This document shows positions 1 to 64,000 of a stretch of DNA of 64,000 nucleotides, piece after piece. Numbering within the stretch: the stretch's first letter is position 1; each line of letters begins with the position of its first letter. This DNA comes from Candidatus Hydrogenedentota bacterium (lineage in GTDB: Bacteria > Hydrogenedentota > Hydrogenedentia > Hydrogenedentales > SLHB01), in assembly GCA_963745075.1 (NCBI GenBank), contig CAVUWV010000018.1, forward strand, positions 96,001 through 160,000. Reading direction: 5' to 3'. The notes beneath the pieces were generated by a model, which made no database searches, was not told the DNA's origin, and saw nothing but the letters and a program-made list of their open reading frames with translations. The position numbers and the translations under genes are program-made.

Positions 1-1
1 G

Positions 2-757
2 CCCTCGGGGCAGCAGGTTCCCATAAGCCGTGTGGCCGACATTCACGTGACGAAATTGCCGGCGGCGGTGACTCGCCTGAACGGACAGCGCGAGGTGACC
101 ATCCTGGCGGAGGTGAAGGGCAGTATTCCGGCGACGGTGGACCGTCTTCGTCAGGAATTCTCGTCACTCGAACTCCCGACGGGCTATAGTCTCGCCTTTA
201 CGGGGCAGTACCAAGTGATGAAACGCACGGTGACGGACTTTGTTCTGGTAGGCCTGGCGGCCGTGATGTTGATTTATCTGATCATGGCATTGCAGTTTCG
301 GTCATGGTTGCAGCCATTGGTCGTGCTGGTGACCATCCCGGTTGCGTTGGTTGGTGCGATTGTATTGCTTGCCATTAGTCGTGTCGGACTCGACGTGTCG
401 GTCGGAATGGGGGTCCTCACGCTGATTGGAATCGCGGTGAACAATGCGATCGTATTGGTCGACTACGCGAATCGCCAGACGGCCTCCGGCATGGGAATGG
501 CCGACGCCATGCGATCGGCCGTTACCGTCCGGCTCCGCCCCATTCTGATGACGGCCGCAACGACCATCTTCGCCCTGCTTCCGGTCGCGGTGAATCCTTC
601 GGTGGGATCGCGGATCTTTCAACCCTTCGCGATCACGGTCATCGGCGGGCTACTTTCGGCAACCGTTGCCACCTTGGTGCTGGTTCCTACGATTGCATTG
701 TCGACAAGAGCGGCGCCCGCAAGATCGAAACCGACCACCGTACATAATATGGAATGA
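2..757 (+). CDS. RND efflux transporter permease subunit (AcrB/CzcA family), C-terminal part; gene starts before window
   Basis: Frame open from window start; GIAVNNAIVLVD and RLRPILMT motifs; several TM helices. Confidence 0.9.
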   Translation, partial: PSGQQVPISRVADIHVTKLPAAVTRLNGQREVTILAEVKGSIPATVDRLRQEFSSLELPTGYSLAFTGQYQVMKRTVTDFVLVGLAAVMLIYLIMALQFRSWLQPLVVLVTIPVALVGAIVLLAISRVGLDVSVGMGVLTLIGIAVNNAIVLVDYANRQTASGMGMADAMRSAVTVRLRPILMTAATTIFALLPVAVNPSVGSRIFQPFAITVIGGLLSATVATLVLVPTIALSTRAAPARSKPTTVHNME

Positions 758-860
758 AATCATTCTAAAACTGACTTGAAAAGGCGACTACGCTTGTAAC
801 CGTTGGAGTGGAATCTAACGGAAACAAGCAGGGAATTGAGGGAAGGTCCAGCTTAGAACA

Positions 861-1196
861 ATGAAGATTCTGATTGGAATTGCCTTTGTGGTGGGATGTG
901 CGGTCATTCTCATCTATGCGGCACCGGCGATCGTAGAGACTGTGAAGTGGTACCTGCGACGACGCGACCTCGTGAACAGGTACGGGATCCAGAATGGGCT
1001 TTCCCTCGAGGAGGCCAAAGCGCGCCTACCGGGTACCTGGGAAGAATGGGACTCGGAACTGACGGGCAGCGGCGAGGTTGTCCGGTACAGTTGCACGCTG
1101 GAAAACGGGCCGGTCCTGGCGTTCTGTTTTGTGAACGGACGGCTGTACAGTTGGCACACGGAGGTGGAGCCGTTCGAACCGGACCAGCAGGAGTAA
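861..1196 (+). CDS. Hypothetical protein with N-terminal membrane anchor
   Basis: 111-aa ATG ORF with hydrophobic N-terminus, filling the gap between two genes. Confidence 0.6.
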   Translation: MKILIGIAFVVGCAVILIYAAPAIVETVKWYLRRRDLVNRYGIQNGLSLEEAKARLPGTWEEWDSELTGSGEVVRYSCTLENGPVLAFCFVNGRLYSWHTEVEPFEPDQQE

Positions 1197-1203
1197 CCGC
1201 CTT

Positions 1204-2553
1204 CTACGGCTGCTTCACTTCCTCGGCGAAGGAGGCCATGCGGGCCGCCAGATCTGCCGCAATTCCCGGCTCGTCTTTGACGACGTTGTAGCGTTCCCCC
1301 CAGTCCCGGCCGAGGTGGTACAACTCGGGCTCGGCGTCGGCGTTCTCTTTCCGGTATTTCCAGGGACCTTTCCGTACGGCTTGCAGGTTGCTGCCGAGGA
1401 AGTAATAGAAGTACTCGTGTGGGACGGCGCGCTCCCCTTTCAGCAAGGGCATGATGTCGTATCCGTCCATTGTGCGATCCTTGGGCACCTCCCCCCCGGC
1501 CTCCGCCACGAGGGTAGGCAAGAAATCCATGGTGGATGCTACGTCGTGGGACTCGATCCCCGCGGGAATCACACCGGGCCAGCAGGCGATCATGGGGACC
1601 CGAAAACCGCCCTCGTAGGTGGTGCCCTTCGCGCCGCGCAGGGGGCCCGGCGAACCGGTGTGCCACCATTCGTTGCCGCCCTGGAGCATACGGTCGGGCA
1701 GATTGAGCCAGGGGCCGTTGTCGCTGGTGAAGAGGATCAGCGTGTTGTCTTCGAGGCCTTGCTTCTTCAAGGTCTCCCTGATACGACCCGTGCTCCAGTC
1801 AATGGTTTGGATGACGTCGCCGTACAGTTCGGCATCGGATTTGCCCTGGAACTGCTTCGACGTGTGAACCGGCAGATGGGGCATGCTGTGGGCCAAGTAC
1901 AAGAAGAAGGGCTTGTCGCCGGACTCTTTGATGAACCGCACGGCCTCGTCCGTGTAGCGCTCGGTCAGGGTGTCCTGATCCACCGGGCTTTCGATGGGTT
2001 CGGTGTTGCGGTAGAGTTGCAGCGGCACGTCGGTCTGAACCCACGGCTTCCGCATGTCGTTACTGTAGGGCAGGCCGTACCATTCGTCGAAACCCCGGCC
2101 CGTGGGAAACAGATCCGGACGCTGATGGCCGAGATGCCATTTTCCGATGGCCATGGTCCGGTAGCCCTCGGGTTTCAGGGCTTGGGCGAGCGTGATTTCC
2201 GACTCGGGCAGGTGCTTGTCACTACCGGGTCCGGTATTGCCGGGCATCCCGCAGCGCACGGGATAGCGTCCGGTCAGGAGAGCCGCGCGCGAGGGTGAGC
2301 AGACCGCGGCGCCCACGTAGAAGGAGGTCATACGCATGCCATCTCGGGCCATCTGGTCCAGGTGTGGCGTGCGAATCATGGGATTGCCGAAACACCCGAG
2401 ATCGCCGTAGCCCATGTCGTCGGCGAAAATGATGATGAAATTGGGGCGCTTCTTCGATCCCAACGCGGCCTGCGCCGAGAATCCCGCCGCGCAGGCGCCG
2501 ACGCCCGCTGCGGCCATGCCGAGAAATCTCCTGCGGTTCAACGTAGGCACCAC
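1204..2553 (-). CDS. Tat-exported arylsulfatase (formylglycine-dependent sulfatase)
   Basis: NRRRFL Tat motif; PNFIIIFADDMGYGD, CSPSRAALLTGR and GKWHLG motifs; AGGAGG RBS before GTG at 2553. Confidence 0.95.
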   Translation of the reverse strand: MVPTLNRRRFLGMAAAGVGACAAGFSAQAALGSKKRPNFIIIFADDMGYGDLGCFGNPMIRTPHLDQMARDGMRMTSFYVGAAVCSPSRAALLTGRYPVRCGMPGNTGPGSDKHLPESEITLAQALKPEGYRTMAIGKWHLGHQRPDLFPTGRGFDEWYGLPYSNDMRKPWVQTDVPLQLYRNTEPIESPVDQDTLTERYTDEAVRFIKESGDKPFFLYLAHSMPHLPVHTSKQFQGKSDAELYGDVIQTIDWSTGRIRETLKKQGLEDNTLILFTSDNGPWLNLPDRMLQGGNEWWHTGSPGPLRGAKGTTYEGGFRVPMIACWPGVIPAGIESHDVASTMDFLPTLVAEAGGEVPKDRTMDGYDIMPLLKGERAVPHEYFYYFLGSNLQAVRKGPWKYRKENADAEPELYHLGRDWGERYNVVKDEPGIAADLAARMASFAEEVKQP

Positions 2554-2633
2554 GATACTCCCTCCTGATTGCATCCGCCGTACATCGTAACAAACCCGGT
2601 CGCCCATTGATACGTGGAGCGCTTGAGTGCGTC

Positions 2634-3803
2634 TAGTGTATTGATTCATAATTAAGGCAACTTTTTAGTCTTGAAAGGTATTCATCTTGTAGTGGAGGAT
2701 GAATGCCATGAGACATGCTTGTGAAATCGTGCTGGATACGCAGGAGCAATTGACGCTGGAGAAATGGTCGAAAGGTCGCATGACGCCCGTGCGGGTAGTG
2801 TTGCGTGCAAAGATCGTGCTGCTGGCCGCCACGGGGATGGAGAACAAGGACATTGCCGTGGAGCTTGGCATTGGCCGCGATACGGTGGGTCAGTGGCGGC
2901 GCCGCTTTTTGGAGCGTCGTTTGGCGGGGCTCGTTAAGGATGCGCCCCGCGGCGGCCGCAAGCCCACGCGCCGGGAAGCGGTGGCGGGGCTGATCGTGGA
3001 GCGCACGACGCAGACCAAGCCCGCAAACGCGACGCATTGGAGCACCCGGACGCTGGCCAAGGAATTGGGGGTAAGCCCTTCGATGGTCCAGCGGGTCTGG
3101 CTGGCCAACGGCTTGAAGCCTCACCGCGTCAAGACGTTCAAGGTCAGCAACGACAAACAATTCGTCGAGAAAATGCAGGACATTGTCGGGCTGTATCTTA
3201 ACCCCCCCGAGCACGCGCTGGTGTTGTGCGCGATGAGAAGAGCCAGATTCAGGCGCTGGACCGGACTCAACCGGGACTGCCCATCAAGAAGGGCCGTTGC
3301 GGCACGATGACGCATGATTACAAACGCAACGGCACGACCACGTTGTTCGCGGCACTGGAATTGGCGGAGGGACGATTGATCGGCACGTGCATGCAACGCC
3401 ATCGGCATCAGGAATGGATCAAGTTTCTCAAGCAGATCGACTCCGAAACGCCGCCGGGCTGGACTTGCATCTGATCGTTGACAACTACGCTACCCATAAA
3501 CACCCGAAGGTTAAGGCATGGCTCAAACGGCATCCCCGCTTCCACATCCACTTCACGCCGACGAGCAGTTCGTGGCTGAACCTGGTGGAGCGTTGGTTTC
3601 GCGAGATCACCGACAAGCGGATACGGCGCGGCGTCTTCAAATCCGTCAAGGAACTTGTCGCCGCAATCATGGACTATATCCAGCACCACAATGCAGAACC
3701 CACAACCTTCACCTGGACTGCCAAAGCCGAAGACATCCTCGCCAAAGTCGCCCGCGCCAGGACACGGCTCGATAAGTTGGCAACAGCGTGAATCAATACA
3801 CTA
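2634..3803 (+). mobile_element. IS630-family insertion sequence
   Basis: Perfect 16-bp inverted repeat CTAGTGTATTGATTCA (2633-2648) / TGAATCAATACACTAG (3789-3804), including TA duplication in a CTAG target; internal transposase. Confidence 0.93.
2699..3791 (+). pseudogene. IS630 transposase, split by two -1 indels (~3230, ~3458); possibly assembly errors
   Basis: HTH N-terminus, then [34 protein letters not shown] and SSWLNLVERWF spread over three frames. Confidence 0.88.
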
Positions 3804-4029
3804 GCACGATGGATCCCCGCGTTTGAGAGAATAACGGTGGGGGGATTGTGGCGGTTTGGATCACGGGAAGACGTTCGATTGGCAGTATTTGTCTTCTTCT
3901 TTGTGTTTTTCGCACCTTCGTGGTTCACACCTATTGAACGTCTGCACCGTAGTAAAGAAAGAGGTTTCAGGACAAGCACTTGAGACTGGTGGGCGGGAGA
4001 AGACTCTCCCCTTTTGCGTCAAATGTGGC

Positions 4030-4058
4030 TTGCCGAAAATCGGTATTTGGAATACACT
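4030..4058 (+). promoter_or_regulatory. sigma70-type promoter for the small ORF at 4121
   Basis: TTGCCG-17 nt-TACACT. Confidence 0.5.
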
Positions 4059-4120
4059 TTTAAGTGGGTAGTGGGATGACAAAGTGGGCGGTGCCACTGG
4101 CACCGGAAAGGAGAGGAACT

Positions 4121-4243
4121 ATGGCGGTCGATGCAAGGGATTATGCTGTGTGGCGGGACAATCTGGGTCAGCTTCTGCTGGCCATCTTCCAGATTCTAAT
4201 TGGGCTCTTATTGCCTGCCATTCAATCGGCACGGAGGCGGTGA
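4121..4243 (+). CDS. Small 40-aa membrane peptide MAVDARDYAVWRDNLGQLLLAIFQILIGLLLPAIQSARRR (not in ORF track)
   Basis: AAGGAGAGG RBS directly upstream of ATG; upstream promoter; one TM helix ending in pilin-like LLLPAIQSAR. Confidence 0.7.
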   Translation: MAVDARDYAVWRDNLGQLLLAIFQILIGLLLPAIQSARRR

Positions 4244-4368
4244 GCCGAGGATGATTCAGCCGCGTTTGCAGGGACCTTAGCCTACTCCGGGTGGAACTTA
4301 CACGGATACAGACGGTTATAGACGGACTTTCGTGGAGTGGGCTTGGGGGGATCGCCGCGAGAACCCGT

Positions 4369-5082
4369 TCAGAGCAGCGAATCCAAGTAGGCGGGGACCG
4401 GGCTCTCAAAGTGGACCGGTTCTCCGCTGAAGGGGTGGCGGAATGATATCGAGCGTGCATGAAGGGCAATGCGTTTGTGGGCCTTGTCCTTCTCGCCGTA
4501 CTTTCGGTCGCCGACAATCGGGTGCCCGATGTCGGCGAGGTGTACGCGGATTTGATTCTTCCGTCCGGTTAGCAGGGTGATCTCGAGCAGACTGAACGCG
4601 GCGGTTTCCTTCAGGACTTGATACTGGGTGTGGGAGAGCTTGCCCTTCTTCGGATTCTTGGTTGAATACACGACCAGGGCGCTATTCTCGGCGAGATAGG
4701 ACGTGATCGTCCCGGAGGGTTTTGCGAGGCAGCCATGCACGACGGCACGATATTTCTTCTCGACCTGGTCCCATTGTCCTTGTAAGCGTTCCTTCGCCTC
4801 GGGAGTCTTTGCGAACACGAGGATTCCCGATACTTCCCGGTCCAGGCGGTGCACGATGAAGATGCGCTTCCGGGACTTTGCATTGCCCTTGCGGACATAG
4901 TTCGTCAGCCGGTAGTACGCCGTCTTGGTCCGTTCCTTGTCGGTCCCCATGGTCAGGAGGCCAGGCGCCTTGTCCACGACGAGGATGTCGCGGTCTTCAT
5001 GCAGCAGCGTAAGCCCTTGCAGCCGGCGAGCGTGCCTGGAGGATTTCGTGTCGGTCATCGTTGCCTTTCGTGCGCGCGGCAT
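4369..5082 (-). CDS. RluA-family RNA pseudouridine synthase (start may be 5058)
   Basis: VDKAPGLL, VHRLDREVSG (catalytic Asp), TGRKNQIRVH, GHPIVGDRKYG, LHA motifs. Confidence 0.95.
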   Translation of the reverse strand: MPRARKATMTDTKSSRHARRLQGLTLLHEDRDILVVDKAPGLLTMGTDKERTKTAYYRLTNYVRKGNAKSRKRIFIVHRLDREVSGILVFAKTPEAKERLQGQWDQVEKKYRAVVHGCLAKPSGTITSYLAENSALVVYSTKNPKKGKLSHTQYQVLKETAAFSLLEITLLTGRKNQIRVHLADIGHPIVGDRKYGEKDKAHKRIALHARSISFRHPFSGEPVHFESPVPAYLDSLL

Positions 5083-5189
5083 CGACTATGAAATGCGGCA
5101 CGCGGCGGTATATCCGCAACCAACTCTATACCTTTCGGCCACGATTGGAAAGCACTGCCCCGGCGGAGAAGGACGAACCGGCAACGCTA

Positions 5190-6107
5190 TCAGCGTTTGA
5201 TGGCGTGGACGGTGATGGCGCTTGCGAAGGGGTAGATGTACCGGCCACCGGTGAGGTGATACAGCACGAGGCCTGGGATCTTGATCATCCAAATGAGGGC
5301 GGCGCTCAGCGGTGTCGGCGCGGAGTATGGGCGGGCGATTTCGGTATGGATATTCTCGAACCCAGCGCGGCGCAAGTATTCGGGAAGCGTCTTGGGCGAG
5401 AAGTCAAAGAGGTGCCGGGGCGCTTCGAAGTAGATGGGCAACCATGGCAGCCAGCGCTTGAGGCGGATGTATGGGCCGACGTAGGGCACTTGGATGAGCA
5501 ATAGTCCGCCGGGCGCGAGCCAGCTTGCCATACGCTGGATTGCCGCAGCCGGGTCTTTGACGTGTTCGAGGACGGCGATGAGGACGACACAGTCCTGGCT
5601 TTCCGGGCGAAACTCCGCATCTTCGAGGCTGCCTTGATGGAATTCGACGTTGGGGCAGTGCTCGCGCGCGTAGTCGAGGGCGTTTCCGCTCATCTCAACG
5701 GCGGTCACCTTCCACGGTTGATCGGCGATGGCGCGGAGTAAGGCCCCGTAACCGCAGCCGATCTCGAGGAGACGCCCGCCTTGCGGTTTCCGGCGTTTGA
5801 TGATGCGGCTGAGGTGTTTCTCGATGTATCCGAGCGACCGCATTTCGACCGCTTCGTCGGAGTCGTCGGTATACATGCCTTCGTAGAACCTGGGCAGTTC
5901 GGCAGCGGTTGGTTGCGGCGACACGTAGATAAGCCCGCACTGAAGGCACTGGCGAATGTGAAACCCGAGCTCGGTCCCAAGTTCGTCGTACTGGTTGCTT
6001 CGGCACAGATTGCAGTCGACCTCTTCCACTTCCCCACTCTCGAATGCATGGGAGAAGGTCGTGAAGAACGATCGTTTGACTTCCATGGCGTCGCCGGCCT
6101 TCGGCAT
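5190..6107 (-). CDS. Class I SAM-dependent methyltransferase with N-terminal Cys-pair (Zn-ribbon-like) region
   Basis: CNLC...CLQCG; LLEIGCGYG; VLEHVKDP; PRHLFDF. Confidence 0.9.
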   Translation of the reverse strand: MPKAGDAMEVKRSFFTTFSHAFESGEVEEVDCNLCRSNQYDELGTELGFHIRQCLQCGLIYVSPQPTAAELPRFYEGMYTDDSDEAVEMRSLGYIEKHLSRIIKRRKPQGGRLLEIGCGYGALLRAIADQPWKVTAVEMSGNALDYAREHCPNVEFHQGSLEDAEFRPESQDCVVLIAVLEHVKDPAAAIQRMASWLAPGGLLLIQVPYVGPYIRLKRWLPWLPIYFEAPRHLFDFSPKTLPEYLRRAGFENIHTEIARPYSAPTPLSAALIWMIKIPGLVLYHLTGGRYIYPFASAITVHAIKR

Positions 6108-6248
6108 AGCAGCGTGAATCCCCGGTGGTGGACGTTGATGAAACAGAGATGGACGGGGTCATCCCGAACTCCGCGGGTAATGGTAACTTACGTGTGGTTT
6201 AGAACGCAAACCACGTGCGCGGGAACGCGCACGAAATCTCGACGTACA

Positions 6249-6278
6249 TTGACATATTCCCGAACAGACAGATATCAT
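6249..6278 (+). promoter_or_regulatory. Putative sigma70 promoter of the radical SAM gene
   Basis: TTGACA-18 nt-TATCAT. Confidence 0.45.
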
Positions 6279-6483
6279 GGATCGTTGCTGTTATGGTGAC
6301 TGCGACAGGATTCCTCGCCGGCGTGGGAGCGCGCCCTTCCGCTTCGAGTTGGGCGGTGCTATCGGTTCGCCGCGCAGGCGACGGCGAGTGAACTCCCTGA
6401 TAGACGCGCCGTTACGATCGGAAGCACCGAACGATTCGGCGCCGGAGACGGAGAATGAACGTGGGATTCGGAAAGGACTTGCG

Positions 6484-7611
6484 ATGCGGTCACGGTTAAG
6501 CAGGGGCTTCCGGATCGCCGTGTGCGCGCTGAAGATTAACCGCCCGGTGAACGTGATTTTCCACGCGACGATGCGGTGCAACGCGCGCTGCAAAATGTGC
6601 CTGGTGTGGAAGAAAGTTTGGGGACCGGAAAGTCACGATCGCGCCATGATGACGGCCAGCCAGATCGAGAAGATGACCCGATCGATCGGGTGGCTGTTGC
6701 GGGCGGAGATCGTGGGCGGCGAGCCGTTCATTCGGAAAGATATCGACGACGTCCTGTTTGCGTTTGCGAAGAATTGTCGGCCGCTGGTCATGACCATCAC
6801 CACGAACGGGAGTCTTCCACAAAAAACCGCCGCCACGGTGACGAAGCTGCTGGAGGCGTATCCCGATCAAGTGCTTCGGTTGAATGTTTCGGTAGACGGA
6901 TTCGGCACGCAGCACGACGAGATTCGTAAAATACCGGGACTGTATGAGAAGTGCAAGGAGACCGTCATACGGTTGCGCGAGATCCAGGCGAAATATCCAC
7001 AGGTCACCGTGAATGTGATGACGGTGGTCTCGCATTACAACGGCGAGGGGATCGCGGAAACCGTCGAGAACATCGAGCGGGATCTCAAACCGGATTATCA
7101 TTCGTTGATGCTAGCCTTTGGGGATACGCCGGAAGCGGAAGGCCGCGATTTTCCGGTCGAGGAGTACGCGCGCGTTTTCATGGAAGCCAAGGCGCGGAAA
7201 CGGCCTGCGAAGAATCTTCCGCTGGCGGCGGTAAGCAAGGTTTTGGATACGTTTCAGGCGAAGTTGATGGAGGAGACAAAGGCACAGCGGCGTCAGGTCG
7301 TGCCGTGCGTGTCGGGATCGCGGCTCCTGATTATCGATGATGACGGCGTTGTGAAACCGTGCCTGGAGCTTCAGAACAGCGACATGCAGAAAGAAGGGCT
7401 GCCCAGCGTAAACATGGCGAACATTCGGGACTTTGATTTCTCGGTGCGCCGCGCGATGAAAGACCCCCATGCCCGGGCCGTGACGAAGTTCGTCAAGGAC
7501 GGGAAATGCCACTGTACGTCGGAATGCTATATGATTCCGAGTATCCTGCTCAGCCGCCGGTTCCTTCCCAAAGTCGCGTGGGCGACATTGAAACACCTGG
7601 TCTCGCACTAG
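6484..7611 (+). CDS. Radical SAM protein with SPASM/twitch C-terminus (ORF open from 6277)
   Basis: CNARCKMC, GGEPF, TTNG, SVDG; C-terminal CVSG...GVVKPC...CHCTSEC. Confidence 0.9.
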   Translation: MRSRLSRGFRIAVCALKINRPVNVIFHATMRCNARCKMCLVWKKVWGPESHDRAMMTASQIEKMTRSIGWLLRAEIVGGEPFIRKDIDDVLFAFAKNCRPLVMTITTNGSLPQKTAATVTKLLEAYPDQVLRLNVSVDGFGTQHDEIRKIPGLYEKCKETVIRLREIQAKYPQVTVNVMTVVSHYNGEGIAETVENIERDLKPDYHSLMLAFGDTPEAEGRDFPVEEYARVFMEAKARKRPAKNLPLAAVSKVLDTFQAKLMEETKAQRRQVVPCVSGSRLLIIDDDGVVKPCLELQNSDMQKEGLPSVNMANIRDFDFSVRRAMKDPHARAVTKFVKDGKCHCTSECYMIPSILLSRRFLPKVAWATLKHLVSH

Positions 7612-7986
7612 TCCCGTTTGCAGCGGTCCCGAGATTGCCGGCACTTCAGCGGATTCCCCAGAAGATTCACCCACCACCAAGACGACGCACCGTCCCTCCC
7701 GTGCAATCATTCGCAGAGCACAAAGAAAGTGCCCCGACCGTGAATCGAACACGGATCTAATCCTTAGGAGGGACTTGTTCTATCCGTTGAACTATCGGGG
7801 CGGAAGGAAAGGTAGTAATAGCGGCTGGGGGCCGGTGTTGTCAAATGTGCGTCGTGCCCGTTTGGCAATTCCTCTCATTGGGTGAACAGGGGGACTTTCT
7901 GCGACGCGCCTTTTGCGCGTGTGTTGGCCGGGATGTGGTAGGCTGGAGCCGGTGTTTGACATGCGACCCGGGGAGGAATCTTTATC

Positions 7987-9186
7987 ATGATCGAACGCAG
8001 TTCACGACGCGGTTTCTTGCGGCAGGTGTCCGTTGGCGCGGGAATGGCAGGATTGAGCCGGATGGCGGCAGCGGCCGAAAAGCCGATCCAGGGCTTTGAT
8101 GAGACCAAGACGGACATCCAGAAGGACGCGGTCTGGCAGCCGGTGTCGGATCGCAAAGTGCGGATGGGCATTGTGGGGTACGGGGTGTGCAAGTTCGGCG
8201 CGGCGTTCAGCCTTCAGGATCATCCGAACGTAGAGGTTGTCGCCGTCAGCGATTTGTTTCCCGATCGGTGCGATGCGTTGGCCAAGGCGTGCCGTTGCGA
8301 AAAGACCTTGCCGTCGTTGGAGGAGATGGTCAAAGACGATTCCATCGAAGCGATCTTTCTGGCAACGGACGCGCCGAGTCACGGGCGGCACGCCAGGTTG
8401 GTGCTGGAGCACGGCAAGCACGTAGCGAGCGCGGTGCCCGCGGTGTATGGGTCTCTTGAGGAAGCGGACCAACTCTACGAGACCGTCAAGCGGACGGGGC
8501 TCACGTACATGATGTTCGAAACGTCGGCCTTCCGCGACGATTGCTACGCCATGCGGACGCTCTACGAAGCGGGGAAGTTCGGCAAGCTGATCTACACGGA
8601 GGGTGAGTACTACCACTACACCGCAACGCCCATCGACTCGTACAAGGGCTGGCGCATCGGAAGCCCGCCGTTGTGGTATCCGACTCATTCGACGGCCTAC
8701 CACGTTGCGGTGTCGGGCGAGCATTTCACGGAAGTCTCGTGTATGGGCATGCCGAGCGCGATGGAGCCCCTGCGACCCGAGAACAACCGGTACAAGAATC
8801 CTTTCGGCACCGAGATCGCCTTGTTGCGCGCGAGCGAGGGCGGCATGTCGCGGATGCTGATGAGCAAAGACTCCCCCGGTTACCATGGGGAAGTCGGGCG
8901 CGTCCGTGGACAGTTCGGTTCCATGGTTGGCACCAAATACGAAGGCAATGCCGATATCTCGGGAATCGAACTTAAAAAGCCGCCCCTGCCGCCGAACGTG
9001 CAACCCGGTGGCCACGGGGGATCCCACGGGTACCTGGGCAACGAGTTTGTTACCGCCATTTTGCAAGACCGTAATCCGCTCGTGCACATCGCATGGGCGC
9101 TGAACATGACGGTCTGCGGCATCGTCGCCCACGAATCGGCGTTGAAAGACGGAGAGCTACTCAAGATCCCTCATTACACAATTTAA
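7987..9186 (+). CDS. Tat-exported Gfo/Idh/MocA-family oxidoreductase
   Basis: SRRGFL Tat signal; GIVGYG; HGKHVASAVP; GGHGGSH. Confidence 0.9.
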   Translation: MIERSSRRGFLRQVSVGAGMAGLSRMAAAAEKPIQGFDETKTDIQKDAVWQPVSDRKVRMGIVGYGVCKFGAAFSLQDHPNVEVVAVSDLFPDRCDALAKACRCEKTLPSLEEMVKDDSIEAIFLATDAPSHGRHARLVLEHGKHVASAVPAVYGSLEEADQLYETVKRTGLTYMMFETSAFRDDCYAMRTLYEAGKFGKLIYTEGEYYHYTATPIDSYKGWRIGSPPLWYPTHSTAYHVAVSGEHFTEVSCMGMPSAMEPLRPENNRYKNPFGTEIALLRASEGGMSRMLMSKDSPGYHGEVGRVRGQFGSMVGTKYEGNADISGIELKKPPLPPNVQPGGHGGSHGYLGNEFVTAILQDRNPLVHIAWALNMTVCGIVAHESALKDGELLKIPHYTI

Positions 9187-9196
9187 CGATGAGCAG

Positions 9197-10813
9197 TCAG
9201 ATAGGTTGCAGGGCGTCGTTCATCTTTTCCAAGATGAACGCGACCATTTCGTGGGTGGTGGTGAGGGGGAGTTTGGTCAGGGCGCTGGGGGGACAGCCGG
9301 CTTTGTAGGTTTGGACGCTAATGTCGAGGCCGGCTTTGTTGAGTCGGGTGGCGAATTTTTGGGCGGGGGCAAGTTTGTGGAAGTAGACGCCGGCGAGGTG
9401 TCGGCGGCCTTCGATGGCACTGATGAGATGGTTATAGCGCAATGCGAGATCTTTCAGGCCGCGTTCGTAGGTCTCTCCCACTTCGCTGGTGACGTCGGCG
9501 TTGGCTTCGGCCCATCGCATCGTGACGAGGTACGCGAGGGAGGCCAACTCTTCCTGTCCGTTGGTGACGAGGGCGCCGAACTGGGGCAGGGTGTCCATGG
9601 AGGAATTGAAGAGAATGCGCGAGGCCGGAAATTCCCCGCCGGGGAACCCTTTGCCGACGGCGACGAAGGTGGGTTTGAGTCCATAATCGCGGAACAGAAA
9701 AATCTTCGGGCTCCAGACGCAGGACTGGATTTCGTCAGCGACGGTGGGCACGTCCCGCTTGCGGCATAGGGCATAGGCGCGGCGGATGAACTGGCGGGTG
9801 AGCCGTTTGCCGCCGTAGTTCATGAGGATGAGTTCGTGGAAGAATCCGGCGATCTTGTACGGTTTCTTGTCGTATACCTTGAAGACGGATTCCAACTCGT
9901 CCATGGCGTTGGGACGGACGCTCCGTATAATGAGGGCGCCTCCCTTTTCCAAGGACGTGCGCAGGTCGGCCCACATGCCGCGCATGCATTGGGTCAGGAT
10001 GGTGGTGCCATGGTAATTGGCCTGCAATCCACCTTCGTCGTCGCCGAGAACGACGATGACGGGGATGCGGCCCTTGTAGACGGGTTCGGGGGAATCTGTC
10101 TGGGCTTTGTAAAACCGGTTCAAGATCATCTTTAGTGCGGCCTCGGCAGCGAGGCTTCCGGTCTCGAGGTTCAGCACGCGGTTCGGCCGTGTCGTTCGGT
10201 TGGACGCGATTTGTTGCCGGACGGCGGCACTGTCGCCGGGCGCGATCCCGGATGCGACTCGGATCAGTTCTTCCTCCAGAAGCCGGGTGATGTGGCCGCG
10301 TGTGTTGTTATGTGTGGCGTTTGGGATTCCCAATTGGCGGGCATGATCGATCAACTGAAAGCCAGGGAATCCATGACCGAGAGGCGCGTGATAGTGTTCG
10401 CTCTTTGCGATGAAATGGAGACGGCCGTCTTCGCCAATCCGGTAGGTACCGTAAGCGGACAGGGGCGCGGCAGCGCGTTTAGAGGCGGCATTGAAACTGT
10501 CGGAGGACGCGCCGAGGGCGGTTTTTCGCGCGGACTTGGACCACGCCGTGCCGACATGAGCGAGCAGGCCGTACGCCGCGCGTTGCATGGACCGGGGATA
10601 AAAGTCCACCGGCCGCGCCGCGAGATCGCTTAGCCGCTGTTGACTCTCGCCGGTCAAGCGCGCGCGGGCGGCGCAGACGGCGTCCATATACAGGCGCCCC
10701 AACAAGTCGACGAGACTCAATTCGACGGGAACGAATTCGGTTTTGCTGCCCAGTGCCACGTAGACCCCCTTCAGTTGCGGCCGTTCAGGTTTGACTCGAC
10801 GGGATTGTATCAA
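9197..10813 (-). CDS. Class III aminotransferase-like PLP enzyme (likely start GTG 10759)
   Basis: TGSLAAEAALK, NYHG, ADEIQS and VGKGFPGG (PLP lysine). Confidence 0.8.
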   Translation of the reverse strand: MIQSRRVKPERPQLKGVYVALGSKTEFVPVELSLVDLLGRLYMDAVCAARARLTGESQQRLSDLAARPVDFYPRSMQRAAYGLLAHVGTAWSKSARKTALGASSDSFNAASKRAAAPLSAYGTYRIGEDGRLHFIAKSEHYHAPLGHGFPGFQLIDHARQLGIPNATHNNTRGHITRLLEEELIRVASGIAPGDSAAVRQQIASNRTTRPNRVLNLETGSLAAEAALKMILNRFYKAQTDSPEPVYKGRIPVIVVLGDDEGGLQANYHGTTILTQCMRGMWADLRTSLEKGGALIIRSVRPNAMDELESVFKVYDKKPYKIAGFFHELILMNYGGKRLTRQFIRRAYALCRKRDVPTVADEIQSCVWSPKIFLFRDYGLKPTFVAVGKGFPGGEFPASRILFNSSMDTLPQFGALVTNGQEELASLAYLVTMRWAEANADVTSEVGETYERGLKDLALRYNHLISAIEGRRHLAGVYFHKLAPAQKFATRLNKAGLDISVQTYKAGCPPSALTKLPLTTTHEMVAFILEKMNDALQPI

Positions 10814-10883
10814 AATAATGGCTATGGTGAGTGCATTGATGTAATCGTTGTTCCCCTTCCATTACCCATTGGAGATTTTTCTC

Positions 10884-11849
10884 GTGGCCTCTCTATTCAA
10901 TACAACACTCGAACCGTCTCGAATCTGCCTGGGTACGGCATCTTTCGGCTCGGACATATCCGAAGACACCGCATTTGCATTACTCGACGCTTTCGTAGAA
11001 TGCGGCGGAAACTTTCTCGATACGGCGCATATTTACGCAGCGTGGCGCGAGGGCAAGTGGGGCGCCAGCGAACGCACAGTCGGCAAATGGCTGGCTTCCC
11101 GTGGCGCGCGGAAAAACGTCGTGCTGGCCACGAAGGGCGGTCATCCTCCGCTGGATGCGCTGGACCAGGGGCGTTGCGGTCCGGAGGATCTCGAGAGCGA
11201 CCTCCGCGAAAGCTTGGACCGGCTCGGGGTCGACCGTGTCGACGTGTACTGGCTGCATCGCGACGATCCAGGCCGGCCGGTAGGTGAGATCGTGGAAACG
11301 CTGGCGGGGTTCATTCGCGACGGGCGCATTCGCTCCTATGGAGGTTCAAACTGGACCTGCGAGCGATTGGACGAGGCGAACGCGTACGCGCGGGATCACG
11401 ATCTGCCGCCTTTCGTGGCGAACCAGCCGGGCTGGGCCATGGTGGACCGTGCGTCGTCTGAGCCCCCCGTGCCGGGGATGATCTTTCTTAATAAAGTGGG
11501 CGTGGCGTGGCACAAGGAACGCAGGTTTCCCATGGCGGCGTATTCCGCCCAGGCAAAAGGCTATTTCGGTGAGGACAACGTCGCGTGGGCACGATTGGGC
11601 TCCTCGGGTCCGGTTCCCCACGGCGCCGAGTATGACTCCACGGAAAGCCGAAAGCGGCTGCTTGCCGCGTTGGCTCTCGCGGACATGAAAGGATGTACGG
11701 CGAACCAGATCGCCCTTGCGTATCTGATGCACCAGCCCTTCGTTGTCTACCCGATCATCGGCACTTCAAAGGTGGAGCGGGTCCGCGAAGCGGTGGCAAG
11801 CCAGTCGATCACGCTGACTCCGCAAGATCTGCAAGTCCTTACCGGATAG
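10884..11849 (+). CDS. Aldo/keto reductase
   Basis: CLGTASFG, GGNFLDTAHIY, LATKGG, YWLHRDD, QIALAYL, PIIG; GGAG RBS before GTG. Confidence 0.95.
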   Translation: MASLFNTTLEPSRICLGTASFGSDISEDTAFALLDAFVECGGNFLDTAHIYAAWREGKWGASERTVGKWLASRGARKNVVLATKGGHPPLDALDQGRCGPEDLESDLRESLDRLGVDRVDVYWLHRDDPGRPVGEIVETLAGFIRDGRIRSYGGSNWTCERLDEANAYARDHDLPPFVANQPGWAMVDRASSEPPVPGMIFLNKVGVAWHKERRFPMAAYSAQAKGYFGEDNVAWARLGSSGPVPHGAEYDSTESRKRLLAALALADMKGCTANQIALAYLMHQPFVVYPIIGTSKVERVREAVASQSITLTPQDLQVLTG

Positions 11850-11876
11850 GTTTTTAGAAACCGTACAACATCGTCA

Positions 11877-11915
11877 TTGACAGTCTCAGCCTTCGATGAT
11901 ATCATTTTGATATCG
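11877..11915 (+). promoter_or_regulatory. sigma70 promoter with overlapping palindromic operator (SPFH operon)
   Basis: TTGACA-17 nt-TATCAT with TG extension; GATATCA-TTT-TGATATC palindrome over the -10. Confidence 0.6.
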
Positions 11916-11936
11916 TATTGATAGGAGGGTTGTGCG

Positions 11937-12809
11937 ATGGTTACACAGGAAAAGGAAGTCAATGCCGTCAATGGCTGGGCCATTCTCGGGATCGTCATTC
12001 TGACCGGGTTCGCCCTGGTGGGGGGTCTGATTCACGCCGTTACCTACGAGAACGTGGCACAGGTCGTCGCGCTCGCCTTTGGGGTGGCGATCTGGATCTT
12101 CGTGGCATGCGGTTTTTTCACGCTACAGCCGAACGAAGGGGCGGTACTCGTCCTCTTCGGAGACTACCGGGGAACGGTCCGGACCTCGGGTTTCAAGTGG
12201 GCCAATCCACTACTGAAGAAGATCCGCGTGTCGTTGCGCTGGCGAAATTTTGACGGCGGCACGACCAAGGTGAATGACCTTCGCGGCAACCCTATCGACA
12301 TTTCGGCCGTCGTCGTATGGCGCGTTCAGGACACGGCTAAAGCGGTGTTCGACGTGGACCACTACGATCACTTCGTTTCGGTGCAGAGCGAGGCGGCGTT
12401 GCGGCATCTCGCCATGTCGTATCCGTACGACACCTTTGACGAAGATATACTTTCCTTGCGCGGCAGTCCGGACGAGGTGAGCGAAGCCCTGCAACGGGAA
12501 GTTCAAGACCGCGTGGCCAAGGCCGGTGTTCGCGTCGAGGAAGCGCGGTTGAATCATTTGGCCTATGCGGCGGAAATCGCTGGCGCCATGTTGCAGCGGC
12601 AGCAGGCGGACGCCGTTGTAGCCGCCCGCGCACGAATCGTCGAGGGCGCTGTGGGCATGGTCGAGATGGCGCTTGATAAATTGGAAGAGTACGGCAAAAT
12701 CGAGCTCGACGAGGAGCGCAAAACCGCGATGGTGAGCAATCTGCTCGTCGTGCTGTGTGGTCACCAGCCTGTACAGCCTATTGTGAACACGGGAACGTTG
12801 TATACGTAG
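11937..12809 (+). CDS. SPFH/band-7 domain membrane protein
   Basis: Two N-terminal TMs; [46 protein letters not shown]. Confidence 0.93.
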
Positions 12810-12857
12810 CAATCAACGCAACCAGAGGTGGACCGGTAGCATGCGGCGGCACTTTAA

Positions 12858-13017
12858 GAACATCCCCCTTGATCCCCCTACAAAGGGGGAGTTACTCAAG
12901 CGAGTTTTGGGCCGGCGTTTGTTGTGCTCGTCCACGTATAAGGTTCTTGGTGGTTCTATCGCAACGCAAAGCGTTGCGATATCCTCCCCCTTTGAAGGGG
13001 GATCAAGGGGGATGTTC
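12858..13017. repeat. 160-bp MITE/REP-doublet-like element with 34-bp terminal inverted repeats
   Basis: GAACATCCCCCTTGATCCCCCTACAAAGGGGGAG (12858-12891) matches the reverse complement of 12984-13017 with 1 mismatch; internal hairpin at 12957-12981. Confidence 0.8.
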
Positions 13018-13072
13018 GTTTGCCAGATACCTGTCCGGAGTTGCCCGCACCTGTATTGACCGAGGAATTGTT

Positions 13073-13248
13073 TTGGCTCAACGGAAGTCGTTATTACTGA
13101 GACTGCCTCCTCAACTGGTTGACGAACTCAACCGTTGGGCCAAAGACGATCTGCGAAGTTTGAATGGCAGGTCGAGTATTTGCTCCGAGAGTCAGTGCGC
13201 AAGCGGCGCAAAGAACTGAAGGACGACGAAGAGGATCAAGCGGAGTAG
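13073..13248 (+). CDS. Small Arc/ribbon-helix-helix DNA-binding protein, one frameshift at ~13168
   Basis: MAQRKSLLLRLPPQLVDELNRWAKDDLRSLNG continues as (Q)VEYLLRESVRK after restoring one base; typical partner downstream of this SPFH type. Confidence 0.75.
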
Positions 13249-13320
13249 GTCACAAGGGGGCGGATATCGCTATAGGTTGCGATTGAGGAGAACTTTCCTG
13301 ACCTTGGAGAACAAAACGAA

Positions 13321-13818
13321 ATGAGTCTGGCCTGGTTCGTTTTTCCGTTCTTAGCTATCGTTGCGGCGTTCGGGGCGCTTTTAGCCGTTGGCACCTTGGT
13401 TTCCCTGCGAAAGTCCCGTGCAACGATGCGTTGGCCCGCGGTGGAAGCGAGGCTGGCCGATGCCGGCGTCGAAGATGGCGACCGCTACGAAGACCAGAAA
13501 GTGATTTGCATCCGCTATTCGTATACGGTCGGCGGCGATACCTACACCGGAAAGGGGATACGCCCGCATCATTCCATAGACGAGGCAGACGGGCAAGAGT
13601 TGCTGGCGCGCGTGGGACGGAGCAAGACGTTTCTCGTACGCTACAACCCACGCGATCCGGAAGAAGCCTACCTTTTACCCGGCACCTTTCGAGATGAATG
13701 GGCGGCGTTGTATGCCGGCTTGCTCTTCCTCGTCGCAGCGACCCTCTTCATGCTGGTCTTCCACTTCATGACGGCTGGATCGGCGGACTACGCGTCAGCG
13801 GTGACGATTCTGGAGTAG
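13321..13818 (+). CDS. DUF3592-like membrane protein
   Basis: TM-WPAVEA...IRYSYTVGG...VRYNPRDPEEAYL-TM. Confidence 0.8.
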   Translation: MSLAWFVFPFLAIVAAFGALLAVGTLVSLRKSRATMRWPAVEARLADAGVEDGDRYEDQKVICIRYSYTVGGDTYTGKGIRPHHSIDEADGQELLARVGRSKTFLVRYNPRDPEEAYLLPGTFRDEWAALYAGLLFLVAATLFMLVFHFMTAGSADYASAVTILE

Positions 13819-13825
13819 CTCCGCC

Positions 13826-14368
13826 ATGGGAACAAAACCCGCGACACGCCGGTCGAAGAAGGGAACACCGCTGGTCCGTATACTCGCCATCGGAATTGGA
13901 GCGTCCTTCGCCGCTTACGGTCTCTACACGAGTGTCGCGGAACTGAACCGCGTCATCCACGGTCACAACGTGGCAACGTGGCCGACGGTTGCCGCCACGA
14001 TTACGACCTGCGAATTGCAGCAGTGGACGGACGAAAACTCGACATCGTATCAATTGGATATTGCGTATGAGTACATGGTCGATGGCACAACGTACCGCGC
14101 GAGCGGCATTCATCCTGCTGTGCATGAGGGCAGAGAACCGGTGCGCAGCTTGTACCTGGCGCTGACGGGACACAAACGCGTGATGGTGCGATACAACCCG
14201 GATGATCCATCGGAAGCGTATCTTTTTGGGGGAATCTTCACGAGACACTTTGGCACGGTTTTTGGTCAACTGTCGTTCTTCGCGTTCGGTGTGCTGTTCG
14301 GTCTCGTCGTCCATTGCTCTCTGCCTTCGCGATCGCATTTCGCGAATCGGCTTGCCGTTGTCCGGTGA
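13826..14368 (+). CDS. DUF3592-like membrane protein (tandem paralog)
   Basis: TM-WPTVAA...IAYEYMVDG...VRYNPDDPSEAYL-TM. Confidence 0.8.
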   Translation: MGTKPATRRSKKGTPLVRILAIGIGASFAAYGLYTSVAELNRVIHGHNVATWPTVAATITTCELQQWTDENSTSYQLDIAYEYMVDGTTYRASGIHPAVHEGREPVRSLYLALTGHKRVMVRYNPDDPSEAYLFGGIFTRHFGTVFGQLSFFAFGVLFGLVVHCSLPSRSHFANRLAVVR

Positions 14369-14472
14369 CACTGACTAAGCGCCGGGACTCTGACAGCGCG
14401 GATTCAAAGGTTCGTTTCTAAAGGGTGGAGACATTCCGATGGCTCCTCACGAAAGCGGGATGAACCGCTTGA

Positions 14473-14529
14473 CAAGGGGAACGGGCGTCTCGCCCGTGGC
14501 GGGTACACGGGCGGGACGCCGTCTCCTTG
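14473..14529. repeat. REP-like imperfect palindrome
   Basis: CAAGGGGAACGGGCGTCTCGCCCGTG ... CACGGGCGGGACGCCGTCTCCTTG. Confidence 0.6.
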
Positions 14530-14620
14530 AACTCCATGCATACTCGGGTTGTATGCCCATACCAGGCACTCGCCATGCTATCCTTGAACGTAGCGCAAAA
14601 CGCAAGCGAGGAGAAGCCGA

Positions 14621-15420
14621 ATGCCAAATCTGAATGATTACCAGGGCTGGGCGTTTATCACGGGCGCGTCGGCGGGGATTGGGCAAGCGTTTGCTCGTGC
14701 GTTGGCGGCTGAAGGGGTCTCGTGCGTACTGGTTGCGCGCCGCGTCGATCGGCTGGAAGCGCTGGCGCAGGAGCTACGCGATTGGCATGGCGTCGAGTGC
14801 CGCTGCGTCGTACAGGACCTGTCAGCGACAGGCGCGGTCGAGTCGGTTGGTCGAAGCGGTCAAGGACATCCCCATCGGCATACTCGTGAACAATGCGGGG
14901 CTGGGGCATGCCGGACATTTCGAGTCGCGGGACCCGGCGCGTCTGGCGGCGATGATGCAGGTGAACTGTACACTGCCGGTACTGCTGACGCGGGCGCTGA
15001 TCCCGGCGATGGTGGAGCGAAAATGCGGGGCCGTGATTCTGGTCTCGTCGGTCCTGGGACTCGTCACGTGTCCCTATGAAGCGGTATATGCGGCAACGAA
15101 AGCGTTCGACTTGCACCTCGGGGAATCGTTGTACAGCGAATATCGCGGCACGGGGATCGACCTGATCACCTATGCCCACAAGCGACGAAGACAGAGTTCC
15201 TGGTCGCGCAGGGATTCTCGCAGGAGGAGTCCGATGCCCGGCACCGGTTTGCCAATCGGCCGGAGGACATCGTCGAACTCACGCTCCGAAACTTGGGAAG
15301 AAACCAGCGACGGGGCCATTCTTGACCACGACAGCGGACACGATCATCCGCTTTCTCCCGCGCAAACTCCGCGCAATCCTGGCGAGTCCCATGATGGCAA
15401 AGATCCACCTCGGCGAGTGA
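14621..15420 (+). pseudogene. Short-chain dehydrogenase/reductase, three single-base frameshifts (~14849, ~15170, ~15296); probably intact in vivo
   Basis: ITGASAGIG, LVNNAG, YAATK; after frame corrections CPQATKTEF...LRNLG...MMAKIHLGE. Confidence 0.85.
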
Positions 15421-15635
15421 AGAAGGATTTAGTTATCGAAGTTTTCCGTTCGCATAACGATTAGGGTTGAAGTAGTGTACGTTCACTCAGAAGTTGGAGG
15501 ATGACCTGCTTGCTACGGAGCGCCAAACTACTTGCCACCCAGCTTGCAACACTTCTGTGCGACAGCGAAGAATTTCCACAAACCAATGCACAATAGACAC
15601 GTGGTTCTTCCGCTCTAAGAACCGCCGAGTAGGGG

Positions 15636-16730
15636 TCACTCGCCGAGGATGCCGCCTTGCATCTGGCCGAGACGGATGCCCTGGAGCATGAGGTTGAGTT
15701 CGGCGGGGTTGTCGGAGATTTCCATGGCGGTGTCGAGGGTGATGAGTTTGCCCTTCAGCAACGAGTAGAGGCTGTCGTTAAAAGAGAGCATGCCGTCCTC
15801 CCTCCCGGACTGAATGGCGATGGGGAGCTTTCCGAGCCGATTTTCTTTGATGAGCTTGGATACTGCCGGGGTGTTGATCAAGACCTCGCACGCGGGCACG
15901 CGGCCACTGCCCGACGCCCTCGGCAACAGGCGCTGGCACATGATGCCCTTGAGATTGAGCGAGAGCTGCGAACGAATCTGGTCTTGTTGATCCGACGGGA
16001 AGAGATCGACGATACGGTCAATCGTCTGCATGGCGTTCGCGGTGTGGAGTGTGGTGAAAACGAGGTGCCCCGTTTCCGAAGCGCTGATGGCGGCTTGAAA
16101 CGTTTCCAGGTCACGCATCTCTCCCACCAGGATAACGTCCGGATCCTGACGCATGACGGATTTTAACGCGACCGAAAAGTTGTCCGTATCGATTCGAATT
16201 TCTCGCTGGTTCACGACGGATTTCTTGTCGAGATGCGTGTATTCGATGGGATCTTCGATGGTGACGATATGGCATTTTCGGCGTTCGTTGATGTAGTCGA
16301 TAATCGCGGCCAAGGTGGTGGACTTGCCGCTTCCGGTGGTTCCGGTAATCAACACCAGGCCCCGAACCATCATGGCGAACCGCTCGGCGGCCATGGGCAG
16401 GTGCAGGTCTTCGAAATCGGGGATGTGGGATTTGATGTGGCGCATGACCATGGACACGGTCCCGCGCTGCTGGAAGATGTTGACGCGGAATCGTCCGAAC
16501 TCCGGGTCGGAATGGGCGAGGTCGACCTCGTGCTGCTTGTCGAAGAGTTCGCGCTGCGCCTCGGAAAGCAGCTCCGTCATCAGCCCTTGGATGTCGTCGT
16601 GTGTCAACACGCGCTTGCGCGGGACCAGCTCGCCGTCAATCCGGAAATACGGCGTGGAATCCGTTTTCAGATGGATGTCCGACGCCCCCTTTTCGGTGGC
16701 CCGTTGGAGGAGCTGGGTCAACAGCGTCAC
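15636..16730 (-). CDS. pilT: Type IV pilus retraction ATPase, PilT/PilU family
   Basis: ASDIHL, GTTGSGKSTT, TIEDPIE, RQDPDVILVGEMRD, TGHLVFTTLH; IRSQL in place of AIRNLI context, so PilT vs PilU is not resolved. Confidence 0.9.
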   Translation of the reverse strand: MTLLTQLLQRATEKGASDIHLKTDSTPYFRIDGELVPRKRVLTHDDIQGLMTELLSEAQRELFDKQHEVDLAHSDPEFGRFRVNIFQQRGTVSMVMRHIKSHIPDFEDLHLPMAAERFAMMVRGLVLITGTTGSGKSTTLAAIIDYINERRKCHIVTIEDPIEYTHLDKKSVVNQREIRIDTDNFSVALKSVMRQDPDVILVGEMRDLETFQAAISASETGHLVFTTLHTANAMQTIDRIVDLFPSDQQDQIRSQLSLNLKGIMCQRLLPRASGSGRVPACEVLINTPAVSKLIKENRLGKLPIAIQSGREDGMLSFNDSLYSLLKGKLITLDTAMEISDNPAELNLMLQGIRLGQMQGGILGE

Positions 16731-17983
16731 GTACGCTTCATCCTTCTGCGCATGAACGCGGGTATGCCGAGATCCTCCTCGGACTCTCTCGGCGCAAACG
16801 GGGTGATGGTGTCGGAATAGTCCGGCGTTTCGGGTTCGGTGTTCGCGAAATCGTCATCGCTGAAGAGATACTGTTCCTGTGGTTCCGTGCGCGCGGCAAT
16901 CCACTCTTCCACGTCCGCCGAGGCGCTCGTTTCCACGGGTTCGTCGACGGCCGGAGGCGCGGGCTCTTCCACTTCCAAGGTAAGGGAGACCATGTCTTCG
17001 TCGCGCCGCCGGGGCATGGTCGCCTCGTAGGGGAAACCGGCCGCGATCACCGTGACCTGAATTTCGGGCGATGGTTCGTCATCGACCACGGCGCCGAAGA
17101 TGATATTCGCCTTGGGGTGAGCCGCCTTTTGTACGGTGGTAACCGCGTCCAACACTTCACGCATCCCCATGTCGCTGCCGCCTTTGACATTCACGATCAC
17201 ACCGACTGCGCCGTCGATGCTCGACTTCTCCAACAAGGGACAGATGATGGCTTCTTCCGCAGCGCGAACCGCACGCTTATCGTCCTCGGCGGTACCGATT
17301 CCCATTAACGCGCGGCCGCTGCTTTTCATAATGGTGCGCACATCCGCGAAGTCCAGATTAATCAGCCCCGGCAGGGTAATCAATTCGGAGATGGCGCGCA
17401 CGCCGTTGTGCAGAACTTCGTCCGCCAACCGGAAGGCGTTTAGAAAGGACACATTCTCGTGGCACAGGAGCGCCAAGCGGTCGTTGGGTACGACGATAAG
17501 GGCGTCAACCTGTTTTTCCAGGGTCTCAAGCCCGCGAAGGGCATTGTCCATCCGCCCGCCGCCTTCGAATTGGAACGGCAGCGTGACGATCGCGACGGTC
17601 AAGGCCCCGGTTTCTTTGGCGTATTCGGCCACGACGGGGGTGGCGCCCGTGCCGGTACCGCCGCCCAATCCAGCGGTGAGGAAGATCATGTCGGCGCCCA
17701 TGAGGACCTCGGTGATGCGTTCCCGGTCTTCTTTGGCGGCCAGTTCGCCCATTTCAGGTTTGGCGCCGGCGCCGAGACCGACTTTGCCGATCTGCAGACG
17801 CGTGCCCGCGGGCGAATGCTTGAGCGCCTGCGCGTCAGTGTTGATCGTAATGAAATCAACGTCCTTCATTCCGGCTTCGATCATGCGGCCGACCGCGTTC
17901 CCGCCGCCCCCGCCGATTCCGCACACTTTGATAACCGCCTGCTGATCGAAGGAGGAGAATTCGTCCGAAATCCCCATGCTCAT
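16727..17983 (-). CDS. ftsZ: Cell division protein FtsZ
   Basis: GIGGGGGNA, INTDAQAL, GGGTGTG, NLDFAD, C-terminal LGIPAFMRR. Confidence 0.98.
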   Translation of the reverse strand: MSMGISDEFSSFDQQAVIKVCGIGGGGGNAVGRMIEAGMKDVDFITINTDAQALKHSPAGTRLQIGKVGLGAGAKPEMGELAAKEDRERITEVLMGADMIFLTAGLGGGTGTGATPVVAEYAKETGALTVAIVTLPFQFEGGGRMDNALRGLETLEKQVDALIVVPNDRLALLCHENVSFLNAFRLADEVLHNGVRAISELITLPGLINLDFADVRTIMKSSGRALMGIGTAEDDKRAVRAAEEAIICPLLEKSSIDGAVGVIVNVKGGSDMGMREVLDAVTTVQKAAHPKANIIFGAVVDDEPSPEIQVTVIAAGFPYEATMPRRRDEDMVSLTLEVEEPAPPAVDEPVETSASADVEEWIAARTEPQEQYLFSDDDFANTEPETPDYSDTITPFAPRESEEDLGIPAFMRRRMKRT

Positions 17984-18054
17984 TGCTCCATCTCCCAACC
18001 GTGTTGGCCGGCCCCATGCACCCGGCTCGCTTCCCTGCTTTTACTCGGTTTCAT

Positions 18055-18846
18055 TTATAGACACGCCACGTCGCCGTCAAACCGCAGGTCGACATACTCA
18101 TTACATTCCAACCGGCCGCCTTCGTATTTCCAGACGGTGTCCAGGTTCATCGCTTCCTGGAACGGTTTTCCGCGGCCCCAACGGATTTCGTACGGAAGTT
18201 CGTTGCAATACATCCGGATGTCGCTCGTGGAGGGCGCGGCGATCTCCGAAACGGTCACGCACGACGCCACGGAGGTCTGGGCAAAGGCCTGCCACACGTC
18301 GACGGCTTCGCGCAATGAAGGTTGTGTCAGGTGGTTTCCGGGCTCGACCTTGCCCAACCCCGGAACCTGGGTGATGAGAGGTCCAGGGTGGGAGCCGGCG
18401 GGATCGAGTTTCTCGAGCACGTTCAAGTTGATGTCGATGCCATAGAACTGGCTGCGCAAGGCCAGCGTGGCGACGGGAACGCGTTCTTCCACCGCGATGG
18501 ACACCATGTCGGGGAATACGCGGGTCACGCGGCAGCGCTCGATGTAGGGCATGGCGTTGACCTTGGACCGGATATCCGCCGCGGCCAGCAACAGGATGTT
18601 GTCTTCATTGGTGATGCCGGATATCGCTACGATCTCGTTCGCATCGACCAGATGGCTACCCACCACTTTGATGGTCTTGACGCGGAAGTACGTGGAATCG
18701 ATGACATACGTATACAGGGCATAGGCGGCTACACAGGCTACCGTCATGGCAAAGATCGTGGACAGAATCGAGTCAGCGTTCCGCCGGATCGATCGTTTGG
18801 CGACCGCGCGGCGCGAGGTGCGCTTCTTTTTGCTTTGCCGTGCCAT
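18055..18846 (-). CDS. ftsQ: Cell division protein FtsQ/DivIB
   Basis: Basic N-tail, single TM, POTRA (VTRVFPDMVSIAVEERVP), YVDLRF; between murC and ftsZ. Confidence 0.88.
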   Translation of the reverse strand: MARQSKKKRTSRRAVAKRSIRRNADSILSTIFAMTVACVAAYALYTYVIDSTYFRVKTIKVVGSHLVDANEIVAISGITNEDNILLLAAADIRSKVNAMPYIERCRVTRVFPDMVSIAVEERVPVATLALRSQFYGIDINLNVLEKLDPAGSHPGPLITQVPGLGKVEPGNHLTQPSLREAVDVWQAFAQTSVASCVTVSEIAAPSTSDIRMYCNELPYEIRWGRGKPFQEAMNLDTVWKYEGGRLECNEYVDLRFDGDVACL

Positions 18847-20270
18847 CAGCAACGCCGGATTGCTTCCAGTATGGCGGGCGCGATGCGATTGATATTGCCT
18901 GCGCCGAGCACCAGCACCACGTCGCCTTCCTGCACGTCTGGCGCAAGCGCTTCCGCCACGGAATTCATGTCGGAAATCAGTTCGACGTGCGCCCAGCCCT
19001 TTTCGCGCGCGGCATTGACGATGAGTCCGGAATCGACGCCGGGCATGGGCTCTTCCCGGGAGGGATAGATGTCCGTGACGATCGCGCGGTCACAGATCGC
19101 CAATTCGCGGGCAAAGGCTTCGTAGAAGAACTTGGTGCGACTGTACAGATGGGGCTGAAAAACGGCGACAATACGACCGGGCTTCATCCACCGCACGGCT
19201 TCCAAGGTGCTGGCGATCTCGGTCGGATGATGGGCGTAGTCTTCGATGACGGCAACCCCGCGGCATTCCCCGCAGATCTGGAGGCGGCGGCGGACCCCAT
19301 CGTACATCTGCAATCCGTCGGCAATGTGGCCAAAATTCATCCCGAGACAGAGTCCCACTGCGCAGGCGGCCAGGGCATTGTTCACGTTGTGAGCGCCGAT
19401 CGCATTGAAGGTGAGAGCGCCCAGTTCCCCTACCCTCCCCAGCCGCTCGTCGTGGCTGGTGACGTCGACTCGAGTACACATGAGGGTTGTGGGCGCCGTG
19501 CCGTTGCTACCATTGCAGGGGCGCACATTGGTCCCACGAAGCAGCGCGCCTTCCTGTATGCCATAGGTCATGCACACGCTCTCAATGTCTTTGAGGATAC
19601 TCCGGCAGTTGGGGTCGTCCCAGCACACGATCGAGTAGCCGTAGAAGGGCACGCCATTGCAGAATTCGATGAAGGCGCGTTTGATATTGTCCAGCGTGCC
19701 GTAGTATTCGAGATGCTCGGCGTCGATGTTCGTGACCACGCCGATGGTCGGGTGCAAGCGGAGAAAGGAACCGTCGTGCTCGTCGGCCTCGGCCACGAGA
19801 TAGTCCCCAGTTCCCCAGCGCGCGTTGGTGCCGCTGCGATGGAGGATGCCGCCGATGATGCTGGTGGCGCCAAAGTTGGCGCGGTCCATGATGGCGCTGA
19901 TCATGGAGGTGGTCGTTGTCTTTCCATGGGTGCCGCCGACGGCGACGGCGTTGGATTTGAGTCGCATCAGATCCGCGAGCAATTCACTGCGATGGATGAC
20001 CGGAATGCCCCGGTCGCGCGCGGCGACCACCTCGGGGTTGTCCTCGGCGACTGCCGCCGAGACGACCAAGATGCCGGCGTCACCGACGTTTGCGGGATCA
20101 TGGCCCTCGTGGAAGCAAAGGCCGTACTGCTCGAGGCGTTGCGTGATCTCGCTGGCTTTCAAATCGGAGCCGGACACGGCATAGTCGAGATTCAAGAGGA
20201 TCTCGGCGAGACCGCTCATGCCGATCCCGCCGACCCCGACAAAGTGAACCTTTCGCTTCCGGCCGTTCAA
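18846..20270 (-). CDS. murC: UDP-N-acetylmuramate--L-alanine ligase
   Basis: HFVGVGGIGMSG, GTHGKTTT, EADEHDGS, DYAHHPTE, FQPHLYSRT; AGGAG before TTG 20270. Confidence 0.97.
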   Translation of the reverse strand: MNGRKRKVHFVGVGGIGMSGLAEILLNLDYAVSGSDLKASEITQRLEQYGLCFHEGHDPANVGDAGILVVSAAVAEDNPEVVAARDRGIPVIHRSELLADLMRLKSNAVAVGGTHGKTTTTSMISAIMDRANFGATSIIGGILHRSGTNARWGTGDYLVAEADEHDGSFLRLHPTIGVVTNIDAEHLEYYGTLDNIKRAFIEFCNGVPFYGYSIVCWDDPNCRSILKDIESVCMTYGIQEGALLRGTNVRPCNGSNGTAPTTLMCTRVDVTSHDERLGRVGELGALTFNAIGAHNVNNALAACAVGLCLGMNFGHIADGLQMYDGVRRRLQICGECRGVAVIEDYAHHPTEIASTLEAVRWMKPGRIVAVFQPHLYSRTKFFYEAFARELAICDRAIVTDIYPSREEPMPGVDSGLIVNAAREKGWAHVELISDMNSVAEALAPDVQEGDVVLVLGAGNINRIAPAILEAIRRC

Positions 20271-20405
20271 CGCCCCACTCCTACCTCGCACAGCTCACCG
20301 TGGACCACGATACCCCGCGTACAGGCCCAAAACCTGCAACGGAGAGCGCGACGGCGAGTAACGCTCTCGAGAGAATCGATGGGTCCGCTTAGTAGAACCC
20401 AGAGA

Positions 20406-20493
20406 ACCCAATATGTTGTGGCACCAGGCATTATAGCACAAGTTTGCATACAAGTGAAGGTACCTAAAATGAGATAAACCCAATATTTTGTGG
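20406..20493 (-). promoter_or_regulatory. murC operon promoter flanked by two NrdR-box-like 16-mers
   Basis: Minus strand TTCACT-17-TATAAT with TG extension (20458-20430); ACCCAATATGTTGTGG (20406-20421) and ACCCAATATTTTGTGG (20478-20493). Confidence 0.6.
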
Positions 20494-20748
20494 TCATGTG
20501 GAGAGCAGGCGAGGCTCTATCCATTTCCTCTCAAACCACTGTCTCAAAATGACTTACCCCTGAGACACCCGAGAAGCCATTCGGAAATCGTCCGTCACTG
20601 TTGGTCTTGATCCGTTGACAAAGGAAATGGATTCCGCGTATCCCTCATGGCTTCCTGGTTCGACATGTTGCGCGGGGGAAACTTTCGCGGGAACGGGGAC
20701 ATTAATCTGAGAACTCAAAGCGGTTGACCTAGGAAGGAGGGGTGTGGG

Positions 20749-22308
20749 TTGTCGCGATTTCAATCCCCGTTCTGTCCAAACATCACGCCTGAGAAGGTAA
20801 CACGGCGCGGGTTCGGGTGCGTGATGCTTGGCGTGTTCCTGGGCGTATTGTCCGCGCAAGCTCAACCGATGGTTGGGCAGTATGGACTGTTCGAATTGAC
20901 CATCTCATCCCAGACGCACCATAAAAATCCGTTCACCGATGTCAATCCGGTCGCAACGGTGACTGGACCAGATGGTGCGTCACAGCGCGTACGTTGCTTC
21001 TACGATGGGGCGTCCGAAAACGGCGACGGGATTTGGCGTTTTCGATACATGCCCATGGCGACGGGTGATTACCGCTTCGCCGTCGAATCGGACGACTTGG
21101 AACTGGACGGTGCAACGGGTGCGTTTCGTTGCGTCGCGTCAAAACGCAGCGGACCGATTCGCCCCTCGTCGTTCAATCCGCACCTCACGGTCTATGCGAA
21201 CGGCGACAGCTATGTGCCAGTCGGCGATTGTGCGTTCTTCATTCTCTCCGACCAATGGGATCAGAAAAAACGGCTTACCTGGATTGACGACGTCGCGTCC
21301 AAAGGCGTGAACAAGGTGATCATGTGCATGGTCAACGACGATGGCCCCAGTGTGATGCCGTGGCTGGGCGACCGCCATGCGCGCGACTACACGCGCTTCG
21401 ACCTCGAACGGATGCGGGCATGGGAAGAGCTCGTGCAGCACATGGATGACCGGGGCGTCATCGCATACCTTTGGTTCTACTCCGACGACTCGTCTGCGAT
21501 ATATCCGCCCAAGAACAGCGACGTGGAGCGGCAGTATTTCGAATACATCGTGGCGCGGTTTGCAGCCTACGAAAACGTCGTATGGAATCTTGCGCTCGAA
21601 TACCGGGAGTACCGCGATGATGTCTGGGCGCGGGCCATGGCGGATCTCGTCAAAGAGGAGGATCCCTACGATCACCTCGTCGCGATTCATCTCGGGGAGG
21701 ACTTCCCGGAACCGCTCTATGGTTCCGCGATCGACGTGTATTCGTCGCAAACCCGCCCCCGGCCCATCAAAACACCCGAGGAAATCCGCGCGGCCGTTCA
21801 CAAGAACCAGGAGCAAACGAACGCCGCGGGCAAACCGATCATCTTCTGGACGGAGGAATGGTGTTACGAGCCCCGCGAAGATGAACGGGAAAGTGTGCTG
21901 AATCTCATGTGGACGTCCACGCTGCAAGGCGGCGGCTACACGATCATGAGCGGAAACTTCTGGAACCGAGAAGGGCAATTGAATTGGTGGAATGATTGCG
22001 ACGCGGTGTTCGCGATTCTCTTGCGACGGGTCCATCACTTCGAACGTATGCAGATCCACAACGAACTCGTGGAAGGCGGCGGGGAGTCGCGGTTCTGCAT
22101 GGCGAACCCCGGCGAGGAGTATCTGTTTCTCGTGACCGACGACGGCGAGTTAAAACTCAATCTCGACGAACGTTCCGACGCGATATCTGCGGAGTGGTGG
22201 GACATCGACACGGGTGAGGTGTCGCCGTTAAGACTTGAGGCCGACACGTTCACAAACCCGATTCCGGTTCCGTGCAAGCAGGCGGTGTTGCATCTGGCCA
22301 AACGGTGA
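20749..22308 (+). CDS. Secreted DUF5060/DUF4038 (apiosidase-like) putative glycoside hydrolase
   Basis: NPFTDV..ATVTGPDG..FYDG..WRFRYMP; YIVARFAAYENVVWNLALEY; DPYDHL; MANPGEEYL. Confidence 0.75.
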   Translation: MSRFQSPFCPNITPEKVTRRGFGCVMLGVFLGVLSAQAQPMVGQYGLFELTISSQTHHKNPFTDVNPVATVTGPDGASQRVRCFYDGASENGDGIWRFRYMPMATGDYRFAVESDDLELDGATGAFRCVASKRSGPIRPSSFNPHLTVYANGDSYVPVGDCAFFILSDQWDQKKRLTWIDDVASKGVNKVIMCMVNDDGPSVMPWLGDRHARDYTRFDLERMRAWEELVQHMDDRGVIAYLWFYSDDSSAIYPPKNSDVERQYFEYIVARFAAYENVVWNLALEYREYRDDVWARAMADLVKEEDPYDHLVAIHLGEDFPEPLYGSAIDVYSSQTRPRPIKTPEEIRAAVHKNQEQTNAAGKPIIFWTEEWCYEPREDERESVLNLMWTSTLQGGGYTIMSGNFWNREGQLNWWNDCDAVFAILLRRVHHFERMQIHNELVEGGGESRFCMANPGEEYLFLVTDDGELKLNLDERSDAISAEWWDIDTGEVSPLRLEADTFTNPIPVPCKQAVLHLAKR

Positions 22309-22654
22309 GGAACATCAGGGGCATCGCAACAAATATGCGTGTCAAAAACCCGATTCCTTCAACCGCGAGAAATTCCGATGAGTTTCCAGACGCCTGCCGG
22401 TGGGAACATCGGTCTCGATTGCACCCACGCTGAGATTTCCCGCGAACTGGATTTGTGTAGTCTCCATGCATCGCAGGCGCGACTCGGAGCGCGTCATCCC
22501 GCCCCGTTTGTCAAAGCTCGATTAAAATGTCCCCGGTGTTAACTCGTTAGAAATGTCCCCTGTTTTTTGTTTTCTGCTACAGTAGGTGGACTTGGCGGGA
22601 GGATAGGGCAACGCTGGAGAGCGACCTGAGCGCCCGTCAGGTGGATAGACGGTT

Positions 22655-22697
22655 CCGGGACAGCCACCCCGGGTGGGGTGGCTGTCCCGGCTTTTTG
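22655..22697 (+). terminator. Intrinsic terminator inside the IS, downstream of and antisense to the transposase
   Basis: 16-bp perfect stem CCGGGACAGCCACCCC/GGGGTGGCTGTCCCGG followed by CTTTTTG. Confidence 0.65.
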
Positions 22698-22753
22698 TAA
22701 CCGGAATCCTGCAAAGCGAAAAACTCATTGGTTCTTTCCGATGCCACTGGCCA

Positions 22754-24016
22754 TCATGCCACGCGCCGCTTGCGCCATGGGTGGTCGTGGCGGGGTTTTG
22801 GTTTTGATGGGGGGGTGCTGGCCTTGGGCTTTTTCGCGGCGGGCTTGGCGGGTCTGCACGGCGGTTCGTCGAGTTGTTCATAGTCGAGTTTGTGACCGTT
22901 GTACACGAGGTGAATGCTTCCATCGAGCCAAGTGCGTACGAGGACCTTGTGCTTCGGTTTGGGCAAGTGCTTCTTGGTTTTGTGTATTTGGAAAAAGCGG
23001 TTTTGGTGACGAACGGTCCAGTCATTGCCCACGGTACGGTACTCTTCAAAGCAGAACACGTCGCGCAGGTCGACGTTCTTGGGGAGCCGACGGTGGAGGT
23101 TATGCGTCTTTTGTGCGGGACGGGCAAACTTTTCGTTGAGGTGGTCGACGAAGCCGTTTTCCAGTAAGGCATTGGTCTGCTCAATGGTGGTGATTTGGCG
23201 TAAGCGCAGTTCGTGGAACAGGCGGTCTTGATAGACGCCGTGATTGCGTTCCACCCGGCCTTTGGCTTGAGGGCTGTAGGCGGTAATGATCTGAATTCCC
23301 AGCTTTTTACAGGCTTTTCCGAAGCTGGTCAAGGGTTCTTCGTCCGCCAACTGCTCTTCCACCGTCGGTTCGCGCTCCGTGACATATACGGTCTTGCGGT
23401 CACAATACAGCGCCTTGGGGACGCCGTAACGCTCAATCCACTTCCACAGGGTCCGCATGGCAGCCTCGGTGGTTTCTTGGACATCCATCGTAGCCAAGGT
23501 ACGCCCCGTGGCGTCGTCCACCAGATTCATCAGACACGCTCGGGGATAGTCGGGACCGAACCAGGCGTGGTGACTGCCGTCGAACTGGACCAACTCTCCG
23601 AAGTGCTCCTTACGCGGCCGCCGCGTTCGATGGGGACCCCGTTTGCGGGCTCGTTGCCAAAGCCCCGCCGCAATCAGCCAGCGCCGCAGCGTCTCGTGGT
23701 CCAGCACCAAACCCTCCTCCGCCAGCTTCTCGGCCGCCAACGTCGGACCCATGCCCTTGTAGCGCTCCTCGTAACGCGCCAGCACCTTCTCCCGCATTTC
23801 CGGGGGCTTGGCCCGCGCAGACGACTTCCCGCGCCGCCGGTGAACCAGCCCTACATCTCCTTCCCGGCGATACCGCGCATACACCCGCTTACACTGCCGG
23901 TAGCTCAACCCCAGCATCTCCGCCGCCTCACGCAGCTTCAACGCACCACTCTTCACACGATCCAACACCGACTTGCGCGTACGCTCCTTGCGACTCATCA
24001 AAATGTCCCCTTCCAC
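22754..24016 (-). CDS. DDE transposase, IS1202/ISNCY family, intact
   Basis: HTH; GPTLAAEKL; GELVQFDGSHH; VDDATG; LYCDR; SPQAKGRVER. Confidence 0.93.
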   Translation of the reverse strand: MEGDILMSRKERTRKSVLDRVKSGALKLREAAEMLGLSYRQCKRVYARYRREGDVGLVHRRRGKSSARAKPPEMREKVLARYEERYKGMGPTLAAEKLAEEGLVLDHETLRRWLIAAGLWQRARKRGPHRTRRPRKEHFGELVQFDGSHHAWFGPDYPRACLMNLVDDATGRTLATMDVQETTEAAMRTLWKWIERYGVPKALYCDRKTVYVTEREPTVEEQLADEEPLTSFGKACKKLGIQIITAYSPQAKGRVERNHGVYQDRLFHELRLRQITTIEQTNALLENGFVDHLNEKFARPAQKTHNLHRRLPKNVDLRDVFCFEEYRTVGNDWTVRHQNRFFQIHKTKKHLPKPKHKVLVRTWLDGSIHLVYNGHKLDYEQLDEPPCRPAKPAAKKPKASTPPSKPKPRHDHPWRKRRVA

Positions 24017-24229
24017 GCAGCCTCCTTTCTAAGGCCGCAACCATGGGGACATTTCTAATGAGTTTTCCAGGGGACATTATCAAAGAGTTTCGACAGTCAT
24101 CCGGCCCCGTTCTTGCTTCCTCGGACGCCTCCCCGATACACTACGCGGATATTGTGCGTCGCGGTGGAGCCGCGGTCACATCCACGGAGGCACGTGCGGG
24201 TACGGGCGTAGTTTGGCGGAGGAAGGATT

Positions 24230-25555
24230 ATGACCGAAGAGCATTCAATCAAGAAGATTCCATGGCACAGTGGGCTCAACGGATATCACTGGCTCGTGCT
24301 GGTGCTGGCATCTTGCGGCTGGCTGTTCGACACGATGGACCAGTGGCTCTACGTGCTGGCTCGCCAACCCGCCTTGCAGGAACTTACCGGTTTGACCGAT
24401 GTCTCCCAAATCTCGGGATGGGCGAACGGCATCTTCATTGCCGGCTGGGCGACGGGCGGCTTCTTCTTCGGGATGGTCGGCGATCGGCTGGGCCGAACGC
24501 GGACGATGGCCATCACCATCTTCATCTACGCGCTGTTCACCGGGATGAGCAGCTTCGCGCCGAACTGGCATATGTTCGCCCTGTTCCGCTTCTTGACAGG
24601 ACTCGGCATCGGCGGCGAATTCGCCGCGGGCGCCGCGCTCATTGCGGAATCCTTTCCGGATCATGCACGGCCGACGGCGCTGGGCATCATGCAAGCGGCA
24701 TCGGCATTTGGAAACATTCTGGCGGGCGCCATCAGCTATGCCGTGTTCAGTGTCGTCCCACAGGAAGGTGTCGATGCCATGGGGCTCCATTTGACGGGGT
24801 GGCGCGTGATCTTTCTCGTGGGATTCTTCCCGGCTCTTCTCGTCTTCGCGATTCAAATTTTCGTGAAGGAACCGGAGAAATGGAGCGCGGCCCGGGACAA
24901 GGCGCGCGCCGGCGATATCAAGCTGGGTAATATCACCCATCTCTTTTTGGAGCCTCGGCTGTTGCGCCACACGTTGATTGGTGTGGGCCTCGCGGCGGTG
25001 GGCGTGATCGGCTTCTGGGGCATCGGCACCTTCTCGCCGGACCTGCTGAGCGCCGCAATTAATCCCAAGAACCTGCCCGACTTGGTCGACATTACGAATC
25101 AACGTAAGAGTGTCGCTGTGATGATTCAGAATTTCGGCGCGTTCTTCGGCATCCTGGGATGGACGTGGCTCGCACAGCGCATCGGACGCAAGAAGACGTT
25201 CGCGGTGACGTTCCTGGCCTGCGCGGTTGCGGTTCCCGCGACGTTCTACTTGACGCGGTCCTACGCGACGGCCCTGATCATGTTCCCGATCATGGGATTC
25301 TTCACGACGTCTTTGTTCGGCGGCTACGCCATTTATTTCCCGGAACTCTTCCCGACGCGCCTTCGTGCCACAGGTACTGGCTTCTGCTACAACGTGGCCC
25401 GGTACATTGCAATCCTTGGCCCCACGACGATGGGATCGTTAAGCGCGTCCTATGGCATTCGCATGGCGGCAACGATGGTTTCCGTCGTCTTCATCTTGGG
25501 CTTGTTTGTACTACCGTTTGCACCGGAAACGAAGGACAAGCCGCTGGAAGAGTAG
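24230..25555 (+). CDS. MFS transporter (sialate/aromatic acid:H+ symporter-like)
   Basis: GWLFDTMD, GMVGDRLGRTR, GIGGEFAAG, PELFPTRLRATG; ~12 TMs. Confidence 0.93.
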   Translation: MTEEHSIKKIPWHSGLNGYHWLVLVLASCGWLFDTMDQWLYVLARQPALQELTGLTDVSQISGWANGIFIAGWATGGFFFGMVGDRLGRTRTMAITIFIYALFTGMSSFAPNWHMFALFRFLTGLGIGGEFAAGAALIAESFPDHARPTALGIMQAASAFGNILAGAISYAVFSVVPQEGVDAMGLHLTGWRVIFLVGFFPALLVFAIQIFVKEPEKWSAARDKARAGDIKLGNITHLFLEPRLLRHTLIGVGLAAVGVIGFWGIGTFSPDLLSAAINPKNLPDLVDITNQRKSVAVMIQNFGAFFGILGWTWLAQRIGRKKTFAVTFLACAVAVPATFYLTRSYATALIMFPIMGFFTTSLFGGYAIYFPELFPTRLRATGTGFCYNVARYIAILGPTTMGSLSASYGIRMAATMVSVVFILGLFVLPFAPETKDKPLEE

Positions 25556-25580
25556 CTCCCGCAACGATTCGATCCACATC

Positions 25581-25604
25581 AAGGGCGGCCCAACGGCCGC
25601 CCTT
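25581..25604. terminator. Hairpin between convergent genes
   Basis: AAGGGCGGCC-CAAC-GGCCGCCCTT. Confidence 0.6.
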
Positions 25605-25606
25605 CT

Positions 25607-28057
25607 CTATTCCTCCCAAGCGGTGTCTACGCCCACGGCTTCCGGCGCCTCGTCCAAGAAGTACAATTCCAATTCCCACACCGTGTACCCCGGACCCGGA
25701 TCGAAGAAGTAGATCTCGGCGGTATAGTTGTTCTCGGCGTTGGGCTGCTGAAGCACGAAGGGATGAATTTCACCGGACTGCATGTCGCGAAGAAAGACGG
25801 TTCCGGCACGTGCGGGTAGGGGTGCGAAAAATGTCGTGGTATCGGAATGTATCGGGTCGGCCGCAATGTGTTCGATCGCGACCTGATCCCTTTGAACTTT
25901 GAGAATGTCTTTTCCGTCTACCATACCCTTCCAATGGAGCACCTTCACGGCGTCCTCCGCGCGCGCGACGACAAGCTCTTTGTCCTTCTCCTGATGGGCA
26001 AGAATAAGTTCCGACACTTCCGACGGATCCGGAGCGGCCGCCAATTTCGCTTCCGCCGCATCGAGGTCATCCAACGCGTCGCGGGCGTTAATCCGGAATT
26101 GATCGATTCCATAAAGCTTGTATCCGAACCCAGGCGCGGCGCGGAACTCCGCAACGGCCGAATCGAGCCGATCGAGTTCGGCTGCAAGGAGCGAGCGGAA
26201 TTCATCCGTACGCTGTTCGCGATAGTCGAAATACGCGAAGCAGGTTTTTACGTAGGCGTGGTTTGTCGCGATGAGCGCCCGGGCCAGTTCCAACGAGTCC
26301 ATCACGTGGCTTGCGACGTTCGGGTCGTCAAACAGCGGCTTCGCCTTCTCCCCCAGCGCCTGCATGTGTTCAACCAGATAGTGTCCTACAAGAAGGTAGG
26401 CGAGAGCTTCCTCTTTGTGCGGTTTGGACGGTACGTACATAGTATCGTGCAACCATTGGATGTGTTCTTTGCCCCGGTCAATCGCTGGGAAGCCGCGCAG
26501 CACGAACGTCGTAAGGCGCAAGTGCGGGAGCGTATTCCACTCGACCGACTCCGCAACGGGCTTGATGTACAAACCGTGTCTGTACGCGTCGCCGGAGAGC
26601 ATGATAACTTCGCCCATCGTCTGGGCGGTCTTGCGTCCAAAGTGAATGGAAGCGAAATCCTCCGCAATGGTTCGGGGGTCCTCCAAGGGATCCCATGACA
26701 TCCGAAATGCTGTGTACACGGTCAACTCTCCGGACCCCCACCCCGCACCGGAGGCCGATCCGAACTGGGACCCCACGATGTTGCTGTCCTGACCGCGCCA
26801 AAGCTTGTCGAACCCTTTTTGGAAATACAGACCAGGGTAGGTTGGGAAGATCTTCTCAGACCCGCCTTCGTGATAGTTCATGGACGCGAGCAACACGAGC
26901 ATCTTATGCGGCGTGAGGTTAAACGTGGGATTGATGGGCTGGTAGAACCAGCGGTCGCCACGGGTCAGGTACGGGGAAAGATACAGGTTCTTCGTCGGTA
27001 CTGCGCCGGTGAAGATGGCGCGATAAACGTCCGCGTTGGAGTGTTGTTCGGTCGAGCCGGTGACCCAGGTTCGGTGGTAGTAGAGCTTGTCGAACTCCCC
27101 GACCACGACTTCATGCATCTTCTGCACAAAAGTCCGGTAGCGGCGTTCGAGGGGCCAGTCGGGGACCTCCGGTTCGTGCATGACGTCGTAGGGTTTCCAA
27201 GGCTCGACGACCCGGGTCAGTTCACCCGTGCGAATGCGGACGCCGTCAATGCCGGGCATGGCGGTGAGCAGACGCCGGTACTTGTCCTGCAACATATCCC
27301 ACAACGCGTCGTCGTCCGGGTTCGTCGTCGCGTCGAACGTCGCCAGTACGTCCGGAAGATAAGAAAACTCGTCGGCCACGGTGAAGAACTTCATATGTAA
27401 CGCATGCGCGTAGTCGATCAGGGGTTGAGTCTCGCTGCGGTGTTGGGCGTTCTCCGTCGCCAATGGCTCGACATCGTAGGGAACGAGCGCGTTCGTGTCG
27501 GCGCTGGTCGTCCAGTTGACGGTAAACCGGAGTGCGTCGCGCATCGCTCCCTGGCTCGGCCCGCCACCGGAACGGATACTAAAGGCCGGCGCGCGAACCA
27601 GATTCAGGTCGGGCACTTCCTTGAAGACGCGCAGGCGATCCCAGAGCCAGTAGAGGCCGTAGACATCGCCCTCGATCGCCCCCCCGGCAATGACGATGAC
27701 ACGGTCATTACCGATTCGTCCGCTGCGGATTTCGAACCCCTGAGGATTTCTAACACCGAGAAGTTTCAGCGAGACTTCCTTCGCGGTGGTCTCCGCAAGC
27801 GGATTGCGGGACGCATCGCCCAGTACGATGCGGTGACCGGACAGGGGAGTGTTCGGATCGTACACGCTGAATTGAATTCCGAGGTCCGAACCCGCACTTT
27901 GCAGATCATTGATGGCAAGTGCGACGGCCTTGTCGTCCCGTTGAGTAGGGCCGAGTACTATCCCCCACTCTTCCGCCCTCGCGGCTTTTGGAAAGACCAT
28001 CACATTTAGAAGCAGAAAAAGCGCCACCGCTACTTTACGCACGACGTACTCCCCCAT
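25607..28057 (-). CDS. Large secreted protein, putative glycoside hydrolase (GH20/67/115-type N-terminal domain)
   Basis: Signal peptide; QGFEIR...VIAGGAIEGDVYGLYWL; 816 aa. Confidence 0.6.
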   Translation of the reverse strand: MGEYVVRKVAVALFLLLNVMVFPKAARAEEWGIVLGPTQRDDKAVALAINDLQSAGSDLGIQFSVYDPNTPLSGHRIVLGDASRNPLAETTAKEVSLKLLGVRNPQGFEIRSGRIGNDRVIVIAGGAIEGDVYGLYWLWDRLRVFKEVPDLNLVRAPAFSIRSGGGPSQGAMRDALRFTVNWTTSADTNALVPYDVEPLATENAQHRSETQPLIDYAHALHMKFFTVADEFSYLPDVLATFDATTNPDDDALWDMLQDKYRRLLTAMPGIDGVRIRTGELTRVVEPWKPYDVMHEPEVPDWPLERRYRTFVQKMHEVVVGEFDKLYYHRTWVTGSTEQHSNADVYRAIFTGAVPTKNLYLSPYLTRGDRWFYQPINPTFNLTPHKMLVLLASMNYHEGGSEKIFPTYPGLYFQKGFDKLWRGQDSNIVGSQFGSASGAGWGSGELTVYTAFRMSWDPLEDPRTIAEDFASIHFGRKTAQTMGEVIMLSGDAYRHGLYIKPVAESVEWNTLPHLRLTTFVLRGFPAIDRGKEHIQWLHDTMYVPSKPHKEEALAYLLVGHYLVEHMQALGEKAKPLFDDPNVASHVMDSLELARALIATNHAYVKTCFAYFDYREQRTDEFRSLLAAELDRLDSAVAEFRAAPGFGYKLYGIDQFRINARDALDDLDAAEAKLAAAPDPSEVSELILAHQEKDKELVVARAEDAVKVLHWKGMVDGKDILKVQRDQVAIEHIAADPIHSDTTTFFAPLPARAGTVFLRDMQSGEIHPFVLQQPNAENNYTAEIYFFDPGPGYTVWELELYFLDEAPEAVGVDTAWEE

Positions 28058-28197
28058 GGTAAGGTTTCATCACCGGCTCGTATGGGCTCAGTATACGGAA
28101 TTTGCACGGGTCGTGCAGTCCGGACGCCCGCAACACAGTAGTCGTTGCCGTGCCATGACGAACCGTATAGAATCGCGGGGATTGGAGGTTTCAGTAT

Positions 28198-28728
28198 ATG
28201 GACGGTTGCGAATCCGTGGTTATTCGTCCGGAAACACCGGACGATTTCGACGCTGTGACGCAAGTGAACGAGAACGCTTTCGGACGTCCGGACGAGGCGA
28301 AGCTGGTGGCTGCGTTGCGGGAACAGGCATATCCGATCGTGTCGCTCGTTGCGGTCCGGGACGAACGCGTCGTGGGTCACATTCTTTTCACGCCGGTAAT
28401 CGCGGAGGAGGCGCTGGTGACACCGGGCCTACTCATGGGTCTCGCGCCGATGGCGGTCCGGCTCGGCAACCAGCGCGCGGGAATCGGTTCGCAGCTTGTG
28501 CGCACCGGGTTGGAAGCGTGCACCACGCTGGGTTGCGCCGCCGTCGTCGTGCTCGGACATCCGGAGTACTATCCGCGTTTTGGTTTCGTGCCCGCGTCCA
28601 CGTTTGGACTGCGCAGCGAGTATCCGGTGCCGGATGAGATCTTCATGGCGATGGAGCTTGTGCCCGATGCCTTGGAGGCGTGCCACGGCGTAATCAAATA
28701 TCATCCGGCTTTCGCGGACCTTGAATAG
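28198..28728 (+). CDS. GNAT N-acetyltransferase (YhbS-like)
   Basis: IRPE, VVGHILFTPV, LAPMAV, QRAGIGSQL, LGHPEYYPRFGF. Confidence 0.93.
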   Translation: MDGCESVVIRPETPDDFDAVTQVNENAFGRPDEAKLVAALREQAYPIVSLVAVRDERVVGHILFTPVIAEEALVTPGLLMGLAPMAVRLGNQRAGIGSQLVRTGLEACTTLGCAAVVVLGHPEYYPRFGFVPASTFGLRSEYPVPDEIFMAMELVPDALEACHGVIKYHPAFADLE

Positions 28729-28775
28729 ACGAGACCTATCCGGACAATCAATCACACATAGAAGGATCTATTCTC

Positions 28776-29642
28776 ATGGCGCACGGAACGGTCCGGATCG
28801 GCGGCATACAAATCGCCGGCCTCGAACGGGAGAAGTCACGCAACATTCAACACGCGGAGGATCACATTCGCCGCGTGGCCGACATGGGCGCACAGATCGT
28901 GCTCAGCCCGGAGGTTGTTACAACGGGATTCGTGGGCGGCGACGATGAGCGCGCCATGGCCGAACCCATCCCCGGTCCCACAACCGAGCGATTCGCAAAA
29001 CTTGCGCAGGAATTGGATGTGCATGCCCTAATCGGGCTGTCGGAACTGCGCGATGATCGACTTCACAACGCGATAGCGGTTCTGAATCGGACCGGCGATC
29101 TGATGGGCGTGATGCGGAAGGTGCACATCAATCGGTATGAAACAGCGGGCGGCTGGACCAATGGCAGCGAGTTCCCGGTATGGGAGTTTCACACCGATAC
29201 CGGTGCGATGACCGGCGGCGTGATGATTTGCTACGACCGGGAAGTGCCGGAAAGCGCGCGGCTGCTCATGCTCAGCGGCGCGGACGTCATTTTCAATCCG
29301 CTCTGCTGCAACTGTCCCACCGACGAGATTCACCGGTGTCTGTTGCGAACGCGGGCCTTTGAGAATGAGGTGTACGTGTTTATGGTGAACCATGCGGCGC
29401 CCCGCTGTAACGGTCACAGCTTTGCCATCGATTTCAACGGATACATCCGTGCGGAGCTCGATAAGCGCGAAGGCGTCTTTGTTTTTGAAGCCGATTTGGA
29501 TGCACTCGTTGCCCATCGTGAGAACGGCATCTACGGGAAACACCACCGGCGTCCGGAATTGTATGCGCCGCTATCGGATCCGGCAGGACAGATTCACCCC
29601 GCAGATGCGAACGTACCGAACCGGCCCAGTCGAGTCGGATAG
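28776..29642 (+). CDS. Carbon-nitrogen hydrolase (nitrilase superfamily)
   Basis: E-K-C triad: SPE, RKVH, ICYDREVPE; RRPELY. Confidence 0.92.
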   Translation: MAHGTVRIGGIQIAGLEREKSRNIQHAEDHIRRVADMGAQIVLSPEVVTTGFVGGDDERAMAEPIPGPTTERFAKLAQELDVHALIGLSELRDDRLHNAIAVLNRTGDLMGVMRKVHINRYETAGGWTNGSEFPVWEFHTDTGAMTGGVMICYDREVPESARLLMLSGADVIFNPLCCNCPTDEIHRCLLRTRAFENEVYVFMVNHAAPRCNGHSFAIDFNGYIRAELDKREGVFVFEADLDALVAHRENGIYGKHHRRPELYAPLSDPAGQIHPADANVPNRPSRVG

Positions 29643-29686
29643 ACGCTACGGTTACACCTCTGGCAAGTAACGCTCAAGGAGCACTC

Positions 29687-30322
29687 ATGAGTTACATCGT
29701 TCCCGAAGATATCGAAACCTACGTGGAGCAGCACACGTCGGACCCGGCGGAGATCTTTCACGCGCTCAAAACCGTGACGAAAGAAAAGATGGAGCACCAC
29801 CGCATGCAGGTGGGCAAAGTCGAAGGCGGGTTCCTGCGGTTGCTTGTTCGCATATCGAACGCGCGCCGCATCGTCGAAATTGGAACCTTCACCGGGTACA
29901 GCGCGCTCTGTATGGCCGAGGGCATGGCGGACGGCGGCACGGTTATCACCTGCGACGTGGACCCGGAAGCGACGGCGATCGCGAGAGAATACTGGGCGCA
30001 AAGTCCCCATGGCGAGAAGATCGACTTGCGACTTGGTCCGGCGCTCGAGAGCATTGAGTCCCTTGATGGCCCCATCGACATGGTGTTTATCGACGCGGAC
30101 AAACAGAACTATGTGAATTACTGGGAAGCGATCCTGCCGAAGGTTCGAACGGGTGGTCTGCTGGTCGCCGACAACGTACTGTGGAGCGGACGCGTTCTCA
30201 AACCGGAGAAGCGGTCGGATTTCGCCGTGGACCGATTCAACAAGCACGTCGTCACGGATCGGCGCGTGGAGGCGGTGATGCTATCCGTACGCGACGGGGT
30301 AACGCTGGCCTGGAAGAAATGA
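29687..30322 (+). CDS. Caffeoyl-CoA/catechol-type O-methyltransferase
   Basis: VEIGTFTGYS, FIDADK, DNVLWSG, RDG. Confidence 0.93.
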   Translation: MSYIVPEDIETYVEQHTSDPAEIFHALKTVTKEKMEHHRMQVGKVEGGFLRLLVRISNARRIVEIGTFTGYSALCMAEGMADGGTVITCDVDPEATAIAREYWAQSPHGEKIDLRLGPALESIESLDGPIDMVFIDADKQNYVNYWEAILPKVRTGGLLVADNVLWSGRVLKPEKRSDFAVDRFNKHVVTDRRVEAVMLSVRDGVTLAWKK

Positions 30323-30323
30323 T

Positions 30324-30348
30324 GGGGCGGATGTTTCCACCCGCCCCG
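30324..30348. terminator. Hairpin between convergent genes
   Basis: GGGGCGG...CCGCCCC. Confidence 0.5.
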
Positions 30349-30390
30349 ATTCGGTGTGTGGCTGACTTCATTCAGGAACGGTACGTTAAA

Positions 30391-30777
30391 TTACCGTTCG
30401 GGAACCCACACTTGCTGGTGTTCGTACAGGGGTTCGACCCAACGTTGCCGGGCCTCGTAGTGGCCGGGGATCTTCTTCAGGCCGAACAGGCCTTTTCGAT
30501 CCGTCGGCACCCACACATTGTAGGTTTCGTAGTGGCCTTTTCGTACGAGTACCTGCTGGCGCTCGAAGTGGCCGGGTTCCTGTTCTTCGACGTGGATCCG
30601 GTATTCCGGTTTTCGTTCGATAATCCGGAGTTCGGGCTCGGACTCGAACGTGGCCGTCTCGTGATCTCCGGCCATGTAACCGGTGTCATCCGCATCTGCG
30701 GACGCTGCGGGGGATATGAGCGGTCCGGCGCCGAGGAGTGCGCCAACCGCGACTATCGTTGTGAATCGCGAACGCAT
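30391..30777 (-). CDS. Small secreted beta-repeat protein (PGHYE..WVP repeats)
   Basis: Signal peptide; AAGGAG RBS; repeated GH(Y/F)E-x4-WV units. Confidence 0.75.
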   Translation of the reverse strand: MRSRFTTIVAVGALLGAGPLISPAASADADDTGYMAGDHETATFESEPELRIIERKPEYRIHVEEQEPGHFERQQVLVRKGHYETYNVWVPTDRKGLFGLKKIPGHYEARQRWVEPLYEHQQVWVPER

Positions 30778-30842
30778 AATGGTCTCCTTTCGAAGTTGTA
30801 TGAAACGCCATGTCGTCAGGCATCTGACAACGGCAAACCGAG

Positions 30843-31280
30843 CTACCGTTCAGGTACCCAAACCTTGTGGTGTTCATATTCATCCGGGACCCAGCGTTGC
30901 CGCGTCTCGTAGTGACCATGGAACGTTGCGTCCAAATCAGGATCGTACCGTTCCGGTATCCACACCTTGTACTCTTCAAAATGTCCCGGTCGCACTAAGA
31001 GCTGATGGTCTTCGTAGTGTCCGGGTCTTTCGATCCGCACCCGCAATTCGGGTTCAGGTCGAATGATGCGGATTTCCGGTTCACGCTCGATGACGATGTC
31101 TTTCGCCAACACGACCGCGTCATTTGCGGTACCTACGACATCGGCTTGAGCGTCTTGCCCAGAAATCCGGTCCATCGAGGGGTTGGGGGTTGCTGCAACA
31201 GCAAAGGGCGCGGCCACGAACAACGCGCCGATGCCCGCCGCCGTGCAGAACAGCCCGATCGGTGAGAAACGTGACTTCAT
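30843..31280 (-). CDS. Small secreted beta-repeat protein, paralog of 30391-30777
   Basis: Signal peptide; AGGAGG RBS; same repeats; both end VWVPER. Confidence 0.75.
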   Translation of the reverse strand: MKSRFSPIGLFCTAAGIGALFVAAPFAVAATPNPSMDRISGQDAQADVVGTANDAVVLAKDIVIEREPEIRIIRPEPELRVRIERPGHYEDHQLLVRPGHFEEYKVWIPERYDPDLDATFHGHYETRQRWVPDEYEHHKVWVPER

Positions 31281-31552
31281 GATTCGGCCTCCTTTCTGCC
31301 GATCTGAACGACGTTCATTTCCCCGAATCGTTCTTGCAATGGAAACATCCGCAAATTGGAGGGTATTCGCGCGCTCCGATTAACAGCCGAAACAAGCCGG
31401 TCTTGTAGTATCGCGCCAACGACTTATACTTTCCGAAATCAAGAAATGAAAAAGTCTGAAAACTGTCAATGGTTCGCAGAAATGTGCTGATGTCAAGCGG
31501 ACCAACGACCCGCGGATCGGAAAGTTGTCAACGGAAGCGGCAATTTGGCCAA

Positions 31553-32485
31553 CTATGAAGTGGAAGGAGTTTCTCGACGAAAGTCAGCTGCCCCCAGCGC
31601 CAATGAGAGCCAGAAGATAAGATTCGTCACGACGACGCTCAGCGCAATGGCAGCGGCCAGGACATCGGATGGAACGCCGCCTACTTCGTGGATAAGCACC
31701 GCGGTCGTCAAATACGGTACGCCGGTGGCGTTGGGGGTAATGGGGATCGCGCTGGTGATGGCGTGGACGCCCTTGGCAGCCGCCATCAGGGAGAAACCGA
31801 CCGGCCAGCCGAAGCACTGATACAACAACATCCCCGCCCAGACGTCCATGCACCCCGCGATCATGGTAATCGCGGCTGTCGCGGGAAGCACGCGTCGCAG
31901 TGCCACTATCGCGGTCGCCATTTCCGCGAGCGCCAACGCGGCACGATGCCCGAGCGATGCCGGCCGGAATCGGTCCGCGACTGCGAGAAAGAATGCGCGA
32001 CGCGTGAGAAGGTACAGCCCGAGTGCCAATGCCATTCCGATCGCGATCGCCAGAATCGCCAGAAGACCGCGGTTGGGCAGCCGCAGCGTGATCAACCCGA
32101 GCAGTCCCAAGCCGACCGTCACCGCCATTTCGAGGATGCGATCCACGACGATCCAGGCGCCCATGCGCGCGTGACGATGTTTACGAATCAGCAGCGGCGA
32201 CAATTCGCCGATGCGGCCCGGTGACCATTCTCCCGCAGCCTTGGAAAGGAAGAAGACGCCGATGGCGTTATTGCCCTTCCCGAGCACCAACCGCCACTTG
32301 ATGACGCGTACCCACAGGCCGGCGGCCGTCACGAGCGTTGTCGTGAGAAACCAGGGGATGTTGACGCCGGCGACCGCATCGCGAAGCCGCCCCCACCCAA
32401 TGAACGATACACAGACGAAGTAGACCGCAATGCCGACGGCCCAGAAAACTACGGTCCACCACCGGGACCGGCGGAATGGCGCCAT
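31553..32485 (-). CDS. Lysylphosphatidylglycerol synthase TM / flippase-like membrane protein
   Basis: RVIKW, PGRIGEL, VVDRILE, PITPNATG; multi-TM. Confidence 0.8.
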   Translation of the reverse strand: MAPFRRSRWWTVVFWAVGIAVYFVCVSFIGWGRLRDAVAGVNIPWFLTTTLVTAAGLWVRVIKWRLVLGKGNNAIGVFFLSKAAGEWSPGRIGELSPLLIRKHRHARMGAWIVVDRILEMAVTVGLGLLGLITLRLPNRGLLAILAIAIGMALALGLYLLTRRAFFLAVADRFRPASLGHRAALALAEMATAIVALRRVLPATAAITMIAGCMDVWAGMLLYQCFGWPVGFSLMAAAKGVHAITSAIPITPNATGVPYLTTAVLIHEVGGVPSDVLAAAIALSVVVTNLIFWLSLALGAADFRRETPSTS

Positions 32486-32504
32486 GGGTTCTACGGGTTC
32501 AATG

Positions 32505-33539
32505 CTAATGCGTGTGCTCTCCGGGATGCGCCGGATCGGCGAATTCCTTGTAATGCTCTTTCAACACGTCCCGGCCGAAGTCCCCGTCGAAATCGCGCCA
32601 GACCGTATGGATGTGGTTCGCGTCGTTCTGCGTGTTGTCGTATTCGATGATGAATGTCGGGCCCTGAATACGATAGTAGTGTTTCTGGCCTTTTTCCAGG
32701 CCGCCCATCCAACCGAACTTGATCTCTGCGAGGCCCGCCGCGCGGAGCTTCTCGAGCCGTTCGTGGGCGATCTCCGGCCGCTGGCAACTTGCGTAGACTT
32801 GAATCAGCGATAGCATCAGGCCCTGTTGGTCCTCGTTCAGCTGACCGTAGGCCACCCCTACGTCCTTTTGGATTGCCGCTTCACGTTGTGCCCCGGTGAG
32901 AATCTCGGGCGGGGCCGCCGGGTGAAGTACGCAGATCGCACGCTGCTCGTCGTTCAGCGATTTCACGAGCTGGCGTCCCAGATCCTCTTCCGCCCCCAAG
33001 ACGCGGGTGCCGGCCATGGGACCGGTCTTTACGTCAGCGGGGTTCGCACCTAGAAACTGCGGTACCGTCGCCACGAGCACGCCGTCCACGACGGTCCAAT
33101 GCAGCGAGACGTGGTGCCCTTCAAAGCGAAGACCCCAGGTTCCATCCAATGAGGGTTCACCGAAGAAGGTGAAGTAATACTTCTCGGGGTCGCGAAAATT
33201 GCTGCCTTCCATCGCGCGAAGCACGTCTTCCAAGCTGCGGATCGTCTCGACTTTTTCAAAGCCTTTGGCGCTTAATGCGGTTTTCAGCACGGCGAGCGCC
33301 AACTCCTTTTGTTCGTCCGTCATCCGATTCAACGGGAGTCCGGCGCGGTCCTTGGGGACGTAGTGCCAGTTCAGACGCTCCTCGTCGTTGAAAGGGAACA
33401 TGGCCAGCGCACGCTGATCCACATCGAGGGAATTCAGTAACGCGGTCGAGGATTGAACCAGTTCGTCCACGGCCGCCGCGTGCGCGTTCCCAACCAAACA
33501 AAGCAAACAGACCAAACCACCGATCGTTTTCCATGTCAT
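32505..33539 (-). CDS. DUF3500-family secreted protein
   Basis: WHYVP, RFEGHHVSL, HYYRIQGPTFIIEYDNTQNDANHIHTVWRD. Confidence 0.88.
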   Translation of the reverse strand: MTWKTIGGLVCLLCLVGNAHAAAVDELVQSSTALLNSLDVDQRALAMFPFNDEERLNWHYVPKDRAGLPLNRMTDEQKELALAVLKTALSAKGFEKVETIRSLEDVLRAMEGSNFRDPEKYYFTFFGEPSLDGTWGLRFEGHHVSLHWTVVDGVLVATVPQFLGANPADVKTGPMAGTRVLGAEEDLGRQLVKSLNDEQRAICVLHPAAPPEILTGAQREAAIQKDVGVAYGQLNEDQQGLMLSLIQVYASCQRPEIAHERLEKLRAAGLAEIKFGWMGGLEKGQKHYYRIQGPTFIIEYDNTQNDANHIHTVWRDFDGDFGRDVLKEHYKEFADPAHPGEHTH

Positions 33540-33879
33540 CGATTACGCTCCCACCCGTTGTCCCGTATGCTTGCAGTGCGCGCCGCGCGCGAAGAAGGCC
33601 GTATCCTACCGTTTTGCGCCCGCGCAATGCCAGGGGATCGCAGCCGACGGCGGGGCAATCGCAGTTGGTGCATGCTAAATCCGTTGACGCTCCGAACGCC
33701 GCCGGGCTGGTGCCTGGCGCTCCCAGTGGTCCCACATGACCGTGCTCGTGTGAGGTCAGGTAGTGGGATTGCCCTTCATCCGACGGGTGAATCATGTGCG
33801 CCGGGGATGCTACCATACCGGTCCCGAACAATCGGCCCTAAATTCAATACGAAAGCGTTCCACGGAGTGAATACTGTCT

Positions 33880-34575
33880 ATGCTCTCGATTCTGTTCAGC
33901 GTTCTGCTTGTGACTGCGTCCCCTGCTGCGGATGCTCCGCAAGGCACGTCAAACCCGTCACCGGCGGAGACGAACGAAAAGGAGTGCCCAGCCGTGACGG
34001 ACGGGATCGAGTGTAAAGCGCGACCGTTGACTGACGCCGAGGCGGCGGTGCTCGACGCCCACTACTGGGATGAGTGGGTGGGCGACAGTCTCGCAGTCTG
34101 GGTTTCCGTCGACGAGCAGATGCTCCGGATTATCGAAAACCGGGAAGTTTTGTGGGAAGCTCCTTGCGCCACGGCGGAAAAGGGCACGGGCTTTATCATG
34201 AACAGCATGCAGACGCCGTTGGGTTGGCACAGCGTCAAGCGCAAGATCGGCGACGAGGCACCATGGGGACAGGTCTTTCGCGGCGCCCAAGCGGTCAAAC
34301 AAATTTGGAAACCCGGTGACGAGACGGACGAGGATCTCGTGCTGACGCGGCTGCTCTGGCTAACGGGGGAAGAACCCGGCGTCAACCAGGGCGGGAATGT
34401 GGATTCATACAACCGTTACATCTACATCCACGGAACCAACGACGAAGCCAAGATCGGCACGCCGTCGTCGCACGGGTGTATCCGCCTGCGCAACGACGAC
34501 GTGATCGAGGCGTACAAGCTCATTCCCACGAATGCGCGCGTGCTCATCACGGAAACGCAGGGTAAAGACAAATAG
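33880..34575 (+). CDS. L,D-transpeptidase (YkuD family)
   Basis: Signal peptide; TPLGWH; IYIHGT...SHGCIRL. Confidence 0.9.
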   Translation: MLSILFSVLLVTASPAADAPQGTSNPSPAETNEKECPAVTDGIECKARPLTDAEAAVLDAHYWDEWVGDSLAVWVSVDEQMLRIIENREVLWEAPCATAEKGTGFIMNSMQTPLGWHSVKRKIGDEAPWGQVFRGAQAVKQIWKPGDETDEDLVLTRLLWLTGEEPGVNQGGNVDSYNRYIYIHGTNDEAKIGTPSSHGCIRLRNDDVIEAYKLIPTNARVLITETQGKDK

Positions 34576-34600
34576 CGTCCCGGCGTAACATGCCGTTTGC

Positions 34601-34627
34601 TCGTAATCGTAATCGTAATTGTAATCG
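34601..34627. repeat. Short tandem hexamer repeat (TCGTAA)n
   Basis: TCGTAA TCGTAA TCGTAA TTGTAA TCG between convergent genes. Confidence 0.7.
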
Positions 34628-34715
34628 ATGAGATTGTGCCCCCCCGTCGAATTCGTACATCGGTTTTTGCTTTTCCATACTGGTACCGAATACGTACCAA
34701 AGTGGATTACGGAGA

Positions 34716-35609
34716 CTACGATCCCGAGTACTCTTCTTTCGACTGGCAGTCGAAGAGCCGGTTGTCTTTGGGGCCGAACCACCCGACGCCCCAACGCTGG
34801 TTCTGGCCGCCGAAGATATTGGGCGTGTCTGGCGCCCAACCGTATTGTTCGCACGTGACATGCCCGTCACACCAGACCACATTGGCCGTCATGTTATGAC
34901 GGAAATGGATGCTCGGGGACGAGTAGCCCCAGAGTTCGTTTCCGGTGGGCTCGTCGGACGTCACGAAGTACGGGGGTTCCAGAAATCCGTATTCGACGAG
35001 ATACCCGTTCTCCGGCATGGCCGCGTCCGCGAACATGATCGTGTTGGAGGGATTGAACACGCGGGAATCCTGGGTAGTTTGCGTCGGCGCGGTAAGGTAA
35101 TCATTCCGGTAGTAGGAACCACCCACGTACGATGCGTTGTAGCCGTATCCGCCCGTGCCGGACTCGAACGCGTTGGGCACTTCGCCCCGGCGGCGATACT
35201 CGAAGAATACGGGGCATTCCTTCACGCGCCCATCGGCCAGGTATTCGGCAAGCGGTCCTTTCTTCGGATCGAAGTCCGAGTCGGGGCTGGCCGTTTCCCG
35301 CACCCCGTGCCAGCGGACCCGGCCGCCGAACCCGTCGTTGATATCGGGGGCCGCAGGACAGTACCGGCCATCGTTTTCGTTCGCATACATGGTGTTTGCG
35401 AGGTACAACTGCCGCAGGTTGTTGACGCACTGCATCGAAAGCGCTTTTTGCCGTGCCCGGCTCAACACCGGCAGCAAGAGGGATGCAAGGACACTGATGA
35501 TCGCGATGACGACCAGCAGTTCTATCAAAGTGAATCCCGAGAATGGCGTGAATTGGCGGTACGCATGCGCGCCGCAGGTGCTGTGACGCGACGGTCTTTT
35601 GCTTAACAT
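34716..35609 (-). CDS. Prepilin-type N-terminal cleavage/methylation protein with C-terminal H-X9-DG motif (DUF1559-like)
   Basis: [49 protein letters not shown] before ATG 35609. Confidence 0.92.
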
Positions 35610-35767
35610 TCGGTTTTTCCTCCCCACTTCCGCAAAGTGCGTGTTCGCACGCGGTCGTATCGGTCATTGAAGCTCGATGTTCTCGCGGAAAAGTGGGCAG
35701 GAAATGGGTCGAAAACCGCGTCTCCTACTGCAACTTTTCCTCGAAGTTGCCGCAAGAACGGGCACCC

Positions 35768-35940
35768 ATGGCAGGTATTCTGGCTCCCGGATCTCCCTAC
35801 TCGCCGCGCCTTCCCATCCCAATGGACAGTGGCATTCTGCGGTTTTCGTCCCCGGTTACAGCAGCGGGACTGCGACGGACTCACACCGTGCTTCCCTGGC
35901 GCAATGGATGCAAAAACAGTGTGTGCCGGGCTACCTCCTT
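35768..35940 (-). ncRNA. Cobalamin riboswitch (gene-proximal copy)
   Basis: Minus strand AGGGAAGCACGGTGTGAGTCCGTCGCAGTCCCGCTGCTGTAA...GCCACTG...GGGAAGGC...GAGCCAGAATACCTGCC. Confidence 0.92.
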
Positions 35941-36124
35941 TCAGGCGCGTGGCCGCGTTGGTTGATGGATTCCATGGACGGAATCCAAACAAATTCCATG
36001 CTGTGCGAAGGTTTTGGAAACGGGAATTGCAGTCAGGGGTGGGAAGAACTTACGATCCAAGGTGTATGGATCATCTTCATGCCGCGACCGTTCCGCGAAG
36101 TCATCGCACATTTTCATCACGCGT

Positions 36125-36278
36125 GGGCAGGTCTTCTGGCTTCCGAGTCATCCTACCGGCCACGCCTTCCCATCCCCCCGAATGGTGGCACGTTGCGGCT
36201 TTCGTCATCGGTTACAGCAGCGCGTCTGCGACGGATTCTCACCGTGCTTCCCTTGACCCATGCGCTCAGGTTCAACTG
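36125..36278 (-). ncRNA. Cobalamin riboswitch (promoter-proximal copy)
   Basis: Minus strand AAGGGAAGCACGGTGAGAATCCGTCGCAGACGCGCTGCTGTAA...GCCACCA...GGGAAGGC...AAGCCAGAAGACCTGCC. Confidence 0.92.
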
Positions 36279-36287
36279 ATAAACGGC

Positions 36288-36316
36288 AGTATACGCCACA
36301 TGGCCGGGGGTGTCAA
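36288..36316 (-). promoter_or_regulatory. sigma70 promoter driving the riboswitch leader
   Basis: TTGACA-17 nt-TATACT directly upstream of the first aptamer. Confidence 0.75.
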
Positions 36317-36513
36317 TGCAAGCTCAAGACATAAGTTTCCCGCCAATCGCAACACGCCCACGCCAACCGTTGCTTTCCCGCGGTGCGCGTCCTGTGGTAA
36401 TTTCCTTTTGACGCCTTTGGCACCAACGGAGTTCTCATCATGCAGTGCGGCATCTTCGCTCGGGGGCATCTTCCGTATCGCGACCCGCCGCGTACCCTTG
36501 GGGAGCTTTATCG

Positions 36514-37915
36514 ATGAACACCCAAACCGTCGCCGAATTGCTCCTGGGGCATGTATCCACGCTAATCGGGCTGGGACTGGGCCTTCTCTTGGTCGCGCGC
36601 ATCATGCGGCAGCAAAGCCGGCCCGCGGTGTCGATCGCATGGCTGCTGTCGATTTTTCTGATTCCGTATATCGGCGTTCCCGCGTACCTGCTCTTTGGCG
36701 GTCGGAAGCTGCACCGCACAGCCGGGAGGAAACCGTACCTCTACGACGGCCGCCCCGAACGCACGGAATCGGACCCCGGGAACCACATCGAGAAGGTCCT
36801 TTCGACAGCCGGAATGCCGCCGGCACGCCGTGAAAATCTGGTAGAGGTGATTGCCGATGGGACGGAAGCATACCGCCGGTTGCTGAAGATCGATCGACGA
36901 GGCTAAGCACAGCATCGACATCATGACGTTTATCCTCGGCCGCGACGACGTGGGCAAAGCGATAATGGAGCGCCTGACGGCGCGGGCGGCGGAGGGTGTC
37001 GAGGTTCGATTATTGCTCGACGCTTTGGGATGCCTGTGGAGCCGGGGACGCTTTGCCGATCCACTGCGCGACGCGGGAGGGAAGGTGGGTGTGTTCATGC
37101 CCGTCCTTCCATTGCGCAGAAAGTGGTCCGCCAATCTACGCAACCATCGTAAGATCGCCATATTCGACGGTGAAACGGCGGTCATCGGCGGTATGAATCT
37201 TGCTTCGGAATACATGGGCCCTGAACCGGATTCCGACCGCTTCATCGACACGTCGACCGTGGTGCGAGGTCCTGCGGTGCACGATCTCGCCGTTGTGTTC
37301 GCAAGCGACTGGGAGTTTGCTACCGAAGAACGGAACGTCCGTCATCCCCCGGCGCCTACGAACGTCGATTATGGCGACGCGGTTGCGCAGGTGGTGGCGA
37401 GCGGGCCGGACGTGAACGGTGATCCGTTGTACGAGGCCATTCTGTGCGCGACGTACGAAGCGAACCAGCGGATTTGGATCACAACCCCCTATTTTATTCC
37501 GGATGAGGGACTGCTGAAGGCCATACTGCTGCAAGCCCGGCTGGGGCGGGACGTGCGGGTGGTGCTTCCTGCGAAATCGAATCACTATCTCGCGGATCTC
37601 GCGCGGGGGCGGTTCCTTCGCGAGCTGGAAACCACCGGGGCGAAGATCTACCTTCGCGAAAGCAAGATGATCCATGCCAAGCACATCCTCTTCGACGATC
37701 ACCTTACGGTGGTTGGCACGGTAAATTTCGACGTGCGCAGTCTGTATCTCAATTATGAGGTGGCCATGTTCGTCTATTCTCCGTCCGAAATCACCCGGAC
37801 GGCGGATTGGATGCAAACGTTGATGCGGGACTCCGTGCCTTATACTCCGGAGAAGGTCGGATACTTCCGGCAATGGGCGGAAGATTTGGGGCTGTTGGTG
37901 TCGCCGTTGCTGTAG
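36514..37915 (+). CDS. cls: Cardiolipin synthase, one +1 frameshift at ~36890
   Basis: Two N-terminal TMs (AWLL..IPYIGVPAYLLFG); PLD motifs RNHRKIAIFDG and HAKHILFDD; TTPYFIP. Confidence 0.9.
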
Positions 37916-37997
37916 CGTGGAGGCTTGACTTTGAAATCAAGGGAGACGGAGATCAGCCGTGAACTTTTCGCGGATGAGATCGTATAAAGGAGAGACC

Positions 37998-39710
37998 ATG
38001 GTTACGCAAATCTTCAAGCGCATCTTGCTGAGCGGACTTGTGTTGCTCGGCAGCGCGGCATTCGCAGCCACGATCGAGTTGGACGCGATCTCTCCGGCGG
38101 CGCGCGTGCGGCCGGAGGGGATCGTGGACGGTGACGCTGCCGCGTCGATTGCCGCCGCGCGGGGCGAGTATGAGTCCTTTCAAGTTGTGGTGACGGCACG
38201 GGATGGGAACCTTCAGAAACTGAACGCAGACGTGTCTCCCATGCAGAACGCCGAGGGCGAGGAATCCCCGGGAATCACCGTCACGGTGTATCGGGAAGCG
38301 TTCATTCCCGTCCGCCACTCGGCGCCCCGTGCCACGGAAGCGCCGGGACTGATTCCCGATGCGCTGGTCCCCTTTGTCAATCCATATACGGGCGAGACCA
38401 TTCCCGAACCGAAGTGGAGCGGCTCGGACCAGGTCGGGCCCCGGTTTGGGGCTTCCCAGTTTGAGGTCTGGCAGGATCAACATCAGCCCCTGTGGGTGGA
38501 TGTATGGGTCCCCCGCGACGCGGAGCCCGGCCTGTATTCCGCGACATTGACGGTCAAGTCCGGCGACATCGCAGCCGAAATGCCCATCACGCTCGAGGTG
38601 TGGGACTTCGCGCTGCCCGAAGGACCGACCCATGAAAACCATTTCGGCGGATTCGGAGGCGTGGCCGGCTACCTCGGACTCGATCCGAAGTCGGACGAGT
38701 TTCTCCAAATCGAGGCGCGTTACGACGAGATGATGGCGAACCATCGCTTGAATCCGCCAGTGCCGTCAAACGTGCACCCGGATGTCAGCGACGACGGGAC
38801 GGCGGACTTCTCGCCCGACGTGGATGAAGCCCTCACGGCGTTCGTGCAGCGGTATCACGTGACCAACATCGACATCCCGCGCGCGCCTTTCGGCGACATT
38901 ACCGGCGCAAACCGCGAAAAGGCGATCAACTTCTACCGTTCCTGGTACGCCTATCTCGCGTCCAAGGGATGGGCCGACCGTTCCTATCTCTACATGCTGG
39001 ACGAACCCAACGACGCGGAGGCATACGAACGGGTGCGGGCCTTGGGCGCAGTCGTGAAGGAAGCGGAACCGCGCCTGCGCAAGCTCGTAGTTGAGCAACC
39101 GTACACGCAAGACCCCGCGTGGGGCACGCTGGACGACGCCATCGACATCTGGTGTCCCCTCTTCGGGTTCATCGACGAAGCGAGCGTGGACCGCGTGATC
39201 GCCCAAGGCGACGACGTGTGGAGTTACACGGCCCTGGTGCAGACCGCGCCACCCTATCATCCCATGTACGAACGCGTGAAGGACGACTTGCCGCCGTTCT
39301 GGGAACTGGACTTCCCCGTGCTGAGCTATCGCATCGCCCCGTGGCTGAACCGCCGGTACCACATCACCGGCCTGCTCTATTGGTCCAGCGTGTACTGGGG
39401 TAGCCCGGATCGCGACCCCTGGGACGACCCCGGCTTCCGCATCCGCTGGAACGGCGAAGGCGCCTTGTTCTACCCCGGCACCGACGCCGGAATCGACGGC
39501 CCCATCGCCTCGATCCGCCTCAAAAACCTCCGCGACGGCATGGAAGACTACGAGTACTTCGCGATTCTGGATGAAAAAGGTCTCAGCGAAGAAGTGAACC
39601 TTTGCGTAGGTGAAGCCGTACCAACATGGGGAACTTGGGCTCAGGATCCTGCACGGCTTGAAGAACTGCGGCACAGACTTGCGGCGACGATTGTGAGACA
39701 AACTCGCTGA
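37998..39710 (+). CDS. Secreted DUF4091-domain putative glycoside hydrolase
   Basis: Signal peptide; ARGEYESFQV; QPLWVDV; LEVWDFALP; DEP; GLLYW; SIRLKNLRDGMEDYEY. Confidence 0.82.
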   Translation: MVTQIFKRILLSGLVLLGSAAFAATIELDAISPAARVRPEGIVDGDAAASIAAARGEYESFQVVVTARDGNLQKLNADVSPMQNAEGEESPGITVTVYREAFIPVRHSAPRATEAPGLIPDALVPFVNPYTGETIPEPKWSGSDQVGPRFGASQFEVWQDQHQPLWVDVWVPRDAEPGLYSATLTVKSGDIAAEMPITLEVWDFALPEGPTHENHFGGFGGVAGYLGLDPKSDEFLQIEARYDEMMANHRLNPPVPSNVHPDVSDDGTADFSPDVDEALTAFVQRYHVTNIDIPRAPFGDITGANREKAINFYRSWYAYLASKGWADRSYLYMLDEPNDAEAYERVRALGAVVKEAEPRLRKLVVEQPYTQDPAWGTLDDAIDIWCPLFGFIDEASVDRVIAQGDDVWSYTALVQTAPPYHPMYERVKDDLPPFWELDFPVLSYRIAPWLNRRYHITGLLYWSSVYWGSPDRDPWDDPGFRIRWNGEGALFYPGTDAGIDGPIASIRLKNLRDGMEDYEYFAILDEKGLSEEVNLCVGEAVPTWGTWAQDPARLEELRHRLAATIVRQTR

Positions 39711-39754
39711 GCGTGCGTTACCACGCGGTTTGTGCTCGCACGAGGAGGTTGGCT

Positions 39755-40804
39755 ATGGTCACTTTGCGGTACGAACTGAGTATTTCGTGGGGCGCCTTAT
39801 GGGTTCTCGTCGTCCTTCTACCTACGGGATCGACTGCGGCGCAAGACGCGTCCCAATCCCCCGCCATTGTTGACCAACGATTGGCTACTGCGCTCTCGTA
39901 TGAAGTCGTGGGAAAGCCCTATACACAGGAAGAAGACGGGAGCGTTGTGATTCATCGTGATCCCGAAACAATTGTCTATCGAGGCGCCACGGTGGAGCGC
40001 GATGAGAAGGGCTTTACCACCATCACAGCGGAAACGGTTGAGCTGTATATCGATCACAACGATGGCAACGGCGATCAACTTGTTAAGACAATCGATCATC
40101 CTCAAAAACCTACTCGCTTGCCTCCTGCTGGCGTAACTCCTTTCGGGGTCATCTCTGATTTGGTATTTGAAGGTCATCCCGTGTGCTTTGAGTGGTCAGT
40201 GGTCGACCAAGACGATGCGGCAGACGAGCCGCGGCTCACGGGTGTGCTGGGGTCGAAGGACGAGCGGATCGGAGATGTCTTAGGCCACATTGTGTCGCAG
40301 GTGCCGAACGAATTGCGTTGGGTGACAATTTCGGAGATCCCGTGGCTTCTTCCTGCACAAGGCCAAGCGGTCGAGAGTGATTTGGATGAAGAGCTTGCGC
40401 TTGGAATAGACCATGAATCAGCGTGGGATGCGATTAAAGAAGTAACGACCACCGCCAACTCAGCTGGCACCCACATACACGTCAATACGGGCTTCCTGCT
40501 GGGACTGTCCTCTCCGCCGAGGGCGTTTGTTGAGGAACAGACAATAGATATTCCCCCGGGCTCTCGTACGGTGCGAGAACTGTTGAGCATGATCGCTTAC
40601 CAGTCACCGGTAGCGGTCGCTTACCGTTACACGAACAGTTTCAGCACAGGAAAAGATAAGGCGTCCACCGTGCGTCAAGGCGTTCTAATGATTGAGGTCT
40701 TTGAACGAGGCAAGAAGCCAGGGAAGACACGGGACAACAGAATGACTCCTGACGAATGCGGATGGTGGGAGCAAGAACTCGCACAGGCCAGTAATCCGTG
40801 GTGA
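39755..40804 (+). CDS. Hypothetical exported protein
   Basis: GAGGAGG RBS; signal-like N-terminus; ~350-aa ORF with no recognised motif. Confidence 0.65.
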   Translation: MVTLRYELSISWGALWVLVVLLPTGSTAAQDASQSPAIVDQRLATALSYEVVGKPYTQEEDGSVVIHRDPETIVYRGATVERDEKGFTTITAETVELYIDHNDGNGDQLVKTIDHPQKPTRLPPAGVTPFGVISDLVFEGHPVCFEWSVVDQDDAADEPRLTGVLGSKDERIGDVLGHIVSQVPNELRWVTISEIPWLLPAQGQAVESDLDEELALGIDHESAWDAIKEVTTTANSAGTHIHVNTGFLLGLSSPPRAFVEEQTIDIPPGSRTVRELLSMIAYQSPVAVAYRYTNSFSTGKDKASTVRQGVLMIEVFERGKKPGKTRDNRMTPDECGWWEQELAQASNPW

Positions 40805-40825
40805 AGGCGCGAAACAGTTAGAGGG

Positions 40826-42350
40826 TCACCCTTTCAATTCAGCGTCCACGGCCTTGTACGGCGATTCCAACGCCGTCGGCAAAAGCGAATACACGCTTCA
40901 AAACGTTCTCGATAGCTTTCGTGCGCCGACGTGTCAGGGGTGTAGGGTTCCGTTTCAAAGTTGACTCGGCCGACGGCGTCCTGGATATCGGAATAGATGC
41001 CCGCGCCGATGCCGGCGAGGATGGCGACGCCCATGAGGGTGACTTCGGGGTTGGTGGTGATCTCGACGGGGAGGCCGGTTACATCGGCTTTGAGTTGGAG
41101 CCAGAGCGGGTTTTTCTGGCCGCCGCCGACGACGCGGAGGCGGTTGGGGGTCTGGCCGACGGCGTCACCGATGGCGGCGATCTGGCGGCGCAACTGGAAG
41201 CACAGGCCTTCCAGGGCGGCGCGGACAATTTGTCCGCGGGTGGTCATGGTTTGGATGCCGAGGATGGTGCCCAACGCGTTGCGGCTGGCGTCGGGACCCA
41301 TCCCTCGCAAGAAACTGGGCAGCACGTAGACACCGTTCGACGGTACTTCGGCTTCGCGGAACATCACCTCATAGACACTGTCTTCGGCAACGTCCCGATA
41401 GAAGTTGTCGCGCACCCATTCGGTCACGCCGCCGGCGATCATGAGGCTTTGGCAGATCCATTGGCCCGGCAGGGCGTGGCATTCGAAATCGAGACCGTTC
41501 GCATGGTGCTCCGGGGTCGGCCGGAACGCATCCACCGTGGCGATGAGGATTTCCCAGGTGCCGGTGATATCGATCCAGATGTCGTCCTGCGCCACGCCGG
41601 CGCCCAGCACGCCGATTTCGCAATCGTGGCCTCCGGTAACCACGGGGGTCCCGGCGCCAAGCCGGTTTCCGACGCTGCAATTGCTGTGACCGCGCCGATC
41701 TGTGTGCCTGCCTCGCTGGTCGGAGGAAGGATCGACGGATCCACTTCCGCCGCCTCGAGCATTTTCGGAGACCACGTGCGCGTCCCCATGTCGAGCAGCA
41801 TGGTCGTTGAAGCAACCGTGCACTCGGTCGTGAATTCGCCTGACAAGCGGAACGCGATGTAGTCCTGCACCTGAAGCCAGCGATGGGTCTTCTTCAGGAT
41901 CTCGGGGTGGTTCTGACGAAACCAGAGCAAGCGGTTGGCGGTGTTGATGTGGTAGTTGTGATACCCCGTGATTTGGAAGATCTCCGCGTCCCCAACGCGA
42001 CGGTTCATCTCCGCCTGTTGGGGAATGGTTCGCCCACAGTGCCAGCTCACGAAGGGATACAGATGCGATCCATCGGCAGCCAGAGGAATACCGTCCGCGC
42101 CAAACCCGGTACACGCAACGGCTTTTACCCGGGACGCGTCCCCAACCGAATCGAGGCATTCGCGGATGCAGGCGCACACTTTGCCCCAGATGTCTTCGGG
42201 GTCCCAGACCATCCAAGCGGGTTCGCCCTGCGGGTCGGGAACGGGGCCATTCCGCCGATCGGCAACAGCAAGGAGTTTGCCTTCCGGGGAAAACAGGCCA
42301 GCCTTGATCCCTGTGGCGCCTACATCGACTCCCAAAAGTACATCGCTCAT
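40826..42350 (-). pseudogene. FGGY-family carbohydrate kinase (fuculo/xylulokinase-like), frameshifts at ~41652 and ~40895; probably assembly errors
   Basis: GVDVGATGIK, SWHCGRT; other frame TGGHD, ITGTWE, RAALEG, VGGGQKNPLWLQLKADVTG. Confidence 0.88.
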
Positions 42351-44668
42351 CCCTCGTCCTCCCCGTTGGTACCGCGATCGGAGCCGGCCCCGGTGGGATT
42401 ACCCGAATCCGCATCATCCTCCGCGCCGGGCGCTTGCGGCGGCGTGACGTGCAAGATATGCGTTTCGCCCAACTTCATGGGGAACGTCAACTGCCGCTTG
42501 TCCAACCACCCGACATTGGTGTCGAGCATGTCCTGAACATCGTACCGATCGCCCATGTCGATCTCATGGTCGCCGTTGCTTCCCGCGTGAATGGCGAAGA
42601 CCTGCGGTCCGAAGTGATACAGATCGTCCCCGCCGGATTCGGGTTTGGCGTAGATATGCTCTTCGAGGATGGTCAAGATTTCGCGAAGCAAATCGGCCGG
42701 CAGCGCGGGGTCGGCCACGTAAATCGAGGCCCAGCCCTCCTCAAAGAACTCGATGGCAACGCTCGTCTTGCCGGAATCGCGATACTTGGCCAGCGCTCGG
42801 CCTTCCTCAGAATCGATGTAAAATAATGGATACCATTCGCCCGAGGCCCCGAACTTCTGGCCCTTTTCGAGCCACTTTCCGCCGTCCAGTATAAACTCAG
42901 ATCCTGCAATGGCAGGTTTCTCGAAGGCAGCCACATGATGCCCCGTGATTAGACTGATATCCTTGGCCGGATCGTCGCCTCCAATGTAACCCGGAGCATA
43001 CATCCAAATCGCCGCGGCGTTCTGGTCGATCAGCACGGAGTGAAGCTGCTCTCGATCCTCCGCGTCGAGATGGAACGCGTTGGTGAAAATGTATGCCATG
43101 GACGGCGCTGCTTTGCCGTTCAGAACGTCCTGAAGCAGGCAGAATTGGGTGGGTGCGCCGGATCGAAGAGCCGCATCGCGGACTTGTGTGAGGAGATTCG
43201 TGTTCAGGGGATCATCGCAGCGCTGATAGAACCGGCTGGGTTCGTCCACGACGACGGTCACGCCGACGCGCTTTTCCGGGGTTGGGTATTCGACAAACCC
43301 GGATCCCTGCGCGAGGTTCTCGGCCGTCCAAATGGTTTGATATGCGGTGCGCATCTTGCCGAAACTGTCCCACATGCGGGGTTCGAGGAGGGTCCCGACG
43401 CCGTCCACGTCGGCCCAAAGCAGGCCCAGACCGTGGGCGAGCGCCCCGGCGTAGTTCCGGCGCTGCACGTTGAGTACATCTTCCGTTCGAAGTCCTTCGA
43501 TCCGTTCCGTCTCCCCGCTTACGGCGTTTCGCGAGACGCCGGTGCGGGTGTCGTCCACGATGTACCACTGTTTCCCGTGGCACACGGCACTGTCCACAGG
43601 GCCCATGAACCCGCCGGCCCCGCCCAGGCCGCGGTCACGGTAGGATACGGGGCTCACAAAGCCATCGACAACTCCGTCCAGCAACAGCCCCAGGGCACAG
43701 TGACCGCTGGCGTTGGAGGTGTATTCAAACGAATACCCGTAGGGGACCAGGACGTCGAAGACCCGGTCGCTGGCCTGATGAACGTGGGCCGCGAAGGTGG
43801 AGATGGCGTCGGCGGTGCTCTCCGAAACGTAGCGCAGGTAGTCGACGTATACCCGGTCTTCCGGTGTTGAATAGAAGACATGTTGCGTATCGCCGGTATC
43901 CGGTTGTGGAGGAATCTCGACGGCGTCGAAACCGGTTCCCGCCTTCCCCCACGCCTCGCCCAGAGCGGCTTCGCTGGGATACTGCGTGCGAAGCCAGGAT
44001 TTGAACCCCGTGAGATTGGTCTCGGATCGGTCGTATTCTTCGCTGTGGCGCCACCGGTCCTCTTCCAGCGCACCGATCACGAGTCCCGTAACGCGGTCGC
44101 CCCGGGCGGAACCGGCGATCCCCTGAAGCAGCTCCGACAAGGCTTGGCGTCCCGCGTCCAGCCACTTTTCCGACGTGACACTGGGGAATACGCCGTCCGA
44201 AGCGGCCGCGTCGGGATAGGCAACAAGCCAGGCGTCCGGGGGATTTAGTGAAATCGCCAGAATGATGTTAGCCTCGGGATCGGCCTCCTCGATCTGGTCG
44301 AGGGGGTATAACGTTTCCGATACCGTAGGACCCTGCTCCGGCCACGGCATGGCAACGCGGAACGCATAGTCGTGGATACCGGCTTTGGCGGCCAGGGTGA
44401 CTTCGCCCACGACCGCATCGAGGTCGGCACCGGGCTGGATGCTTGCGTACAAATACAGGGGGGGCGGTGGTGGAGTTGCGGGATGCGGTGATCCCGATGC
44501 GGACTGCGGCGCCGCTTCCCCGGATGAGGTCTTCTGCAATACAGACGGCTCGGCCCCGTCCCTGGAGCCCAGCCACAGGCCGGCAATCCCTGCGAGGACG
44601 ACGATGCCAATCGCACCGGCGACCCGCAGATAGATGCTGAAGTTTTCAGACGGTCCGCGTGCCGACAT
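42347..44668 (-). CDS. Membrane-anchored beta-galactosidase (GH42)-like protein
   Basis: N-terminal TM and Pro linker; FKSWLRTQY..L.EAWG; SPVSYRDRGLGG; DDTRT. Confidence 0.6.
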   Translation of the reverse strand: MSARGPSENFSIYLRVAGAIGIVVLAGIAGLWLGSRDGAEPSVLQKTSSGEAAPQSASGSPHPATPPPPPLYLYASIQPGADLDAVVGEVTLAAKAGIHDYAFRVAMPWPEQGPTVSETLYPLDQIEEADPEANIILAISLNPPDAWLVAYPDAAASDGVFPSVTSEKWLDAGRQALSELLQGIAGSARGDRVTGLVIGALEEDRWRHSEEYDRSETNLTGFKSWLRTQYPSEAALGEAWGKAGTGFDAVEIPPQPDTGDTQHVFYSTPEDRVYVDYLRYVSESTADAISTFAAHVHQASDRVFDVLVPYGYSFEYTSNASGHCALGLLLDGVVDGFVSPVSYRDRGLGGAGGFMGPVDSAVCHGKQWYIVDDTRTGVSRNAVSGETERIEGLRTEDVLNVQRRNYAGALAHGLGLLWADVDGVGTLLEPRMWDSFGKMRTAYQTIWTAENLAQGSGFVEYPTPEKRVGVTVVVDEPSRFYQRCDDPLNTNLLTQVRDAALRSGAPTQFCLLQDVLNGKAAPSMAYIFTNAFHLDAEDREQLHSVLIDQNAAAIWMYAPGYIGGDDPAKDISLITGHHVAAFEKPAIAGSEFILDGGKWLEKGQKFGASGEWYPLFYIDSEEGRALAKYRDSGKTSVAIEFFEEGWASIYVADPALPADLLREILTILEEHIYAKPESGGDDLYHFGPQVFAIHAGSNGDHEIDMGDRYDVQDMLDTNVGWLDKRQLTFPMKLGETHILHVTPPQAPGAEDDADSGNPTGAGSDRGTNGEDEG

Positions 44669-45545
44669 ATGCCGCCAACAGCCGCAGGGGTTCCGCGCGC
44701 TCGTCGAAGGGGGCTAAGTGCCCGATGGCCTCTTCAATAAGCCCCCGGGCTTTCGCTTTGGCGCCGTCCACGCCCAAGTGGGTCGAAAACGTCGCCTTGG
44801 CCTCGTTCTCGTCGGGGGCGCCCGCGTCGATTAGATCGTCGGTGATTTGGAATGCCAACCCCAGGCTCAGTGCATATTGTTCCAGCCGTTTGACGTCCTC
44901 GTCGGAGAGTCCTGCCAACCGCCCCGGGATAGCAATGGAGGCCAGGAACAAGGCGGAGGCCTTTTGGATGTAGATCTGCTCCAACTCTTCCAGGCTGGGA
45001 TTCAGATCGGCCATGTTCAGGTCGATGTGCTGGCCGTGAATAATCCCCTCGGTGCCCAGGACTTCGGAGAGAATCTGCACGACCTCGGCCGTTGCGTCCG
45101 TGCCGCACAGGCATTCCGCGTTGCGCGTCACGAGGTGAAACGCGCTGGAGATCAGGCCGAAGGCCGCAAGAATCGACGTGGCCTCGCCGAATTTGTGGTG
45201 GGTACACGGTTTTCCGCGACGATGGGGAGCGTCGTCCATGGCAGGCAAATCGTCGAGAATGAGGGACGCGGTGTGCACGAATTCGACGGCGCAGGCCGCG
45301 TCCAACAGGTTTTCCGGGGCCGTACCCGCAATGTCAGCCACGGCCAGAGCGACGATCGGACGCAGCCGCTTGCCGCCATCCAAGGTGGCGTAGCGCATGG
45401 CTTCGTGCACACCTTTGGGTTCTTTGTCGGCCGGGAGCAGGCGTTCTTCCAGCGCCTTTTCGACCATGTCCTTGCGCGTGCTCAGATATTCGGTTAGATC
45501 CAGACCAACCATGGTGCTTTCCATTTCGCCGGGAGGGGCTGCCAC
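44646..45545 (-). CDS. ispA: Polyprenyl (FPP/GGPP) synthase (start may be 45512)
   Basis: GGKRLRP, DDLPAMDD..RRG, GQ..D, GLAFQITDD. Confidence 0.92.
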   Translation of the reverse strand: MAAPPGEMESTMVGLDLTEYLSTRKDMVEKALEERLLPADKEPKGVHEAMRYATLDGGKRLRPIVALAVADIAGTAPENLLDAACAVEFVHTASLILDDLPAMDDAPHRRGKPCTHHKFGEATSILAAFGLISSAFHLVTRNAECLCGTDATAEVVQILSEVLGTEGIIHGQHIDLNMADLNPSLEELEQIYIQKASALFLASIAIPGRLAGLSDEDVKRLEQYALSLGLAFQITDDLIDAGAPDENEAKATFSTHLGVDGAKAKARGLIEEAIGHLAPFDERAEPLRLLAAYVGTRTV

Positions 45546-45565
45546 ATGACTCGCAGCCTATGGTG

Positions 45566-46888
45566 TCATTCCGTCGGTTCGATGCGAAGCCAGCCGCCGA
45601 AGTCTTCGTATGCGCCGGTTTGCTCCGCTCGAAATATGTGCTTGGCGATAAATGTCACGTCGCCCGGTGAAGTATCCAGTTCTTCGGTGTCGGTCCTTGT
45701 CGTTTTGAGGACCGAGAGTAGCCGTTCCCCCTGGTGAACTTCGACATTCGTATCGCCGAATTTAGGATAACAATTCGTGTGCGTGACCCGCAACGTGCCG
45801 CCACGGGATTTATACGTTGCCATCCGTGACATGGGCTGGAAAGACTGTCCATTGATGTTGCGGGACTGATACCACCCGTCAACGGGAAGTTCGACGCCGT
45901 GGAAGAAGAGGCTATCTCTGCGCACCATAGGCCAGAAGGAGCCGATCGTAAGGCCCCGTTTTCGAGCTTCATTCCGGGCGATCGTTGCGGCCGGCACGTA
46001 GGCCAGCCCCGCAAACCAGGATCGCAGGTGCGACCAAACCCGCCAAGGCTCGCCATCCAGCAGGGCCCGCCCGACCGCCTTGGCCTCGGCGCGCAGGTAG
46101 GCCGGCACCACGCTCGTGACGCTCGACGCGGGGAAGTTGCGCAGGATGAGTCGCAAGCGGTTTCGGGTGTTTCGGTAGTATTTGCGGCGGAGGTTGGCCC
46201 CCTCCCCCATGGTCGCGCTGAACTTGTGACGGACGGCAGCCGCCGGGCAGGACCACACCTCGTAGCCCGCGTCCCAAAACCGGAGACTAAGATCGAGGTC
46301 GTCGAGGTAGATGTCGAAGTCTGATGGCAACAAGCCTGTCTTGCGCAGGGCATCGCAGCGTAGGAGGCAAGCGCCTCCGCACAGGCCGAGGACCTTGCGG
46401 GGTTCGGCCCATTCCGGCCCGTCGATGCGGCCCAGTCCGAGGTCCCAGCCAACGCCGACCAGGGAGCATTCAATGCCCAGGGAATTGATGATATCGGGCT
46501 GGTCGAATAGGAGCATTTTTGGCGCAACACCGCCTATTTCGGGTCGGGACTCTGCAAATGAGACTAATTGTTCGATGCAATCGGGGGCGATGGCGGTGTC
46601 ATTGTTGAGGAGAAAGACGTAGTCCGCGTTTGCATCGAGGGCGCGTTCCATGCCGACGTTGTTGCCGCCGGACCAGCCGAGGTTCGCGCCGCATTCGACG
46701 AATTCAACGCGATCATCGTGGCCGAACTTAACCCTCACAAACCCGACGCTGCCGTCCGTGCTTGCGTTGTCCAGCAAAACGAACCGCGCATTTGTGTACG
46801 CGCTTGCACAGAGAGTTTCGAAGCACTCCTGCAAGTGCTCCATCCCGTTCCAGTTGATGACGAGAACATGTACCAACGGTTGCGACAT
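45566..46888 (-). CDS. GT2 family glycosyltransferase
   Basis: VINWNG, DNASTDGS, NLGWSGGNN, LLNND, YLDDLDL. Confidence 0.92.
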   Translation of the reverse strand: MSQPLVHVLVINWNGMEHLQECFETLCASAYTNARFVLLDNASTDGSVGFVRVKFGHDDRVEFVECGANLGWSGGNNVGMERALDANADYVFLLNNDTAIAPDCIEQLVSFAESRPEIGGVAPKMLLFDQPDIINSLGIECSLVGVGWDLGLGRIDGPEWAEPRKVLGLCGGACLLRCDALRKTGLLPSDFDIYLDDLDLSLRFWDAGYEVWSCPAAAVRHKFSATMGEGANLRRKYYRNTRNRLRLILRNFPASSVTSVVPAYLRAEAKAVGRALLDGEPWRVWSHLRSWFAGLAYVPAATIARNEARKRGLTIGSFWPMVRRDSLFFHGVELPVDGWYQSRNINGQSFQPMSRMATYKSRGGTLRVTHTNCYPKFGDTNVEVHQGERLLSVLKTTRTDTEELDTSPGDVTFIAKHIFRAEQTGAYEDFGGWLRIEPTE

Positions 46889-46960
46889 ACTATCCGGGAG
46901 TATAACAGAGCGGATCGCGGGCCAGCGAAACCTCGCGCGTTACCGAATGTCCCGATCAAA

Positions 46961-49003
46961 CTACTTGTGCTTGGGAAGCAGTCCGATTTCATCAAATGGG
47001 ATCGGCTTGAAATCCGGGAGTTTCTTGTACACGACGGAATCAGTTTTCAAGGCGAAATTGCCGGCAGCCATATCGACGAAGCCCGGGTCCTGGTCGGTTA
47101 CGAAGTTGTCGTGTTCGTCCCAGTTGCCTTTGATAAAGTTGCCACACTGGACGGCCACGTTCAAGGTCGCGAGATTCAGACGGGGACGGTCGTTGGGTTC
47201 CATAAAACCAACGAGGTCGGGGTATTTGGTAGTGTAAGGCGGCTTCGTGATGTCGACCTCTTTCAACAAGCGTTCCTGCCACAAGGGGGCGGCGACGTAG
47301 TCCCACCACCGCTTGTCGTCCCACGGCACGGCGCCGATGGCGCGCTTGCAGTCAATGAAGATGTTGTTGGTGACCGTGTTGTCGTGACCGCCGTGAATGA
47401 AGACCGCGCCGAAGTTGCCGCCGGCGGCGTTGTAGAAGACGTTTCCCGTCACGATCTGTCCGCCCGAGCCGTCATCGAAGTAGATGGCACAACTTCCGTG
47501 GGTCAGTTTGCTTCCGATGTCGTGCCAATAGTTGTTTCGGATGATGGTGCCCCGTTCGGACGGATTCCGTCCCATGTAGAAGGCGCCGCAGTCGTCGGTT
47601 TCCATGCCGCTGTGATGAATTTCGTTGAATTCAATGATGTGGTCATTACCGCCCAACCCGATGGCCTGGTGCGGCGCGTCGTGGATGAGGTTGTGTGCGA
47701 GGCGAATCCCCACGCCGTTCATGTGAACGTTGTACGCGTGCGTGCGCTGCCGCCGTGAAATGCGCCAAATGTGATTGTTCTCGACGACGTGTCCGCACGG
47801 GGTCAAGGTCTTGCGGTCTCCCCCGCTCACGTGAACGCCGCCGGTTCCGGTGTCGTGGATATCACATCCGGTAATGGTGTGGTTGGTCCCATCTTTCACA
47901 ATGATACCGGATAGGCCAGTGTTTCGAACCGTGCACGATTTGATCGTCACGCCCTCTCCCCCGGTCACTTCGATTCCGTTCCCCACGCAGATTTCCACGG
48001 TGAGGTTGGCAAGGGTGACGTGCGACGCATCTTGCAGGGAGACGACGGGGGTCGCCAGCGTCGACAACACGATTTGCGCGTCGGTTAACGGCGCGGGCGG
48101 CCAGAAATACAATAGTCCTTTATCGCGATCGATGTAATATTCACCGGGTTGGTCGAGTTCTTCGAGCAAGTTCAGGGCGTAGTAGCGGCGCGCCGCCGGG
48201 TTACCACTGCCGATGCCGTAGTGGTGTTGTTTCGCCAGGGTGATTTGATGGTGTTCGGTATCGATTGCAGCGACCTTAATGGTCTCCGCACTCCAATCGA
48301 AGCACCAGTATCCATGCAGCCAGACCGCGGGAGCGGACCGCCATCGCGAGGGGCGGTCGCCTTCGTACTCGAACACCCCGGGTTTATCCGACGCGTAGTT
48401 GCGCCAGGGGGCGGGTCCGCTCTCGATGACTTTGGCGATGGTCGCCCAGCCCTCGTTGGGCCAGCGGGCCAAGTTCATGCGGTCGCCGTTGAAAAAGAGT
48501 TCGGGCAACGGCGGCGCGTTCTCGAAGTTATCGGGGAACGTGCCCAAATCCGTTATGTTTTCGGCACCGAGATTCATGACAAGGACGTTATCGCGGGCCG
48601 CAGGTTCTAATCGATCCAGTACGGAATGCTCGTCGATTCTCTGAAATCCCTGCGAAGGAAGGTCTCGGCCACCAACGAGACACACTCCGTCCGCCGCACC
48701 TTTGTAGGTAACGGGCGATTCTGCGCTTCCACCGTCTTCAGCGGTCAGGTTCCAGGTTTCGGAGAGATGGTAGCGACCCGATTGAAGAACGACATCGACG
48801 GGTTGGGGCTTCCAGTCCAGCGTTTGCCGCAATTGCCGGACGGCGTTCTGCGCGCCATTCAACGTCGCGAAGGGAGCATCCGCCGTTCCGGCGTTTGCAT
48901 CGTCGCCCTGCGGAGCAATGTAAAGCGTGGAACAAAATGCCGTCACTGGTACCAACAAAGAAACCACGAGAACTAACGTCAACGACTTCATGCGTAACTC
49001 CAT
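46961..49003 (-). CDS. Secreted right-handed parallel beta-helix protein (GH141/pectin-lyase-like)
   Basis: Signal peptide; YIAPQGDDANAGT..PFATL; LARWPN; ELDQPGEYY; DCGAFY; IYFDD. Confidence 0.85.
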   Translation of the reverse strand: MELRMKSLTLVLVVSLLVPVTAFCSTLYIAPQGDDANAGTADAPFATLNGAQNAVRQLRQTLDWKPQPVDVVLQSGRYHLSETWNLTAEDGGSAESPVTYKGAADGVCLVGGRDLPSQGFQRIDEHSVLDRLEPAARDNVLVMNLGAENITDLGTFPDNFENAPPLPELFFNGDRMNLARWPNEGWATIAKVIESGPAPWRNYASDKPGVFEYEGDRPSRWRSAPAVWLHGYWCFDWSAETIKVAAIDTEHHQITLAKQHHYGIGSGNPAARRYYALNLLEELDQPGEYYIDRDKGLLYFWPPAPLTDAQIVLSTLATPVVSLQDASHVTLANLTVEICVGNGIEVTGGEGVTIKSCTVRNTGLSGIIVKDGTNHTITGCDIHDTGTGGVHVSGGDRKTLTPCGHVVENNHIWRISRRQRTHAYNVHMNGVGIRLAHNLIHDAPHQAIGLGGNDHIIEFNEIHHSGMETDDCGAFYMGRNPSERGTIIRNNYWHDIGSKLTHGSCAIYFDDGSGGQIVTGNVFYNAAGGNFGAVFIHGGHDNTVTNNIFIDCKRAIGAVPWDDKRWWDYVAAPLWQERLLKEVDITKPPYTTKYPDLVGFMEPNDRPRLNLATLNVAVQCGNFIKGNWDEHDNFVTDQDPGFVDMAAGNFALKTDSVVYKKLPDFKPIPFDEIGLLPKHK

Positions 49004-49078
49004 TACAAATGCCTTTCTCCGTGGTTCCGTCTATTAATCGCCACCGTCATAGACGGGTCCAAGATGTAGTCCTCACGT

Positions 49079-50377
49079 TTACTGCAATCTGCGATTCCAG
49101 CCCGGTTCGGTGGGATGAAGTGATTTAATGTCGGTTGCAAGCGATATCCCCGCGCTCTGCAGTATCTGTCTGAACTCCAGCCCTGGAAGCCGATCGAAAC
49201 ACTCCACCGTGATGCGGTAACGCTCATTTCGGATGGCGTCGCCGTCGCCGAGTTGCACCGCGTCCTTCAGCGGTTGCGCCTGCTTTCTGACCTCCGCGAA
49301 AAAATCCGGCCAGAAAGCGGGTCCATACTGGCGCTCGCATTCGGCGAGAATGTACGCGTGGATGCGATCCACGAGATTCGGCTGCACATCGGGTGGCAGA
49401 ACGTACCCAGAAGCTACGTAGCGCTGAAAGGTGTCCGCCTGGCCTTGGTACGTATCCGTCCAGGACTGGAGAAAGACCGGGTTTGGCGCGACCGTCTGGG
49501 TTGCCTTCATGCCGATGCTCCAGCCGACCATTTCCCAACCGAACTGGGCATGTGTCGCTGCGACGAAGTTATGGGCCATCTCCTCGATATATCCCGAAAC
49601 GTGCGGGACGTGATATTGCGTCCATTCCGGATGCTGGTCCAATTGGAGGTTTTCGTCGTCATAGTAGATGACGCAATTGCTGGTGCCGCCAAAGGCTTCC
49701 TTGCTGCCTTGGGGAAAGTTATACACCACGATGACGTATTCCGTATCGACGCCGACGGTATCGTGCAATGCGTCGTAGGCGCGAACGAGGTATGGAAAGA
49801 CGATGCCGGCGGCCTCTTCACGACTTTTCGGGGCAAACAGCCAGACATGTTCGCTGGTCAACAGGCATCCGGGCCGCCCGATTGCCCCTTCGAACGACGG
49901 GAGGTCCGGGTACTTCAGCGAGGGATTCAGCGTCTGACCTACGGGTGTCACGGCAGCGGTCTCGACCGGAATTTCGTCGGTAGCAGCCGACGGGTTTGGG
50001 ATCATCGCCCGTTCAATTTCCCCGGCCGTTTGACCGTGGCCATTGGCCTTGGCGTAGTCGAGGGGCGTCTTCCCCTGTGCGTCTTTGCGGTTGGGATCGG
50101 CGCCCCCTTTGAGCAAGGCGGTGACGGTTCCCACGTGCCCGTTTGCCGCAGCCAGATGGAGCGGAGTCTTGCCCTCTTCGTTGGGCGCATTCGGATCGGC
50201 GCCTTCCCCCAGGAGTTGTTCAACGGAGCCCAGCTTTCCGTCACGCGCCATTTCGTGCAGGGGCGTTGTGACGCCGGTGGAAGGAGAGGATTCGGAAAAC
50301 CGGCTTATAACGAGCGGCAAGAGCAAGAGACAAAGAACGATTCCAACAACCACACCGAGAATGACGTTTCGGTTCAC
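49079..50377 (-). CDS. Membrane-anchored ankyrin-repeat protein with putative metallopeptidase-like C-terminal domain
   Basis: TM; TPLH/TPLH/TPLD ankyrin repeats; GYIEEMAHNF...GWE. Confidence 0.75.
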   Translation of the reverse strand: MNRNVILGVVVGIVLCLLLLPLVISRFSESSPSTGVTTPLHEMARDGKLGSVEQLLGEGADPNAPNEEGKTPLHLAAANGHVGTVTALLKGGADPNRKDAQGKTPLDYAKANGHGQTAGEIERAMIPNPSAATDEIPVETAAVTPVGQTLNPSLKYPDLPSFEGAIGRPGCLLTSEHVWLFAPKSREEAAGIVFPYLVRAYDALHDTVGVDTEYVIVVYNFPQGSKEAFGGTSNCVIYYDDENLQLDQHPEWTQYHVPHVSGYIEEMAHNFVAATHAQFGWEMVGWSIGMKATQTVAPNPVFLQSWTDTYQGQADTFQRYVASGYVLPPDVQPNLVDRIHAYILAECERQYGPAFWPDFFAEVRKQAQPLKDAVQLGDGDAIRNERYRITVECFDRLPGLEFRQILQSAGISLATDIKSLHPTEPGWNRRLQ

Positions 50378-50431
50378 GATTCACCTCCCCTTCCGCGGAT
50401 CGACCGCAGGCTCGTTTGACCGGAATCACGC

Positions 50432-51619
50432 CTACAAAAAGACTTGACCTTCCCCCCGATACGTGGGAAACTCCTCGACCACCGTGCCGTCTGAAATCCC
50501 CAGTAATAGATTGAATCGCTCGCACATCTCCCCTGCCTTGGCATAGCGCATGAACACCGGGTCACCGAGACCCAGTTTTTCCGGACCATTGTAGCGGATT
50601 GGGGTCTGCACCTCGCCGGCGCCTTCGAGGGGAAGCAACGCGGCGCCCTCTGGCAGGTACGGCCTCGGCATCTTGTCTTTGCCCACTCCCGACGCGACGT
50701 AGCCCCCGCCGTGACAGGTGAAGATGCCGGGGACCGGCACGCGCGTGATTTCGATGGCGTACCCCACGGACGGCGAATGATGAAACCCCGCGTACCAGTC
50801 AAAAAGAACCGGCGAGAAGAATCCGGAACCGACCGTAACCTCGGTAATGCAATCTTCCTCGGCCGTCTTCTCCACGCTTCCGGTACCGCCGCCGTTGATG
50901 AAGGAAAGTTCGACCCCTTCGGCGCGAATGGCACTCACAATGGCCGCGCGGCGTTCGCGAATCTCGGGCAAAGAACGTTTCTTCAAGAATCGAATGAGGC
51001 CGCTCACGATCGCGCTGCCGGGCGAGTAGTCGGGAACCCCGGCGATCTGGGCCTCGTACCCCATCACGCCATCCAACCGGACATTCTTGGCTGCGGCGAT
51101 CCGACGGCACAGTTTTACTGCCTGTTCGGGCGTCTTCACCGGCGACCGTCGCACGCCGAAATGAATGCCAGGAAAGCTGGTGGCCAAATCGATATCCAGA
51201 CAGAGGGGGATTTCGACCCTATGCCGGCGGCCCAGCGTGTCGAGGCAACGAACGTGTTCCTCGCAATCGACCATGCAGCAGATACGCTTGCCGCGTTGGA
51301 TCTCCTCGCCAAGCCGTGCGTCGTCCGCCTCGTGCCAGACGGGATAGGCGACAAGCAGGTCGTCGAACCCCTGCTGACTCAGGAACACCACTTCGCGGGC
51401 GCTGTAGGCCATCACGCCGAAATAGGGCGCCCCGAACGACAGGATGCGTTCCAGCAACGGCACGCAGCGGAGGGATTTCGAGGCGATTCGGATGCGTTTA
51501 CCGCCGGCGCGCGCCGCGATGTCGCGGATATTGCGATCGAAGAGGTCGAGGTCTACGAACGCGAGCGGCATCGGCCATCCGGCGACGGCTTCGCGGTAGT
51601 ATGCGTAGGTTCGTTCCAA
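50432..51619 (-). CDS. PLP fold-III amino acid deaminase/aldolase (DSD1/alanine racemase-like)
   Basis: RIASKSLRC, GVRRSP, MGYEAQIAG, NGGGTGS, EGAGEVQTP, PTYRGEG. Confidence 0.9.
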   Translation of the reverse strand: MERTYAYYREAVAGWPMPLAFVDLDLFDRNIRDIAARAGGKRIRIASKSLRCVPLLERILSFGAPYFGVMAYSAREVVFLSQQGFDDLLVAYPVWHEADDARLGEEIQRGKRICCMVDCEEHVRCLDTLGRRHRVEIPLCLDIDLATSFPGIHFGVRRSPVKTPEQAVKLCRRIAAAKNVRLDGVMGYEAQIAGVPDYSPGSAIVSGLIRFLKKRSLPEIRERRAAIVSAIRAEGVELSFINGGGTGSVEKTAEEDCITEVTVGSGFFSPVLFDWYAGFHHSPSVGYAIEITRVPVPGIFTCHGGGYVASGVGKDKMPRPYLPEGAALLPLEGAGEVQTPIRYNGPEKLGLGDPVFMRYAKAGEMCERFNLLLGISDGTVVEEFPTYRGEGQVFL

Positions 51620-51831
51620 CGTATGACGGAGCCTTTCGTTGTCAGTTCGTAGCCGAAGTCACCATTCTCCATAGCGTATTCAGCGCATTCAACTCGGGGT
51701 GGACTTCGGTCACGGCTCCACGCATAATGATTGCTGCTGCAAGGTGTTCTTCGGACGGTATTCCCGTATCCGATCGGTCGGGTGAAGTACACCGTAAATT
51801 CGCAGCACGCACAACCAACAGGAGATGTGCC

Positions 51832-52732
51832 GTGTCGCATCAGAGTTTTGTCACGACGACGCGGGGACTTCGTCAGAGAAAGCCCTCCCATGATTCTGTT
51901 TGAGAAGTCCAAACGGATCGGTGTCTGGAATCCAAGCGAGCTGGACTTCAGCCAGGACAAGAAAGACTGGCAAAGCCTCAACGATATCGAGCGGGACGCC
52001 ATTCTGCAGTTGACCTCGCTGTTTGCGGGCGGCGAGGAGGCGGTCACGCTGGACCTGCTTCCGCTGATTCACACGATCGCCCGTGACGGCCGCGTGGAAG
52101 AAGAGATCTATCTCACGGCCTTTTTGTGGGAAGAAGCCAAGCATACGGATTTCTTTGCCCGGTTCGTCACGGAAGTCGCAGGCGTTGACACGGATCTTTC
52201 TCATTATCAACAAGAGAACTATCGCGCACTGTTCTACGAAGCCCTCCCAAAAGCGATGGAGGCCTTGGAGACCGATCCGTCGTTGACGGCTCTTGCGCGC
52301 GCGTCGACCACGTACAATCTGGTCGTGGAAGGCATCGTCGCGGAGACGGGATATCACGCGTACTTCCTGGCACTGGACAAACAAGGCATCCTGCCGGCCA
52401 CGCGCAGGGGCGTGTTGCACGTGAAACAGGATGAGGCCCGGCATATTGCTTACGGGATTTACCTTTTAGCCCGGCTCATGTCGGAGGATCCTTCGCTGTG
52501 GGACGTGGTGCAGGACACCATGAATGAACTGCTCCCGGTGGTGATGGGTCTCATTCACGAGACGTTCACGCGGTACGAGACGCCGCCCTTCGGCGAGTCG
52601 GAGGAAGTGTTTGCCGCCTACGCCATGGGGCAGTTCCAAAAGCGGTTGGACCGGCTGCAGCGGGCGCGAACGATGACGGAAGCTGAGGTGGACGAGATGA
52701 CGGAAGCGCTGATCGAAGCGGACGACGCGTGA
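51832..52732 (+). CDS. R2-like ligand-binding oxidase (Mn/Fe R2lox), +1 frameshift at ~51873
   Basis: AGGAG RBS then MSHQSFVTTTRGLR, continuing in the next frame as RESPPMILFEK; GEEAVTLDLLP, EEAKH, VEG..AETGY, DEARH. Confidence 0.9.
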
Positions 52733-52737
52733 TCGAG

Positions 52738-53367
52738 TCAAAGTCCGAAGTGGCGCAAAACGAGTTGGACGCCTTCCTCGCCGAGCCAGATGATCCCTCC
52801 GTAGTAGATGAAGCAGGGCAACGCCGCGCCATACCCCAGCAACACAAAGAGGCCGTCGCGTTCGAGCAAACCGAGACCGGTCAGAAAGATTGGCAGGGCA
52901 ACGACGGTGTTGCTGAATGGCACGGGCAAAGGAACGGGAAGCGCCAGAAGAAGCGCCATCAGCAGGATATAGACCGCGTGACAACGGCGGACCCAGTGGG
53001 TGTTGGTCAATACGAGCCACCGCGGGCGCAGGAATTTTTCCAGGGTTTTCGACACACGAATCAGGCGGTGGACGATTCGTTGGAATCGCGCGGACGGGAT
53101 GGGGCGCTCGCGGAGAGACCTCGGTATCCACGGCGTTCGGCCGAGGGCAAGGAACAAACCGAGAAAGGCGAGGATTAGTCCGAACGGTCCCCCAAGAAAG
53201 GGCGGCGCGACCGGCAGGCTAAGCGGAAAACTGAACAACACGATCATCAGGGCGTGACCACGAACGGGGAACGGCTCCAGGATTTCGCCCAGATATACGT
53301 AGTCCTCACCGGCCCGCGAAAGTAACGTGTTGAGTTCGGCTGAAAGGGTTTCTGAAGGAGTTTTCAC
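52738..53367 (-). CDS. ExoD-family exopolysaccharide synthesis membrane protein (ORF open to 53439)
   Basis: PWIPRSL, EKFLRPR, PVPFSN, GLLERDG. Confidence 0.85.
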   Translation of the reverse strand: MKTPSETLSAELNTLLSRAGEDYVYLGEILEPFPVRGHALMIVLFSFPLSLPVAPPFLGGPFGLILAFLGLFLALGRTPWIPRSLRERPIPSARFQRIVHRLIRVSKTLEKFLRPRWLVLTNTHWVRRCHAVYILLMALLLALPVPLPVPFSNTVVALPIFLTGLGLLERDGLFVLLGYGAALPCFIYYGGIIWLGEEGVQLVLRHFGL

Positions 53368-53454
53368 TACGTGCCTGCCTCGAACTGAATCGCGGGGATT
53401 ATGCCTGTCAAACGCGCTATAAACAAGACGAAATGACACAAAGGAGAATGTTGG

Positions 53455-53961
53455 ATGAGCAACTCACACGTCGCACTGTATCGACAACAACTCGGCATGT
53501 GCCATAGCGAGACCAGCCGCGTCGCGGGAACGGTTCCCGAGAACGTTCGGTACCGGCAACTCGCGGAGGGCAAAGCGCACCCGCTGTGGTTGGTCGGGCA
53601 TTTGACGAATACCATCAACACGGTGGTCATTCGGTGGATGCTTGAGGATGACCAGATTATTCCGAAAGGTTTCGGGCGGCGATTCGCGCCCGACTTCGCG
53701 GGCGGCAATCCGATTACGAGCAACGCGGCCGATTATCCGGCGTGGAATGAAGTGGTGGACTTGTACGATCGCAGCATGAAGGCCGCGATCGACGGATTGG
53801 AAAAATTGACCGACGACGATCTTCCTCAGCCGCTGCGCGGTGATGTGCGGGAACAGATGCGCGACTTCTTCAGCAGCAATGGGAAAACGCTCAACATCAT
53901 GGTCCTTCACGACTCCTACCACCGCGGCCAGATCGGAATGTTGTCGAAGTTGAATGCGTAA
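53455..53961 (+). CDS. DinB-family protein
   Basis: WLVGHL...HDSYHRGQI; AAGGAG RBS. Confidence 0.88.
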   Translation: MSNSHVALYRQQLGMCHSETSRVAGTVPENVRYRQLAEGKAHPLWLVGHLTNTINTVVIRWMLEDDQIIPKGFGRRFAPDFAGGNPITSNAADYPAWNEVVDLYDRSMKAAIDGLEKLTDDDLPQPLRGDVREQMRDFFSSNGKTLNIMVLHDSYHRGQIGMLSKLNA

Positions 53962-53964
53962 ACG

Positions 53965-54264
53965 TCATTCTGCGTCGTAAATCTGCACGCGGGACCAGAA
54001 CGACGAGAAGTTCTTGACGAAGGCAAGGTGCACTTCGTGTTCCTGATAAATATCGTGGCCGGAGATGTCTTCAAGCACGACGGTGAGCGCGAAGTCGTAG
54101 CTCGAATCCACGACTGGTCGCTCCGGCGTGGCGGCAGGCGTACCAATAAACATTTCCCGCACCGTCTCGATCGTCCGCAGGGATTCCAGTCCGCCGCGAA
54201 AGGCTTTGCGGTCGTCAGGGGTCAATTCGCTTTTCAGCCAGAAATACACACTGTGTACGAGCAT
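53965..54264 (-). CDS. Dabb (stress-responsive A/B barrel) protein
   Basis: HSVYFWLK, RPVVDSSYDF, YQEHEVH..FV, QIYD. Confidence 0.88.
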   Translation of the reverse strand: MLVHSVYFWLKSELTPDDRKAFRGGLESLRTIETVREMFIGTPAATPERPVVDSSYDFALTVVLEDISGHDIYQEHEVHLAFVKNFSSFWSRVQIYDAE

Positions 54265-54455
54265 ACGGGTCTCCCGTTGGTACGATTTGGTCGTATCTGA
54301 GCGCCGAGAATACGACACGCAACACCGCTGCGGCAACCCTGACGCCTCGCTGGGGATTGACTCCATTGACCCAGAATATGACGCGGGCTAGACTGCTCTG
54401 CTATCGACGGTTTGGAGAATGCGGTAATTGAAGCGCTGCCAAAGGAGTACGACCT

Positions 54456-56840
54456 ATGAAGAAATACTGGATGGGAATCGTAATGATTGTTCTGTCCGTG
54501 CAGGTTTTGGCAGCGTCTCCCATGTACCGGCCGGCACAGGAATACCGGACGACGACGGCCGCATCGTATGAGATCGCGATTCAGAAGAACGGTCGCATCG
54601 ATGTCACGCTTCGGACGGGTGACCCCGTGTTCATGAACGTCTACCCCATGATCTGGTTTGCGGACGAGGACGAGCCGGAGCCGCTTGCCACCGACGGCCG
54701 GTACACGACGCGGGAGGAAGTCAACGATCGTCTGGGCAAAGGGCAGGGCGTGGTCATGGACTACAAGGGATGCGAATGGAACCATTGTGTCTATCCGACC
54801 GAGCCTTACTTCACCGTGCAAGTCGCGTATACAAACACGTCGAAAAAACCGATTCGCATCAAGGCGCTCTACCCCTGGGTGACCGGCGGAACGCTCGGCC
54901 TGGGAAAGAATGCGATGAGCGGGGTTACGTTGGGCCTGAATACGACCGACAGCGTGACGCTGCAAGGCGGGAAGCAGTTTCCGGGGGATGTGACCATGCC
55001 GGACCTCGTCCGCGGACCGGTACGTTCGATGTGGAACATGGGAACGTACAACGCCGTGACCGGCCGGTCCCTCATCGCGGGCTTCCTGGTTGACACTACC
55101 GCATATACGCGCATTGAGATGGCCGATCCGGTGAACCGCGAGGGGGAATTGAGCCGATATGAAACCTTCACCGCAGAATGCGTCTACGATCCGCCGGTCG
55201 AGTTAGCTCCGGGCCAGAAGCTGGTGTCCGAACCGTTGTATCTGGCCGTCGCCGAATCCAACCCGCTCGAAGGGCTGGAGCGTTTTGGGAAAGCCATGGC
55301 ACTGGCCAACAACGTGAGCCCAGCAAAGCCGTTCATTCCCCATGGCTGGGATTCGTGGAGCACGTCGTTTCGCACCGACATCAATGAATCGAGGATGATC
55401 GAGAACCTCGATTTCGTGGCGAAGCATCTCAAGCGGTACGGATGGGATCACTTCGCCATTGATGATGGATGGCAGATCGCGCTGGGCGACTGGGACGCCA
55501 GTCCGGAGCGGTTCCCGAACGGGATGAAAGCCATGGCGGATCGCATTCACGAAAAAGGCATGACGGCAGGACTGTGGATCGCGCCCTTTAAGGTCGACGT
55601 TAATTCGCATCTGGCCCGGGAACATCCGGAGTGGCTAGTAGGGCCGGGCGATCAGGGGCGCCTGGTCGTCGGGAAAGACGAACGCATCCTCGACGTGACC
55701 ATTCCGGAAGCGTATGTGTGGGCCCGGGATACGGCGGCGAAAATCGGCAACGAGTGGGGCTTTGACGCCCTTGTCGAAACGGACTACATCTATTATCTCA
55801 CGCTGGCCGAATCCTATTCGCGTCCGGACATGACGCGCGTCGAGGTGATGCGCTTGGGCATGCAGGCCCTGCGGGATGGTTTGGGCGACCGAAAGTTTAT
55901 TATGGGACTGCCGCCAATGCCCATAAACGGAGTCTACACACAAGGTATGCGACTGGGCACGGACTGCGCGCCGGTTTGGCGGCAAGTCCCTGGCGAGTGG
56001 CCGTTTGGCTGTGTGGATACCCTGACGAACGCGGCGCGCCGGTATTACTTCGCGCCGTGGATGTGGAGTCCGGATCAAGACTGCGCGTTCTTTGCGAAGG
56101 AATCTACCCGGAAACGGTGGGACGTTTCAGACCAACCGGAACTGACGTTGGACCAAAGTGTGGCGTGGCTGACGGGCGCGGCCTTGACGGGCGGCGCGAT
56201 CAAGATTGGCGACCGGTTCACGGAATTGACCAACCAAGAGGTTGACGTTCTGCGCCGCCTCCTCCCCACGCTGCATCGTCCGGCCCGCCCGGTGGACTTG
56301 CTGACGAGTGACAATCCGCGGATTTGGTCGTTGCCCATCCAGTGCGATATCGGCGACTGGTCTGTCGTGGGCTTGTTCAACTGGAACGAGTCCAGTGCCC
56401 AGACCGTCGATGTGAACTTCCGGGATTTGGGTTTGGTCAACGGGAAGTACTACACGGTGTACGGTTTCTGGAACGAGACCTATTACGGGACGGCATCCGG
56501 CCGACTGTCCGTGTCTGTCCCGCCGGGAAGCGTGCGTCTGCTGTGTTTGCGTCCGTACGAGGATCGGCCGATGTTTCTTTCGACCGACCGGCACTACTCG
56601 CAGGGGGCGACCGATTTCACAGCACTCGATTGGGACGCGCAACGGCGCATGCTGACCGGCACATTCGACGGGATTGCGGATACTGCCTACACGCTACGCG
56701 TTCTGGCACCGTCGCCTTACGAGATGAAACAGGTCGCCGTATCCTGCGGAGACGCGACGACGCGGATGGACGACCGCGTGCTGGTCATACGATTCCACTG
56801 CGACGAGGCCGGTCCGGTGAACTGGCAAGTAGAATTCTAG
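54456..56840 (+). CDS. Secreted alpha-galactosidase-like glycoside hydrolase (GH36/clan D)
   Basis: GWDSW, IDDGWQ, RFPNGMK, GLWIAPF, RLGTD. Confidence 0.85.
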   Translation: MKKYWMGIVMIVLSVQVLAASPMYRPAQEYRTTTAASYEIAIQKNGRIDVTLRTGDPVFMNVYPMIWFADEDEPEPLATDGRYTTREEVNDRLGKGQGVVMDYKGCEWNHCVYPTEPYFTVQVAYTNTSKKPIRIKALYPWVTGGTLGLGKNAMSGVTLGLNTTDSVTLQGGKQFPGDVTMPDLVRGPVRSMWNMGTYNAVTGRSLIAGFLVDTTAYTRIEMADPVNREGELSRYETFTAECVYDPPVELAPGQKLVSEPLYLAVAESNPLEGLERFGKAMALANNVSPAKPFIPHGWDSWSTSFRTDINESRMIENLDFVAKHLKRYGWDHFAIDDGWQIALGDWDASPERFPNGMKAMADRIHEKGMTAGLWIAPFKVDVNSHLAREHPEWLVGPGDQGRLVVGKDERILDVTIPEAYVWARDTAAKIGNEWGFDALVETDYIYYLTLAESYSRPDMTRVEVMRLGMQALRDGLGDRKFIMGLPPMPINGVYTQGMRLGTDCAPVWRQVPGEWPFGCVDTLTNAARRYYFAPWMWSPDQDCAFFAKESTRKRWDVSDQPELTLDQSVAWLTGAALTGGAIKIGDRFTELTNQEVDVLRRLLPTLHRPARPVDLLTSDNPRIWSLPIQCDIGDWSVVGLFNWNESSAQTVDVNFRDLGLVNGKYYTVYGFWNETYYGTASGRLSVSVPPGSVRLLCLRPYEDRPMFLSTDRHYSQGATDFTALDWDAQRRMLTGTFDGIADTAYTLRVLAPSPYEMKQVAVSCGDATTRMDDRVLVIRFHCDEAGPVNWQVEF

Positions 56841-56873
56841 AACTTTAACACCCCCCCTATCGTTTCCGACCGT

Positions 56874-56940
56874 TGTGGTGCGGGCATCCCTGCGAGCCGA
56901 CGCCATCAGACCAAAAGCAGTCAGGATGGCCGCACCGCAA
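56874..56940. repeat. REP-like inverted pair between convergent genes
   Basis: TTGTGGTGCGGGCATCC ... GGATGGCCGCACCGCAA. Confidence 0.5.
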
Positions 56941-56968
56941 TTTGACCACGTGGTTTTGTTTGAGGTGC

Positions 56969-58114
56969 TTAGTTCTTCAGCTTCTTCCGGGTGAGACGGT
57001 GGATTTCCCACGCGATGGCGCAATTCACGATACCGGACGGCGGCAGTATGGGAATGTCGTATCCTTCGAGCGTGACGCATGCGTCCGACCAGGGCCACAT
57101 GGGATCGATCCAGAGGACGCCGGGGTCGTTGACGTAATCGCGATTTCGCAGAATATCCACGTAGACCACCCGCGCGCCGGCCTCGCGACCCGCTTTGAGT
57201 AATCCGTTCGGGGGATGCTGGTAGCCGATATGGATCAGCACGTCCCCTTTGGAATACTTATCATCGGGCGTTTTCAGATAGGAGAACCCCGAGTTCCAGA
57301 CCCCGGACTGAAAATCCTTTCCAATTTCGGTGTGCTGGATTTCGTCGGGAACGAAGTGGCCCATGCCGTACATGATGACGTGATGGCCGTCGTTGAGCGC
57401 GTCCGCCGCCCAGGTCGCGGCTTCGTTGAAACCGTCGCGGTCTTCCTGGTCCGCGCGGAGGAGGATCGCCTTTACACCGTCCGCGTATCGGTTTCCGAGC
57501 ACGCCCGCGGTGATAGGCGGTACATCATTTTTTTCATGCCAAAATACGCCTTCGCGCTGATATTTGTAGATGCGCGGGAACCCGCCGGGCAGTCCGATTG
57601 TTTCGTACATGACCGGCATCTTGTCGAGCCGCGTGAGGGCGCCGACCAGTTCGGCGGAGAATATCCATGCCGGAATGAGATTGGCGAGGGTCGGCGAGAC
57701 ATCCGCATCGGCGGCATGATTCGGGAACCATGGCGGGTCGTTGCTCGCGGGTTGCGAGCCGAAGCCTATCACTAGAGCGCCCGAGCCGGTAATGTTTGCG
57801 GGAACTTCCACCCCGGGCTCGCCCCCGAATAAGACGACATCTCCCGCTTGGGGCGTGTTGTTGCCGAGGTTCTTGATGAGCATGATTCCGCCGGCGCGAC
57901 CCGACAACTCGCTCACCCACGCCGGGTAACCCGCCGCCCATAGCGCGCCGCCATCCGCCAATCGCTTCGCGGCGGCGTCGGCCGGCGCCTTCATGTCGGG
58001 GATGTCGGCCCGGCATGCGTGGAGAGCGGCCACGGTACGTGTGAGATAGGATGAATCAGGCTCGGCGTGAGCCGCGACGGCCAACGCGGTAAACATCAGA
58101 GTCCATCGAACCAT
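56969..58114 (-). CDS. Secreted hypothetical protein with two SIS-like halves
   Basis: Signal peptide; AAAKRLADGGALWAAG and AADALNDGHHVIMYGMGH; GDVV/GDVL; ILPPSG. Confidence 0.6.
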   Translation of the reverse strand: MVRWTLMFTALAVAAHAEPDSSYLTRTVAALHACRADIPDMKAPADAAAKRLADGGALWAAGYPAWVSELSGRAGGIMLIKNLGNNTPQAGDVVLFGGEPGVEVPANITGSGALVIGFGSQPASNDPPWFPNHAADADVSPTLANLIPAWIFSAELVGALTRLDKMPVMYETIGLPGGFPRIYKYQREGVFWHEKNDVPPITAGVLGNRYADGVKAILLRADQEDRDGFNEAATWAADALNDGHHVIMYGMGHFVPDEIQHTEIGKDFQSGVWNSGFSYLKTPDDKYSKGDVLIHIGYQHPPNGLLKAGREAGARVVYVDILRNRDYVNDPGVLWIDPMWPWSDACVTLEGYDIPILPPSGIVNCAIAWEIHRLTRKKLKN

Positions 58115-58166
58115 GGGGATTTCCTCTCATTGCTATGTCCGATTGATGTGAGTTTCGGAGAATGGT

Positions 58167-58859
58167 CTACCGCTCGACGGTAATCCGAAGCGTACCCGGA
58201 AACTCCGCCTGAATCTGGCCAATCAGATCTTCAACCGTTTGCTTGCGGCGGGACAAGATGTCGAAGGTCATATCCGTGCGTTGCGTCTCATCGTCGTCCG
58301 TAACGCGCAAGCGTGCCGCCATAACGACATAGCCCTGGCGCTCAATAAATCGCTCGAGATCGTTGATGCGTTTGGTCCCTCCCGCAACCCGTACGCTCAA
58401 GGCAAATTGCACTTGTTCGGGCAAGAGGGCGCCGACGCGTTCGAGAAGAAGAACGGAGAGCAGGGCGAAGACGGTAGCAATGACGGCCAAGGCGTAGTAC
58501 CCGACGCCGATGGCAATCCCGAGCACGGCGACGAACCACAACATGGCCGCGGTGGTGAGACCACGGTGGATGCTGCCCTGGTTGATGATGGTGCCGGCGC
58601 CGATAAAACCGATGCCGGTTACGATGCCCGCGGCGATACGTCCCCGGTCGAGCCAGACGTGGGCATCGCTGTTGTTCCACTCGGCGGCGAGGATGTCGGA
58701 CACGACCATCGCCAAGGTGGCACCGAGACAGACGATGACGTGGGTGCGTAGACCGGCGGCCCGGCCTTTCCGTTCGCGTTCCAGGCCCAGCGCGCCCGAA
58801 AGCGCCAACGCCAACGCAAACTTGCCCGCATAATCGAGCGTATCTGTTGGAAATTGCAC
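58167..58859 (-). CDS. MgtC/SapB family protein
   Basis: GLERE...AGLRTH, RIAAGIVTGIGFIGAG, GLTTAA. Confidence 0.93.
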   Translation of the reverse strand: MQFPTDTLDYAGKFALALALSGALGLERERKGRAAGLRTHVIVCLGATLAMVVSDILAAEWNNSDAHVWLDRGRIAAGIVTGIGFIGAGTIINQGSIHRGLTTAAMLWFVAVLGIAIGVGYYALAVIATVFALLSVLLLERVGALLPEQVQFALSVRVAGGTKRINDLERFIERQGYVVMAARLRVTDDDETQRTDMTFDILSRRKQTVEDLIGQIQAEFPGTLRITVER

Positions 58860-58925
58860 GTGACATCCTCGCGAGACGCTCGGCTGCTGCCACGCAGCGA
58901 GTCGCCGCAACTTTGACGAAACGTT

Positions 58926-61496
58926 TTATCTCAAGATCGTATTGAACTCGTTCTTCTTCTCTTCGACGGGCGCCGTCCCAACCTTGGCGCGGCGCTGCTC
59001 GATTTCCGGTCCGGTGGCGCCGCGCTTCTCGGCTTCGTCGAGGTATCGGCGCGCGGCGGACAGATTGTCGCTGGCAACGGCGATGTCGCACAGCACCAGC
59101 CACGGTGCGGGGCTGTCCGGATACTTCTGGGTAGCCTCATTCAGGTATTGATCGGCGAGAGACACCGCCTTCATCGACATGGCGATCTTGGCCAGACTCA
59201 CGAGAGGCAGCGCCGCTTCCGGGGTTTTTCCTGCGGCGGCTTCCAAATACGCGCGCGCGGCATTCCACCGGCCCATCGCGCCGCAGCGCTGGGCCAATTG
59301 CATCCACGCAGAAGGTTGACCGGCTTCCGTTGCAGGGGCCTGTGGCCAATGATTCAGGAAACCCTGCTCATCCTCCGCCATAGCGCGACAAACGCCCATC
59401 ACTATCCACGCTTTCGCGTCGCCGGGGTGGTCGGCCAGCATCTGCGATAAGAGGTACGAGGCCTGAATCAATTGTCCCCGGCCCAGCAGCACCTCTGCTT
59501 CCAGTTGCATTCCTTCCAGGCTTTGAGGGTCCCTCTGGAGCTGCGTGCGTGCTTGCTGCTCCAATTTGTTCAGGGCGGTCATGGTGCGACGTACGTTTTC
59601 GAGTTGTTTCTCGGCAGGCGCGTACTTCGTAGTGGAAACGATATCGCGTAGTTCTTTTTCCGCAGCATCGAGATCCCCCGTTGCTCCCAACAATGCGGCC
59701 AACTGCGTTCGTAGCTCGGGCGGCAACGTGCCCAATTGTTCCGCGCGCCGGAAGTAATCGATGGCGAGGAGCCGGTCATTCATCCCGCCGGTGGTGTTCG
59801 CCCGTGCCAAGAGGTTTAACGCGAGCTGCGCGGTGTAGTCGAAGTTGCCGGGGTCGCGCCACAGGGCGTCGCGAATCAAATCGACGGCGTCGTCGCGCTT
59901 GCCGAGAAAGCTCGCGCACCGGCCCAGCAGATATAGAGTTTCCGCGTTTTCAGGATTCCGCTCCCGGGCAGTGGACAGGCTGTCTTGCGCGGCGATGAAG
60001 AGTTGCTGCGCTTCTTCCTCCTTGCCTGCGGCGGCGGGTTTCTGTCCTTTCTGGGCGAGGTCAGCTCCTTCTCGGATCGCGTCGACCGCCTTGTCGTAGT
60101 AGAGTTGCCCGAGACGTTCCAAGGGGAACGCAGCCGTCTGCGTATCGATCGCGGCGTCCTGCCAGAGGGACTGGGGATCCAGCCAGACGCGATTGCGCAG
60201 AAACGTGCCCGAGCCGGACGCGATGAGCAAGATGACGGCGGCTGCCGCTGCTGCGAGTTGTGTCACGCGTTGGGCCGAGGCCTTCGCGACGAGCCATGGT
60301 ACAACCATGACCAAACCGCACAGGGGAAAGTAAAGTCCGCGCTCGGAAAACGGTGCGGAGGCGGAAAAGGATAATGTGGTCCATGCGAGCCCCGCGACAA
60401 ACCAGAGTAGTCCCAATCCCACCATGGAACGATAGGTGATGAAGAGGACGGCCACTCCCAGGATAACCATGCCAGTCAGCAGGGTCAGTCCGGCGTGAAC
60501 GGATTGATCGCGGACGATATCGCTCGAAACGCGCGGCGGTAGGTTGTGGTCCACCGTAAGCGCGGTCGGACTGAGCGTTGATTCGAGCCCGTCCATGAAA
60601 GCTGCGGCCCGGTCAACATTGGTCGCTTGGGGGGCAGAACTGACCAACTCTTGGAAATCGGGGGTACGGGGCTGGCCTGCAAACCAGACGACGAGTAGCA
60701 CCCCAAGCAGGCCCCAATAAGCCGCGTGGACGACGACCCGGCGTAAAGCGTGCCTACCATGCAGAATCCAGTCGACGACCAGAACGAACACCGGAATCAG
60801 CGCCGCCACGTGGTTGCAGTACCAAGCCAAAAGCATGCTCGACAGCGACAAGGCGAGCGGACCGATTCCGAATCCTTCTTCACGTTCGGACGCACGAACG
60901 AAGAGCAGAATCGCGAGCAAGGAGAAAAAGGCCAGTAACAATCCCGACCGTCCCACAACATAATCCACGCTCTCGGTAGCCACGGGGTTCAGCGCGACAA
61001 ACAAACCGGCAAGCATAGGAACGGGTTCGGGAGTCCCTCGGGGCAACAAGCGCCTGCAAACCAGAAAGACCAACAGCGCGTTCAATGCGTGCAACAGAAT
61101 ATTGATCGCGTGGAAAAGACCGGGACTTCCGCCGGAAATTACCCAGTTTGCCGCGTAGGTCAGCATCGGCAGCGGAGCGGACGGCTGGACGCTTAATGCT
61201 TGCGGTACCGTAGCGATCCGATGGGCGTTCGCGTTGTCCACAATGACCCGCTGGTCCAGGTAATGGAATGGGATCGAAAATGCGTTTGAATAGGCGATGA
61301 CGGCGACGATTAAAACCAGAAAGCCGGCAATCCAGACTTGGGCCGTATCGATCCCTTGAAGTCCTTCGAAACCCGGTTTCGTTTCGGGTTCCTCCGGGGC
61401 GGCGGGTTCGAATTCCGGCGACGCCGGTTCAGCCTCCGAAGTATTTTGCTCCGGCTCCTCGGGAGCCGTTTCTTCGTCGCGTGGATCCTCAGCCAC
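58926..61496 (-). CDS. TMTC-like multi-TM protein with C-terminal TPR repeats (GT-C-like)
   Basis: FHAINILLHALN, PVATESVDYVVGR, SERGLYFP, RNRVW..PQSLWQD, followed by TPRs. Confidence 0.8.
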   Translation of the reverse strand: MAEDPRDEETAPEEPEQNTSEAEPASPEFEPAAPEEPETKPGFEGLQGIDTAQVWIAGFLVLIVAVIAYSNAFSIPFHYLDQRVIVDNANAHRIATVPQALSVQPSAPLPMLTYAANWVISGGSPGLFHAINILLHALNALLVFLVCRRLLPRGTPEPVPMLAGLFVALNPVATESVDYVVGRSGLLLAFFSLLAILLFVRASEREEGFGIGPLALSLSSMLLAWYCNHVAALIPVFVLVVDWILHGRHALRRVVVHAAYWGLLGVLLVVWFAGQPRTPDFQELVSSAPQATNVDRAAAFMDGLESTLSPTALTVDHNLPPRVSSDIVRDQSVHAGLTLLTGMVILGVAVLFITYRSMVGLGLLWFVAGLAWTTLSFSASAPFSERGLYFPLCGLVMVVPWLVAKASAQRVTQLAAAAAAVILLIASGSGTFLRNRVWLDPQSLWQDAAIDTQTAAFPLERLGQLYYDKAVDAIREGADLAQKGQKPAAAGKEEEAQQLFIAAQDSLSTARERNPENAETLYLLGRCASFLGKRDDAVDLIRDALWRDPGNFDYTAQLALNLLARANTTGGMNDRLLAIDYFRRAEQLGTLPPELRTQLAALLGATGDLDAAEKELRDIVSTTKYAPAEKQLENVRRTMTALNKLEQQARTQLQRDPQSLEGMQLEAEVLLGRGQLIQASYLLSQMLADHPGDAKAWIVMGVCRAMAEDEQGFLNHWPQAPATEAGQPSAWMQLAQRCGAMGRWNAARAYLEAAAGKTPEAALPLVSLAKIAMSMKAVSLADQYLNEATQKYPDSPAPWLVLCDIAVASDNLSAARRYLDEAEKRGATGPEIEQRRAKVGTAPVEEKKNEFNTILR

Positions 61497-61599
61497 TGGT
61501 ATTCGTCCTTCACAATTCGTTGCCAGGAATAAATTCTTCTATTGCCCGTAGATTGCGCAGTATAGTCCAATTGGGAGCCGGGATAAAATGCGGTGGTCC

Positions 61600-63048
61600 T
61601 CATGAGCAACGTCGACGGAAGGCGGTCACGAGCAGAATCATCCCCATCCCTATCGTGGCAAAGGCTGCCACCGGCTCCCAATGCGGAACTGCCCTGCGGA
61701 GTTGGAGCACGGCCGACTTGTCCGACGTAAGCCGGGTGGGGTGTTGCGTGATGTCCCATCCAGCAATCTGGAGTTCATCATCCGGATCGAGGGTTACAGT
61801 TACCGGCGGCTTTCCGCCAGGTTCGTAGACGGCAATCGAAAACCGGACCTTTGAAGGGGTGACGGCGGGTTCAAAGCGAATGGTTGCGCCGTCGCAGGTG
61901 ACTGCGCCGTGTTCGGGAACGCGCAATTGCCGATCCGGAGAGTGGGCGACGACCTCATATAGCGTAGATTCATCCGGACCGATCGCGGTCGCGGAAGGAA
62001 GGACTTCGTCCAAACGCACGGTGAGGCTGGAATCCGGCGACGACCAGGTTTCGCCTTTGGCAAGGTGCGCATCCGCGATCCATTCGCCGTTCCGCGACAG
62101 CCGAACCTGCGCCTTGCCGGGCTCCCACGCGGCGACATGGAGAATCAACGGCAATCGGGTCAGGTCTTCGAATCGGACGGGGCAGTCCTGGGGAACTTCG
62201 TTGAGGGCGATCCAGCGATGTTCGGATATCCCGTGTCGGTCGATGGCAACTTCGATCGCGGACGTGGGTCCGTCGACACCCGGGTGGTTGTCGTTACGGC
62301 GAATCAGCGTGACGGAGGAGCCGTCCTCCATGGCGAGTCCCGAGCCGGGTTGAAAGGATGACAGCCATTCGGTGGTATCGCCTTCGGCCACGCCCCAACG
62401 GGCAAGGTCACCTTTCGCGGTACTGTCCGAAAGGCTCTGCTCGGCGGCGCCCGGTGAATCGACCCACGCAAAGTGCAAAGCGGTCCGATCAGCGAGACGG
62501 ACCCATGCGCCGTTCGGAACGACAACGGAGTCGGTCGGCAGTTCCGTCCCGCCGACGGCGACGGTCAGAGCGGCCATGGGAGGATTGCCCGGGGCGGCGA
62601 CCAGCCCGCGCCAGGGTCGCACGTTTTCGATAGTGAATCGTTGCGCACCGATGCGGAAACCCGTGCCGGGAGCGGCATTCACGCGCTGCACGCCAGCCGG
62701 CGTTTTGATGGATAGGGTTCCTTGGAGCGCATGCGGTGTGATGGTTTTGCCCTTGGTGATCGCAATCGCGAAGGGCAGCGCGGCCACGTCGTAGTACTGG
62801 TTTTCGTCGATCCAGCCCGATGCGTTGGAAGGCGCGGCAAAGGGGATGTGTTTCCCCAGCATTCGTTCTACGCGCGCCTTCCACGGCGCCTGCGCTTCGG
62901 AAGGGAGGGCGATTGCGACCGCTTCGGCGGTTTCGGTTTGAATGCGGATGTCGCCGGTAAAGGTTTGATGCCAGGTGTAGACGAGGCCACTTGTGCCGGC
63001 AGCAACGCACATTACGGCGAGAGCGGCTTGCAGGTACGGTCGAACCAT
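61600..63048 (-). CDS. Hypothetical protein with N- and C-terminal TMs (weakly ResB-like topology)
   Basis: 482-aa ORF; beta-rich periplasmic part between two TMs. Confidence 0.55.
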   Translation of the reverse strand: MVRPYLQAALAVMCVAAGTSGLVYTWHQTFTGDIRIQTETAEAVAIALPSEAQAPWKARVERMLGKHIPFAAPSNASGWIDENQYYDVAALPFAIAITKGKTITPHALQGTLSIKTPAGVQRVNAAPGTGFRIGAQRFTIENVRPWRGLVAAPGNPPMAALTVAVGGTELPTDSVVVPNGAWVRLADRTALHFAWVDSPGAAEQSLSDSTAKGDLARWGVAEGDTTEWLSSFQPGSGLAMEDGSSVTLIRRNDNHPGVDGPTSAIEVAIDRHGISEHRWIALNEVPQDCPVRFEDLTRLPLILHVAAWEPGKAQVRLSRNGEWIADAHLAKGETWSSPDSSLTVRLDEVLPSATAIGPDESTLYEVVAHSPDRQLRVPEHGAVTCDGATIRFEPAVTPSKVRFSIAVYEPGGKPPVTVTLDPDDELQIAGWDITQHPTRLTSDKSAVLQLRRAVPHWEPVAAFATIGMGMILLVTAFRRRCS

Positions 63049-63115
63049 GATGGGTGAACGCGATCCATGGGGGTGTTATCTGCGCGAAGTTTTGATGACA
63101 ACGCTATTGTCGCAA

Positions 63116-64000
63116 TTACTTTGCGGTCGCTTCAACGGAAGGCGCAGAATCCTCGGACGACGCAGTCGGCAGTATCTCGGCGAGGTGCGCGGTGAACGTA
63201 TACAACGTCGGAACGACGACGAGCGTGAGCACCGTAGCGAAGGTCAGGCCGAAGATCACCGCCACGGCCATGGAGCCCCACCATTGGCTTGACTCGCCGC
63301 CGATGGTCCAGTGGAATTCGCGGAAATTGAAGCTGATGCCGAGGGCCATCGGAACCAGACCGAGAATGGTGGTGATTGCCGTTAACATGACTGGACGGAA
63401 CCGCGTCATCCCGCCTTCGACGACCGCATCTTCGAGCGACAATCCGCGGTTGCGAAGCTGGTTGATGAAATCGATCAACACAATGGCATTGTTGACGACC
63501 ACCCCGGCAAGGCTGATCGCCCCAATCCCGGTCATGAGAATCCCGAAAGGCATGTGGAAGATGAACAGCCCGAGGAAAACGCCGGCGAGGGACAAAATCA
63601 CCGAGCTGACGATGATGAACGGTTGCAGAATCGAATTGAATTGAGCGACCAACACCAGTGTAATCAGCAAGATAGCTGCGGCAAACGCGCGCGCCAGAAA
63701 ATCTTCGGTTTCGACCGTGTCTTCGTTTTCGCCCGTATACGCAACGGTGTATCCGGCGGGCAGCGGGAAATCTTCCATCGCTTCTTGAACTTTGCCGAGC
63801 ACTTCCTGGCCCGACTTCCCGGCGACGACATCCGCCGAGACTGTCACGGTCCGGTTCCGATCGATTCGGGTAATACTCCCTAGCCCCGCGCCCTGTTCGA
63901 TGTGTGCCACAGTGGACAATGGAACGGGTTGACCGTTGAGGTTGATGAGATCCATGGACTCGATATTGGAGAGGTCTTCCCGGAAGGCTTGCGGGAAACG
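63116..64000 (-). CDS. RND efflux transporter permease subunit, C-terminal part; gene starts beyond window
   Basis: GVVVNNAIVLID, RFRPVMLT, GLTFATVLTL. Confidence 0.92.
   Translation of the reverse strand, partial: RFPQAFREDLSNIESMDLINLNGQPVPLSTVAHIEQGAGLGSITRIDRNRTVTVSADVVAGKSGQEVLGKVQEAMEDFPLPAGYTVAYTGENEDTVETEDFLARAFAAAILLITLVLVAQFNSILQPFIIVSSVILSLAGVFLGLFIFHMPFGILMTGIGAISLAGVVVNNAIVLIDFINQLRNRGLSLEDAVVEGGMTRFRPVMLTAITTILGLVPMALGISFNFREFHWTIGGESSQWWGSMAVAVIFGLTFATVLTLVVVPTLYTFTAHLAEILPTASSEDSAPSVEATAK

Follow-up and report, generated by a model that had tools for sequence, protein, structure and literature searches.

A gene of only 40 codons, embedded in the 64,000-nt stretch of a Candidatus Hydrogenedentota contig that was analysed here (the window), is very probably genuine, to judge by its conservation within the genus, and its product, MAVDARDYAVWRDNLGQLLLAIFQILIGLLLPAIQSARRR, is probably a membrane helix, as hydropathy and a structure prediction concur in suggesting. 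It is one of about five types of micro-ORF (A-E, 24-46 aa) that make up a family in the genus, and all of these terminate in (I/V/F)LIGLLLPA(I/V)Q followed by 0-8 residues. The best overall explanation, put forward tentatively, is that of a functional micropeptide gene whose product, a membrane helix, would act through this invariant motif; that the gene is monocistronic and the peptide left unprocessed is part of the same tentative whole. Annotation routinely overlooks small membrane proteins or gives them no name, and what has come to light here is an entire family with strong evolutionary evidence of translation. Its modular construction is unusual: short heads with a borrowed look are set upon an invariant ten-residue piece of a pilin stem.

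The gene and its signals

The ORF, its -35 and -10 hexamers and its Shine-Dalgarno site are all found where the original prediction had placed them (Table 1). The -35 hexamer is part of the right-hand end of a 235-bp repeat; in the alignment of the four type A loci (A1) it reads TTGCCG in the window genome (G000), G005 and G002 and TTGTTG in G003, while the columns of the -10 hexamer are identical in all four. A consensus promoter scan did not flag this promoter because its 8 matching positions out of 12 fall below the threshold of 9. The leader is evidently not translated: its mean identity among type A loci is 0.63, and 1-nt indels destroy any reading frame. Its hairpin consists of 5 pairs, one of which is altered on both sides in two of the four sequences. 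An RBS of the GGAAAGGAG type precedes the ATG in every type A orthologue, and purine-rich RBS-like sites also lie upstream of the ATG in types B, C and D.

Table 1. Coordinates of the type A gene, of its surroundings in the window and of its orthologues in other genomes of the genus.
Feature	Position	Strand	Remarks
IS630-family element	2633-3804		inverted repeats 2633-2663 and 3774-3804
235-bp repeat	3816-4052		between IS and promoter
-35 hexamer TTGCCG	4030-4035	+	read directly from sequence
-10 hexamer TACACT	4053-4058	+	17 nt past -35
Non-coding leader	4059-4120	+	~60 nt; small hairpin at 4089-4105, just 5' of RBS
Shine-Dalgarno AAGGAGAGG	4108-4116	+	4 nt 5' of ATG
Type A micro-ORF	4121-4243	+	40 codons + TGA; ATG at 4121, TGA at 4241-4243
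Head MAVDARDYAVWRDNLG	4121-4168	+	residues 1-16; half of dockerin-type repeat, net charge -1
Hydrophobic span	4166-4225	+	residues 16-35; best Kyte-Doolittle window starts at residue 16
LIGLLLPAIQ	4196-4225	+	last ten residues of hydrophobic span; family-wide invariant motif
Basic tail SARRR	4226-4240	+	net +3; read from sequence
RluA-type pseudouridine synthase gene	4369-5082	-	PseudoU_synth_2, 2.8e-32
Type A orthologue	G003:C3:80974-81087		short open frame from ATG
Type A orthologue	G005:C204:7154-7261		short open frame from ATG
Type A orthologue	G002:C246:6685-6786		short open frame from ATG

The stop-to-stop frame that encloses the micro-ORF spans 59 aa (4064-4243). A correspondingly longer ORF, starting at GTG 4064, was considered and rejected: frame-breaking 1-nt indels separate the genomes upstream of the ATG, and in-frame stops 14 and 26 codons 5' of it (in G005 and G002) likewise contradict such an extension. 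A leader peptide (uORF) serving a downstream gene was also rejected, the next gene being convergent and other types of the family ending in terminators. Among the 19 sequencing runs listed by a word search, all with small word shares, there is no RNA run that contains the gene. Its description as hidden is apt to the extent that it lies below the cutoff of the ORF track, but the exact 40-aa sequence is already present in the protein collection (P0002), where it has no name.

Conservation and selection

Strong matches in the protein search, which covered 41 related genomes, are confined to the same genus: G003 (1.2e-12), G005 (2.5e-9) and G002 (8.1e-8). Type A is thus present in four of the six genomes of the genus, G000 included; the two in which it did not turn up, G001 and G004, are 81% and 72% complete. 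All three of the further genomes retain the promoter, the leader and the ATG, as well as frame and stop; the alignment of the ORFs contains a single 12-nt indel, which is in frame, and the stop keeps its position. DNA identity, averaged over pairs, amounts to 0.48 on the 5' side of the -35 hexamer, 0.69 in the promoter, 0.70 in the ORF and 0.39 past the stop. Third codon positions hold most of the differences (8/4/18 for the G000-G005 pair, for example), and over five distant pairs pS is 0.67-0.73, close to saturation, against a pN of 0.14-0.24; by this measure the amino-acid sequence of type A is under purifying selection.

The conserved signals, frame and stop, taken together with the pS and pN values, rule out that the ORF arose by chance or through misassembly, and that it is a fragment in decay. 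A search of relatives for a conserved small ORF, with a dN/dS comparison, had been suggested along with the original prediction, and it is this search that yielded the orthologues and the low pN. The concern that the ORF might be the collapsed fragment of a longer gene is met by three other genomes that share its start, frame, stop and signals, and the promoter and RBS of its own that a genuine small gene was proposed to have are both kept at the orthologous loci.

Surroundings of the locus

The gene lies in a 565-bp gap between an IS630-family element, whose HTH_23 and DDE_3 pieces are in different frames, and a convergent RluA-type gene; oxidoreductase-like and other genes are also among its flanks. 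The only other copy of the 235-bp repeat is on a second contig of the same genome (G000:C10), with 75% identity. This position, directly downstream of an IS and a repeat, together with the resemblance of both halves of the peptide to pieces of larger proteins, would suit a non-functional relic, a chimera that recombination had made of a dockerin-bearing gene and a prepilin gene. However, the IS and the repeat are absent from the type A loci of G003, G005 and G002, so that neither of them created the gene, and start, stop and signals are conserved, under purifying selection, in precisely those genomes. The relic reading, already disfavoured on these grounds, is very improbable. That the micro-ORF might be a part of the IS is rejected as well, since the inverted repeats of the IS630 element stop at 3804.

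The neighbours of type A vary: G000 and G003 have the RluA-type gene there, G005 and G002 a different one. Genes for pili, T2SS or peptidases adjoin none of the four type A loci, and the nearest prepilin is 30 kb from the micro-ORF.

A family of micro-proteins with unrelated heads

A profile built from the first relatives has matches in all six genomes of the genus. Across the family such matches, at E up to 1e-4, are limited to 7 genomes out of 54 (the seventh lies in a 133-aa frame), and across the phylum, at E up to 1e-6, to 7 out of 135 (here the seventh is a 207-aa frame). In the counts by type that follow, it should be borne in mind that they rest on incomplete genomes. Type A, the window ORF, occurs in 4 of 6 genomes; type B (MKV.aPDGGTIV.GGILD..) occurs in G003, where it follows directly after type A, and in G005; type C (MGI(F/Y)DLL.., 24-29 aa) is present in all 6, upstream of a terminator and of a gene with a product starting MRAVVQRV that we take to be D-aminoacyl-tRNA deacylase; type D (MG(G)DFDFDPI..) is present in 2; and type E (..DGDVDGRDFLIWQRGFG..) is found in G002, with a stop-containing copy in G000:C24. 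Apparently decayed copies are located at G000:C13:166538-166606 and G000:C24:381424-381507, the second of which has an internal stop. A remnant of a type B ORF was sought 3' of the window ORF; none was found.

Of the terminal motif, G, L, L, L, P, A and Q do not vary among the 21 aligned micro-ORFs, the heads of which are unrelated. The type C copy in G000 has the peptide motif in common with the window ORF, but their DNA is not similar. For type C, pS is 0.54-0.87 and pN 0.04-0.21 (non-identical pairs, 6 of 6 genomes); type C, too, is under purifying selection. Terminator hairpins are found 3' of types C and D, of type B in G005 and of type A in G002, and most units of the family look monocistronic in sequence.

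The family has no name in the collections that were searched. Pfam and NCBIfam hold no family for the micro-ORFs, and the window 40-aa protein has no Pfam match at E up to 10. A single-sequence, near-length protein search with the window peptide matched only itself; the ESM Atlas provided no usable match, PADLOC none at all, PHROGs a best match of only E = 0.04, and a PDB sequence search returned only the transmembrane segment of MerF (E = 1.2). The NCBI protein that is identical to type B of G003 is listed as a hypothetical protein of 'Candidatus Hydrogenedentota bacterium'.

The head of type B resembles a segment, DG.T(I/L)V(I/L/V)GG(L/I), that lies inside the Secretin domain and that occurs in G000 in three long ORFs with Pfam Secretin domains and in one other ORF; Secretin-domain proteins number seven in this genome. 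The secretin-like head is a second link between the family and components of pili or T2SS, and, by such comparisons, dockerin and secretin motifs look like the sources from which the heads of the family were borrowed.

Type I toxins (Hok, TisB, Ibs) are encoded by short hydrophobic ORFs with long leaders, and they exist in several chromosomal copies. The window gene is comparable in the size and hydrophobicity of its ORF, in its long leader and in its multiplicity, and could be taken for one of several chromosomal copies of a gene for a toxin-like small hydrophobic protein under the control of an antisense RNA. The gene's own promoter, the conservation of the leader of about 60 nt, the terminators, the coexistence of several paralogous types with apparently decayed copies in a genome, and one minus-strand, promoter-like match within the ORF (4221-4193) are all consistent with that view. 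On the other hand, the RBS is not sequestered, being unpaired in the predicted mRNA fold, which is itself no more stable than those of shuffled sequences (z = +0.75); the other three loci of alignment A1 do not keep the antisense -10 hexamer; and Rfam has no match at E up to 1 for positions 3600-4500. Control of a toxin also leaves unexplained that the invariant part should be the pilin motif and that this motif should recur in secreted proteins. A type I toxin is for these reasons rather improbable.

A predicted membrane helix

The AF2 model of the peptide, made from a 10-row alignment, is a single helix formed by residues 5-39, with a mean pLDDT of 84.8. The best 19-residue Kyte-Doolittle window of the window peptide scores 2.19, and all 21 members of the family contain one that scores between 1.59 and 2.68. 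Across the same 21 members the net charge is -4 to 0 for the heads and 0 to +3 for the tails. The positive-inside rule is established knowledge on the orientation of proteins in the membrane, and by that rule acidic heads and basic tails predict N-out/C-in; the charge distribution thus suggests that the head is outside and the tail inside. The predicted orientation would be the reverse of that of a pilin, an observation that speaks against an action on the pilin machinery.

In its size (<50 aa), its one membrane-length hydrophobic span, its lack of a signal peptide and its possession of a promoter and RBS of its own, the window gene is like those of the small single-pass membrane proteins. Among these, MgrB and AcrZ are bacterial proteins that modulate larger membrane proteins, and the Pf3 coat is the model of signal-less, N-out membrane insertion. 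There is no sequence relation to proteins of the MgrB and AcrZ kind, from which the window family also differs in being modular, with variable heads on an invariant, pilin-derived motif.

The dockerin-like head

The N-terminal half of the peptide had been likened to a dockerin motif. The likeness is real, as residues 2-19 align to residues 208-225 of P0135, a protein with Dockerin_1 (8.6e-15) plus PEP-CTERM, at 67% identity and an hhalign probability of 94%; but it extends only to the second, or helix, half of a single repeat, whereas dockerin type I (PF00404) consists of two repeats of ~22 residues, each comprising a full calcium-binding loop and a helix. For this reason, and for want of a Pfam match to the 40-aa protein, identity as a dockerin is rejected. 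G005 and G002 have an in-frame deletion of the DNLG of the head. In G000, the regular expression D.xD[YF]..W[RKQ]..[FL]G has 2 matches, namely the ORF itself and one that is apparently due to chance, and Dockerin_1 matches are few, weak and of another flavour than the head of the ORF.

A head of this kind could also be the business end of the peptide, the helix then being an anchor that displays half a dockerin (in type B, a secretin-like segment) at the surface as a scaffold that docks or nucleates a partner. It would fit such an anchor that P0135 has this sequence ahead of its own C-terminal PEP-CTERM membrane anchor, the end of which is basic, and that P0045 and P0120 have a dockerin-like ..DFL.WQRG directly before their GLLLPAVQ repeats. 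It fits less well that half a repeat comes without the first half of the calcium loop, that no other protein of G000 has the expression given above (save for the apparent chance match), and that the type C members are entirely headless; we know of no cohesin-like partner. A displayed half-dockerin is, on this evidence, distinctly improbable.

The pilin-like helix

The C-terminal half, which contains the invariant motif of the family, is, as had been proposed, a segment of the pilin alpha-1 type: true prepilins have a stretch with which LIGLLLPA(I/V)Q aligns, and in mature pilin-like proteins of the PVC type this segment corresponds to residues ~16-25. The prepilins and pseudopilins of this type (N_methyl PF07963, often DUF1559/SBP_bac_10 PF07596) share ..ILIGLLLPA(V/I)Q(K/S)(V/A)RE.. 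with the peptide, the proline of the helix included, but both the leader and the N-terminal half of the helix are missing from the window ORF, which also lacks a Pfam match. The absence of G|F, E5 and a globular domain is as originally described, the product starting MAVDARDY.. and containing no G-F-T-L-x-E, and identity as a prepilin is therefore rejected. What it has of a prepilin is the hydrophobic stem helix with its conserved proline; leader, globular domain and a pilus or T2SS gene cluster are missing. The stop codon comes 5 residues past the motif, a position that the orthologues keep.

The prepilin of the window that had been singled out for comparison (34716-35627, 303 aa) does align with the C-terminal half over 21 residues without gaps and with 9 identities; its gene is on the minus strand, not the plus strand. 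G000 has 47 N-termini with a prepilin signature, and none of them contains LLP[AS][IV]Q; about 20 of the 47 have ..GILAAILLPALARAREAARR.. (..ILLPALA..). It follows that the peptide is no copy of the host's own pilins and that the alignment with the prepilin in the neighbourhood, at 9 of 21 identities, reflects a family-level likeness.

Prepilins that do have the motif are found elsewhere. A 154-aa prepilin of G001 carries it after the first half of the stem helix, and hundreds of prepilins of Planctomycetota bear it at the same place. In viral contigs, all 18 loci found with the A4 profile are full-length prepilins (316-384-aa frames). The A4 search of five genomes, four of Planctomycetota and one of Victivallis, produced 197 matches in 4 of the 5 and no match in the Victivallis genome; there is no micro-ORF among the 150 of these 197 matches that were listed, which are in frames of 199-643 aa in the four Planctomycetota genomes.

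How the peptide may act

Within the explanation that we tentatively prefer, the type A gene would yield a 40-residue peptide that stays unprocessed and forms one continuous helix with a hydrophobic span of 19-20 residues. Needing no signal peptide, it would insert in the cytoplasmic membrane with its acidic aromatic head out and its basic tail in, in a manner that recalls the small N-out peptides of the Pf3-coat kind. The invariant LIGLLLPA(I/V)Q would then make a contact of helix to helix, or of motif to reader, and this is the weakest step of the scheme. The peptide might thereby serve as a decoy or modulator for whatever handles this segment: a pilin-like protein, the machinery of assembly or processing, or another reader.

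That the peptide acts upon pilin-type proteins or their machinery is possible, if doubtful. The original proposal, that it plugs, seeds or regulates the pseudopilus machinery, drew no support from the analysis. A modulator or decoy is nonetheless ranked first, because the motif is otherwise a feature of pilins and because the head of type B copies a secretin segment; the same reading is weakened by the lack of gene linkage and by the mismatch with the pilins of the host.

The motif in other proteins

A profile search of 1.84 billion representatives retrieved 1583 proteins at E up to 1e-3. Among the best 150 of these 1583, proteins with 2-9 copies of the motif and no prepilin signature predominate (82), followed by single-copy prepilins (24), proteins with several copies plus a prepilin signature (19) and micro-ORFs under 70 aa (9); 16 are other proteins. 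The multi-copy carriers include repeat proteins with a period of 53 residues (P0003, which has 8 copies, P0005 and P0008), giant proteins of 3453-5355 aa, and short acidic repeats such as DDGLLLPAVQ (P0045, P0120). Some have a T6SS_HCP domain (P0017, 73.3 bits; P0120, 30.9; P0285, 26.4) and others have RTX repeats (P0284, P0296). No model of Pfam or NCBIfam spans the motif. The AF2 prediction for P0008, which is confident in only 1 of 5 models (pLDDT 72.5), is a beta-solenoid in which VLIGLL forms a strand and PAVQKVRD low-confidence loops. The solenoid reading is weak, and its strand and loop, in place of a helix, imply that the motif need not be a transmembrane helix everywhere.

When the profile search was restricted in length, about 20 clusters of micro-ORFs ranked at the top. 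The search also brought out six clusters of peptides (P0185, P0194, P0195, P0211, P0237 and P0243; 48-53 aa) in which a double-glycine leader, ..EVD(Q/A)VNGG, is directly joined to LVVIAIIAILIGLLLPAVQ.., after which comes the stop. One of the six, P0243, is listed by JGI as 'lactobin A/cerein 7B family class IIb bacteriocin'. On a metagenome contig (L135), a relative with a double-glycine leader lies divergent from an HlyD-family protein and a Peptidase_C39 ABC transporter (1.3e-34). A scan of genome contigs with P0243 located 76 loci, all but one of which match residues 20-48 only; the exception, L118, was rejected as a P0243-like peptide when it proved to be an ordinary prepilin.

A subset of the library peptides with double-glycine leaders, such as are typical of class II bacteriocins and microcins exported by C39-ABC transporters, thus has a core homologous to the helix of the window ORF. 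Could the product of the latter itself be exported without a leader, as a bacteriocin-like or signalling peptide with other cells as its target and the pilin-type helix as its 'warhead'? The homologous cores of the six clusters, the bacteriocin name of P0243 and the exporter genes beside the L135 relative would all agree with this, as would the occurrence of the motif on secreted scaffolds with T6SS_HCP and RTX domains and the adjacency of types A and B in G003, which resembles a two-peptide system. Yet the window ORF and its relatives in the genus are devoid of a double-glycine leader, and two orthologues have a deletion of the DNLG that precedes the helix. The four type A loci are not flanked by any transporter or immunity-like gene, all of them lack a C39-ABC exporter and HlyD, and G000 has no clear transporter of this sort, its only C39 match being a marginal one (23.7 bits, 257-aa frame). 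The peptides are not cationic, as the charges of their heads attest, and the loci are stable chromosomal sites. Export is, all told, an unlikely fate for the window peptide.

Turning from the window peptide to the motif, its presence in pilins, in bacteriocin-like peptides and in secreted repeat proteins gives it the look of a reusable tag. Being invariant beside unrelated heads and recurring in unrelated protein contexts, it appears to act as a unit. The portions of the literature that a search brought up contain nothing on the motif string or on pilin-like bacteriocins, and such of the literature on DUF1559 as was available apparently does not treat the motif. A multi-type family, a portable motif and homologous cores in exported double-glycine-leader peptides had escaped the original prediction.

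Both halves of the window peptide resemble motifs that are typical of other lineages, chiefly Planctomycetota. Since the pilins of the host are without the tag, the target could be the pilin-handling systems of neighbours. Generalized, this becomes the conjecture that GLLLPAVQ(KVREAA) is a portable recognition tag, or mimic, derived from the PVC-type pilin-like stem and used against, or for docking onto, the pilin systems of other bacteria; we regard it as a long shot. The routes would be stand-alone micro-proteins, double-glycine-leader peptides exported by C39-ABC/HlyD, and multivalent displays on Hcp, RTX and beta-solenoid proteins, and mimicry would fit the presence of the motif on carriers exported by T1SS, T6SS and ABC transporters. 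If true, it would amount to a class of 'pilin-poison' or pilus-docking peptides.

The findings point to a short linear motif with a putative reader among the obscure PVC-type pilin-like (DUF1559) proteins. Were that reader found, pilin-like proteins that number hundreds per genome would become approachable by experiment, and a new class of peptide mimics would be defined. P0120 is composed, in this order, of an Hcp part, a dockerin-like VDGRDFLIWQRG and three consecutive copies of the motif; its order of head plus motif matches that of types A and E.

The DNA upstream of the micro-ORF

The -35 hexamer of the promoter of the micro-ORF (the 40-aa type A gene) is supplied by the right end of a 235-bp repeat, which is present in two copies of 75% identity in G000, the genome of the window; no copy turned up in the genus's other 5 genomes. 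The repeat encloses a terminator-like hairpin (window 3995-4010, with a T-run), and no micro-ORF follows its copy on contig C10. A small RNA gene and a miniature mobile element are candidates for what the repeat is. Further upstream lies an IS630-family insertion sequence, whose 31-nt inverted repeats (window 2633-2663 and 3774-3804) are 77% complementary. Its transposase is spread across at least three frames, so the element is either broken or relies on frameshifting.

Features located in the window, in G000 and on a metagenome contig
Feature	Location	Remark
IS630-family insertion sequence	window 2633-3804	bounded by inverted repeats
HTH part of its transposase	window 2699-3310	
Middle piece of its transposase	window 3226-3474	
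DDE_3 part of its transposase	window 3387-3791	
235-bp repeat, copy 1	window 3816-4052	
235-bp repeat, copy 2	G000:C10:265618-265853 (= L002 1501-1736)	
Double-glycine-leader peptide and exporter genes	L135 437-4256	metagenome contig

Tandem and apparently decayed family copies

In the related genome G003 (contig C3; L010 1215-1614), types A and B of the micro-ORF family form a tandem pair in which each has a separate ribosome-binding site. The pair is flanked by an oxidoreductase-like gene and an RluA-type gene; type B is absent from the equivalent place in the window. Two other family copies in G000 appear to have decayed. One (C13:166538-166606; L007/L043), 375 bp upstream of an intact type C gene, is without a start and has stops around it; the other (C24:381424-381507; L004) is a type E-like stretch preceded by a stop. 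The sequences of these two copies suggest birth-and-death turnover of the family.

Other carriers of the pilin-stem motif

The core of the double-glycine-leader peptide of L135 is a pilin-stem helix that ends early, at ..LIGLLLPQ*, and its gene is divergent from those for an HlyD-family protein and a C39-peptidase ABC transporter. In the papers searched, no account was found of a bacteriocin-like peptide of this kind. The motif also occurs as an insert in, or an addition to, proteins carrying T6SS Hcp domains and RTX repeats (P0120, P0285, P0017, P0284 and P0296); in P0285 an Hcp-like domain is split, with three copies of the motif separating its N-terminal piece from its C-terminal one. Nine library proteins (P0003, P0005-P0010, P0012 and P0013), with the N-terminus ..E.L(D/E).R.CLS.., carry 4-8 copies of a unit of period ~53 residues, ..DLGxGxD..LDLxxGxGDD(x)(V/I)LIGLLLPAVQKVREAAAR.., for which 1 AF2 model of 5 points to a beta-solenoid fold whose PAVQKVRE segments form loops.

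P0023 (217 aa) has a prepilin start, turns into solenoid-type repeats beyond the first copy of the motif and resumes DUF1559-like sequence beyond the third; recombination at motif-coding DNA or an assembly chimera could account for this order. Full-length DUF1559-type prepilin genes (frames of 316-384 aa), all encoding the ..LIGLLLPAVQ.. helix, are found on 18 IMG/VR contigs classed as viral (L161-L178); these may be prophage cargo or misclassified host DNA.
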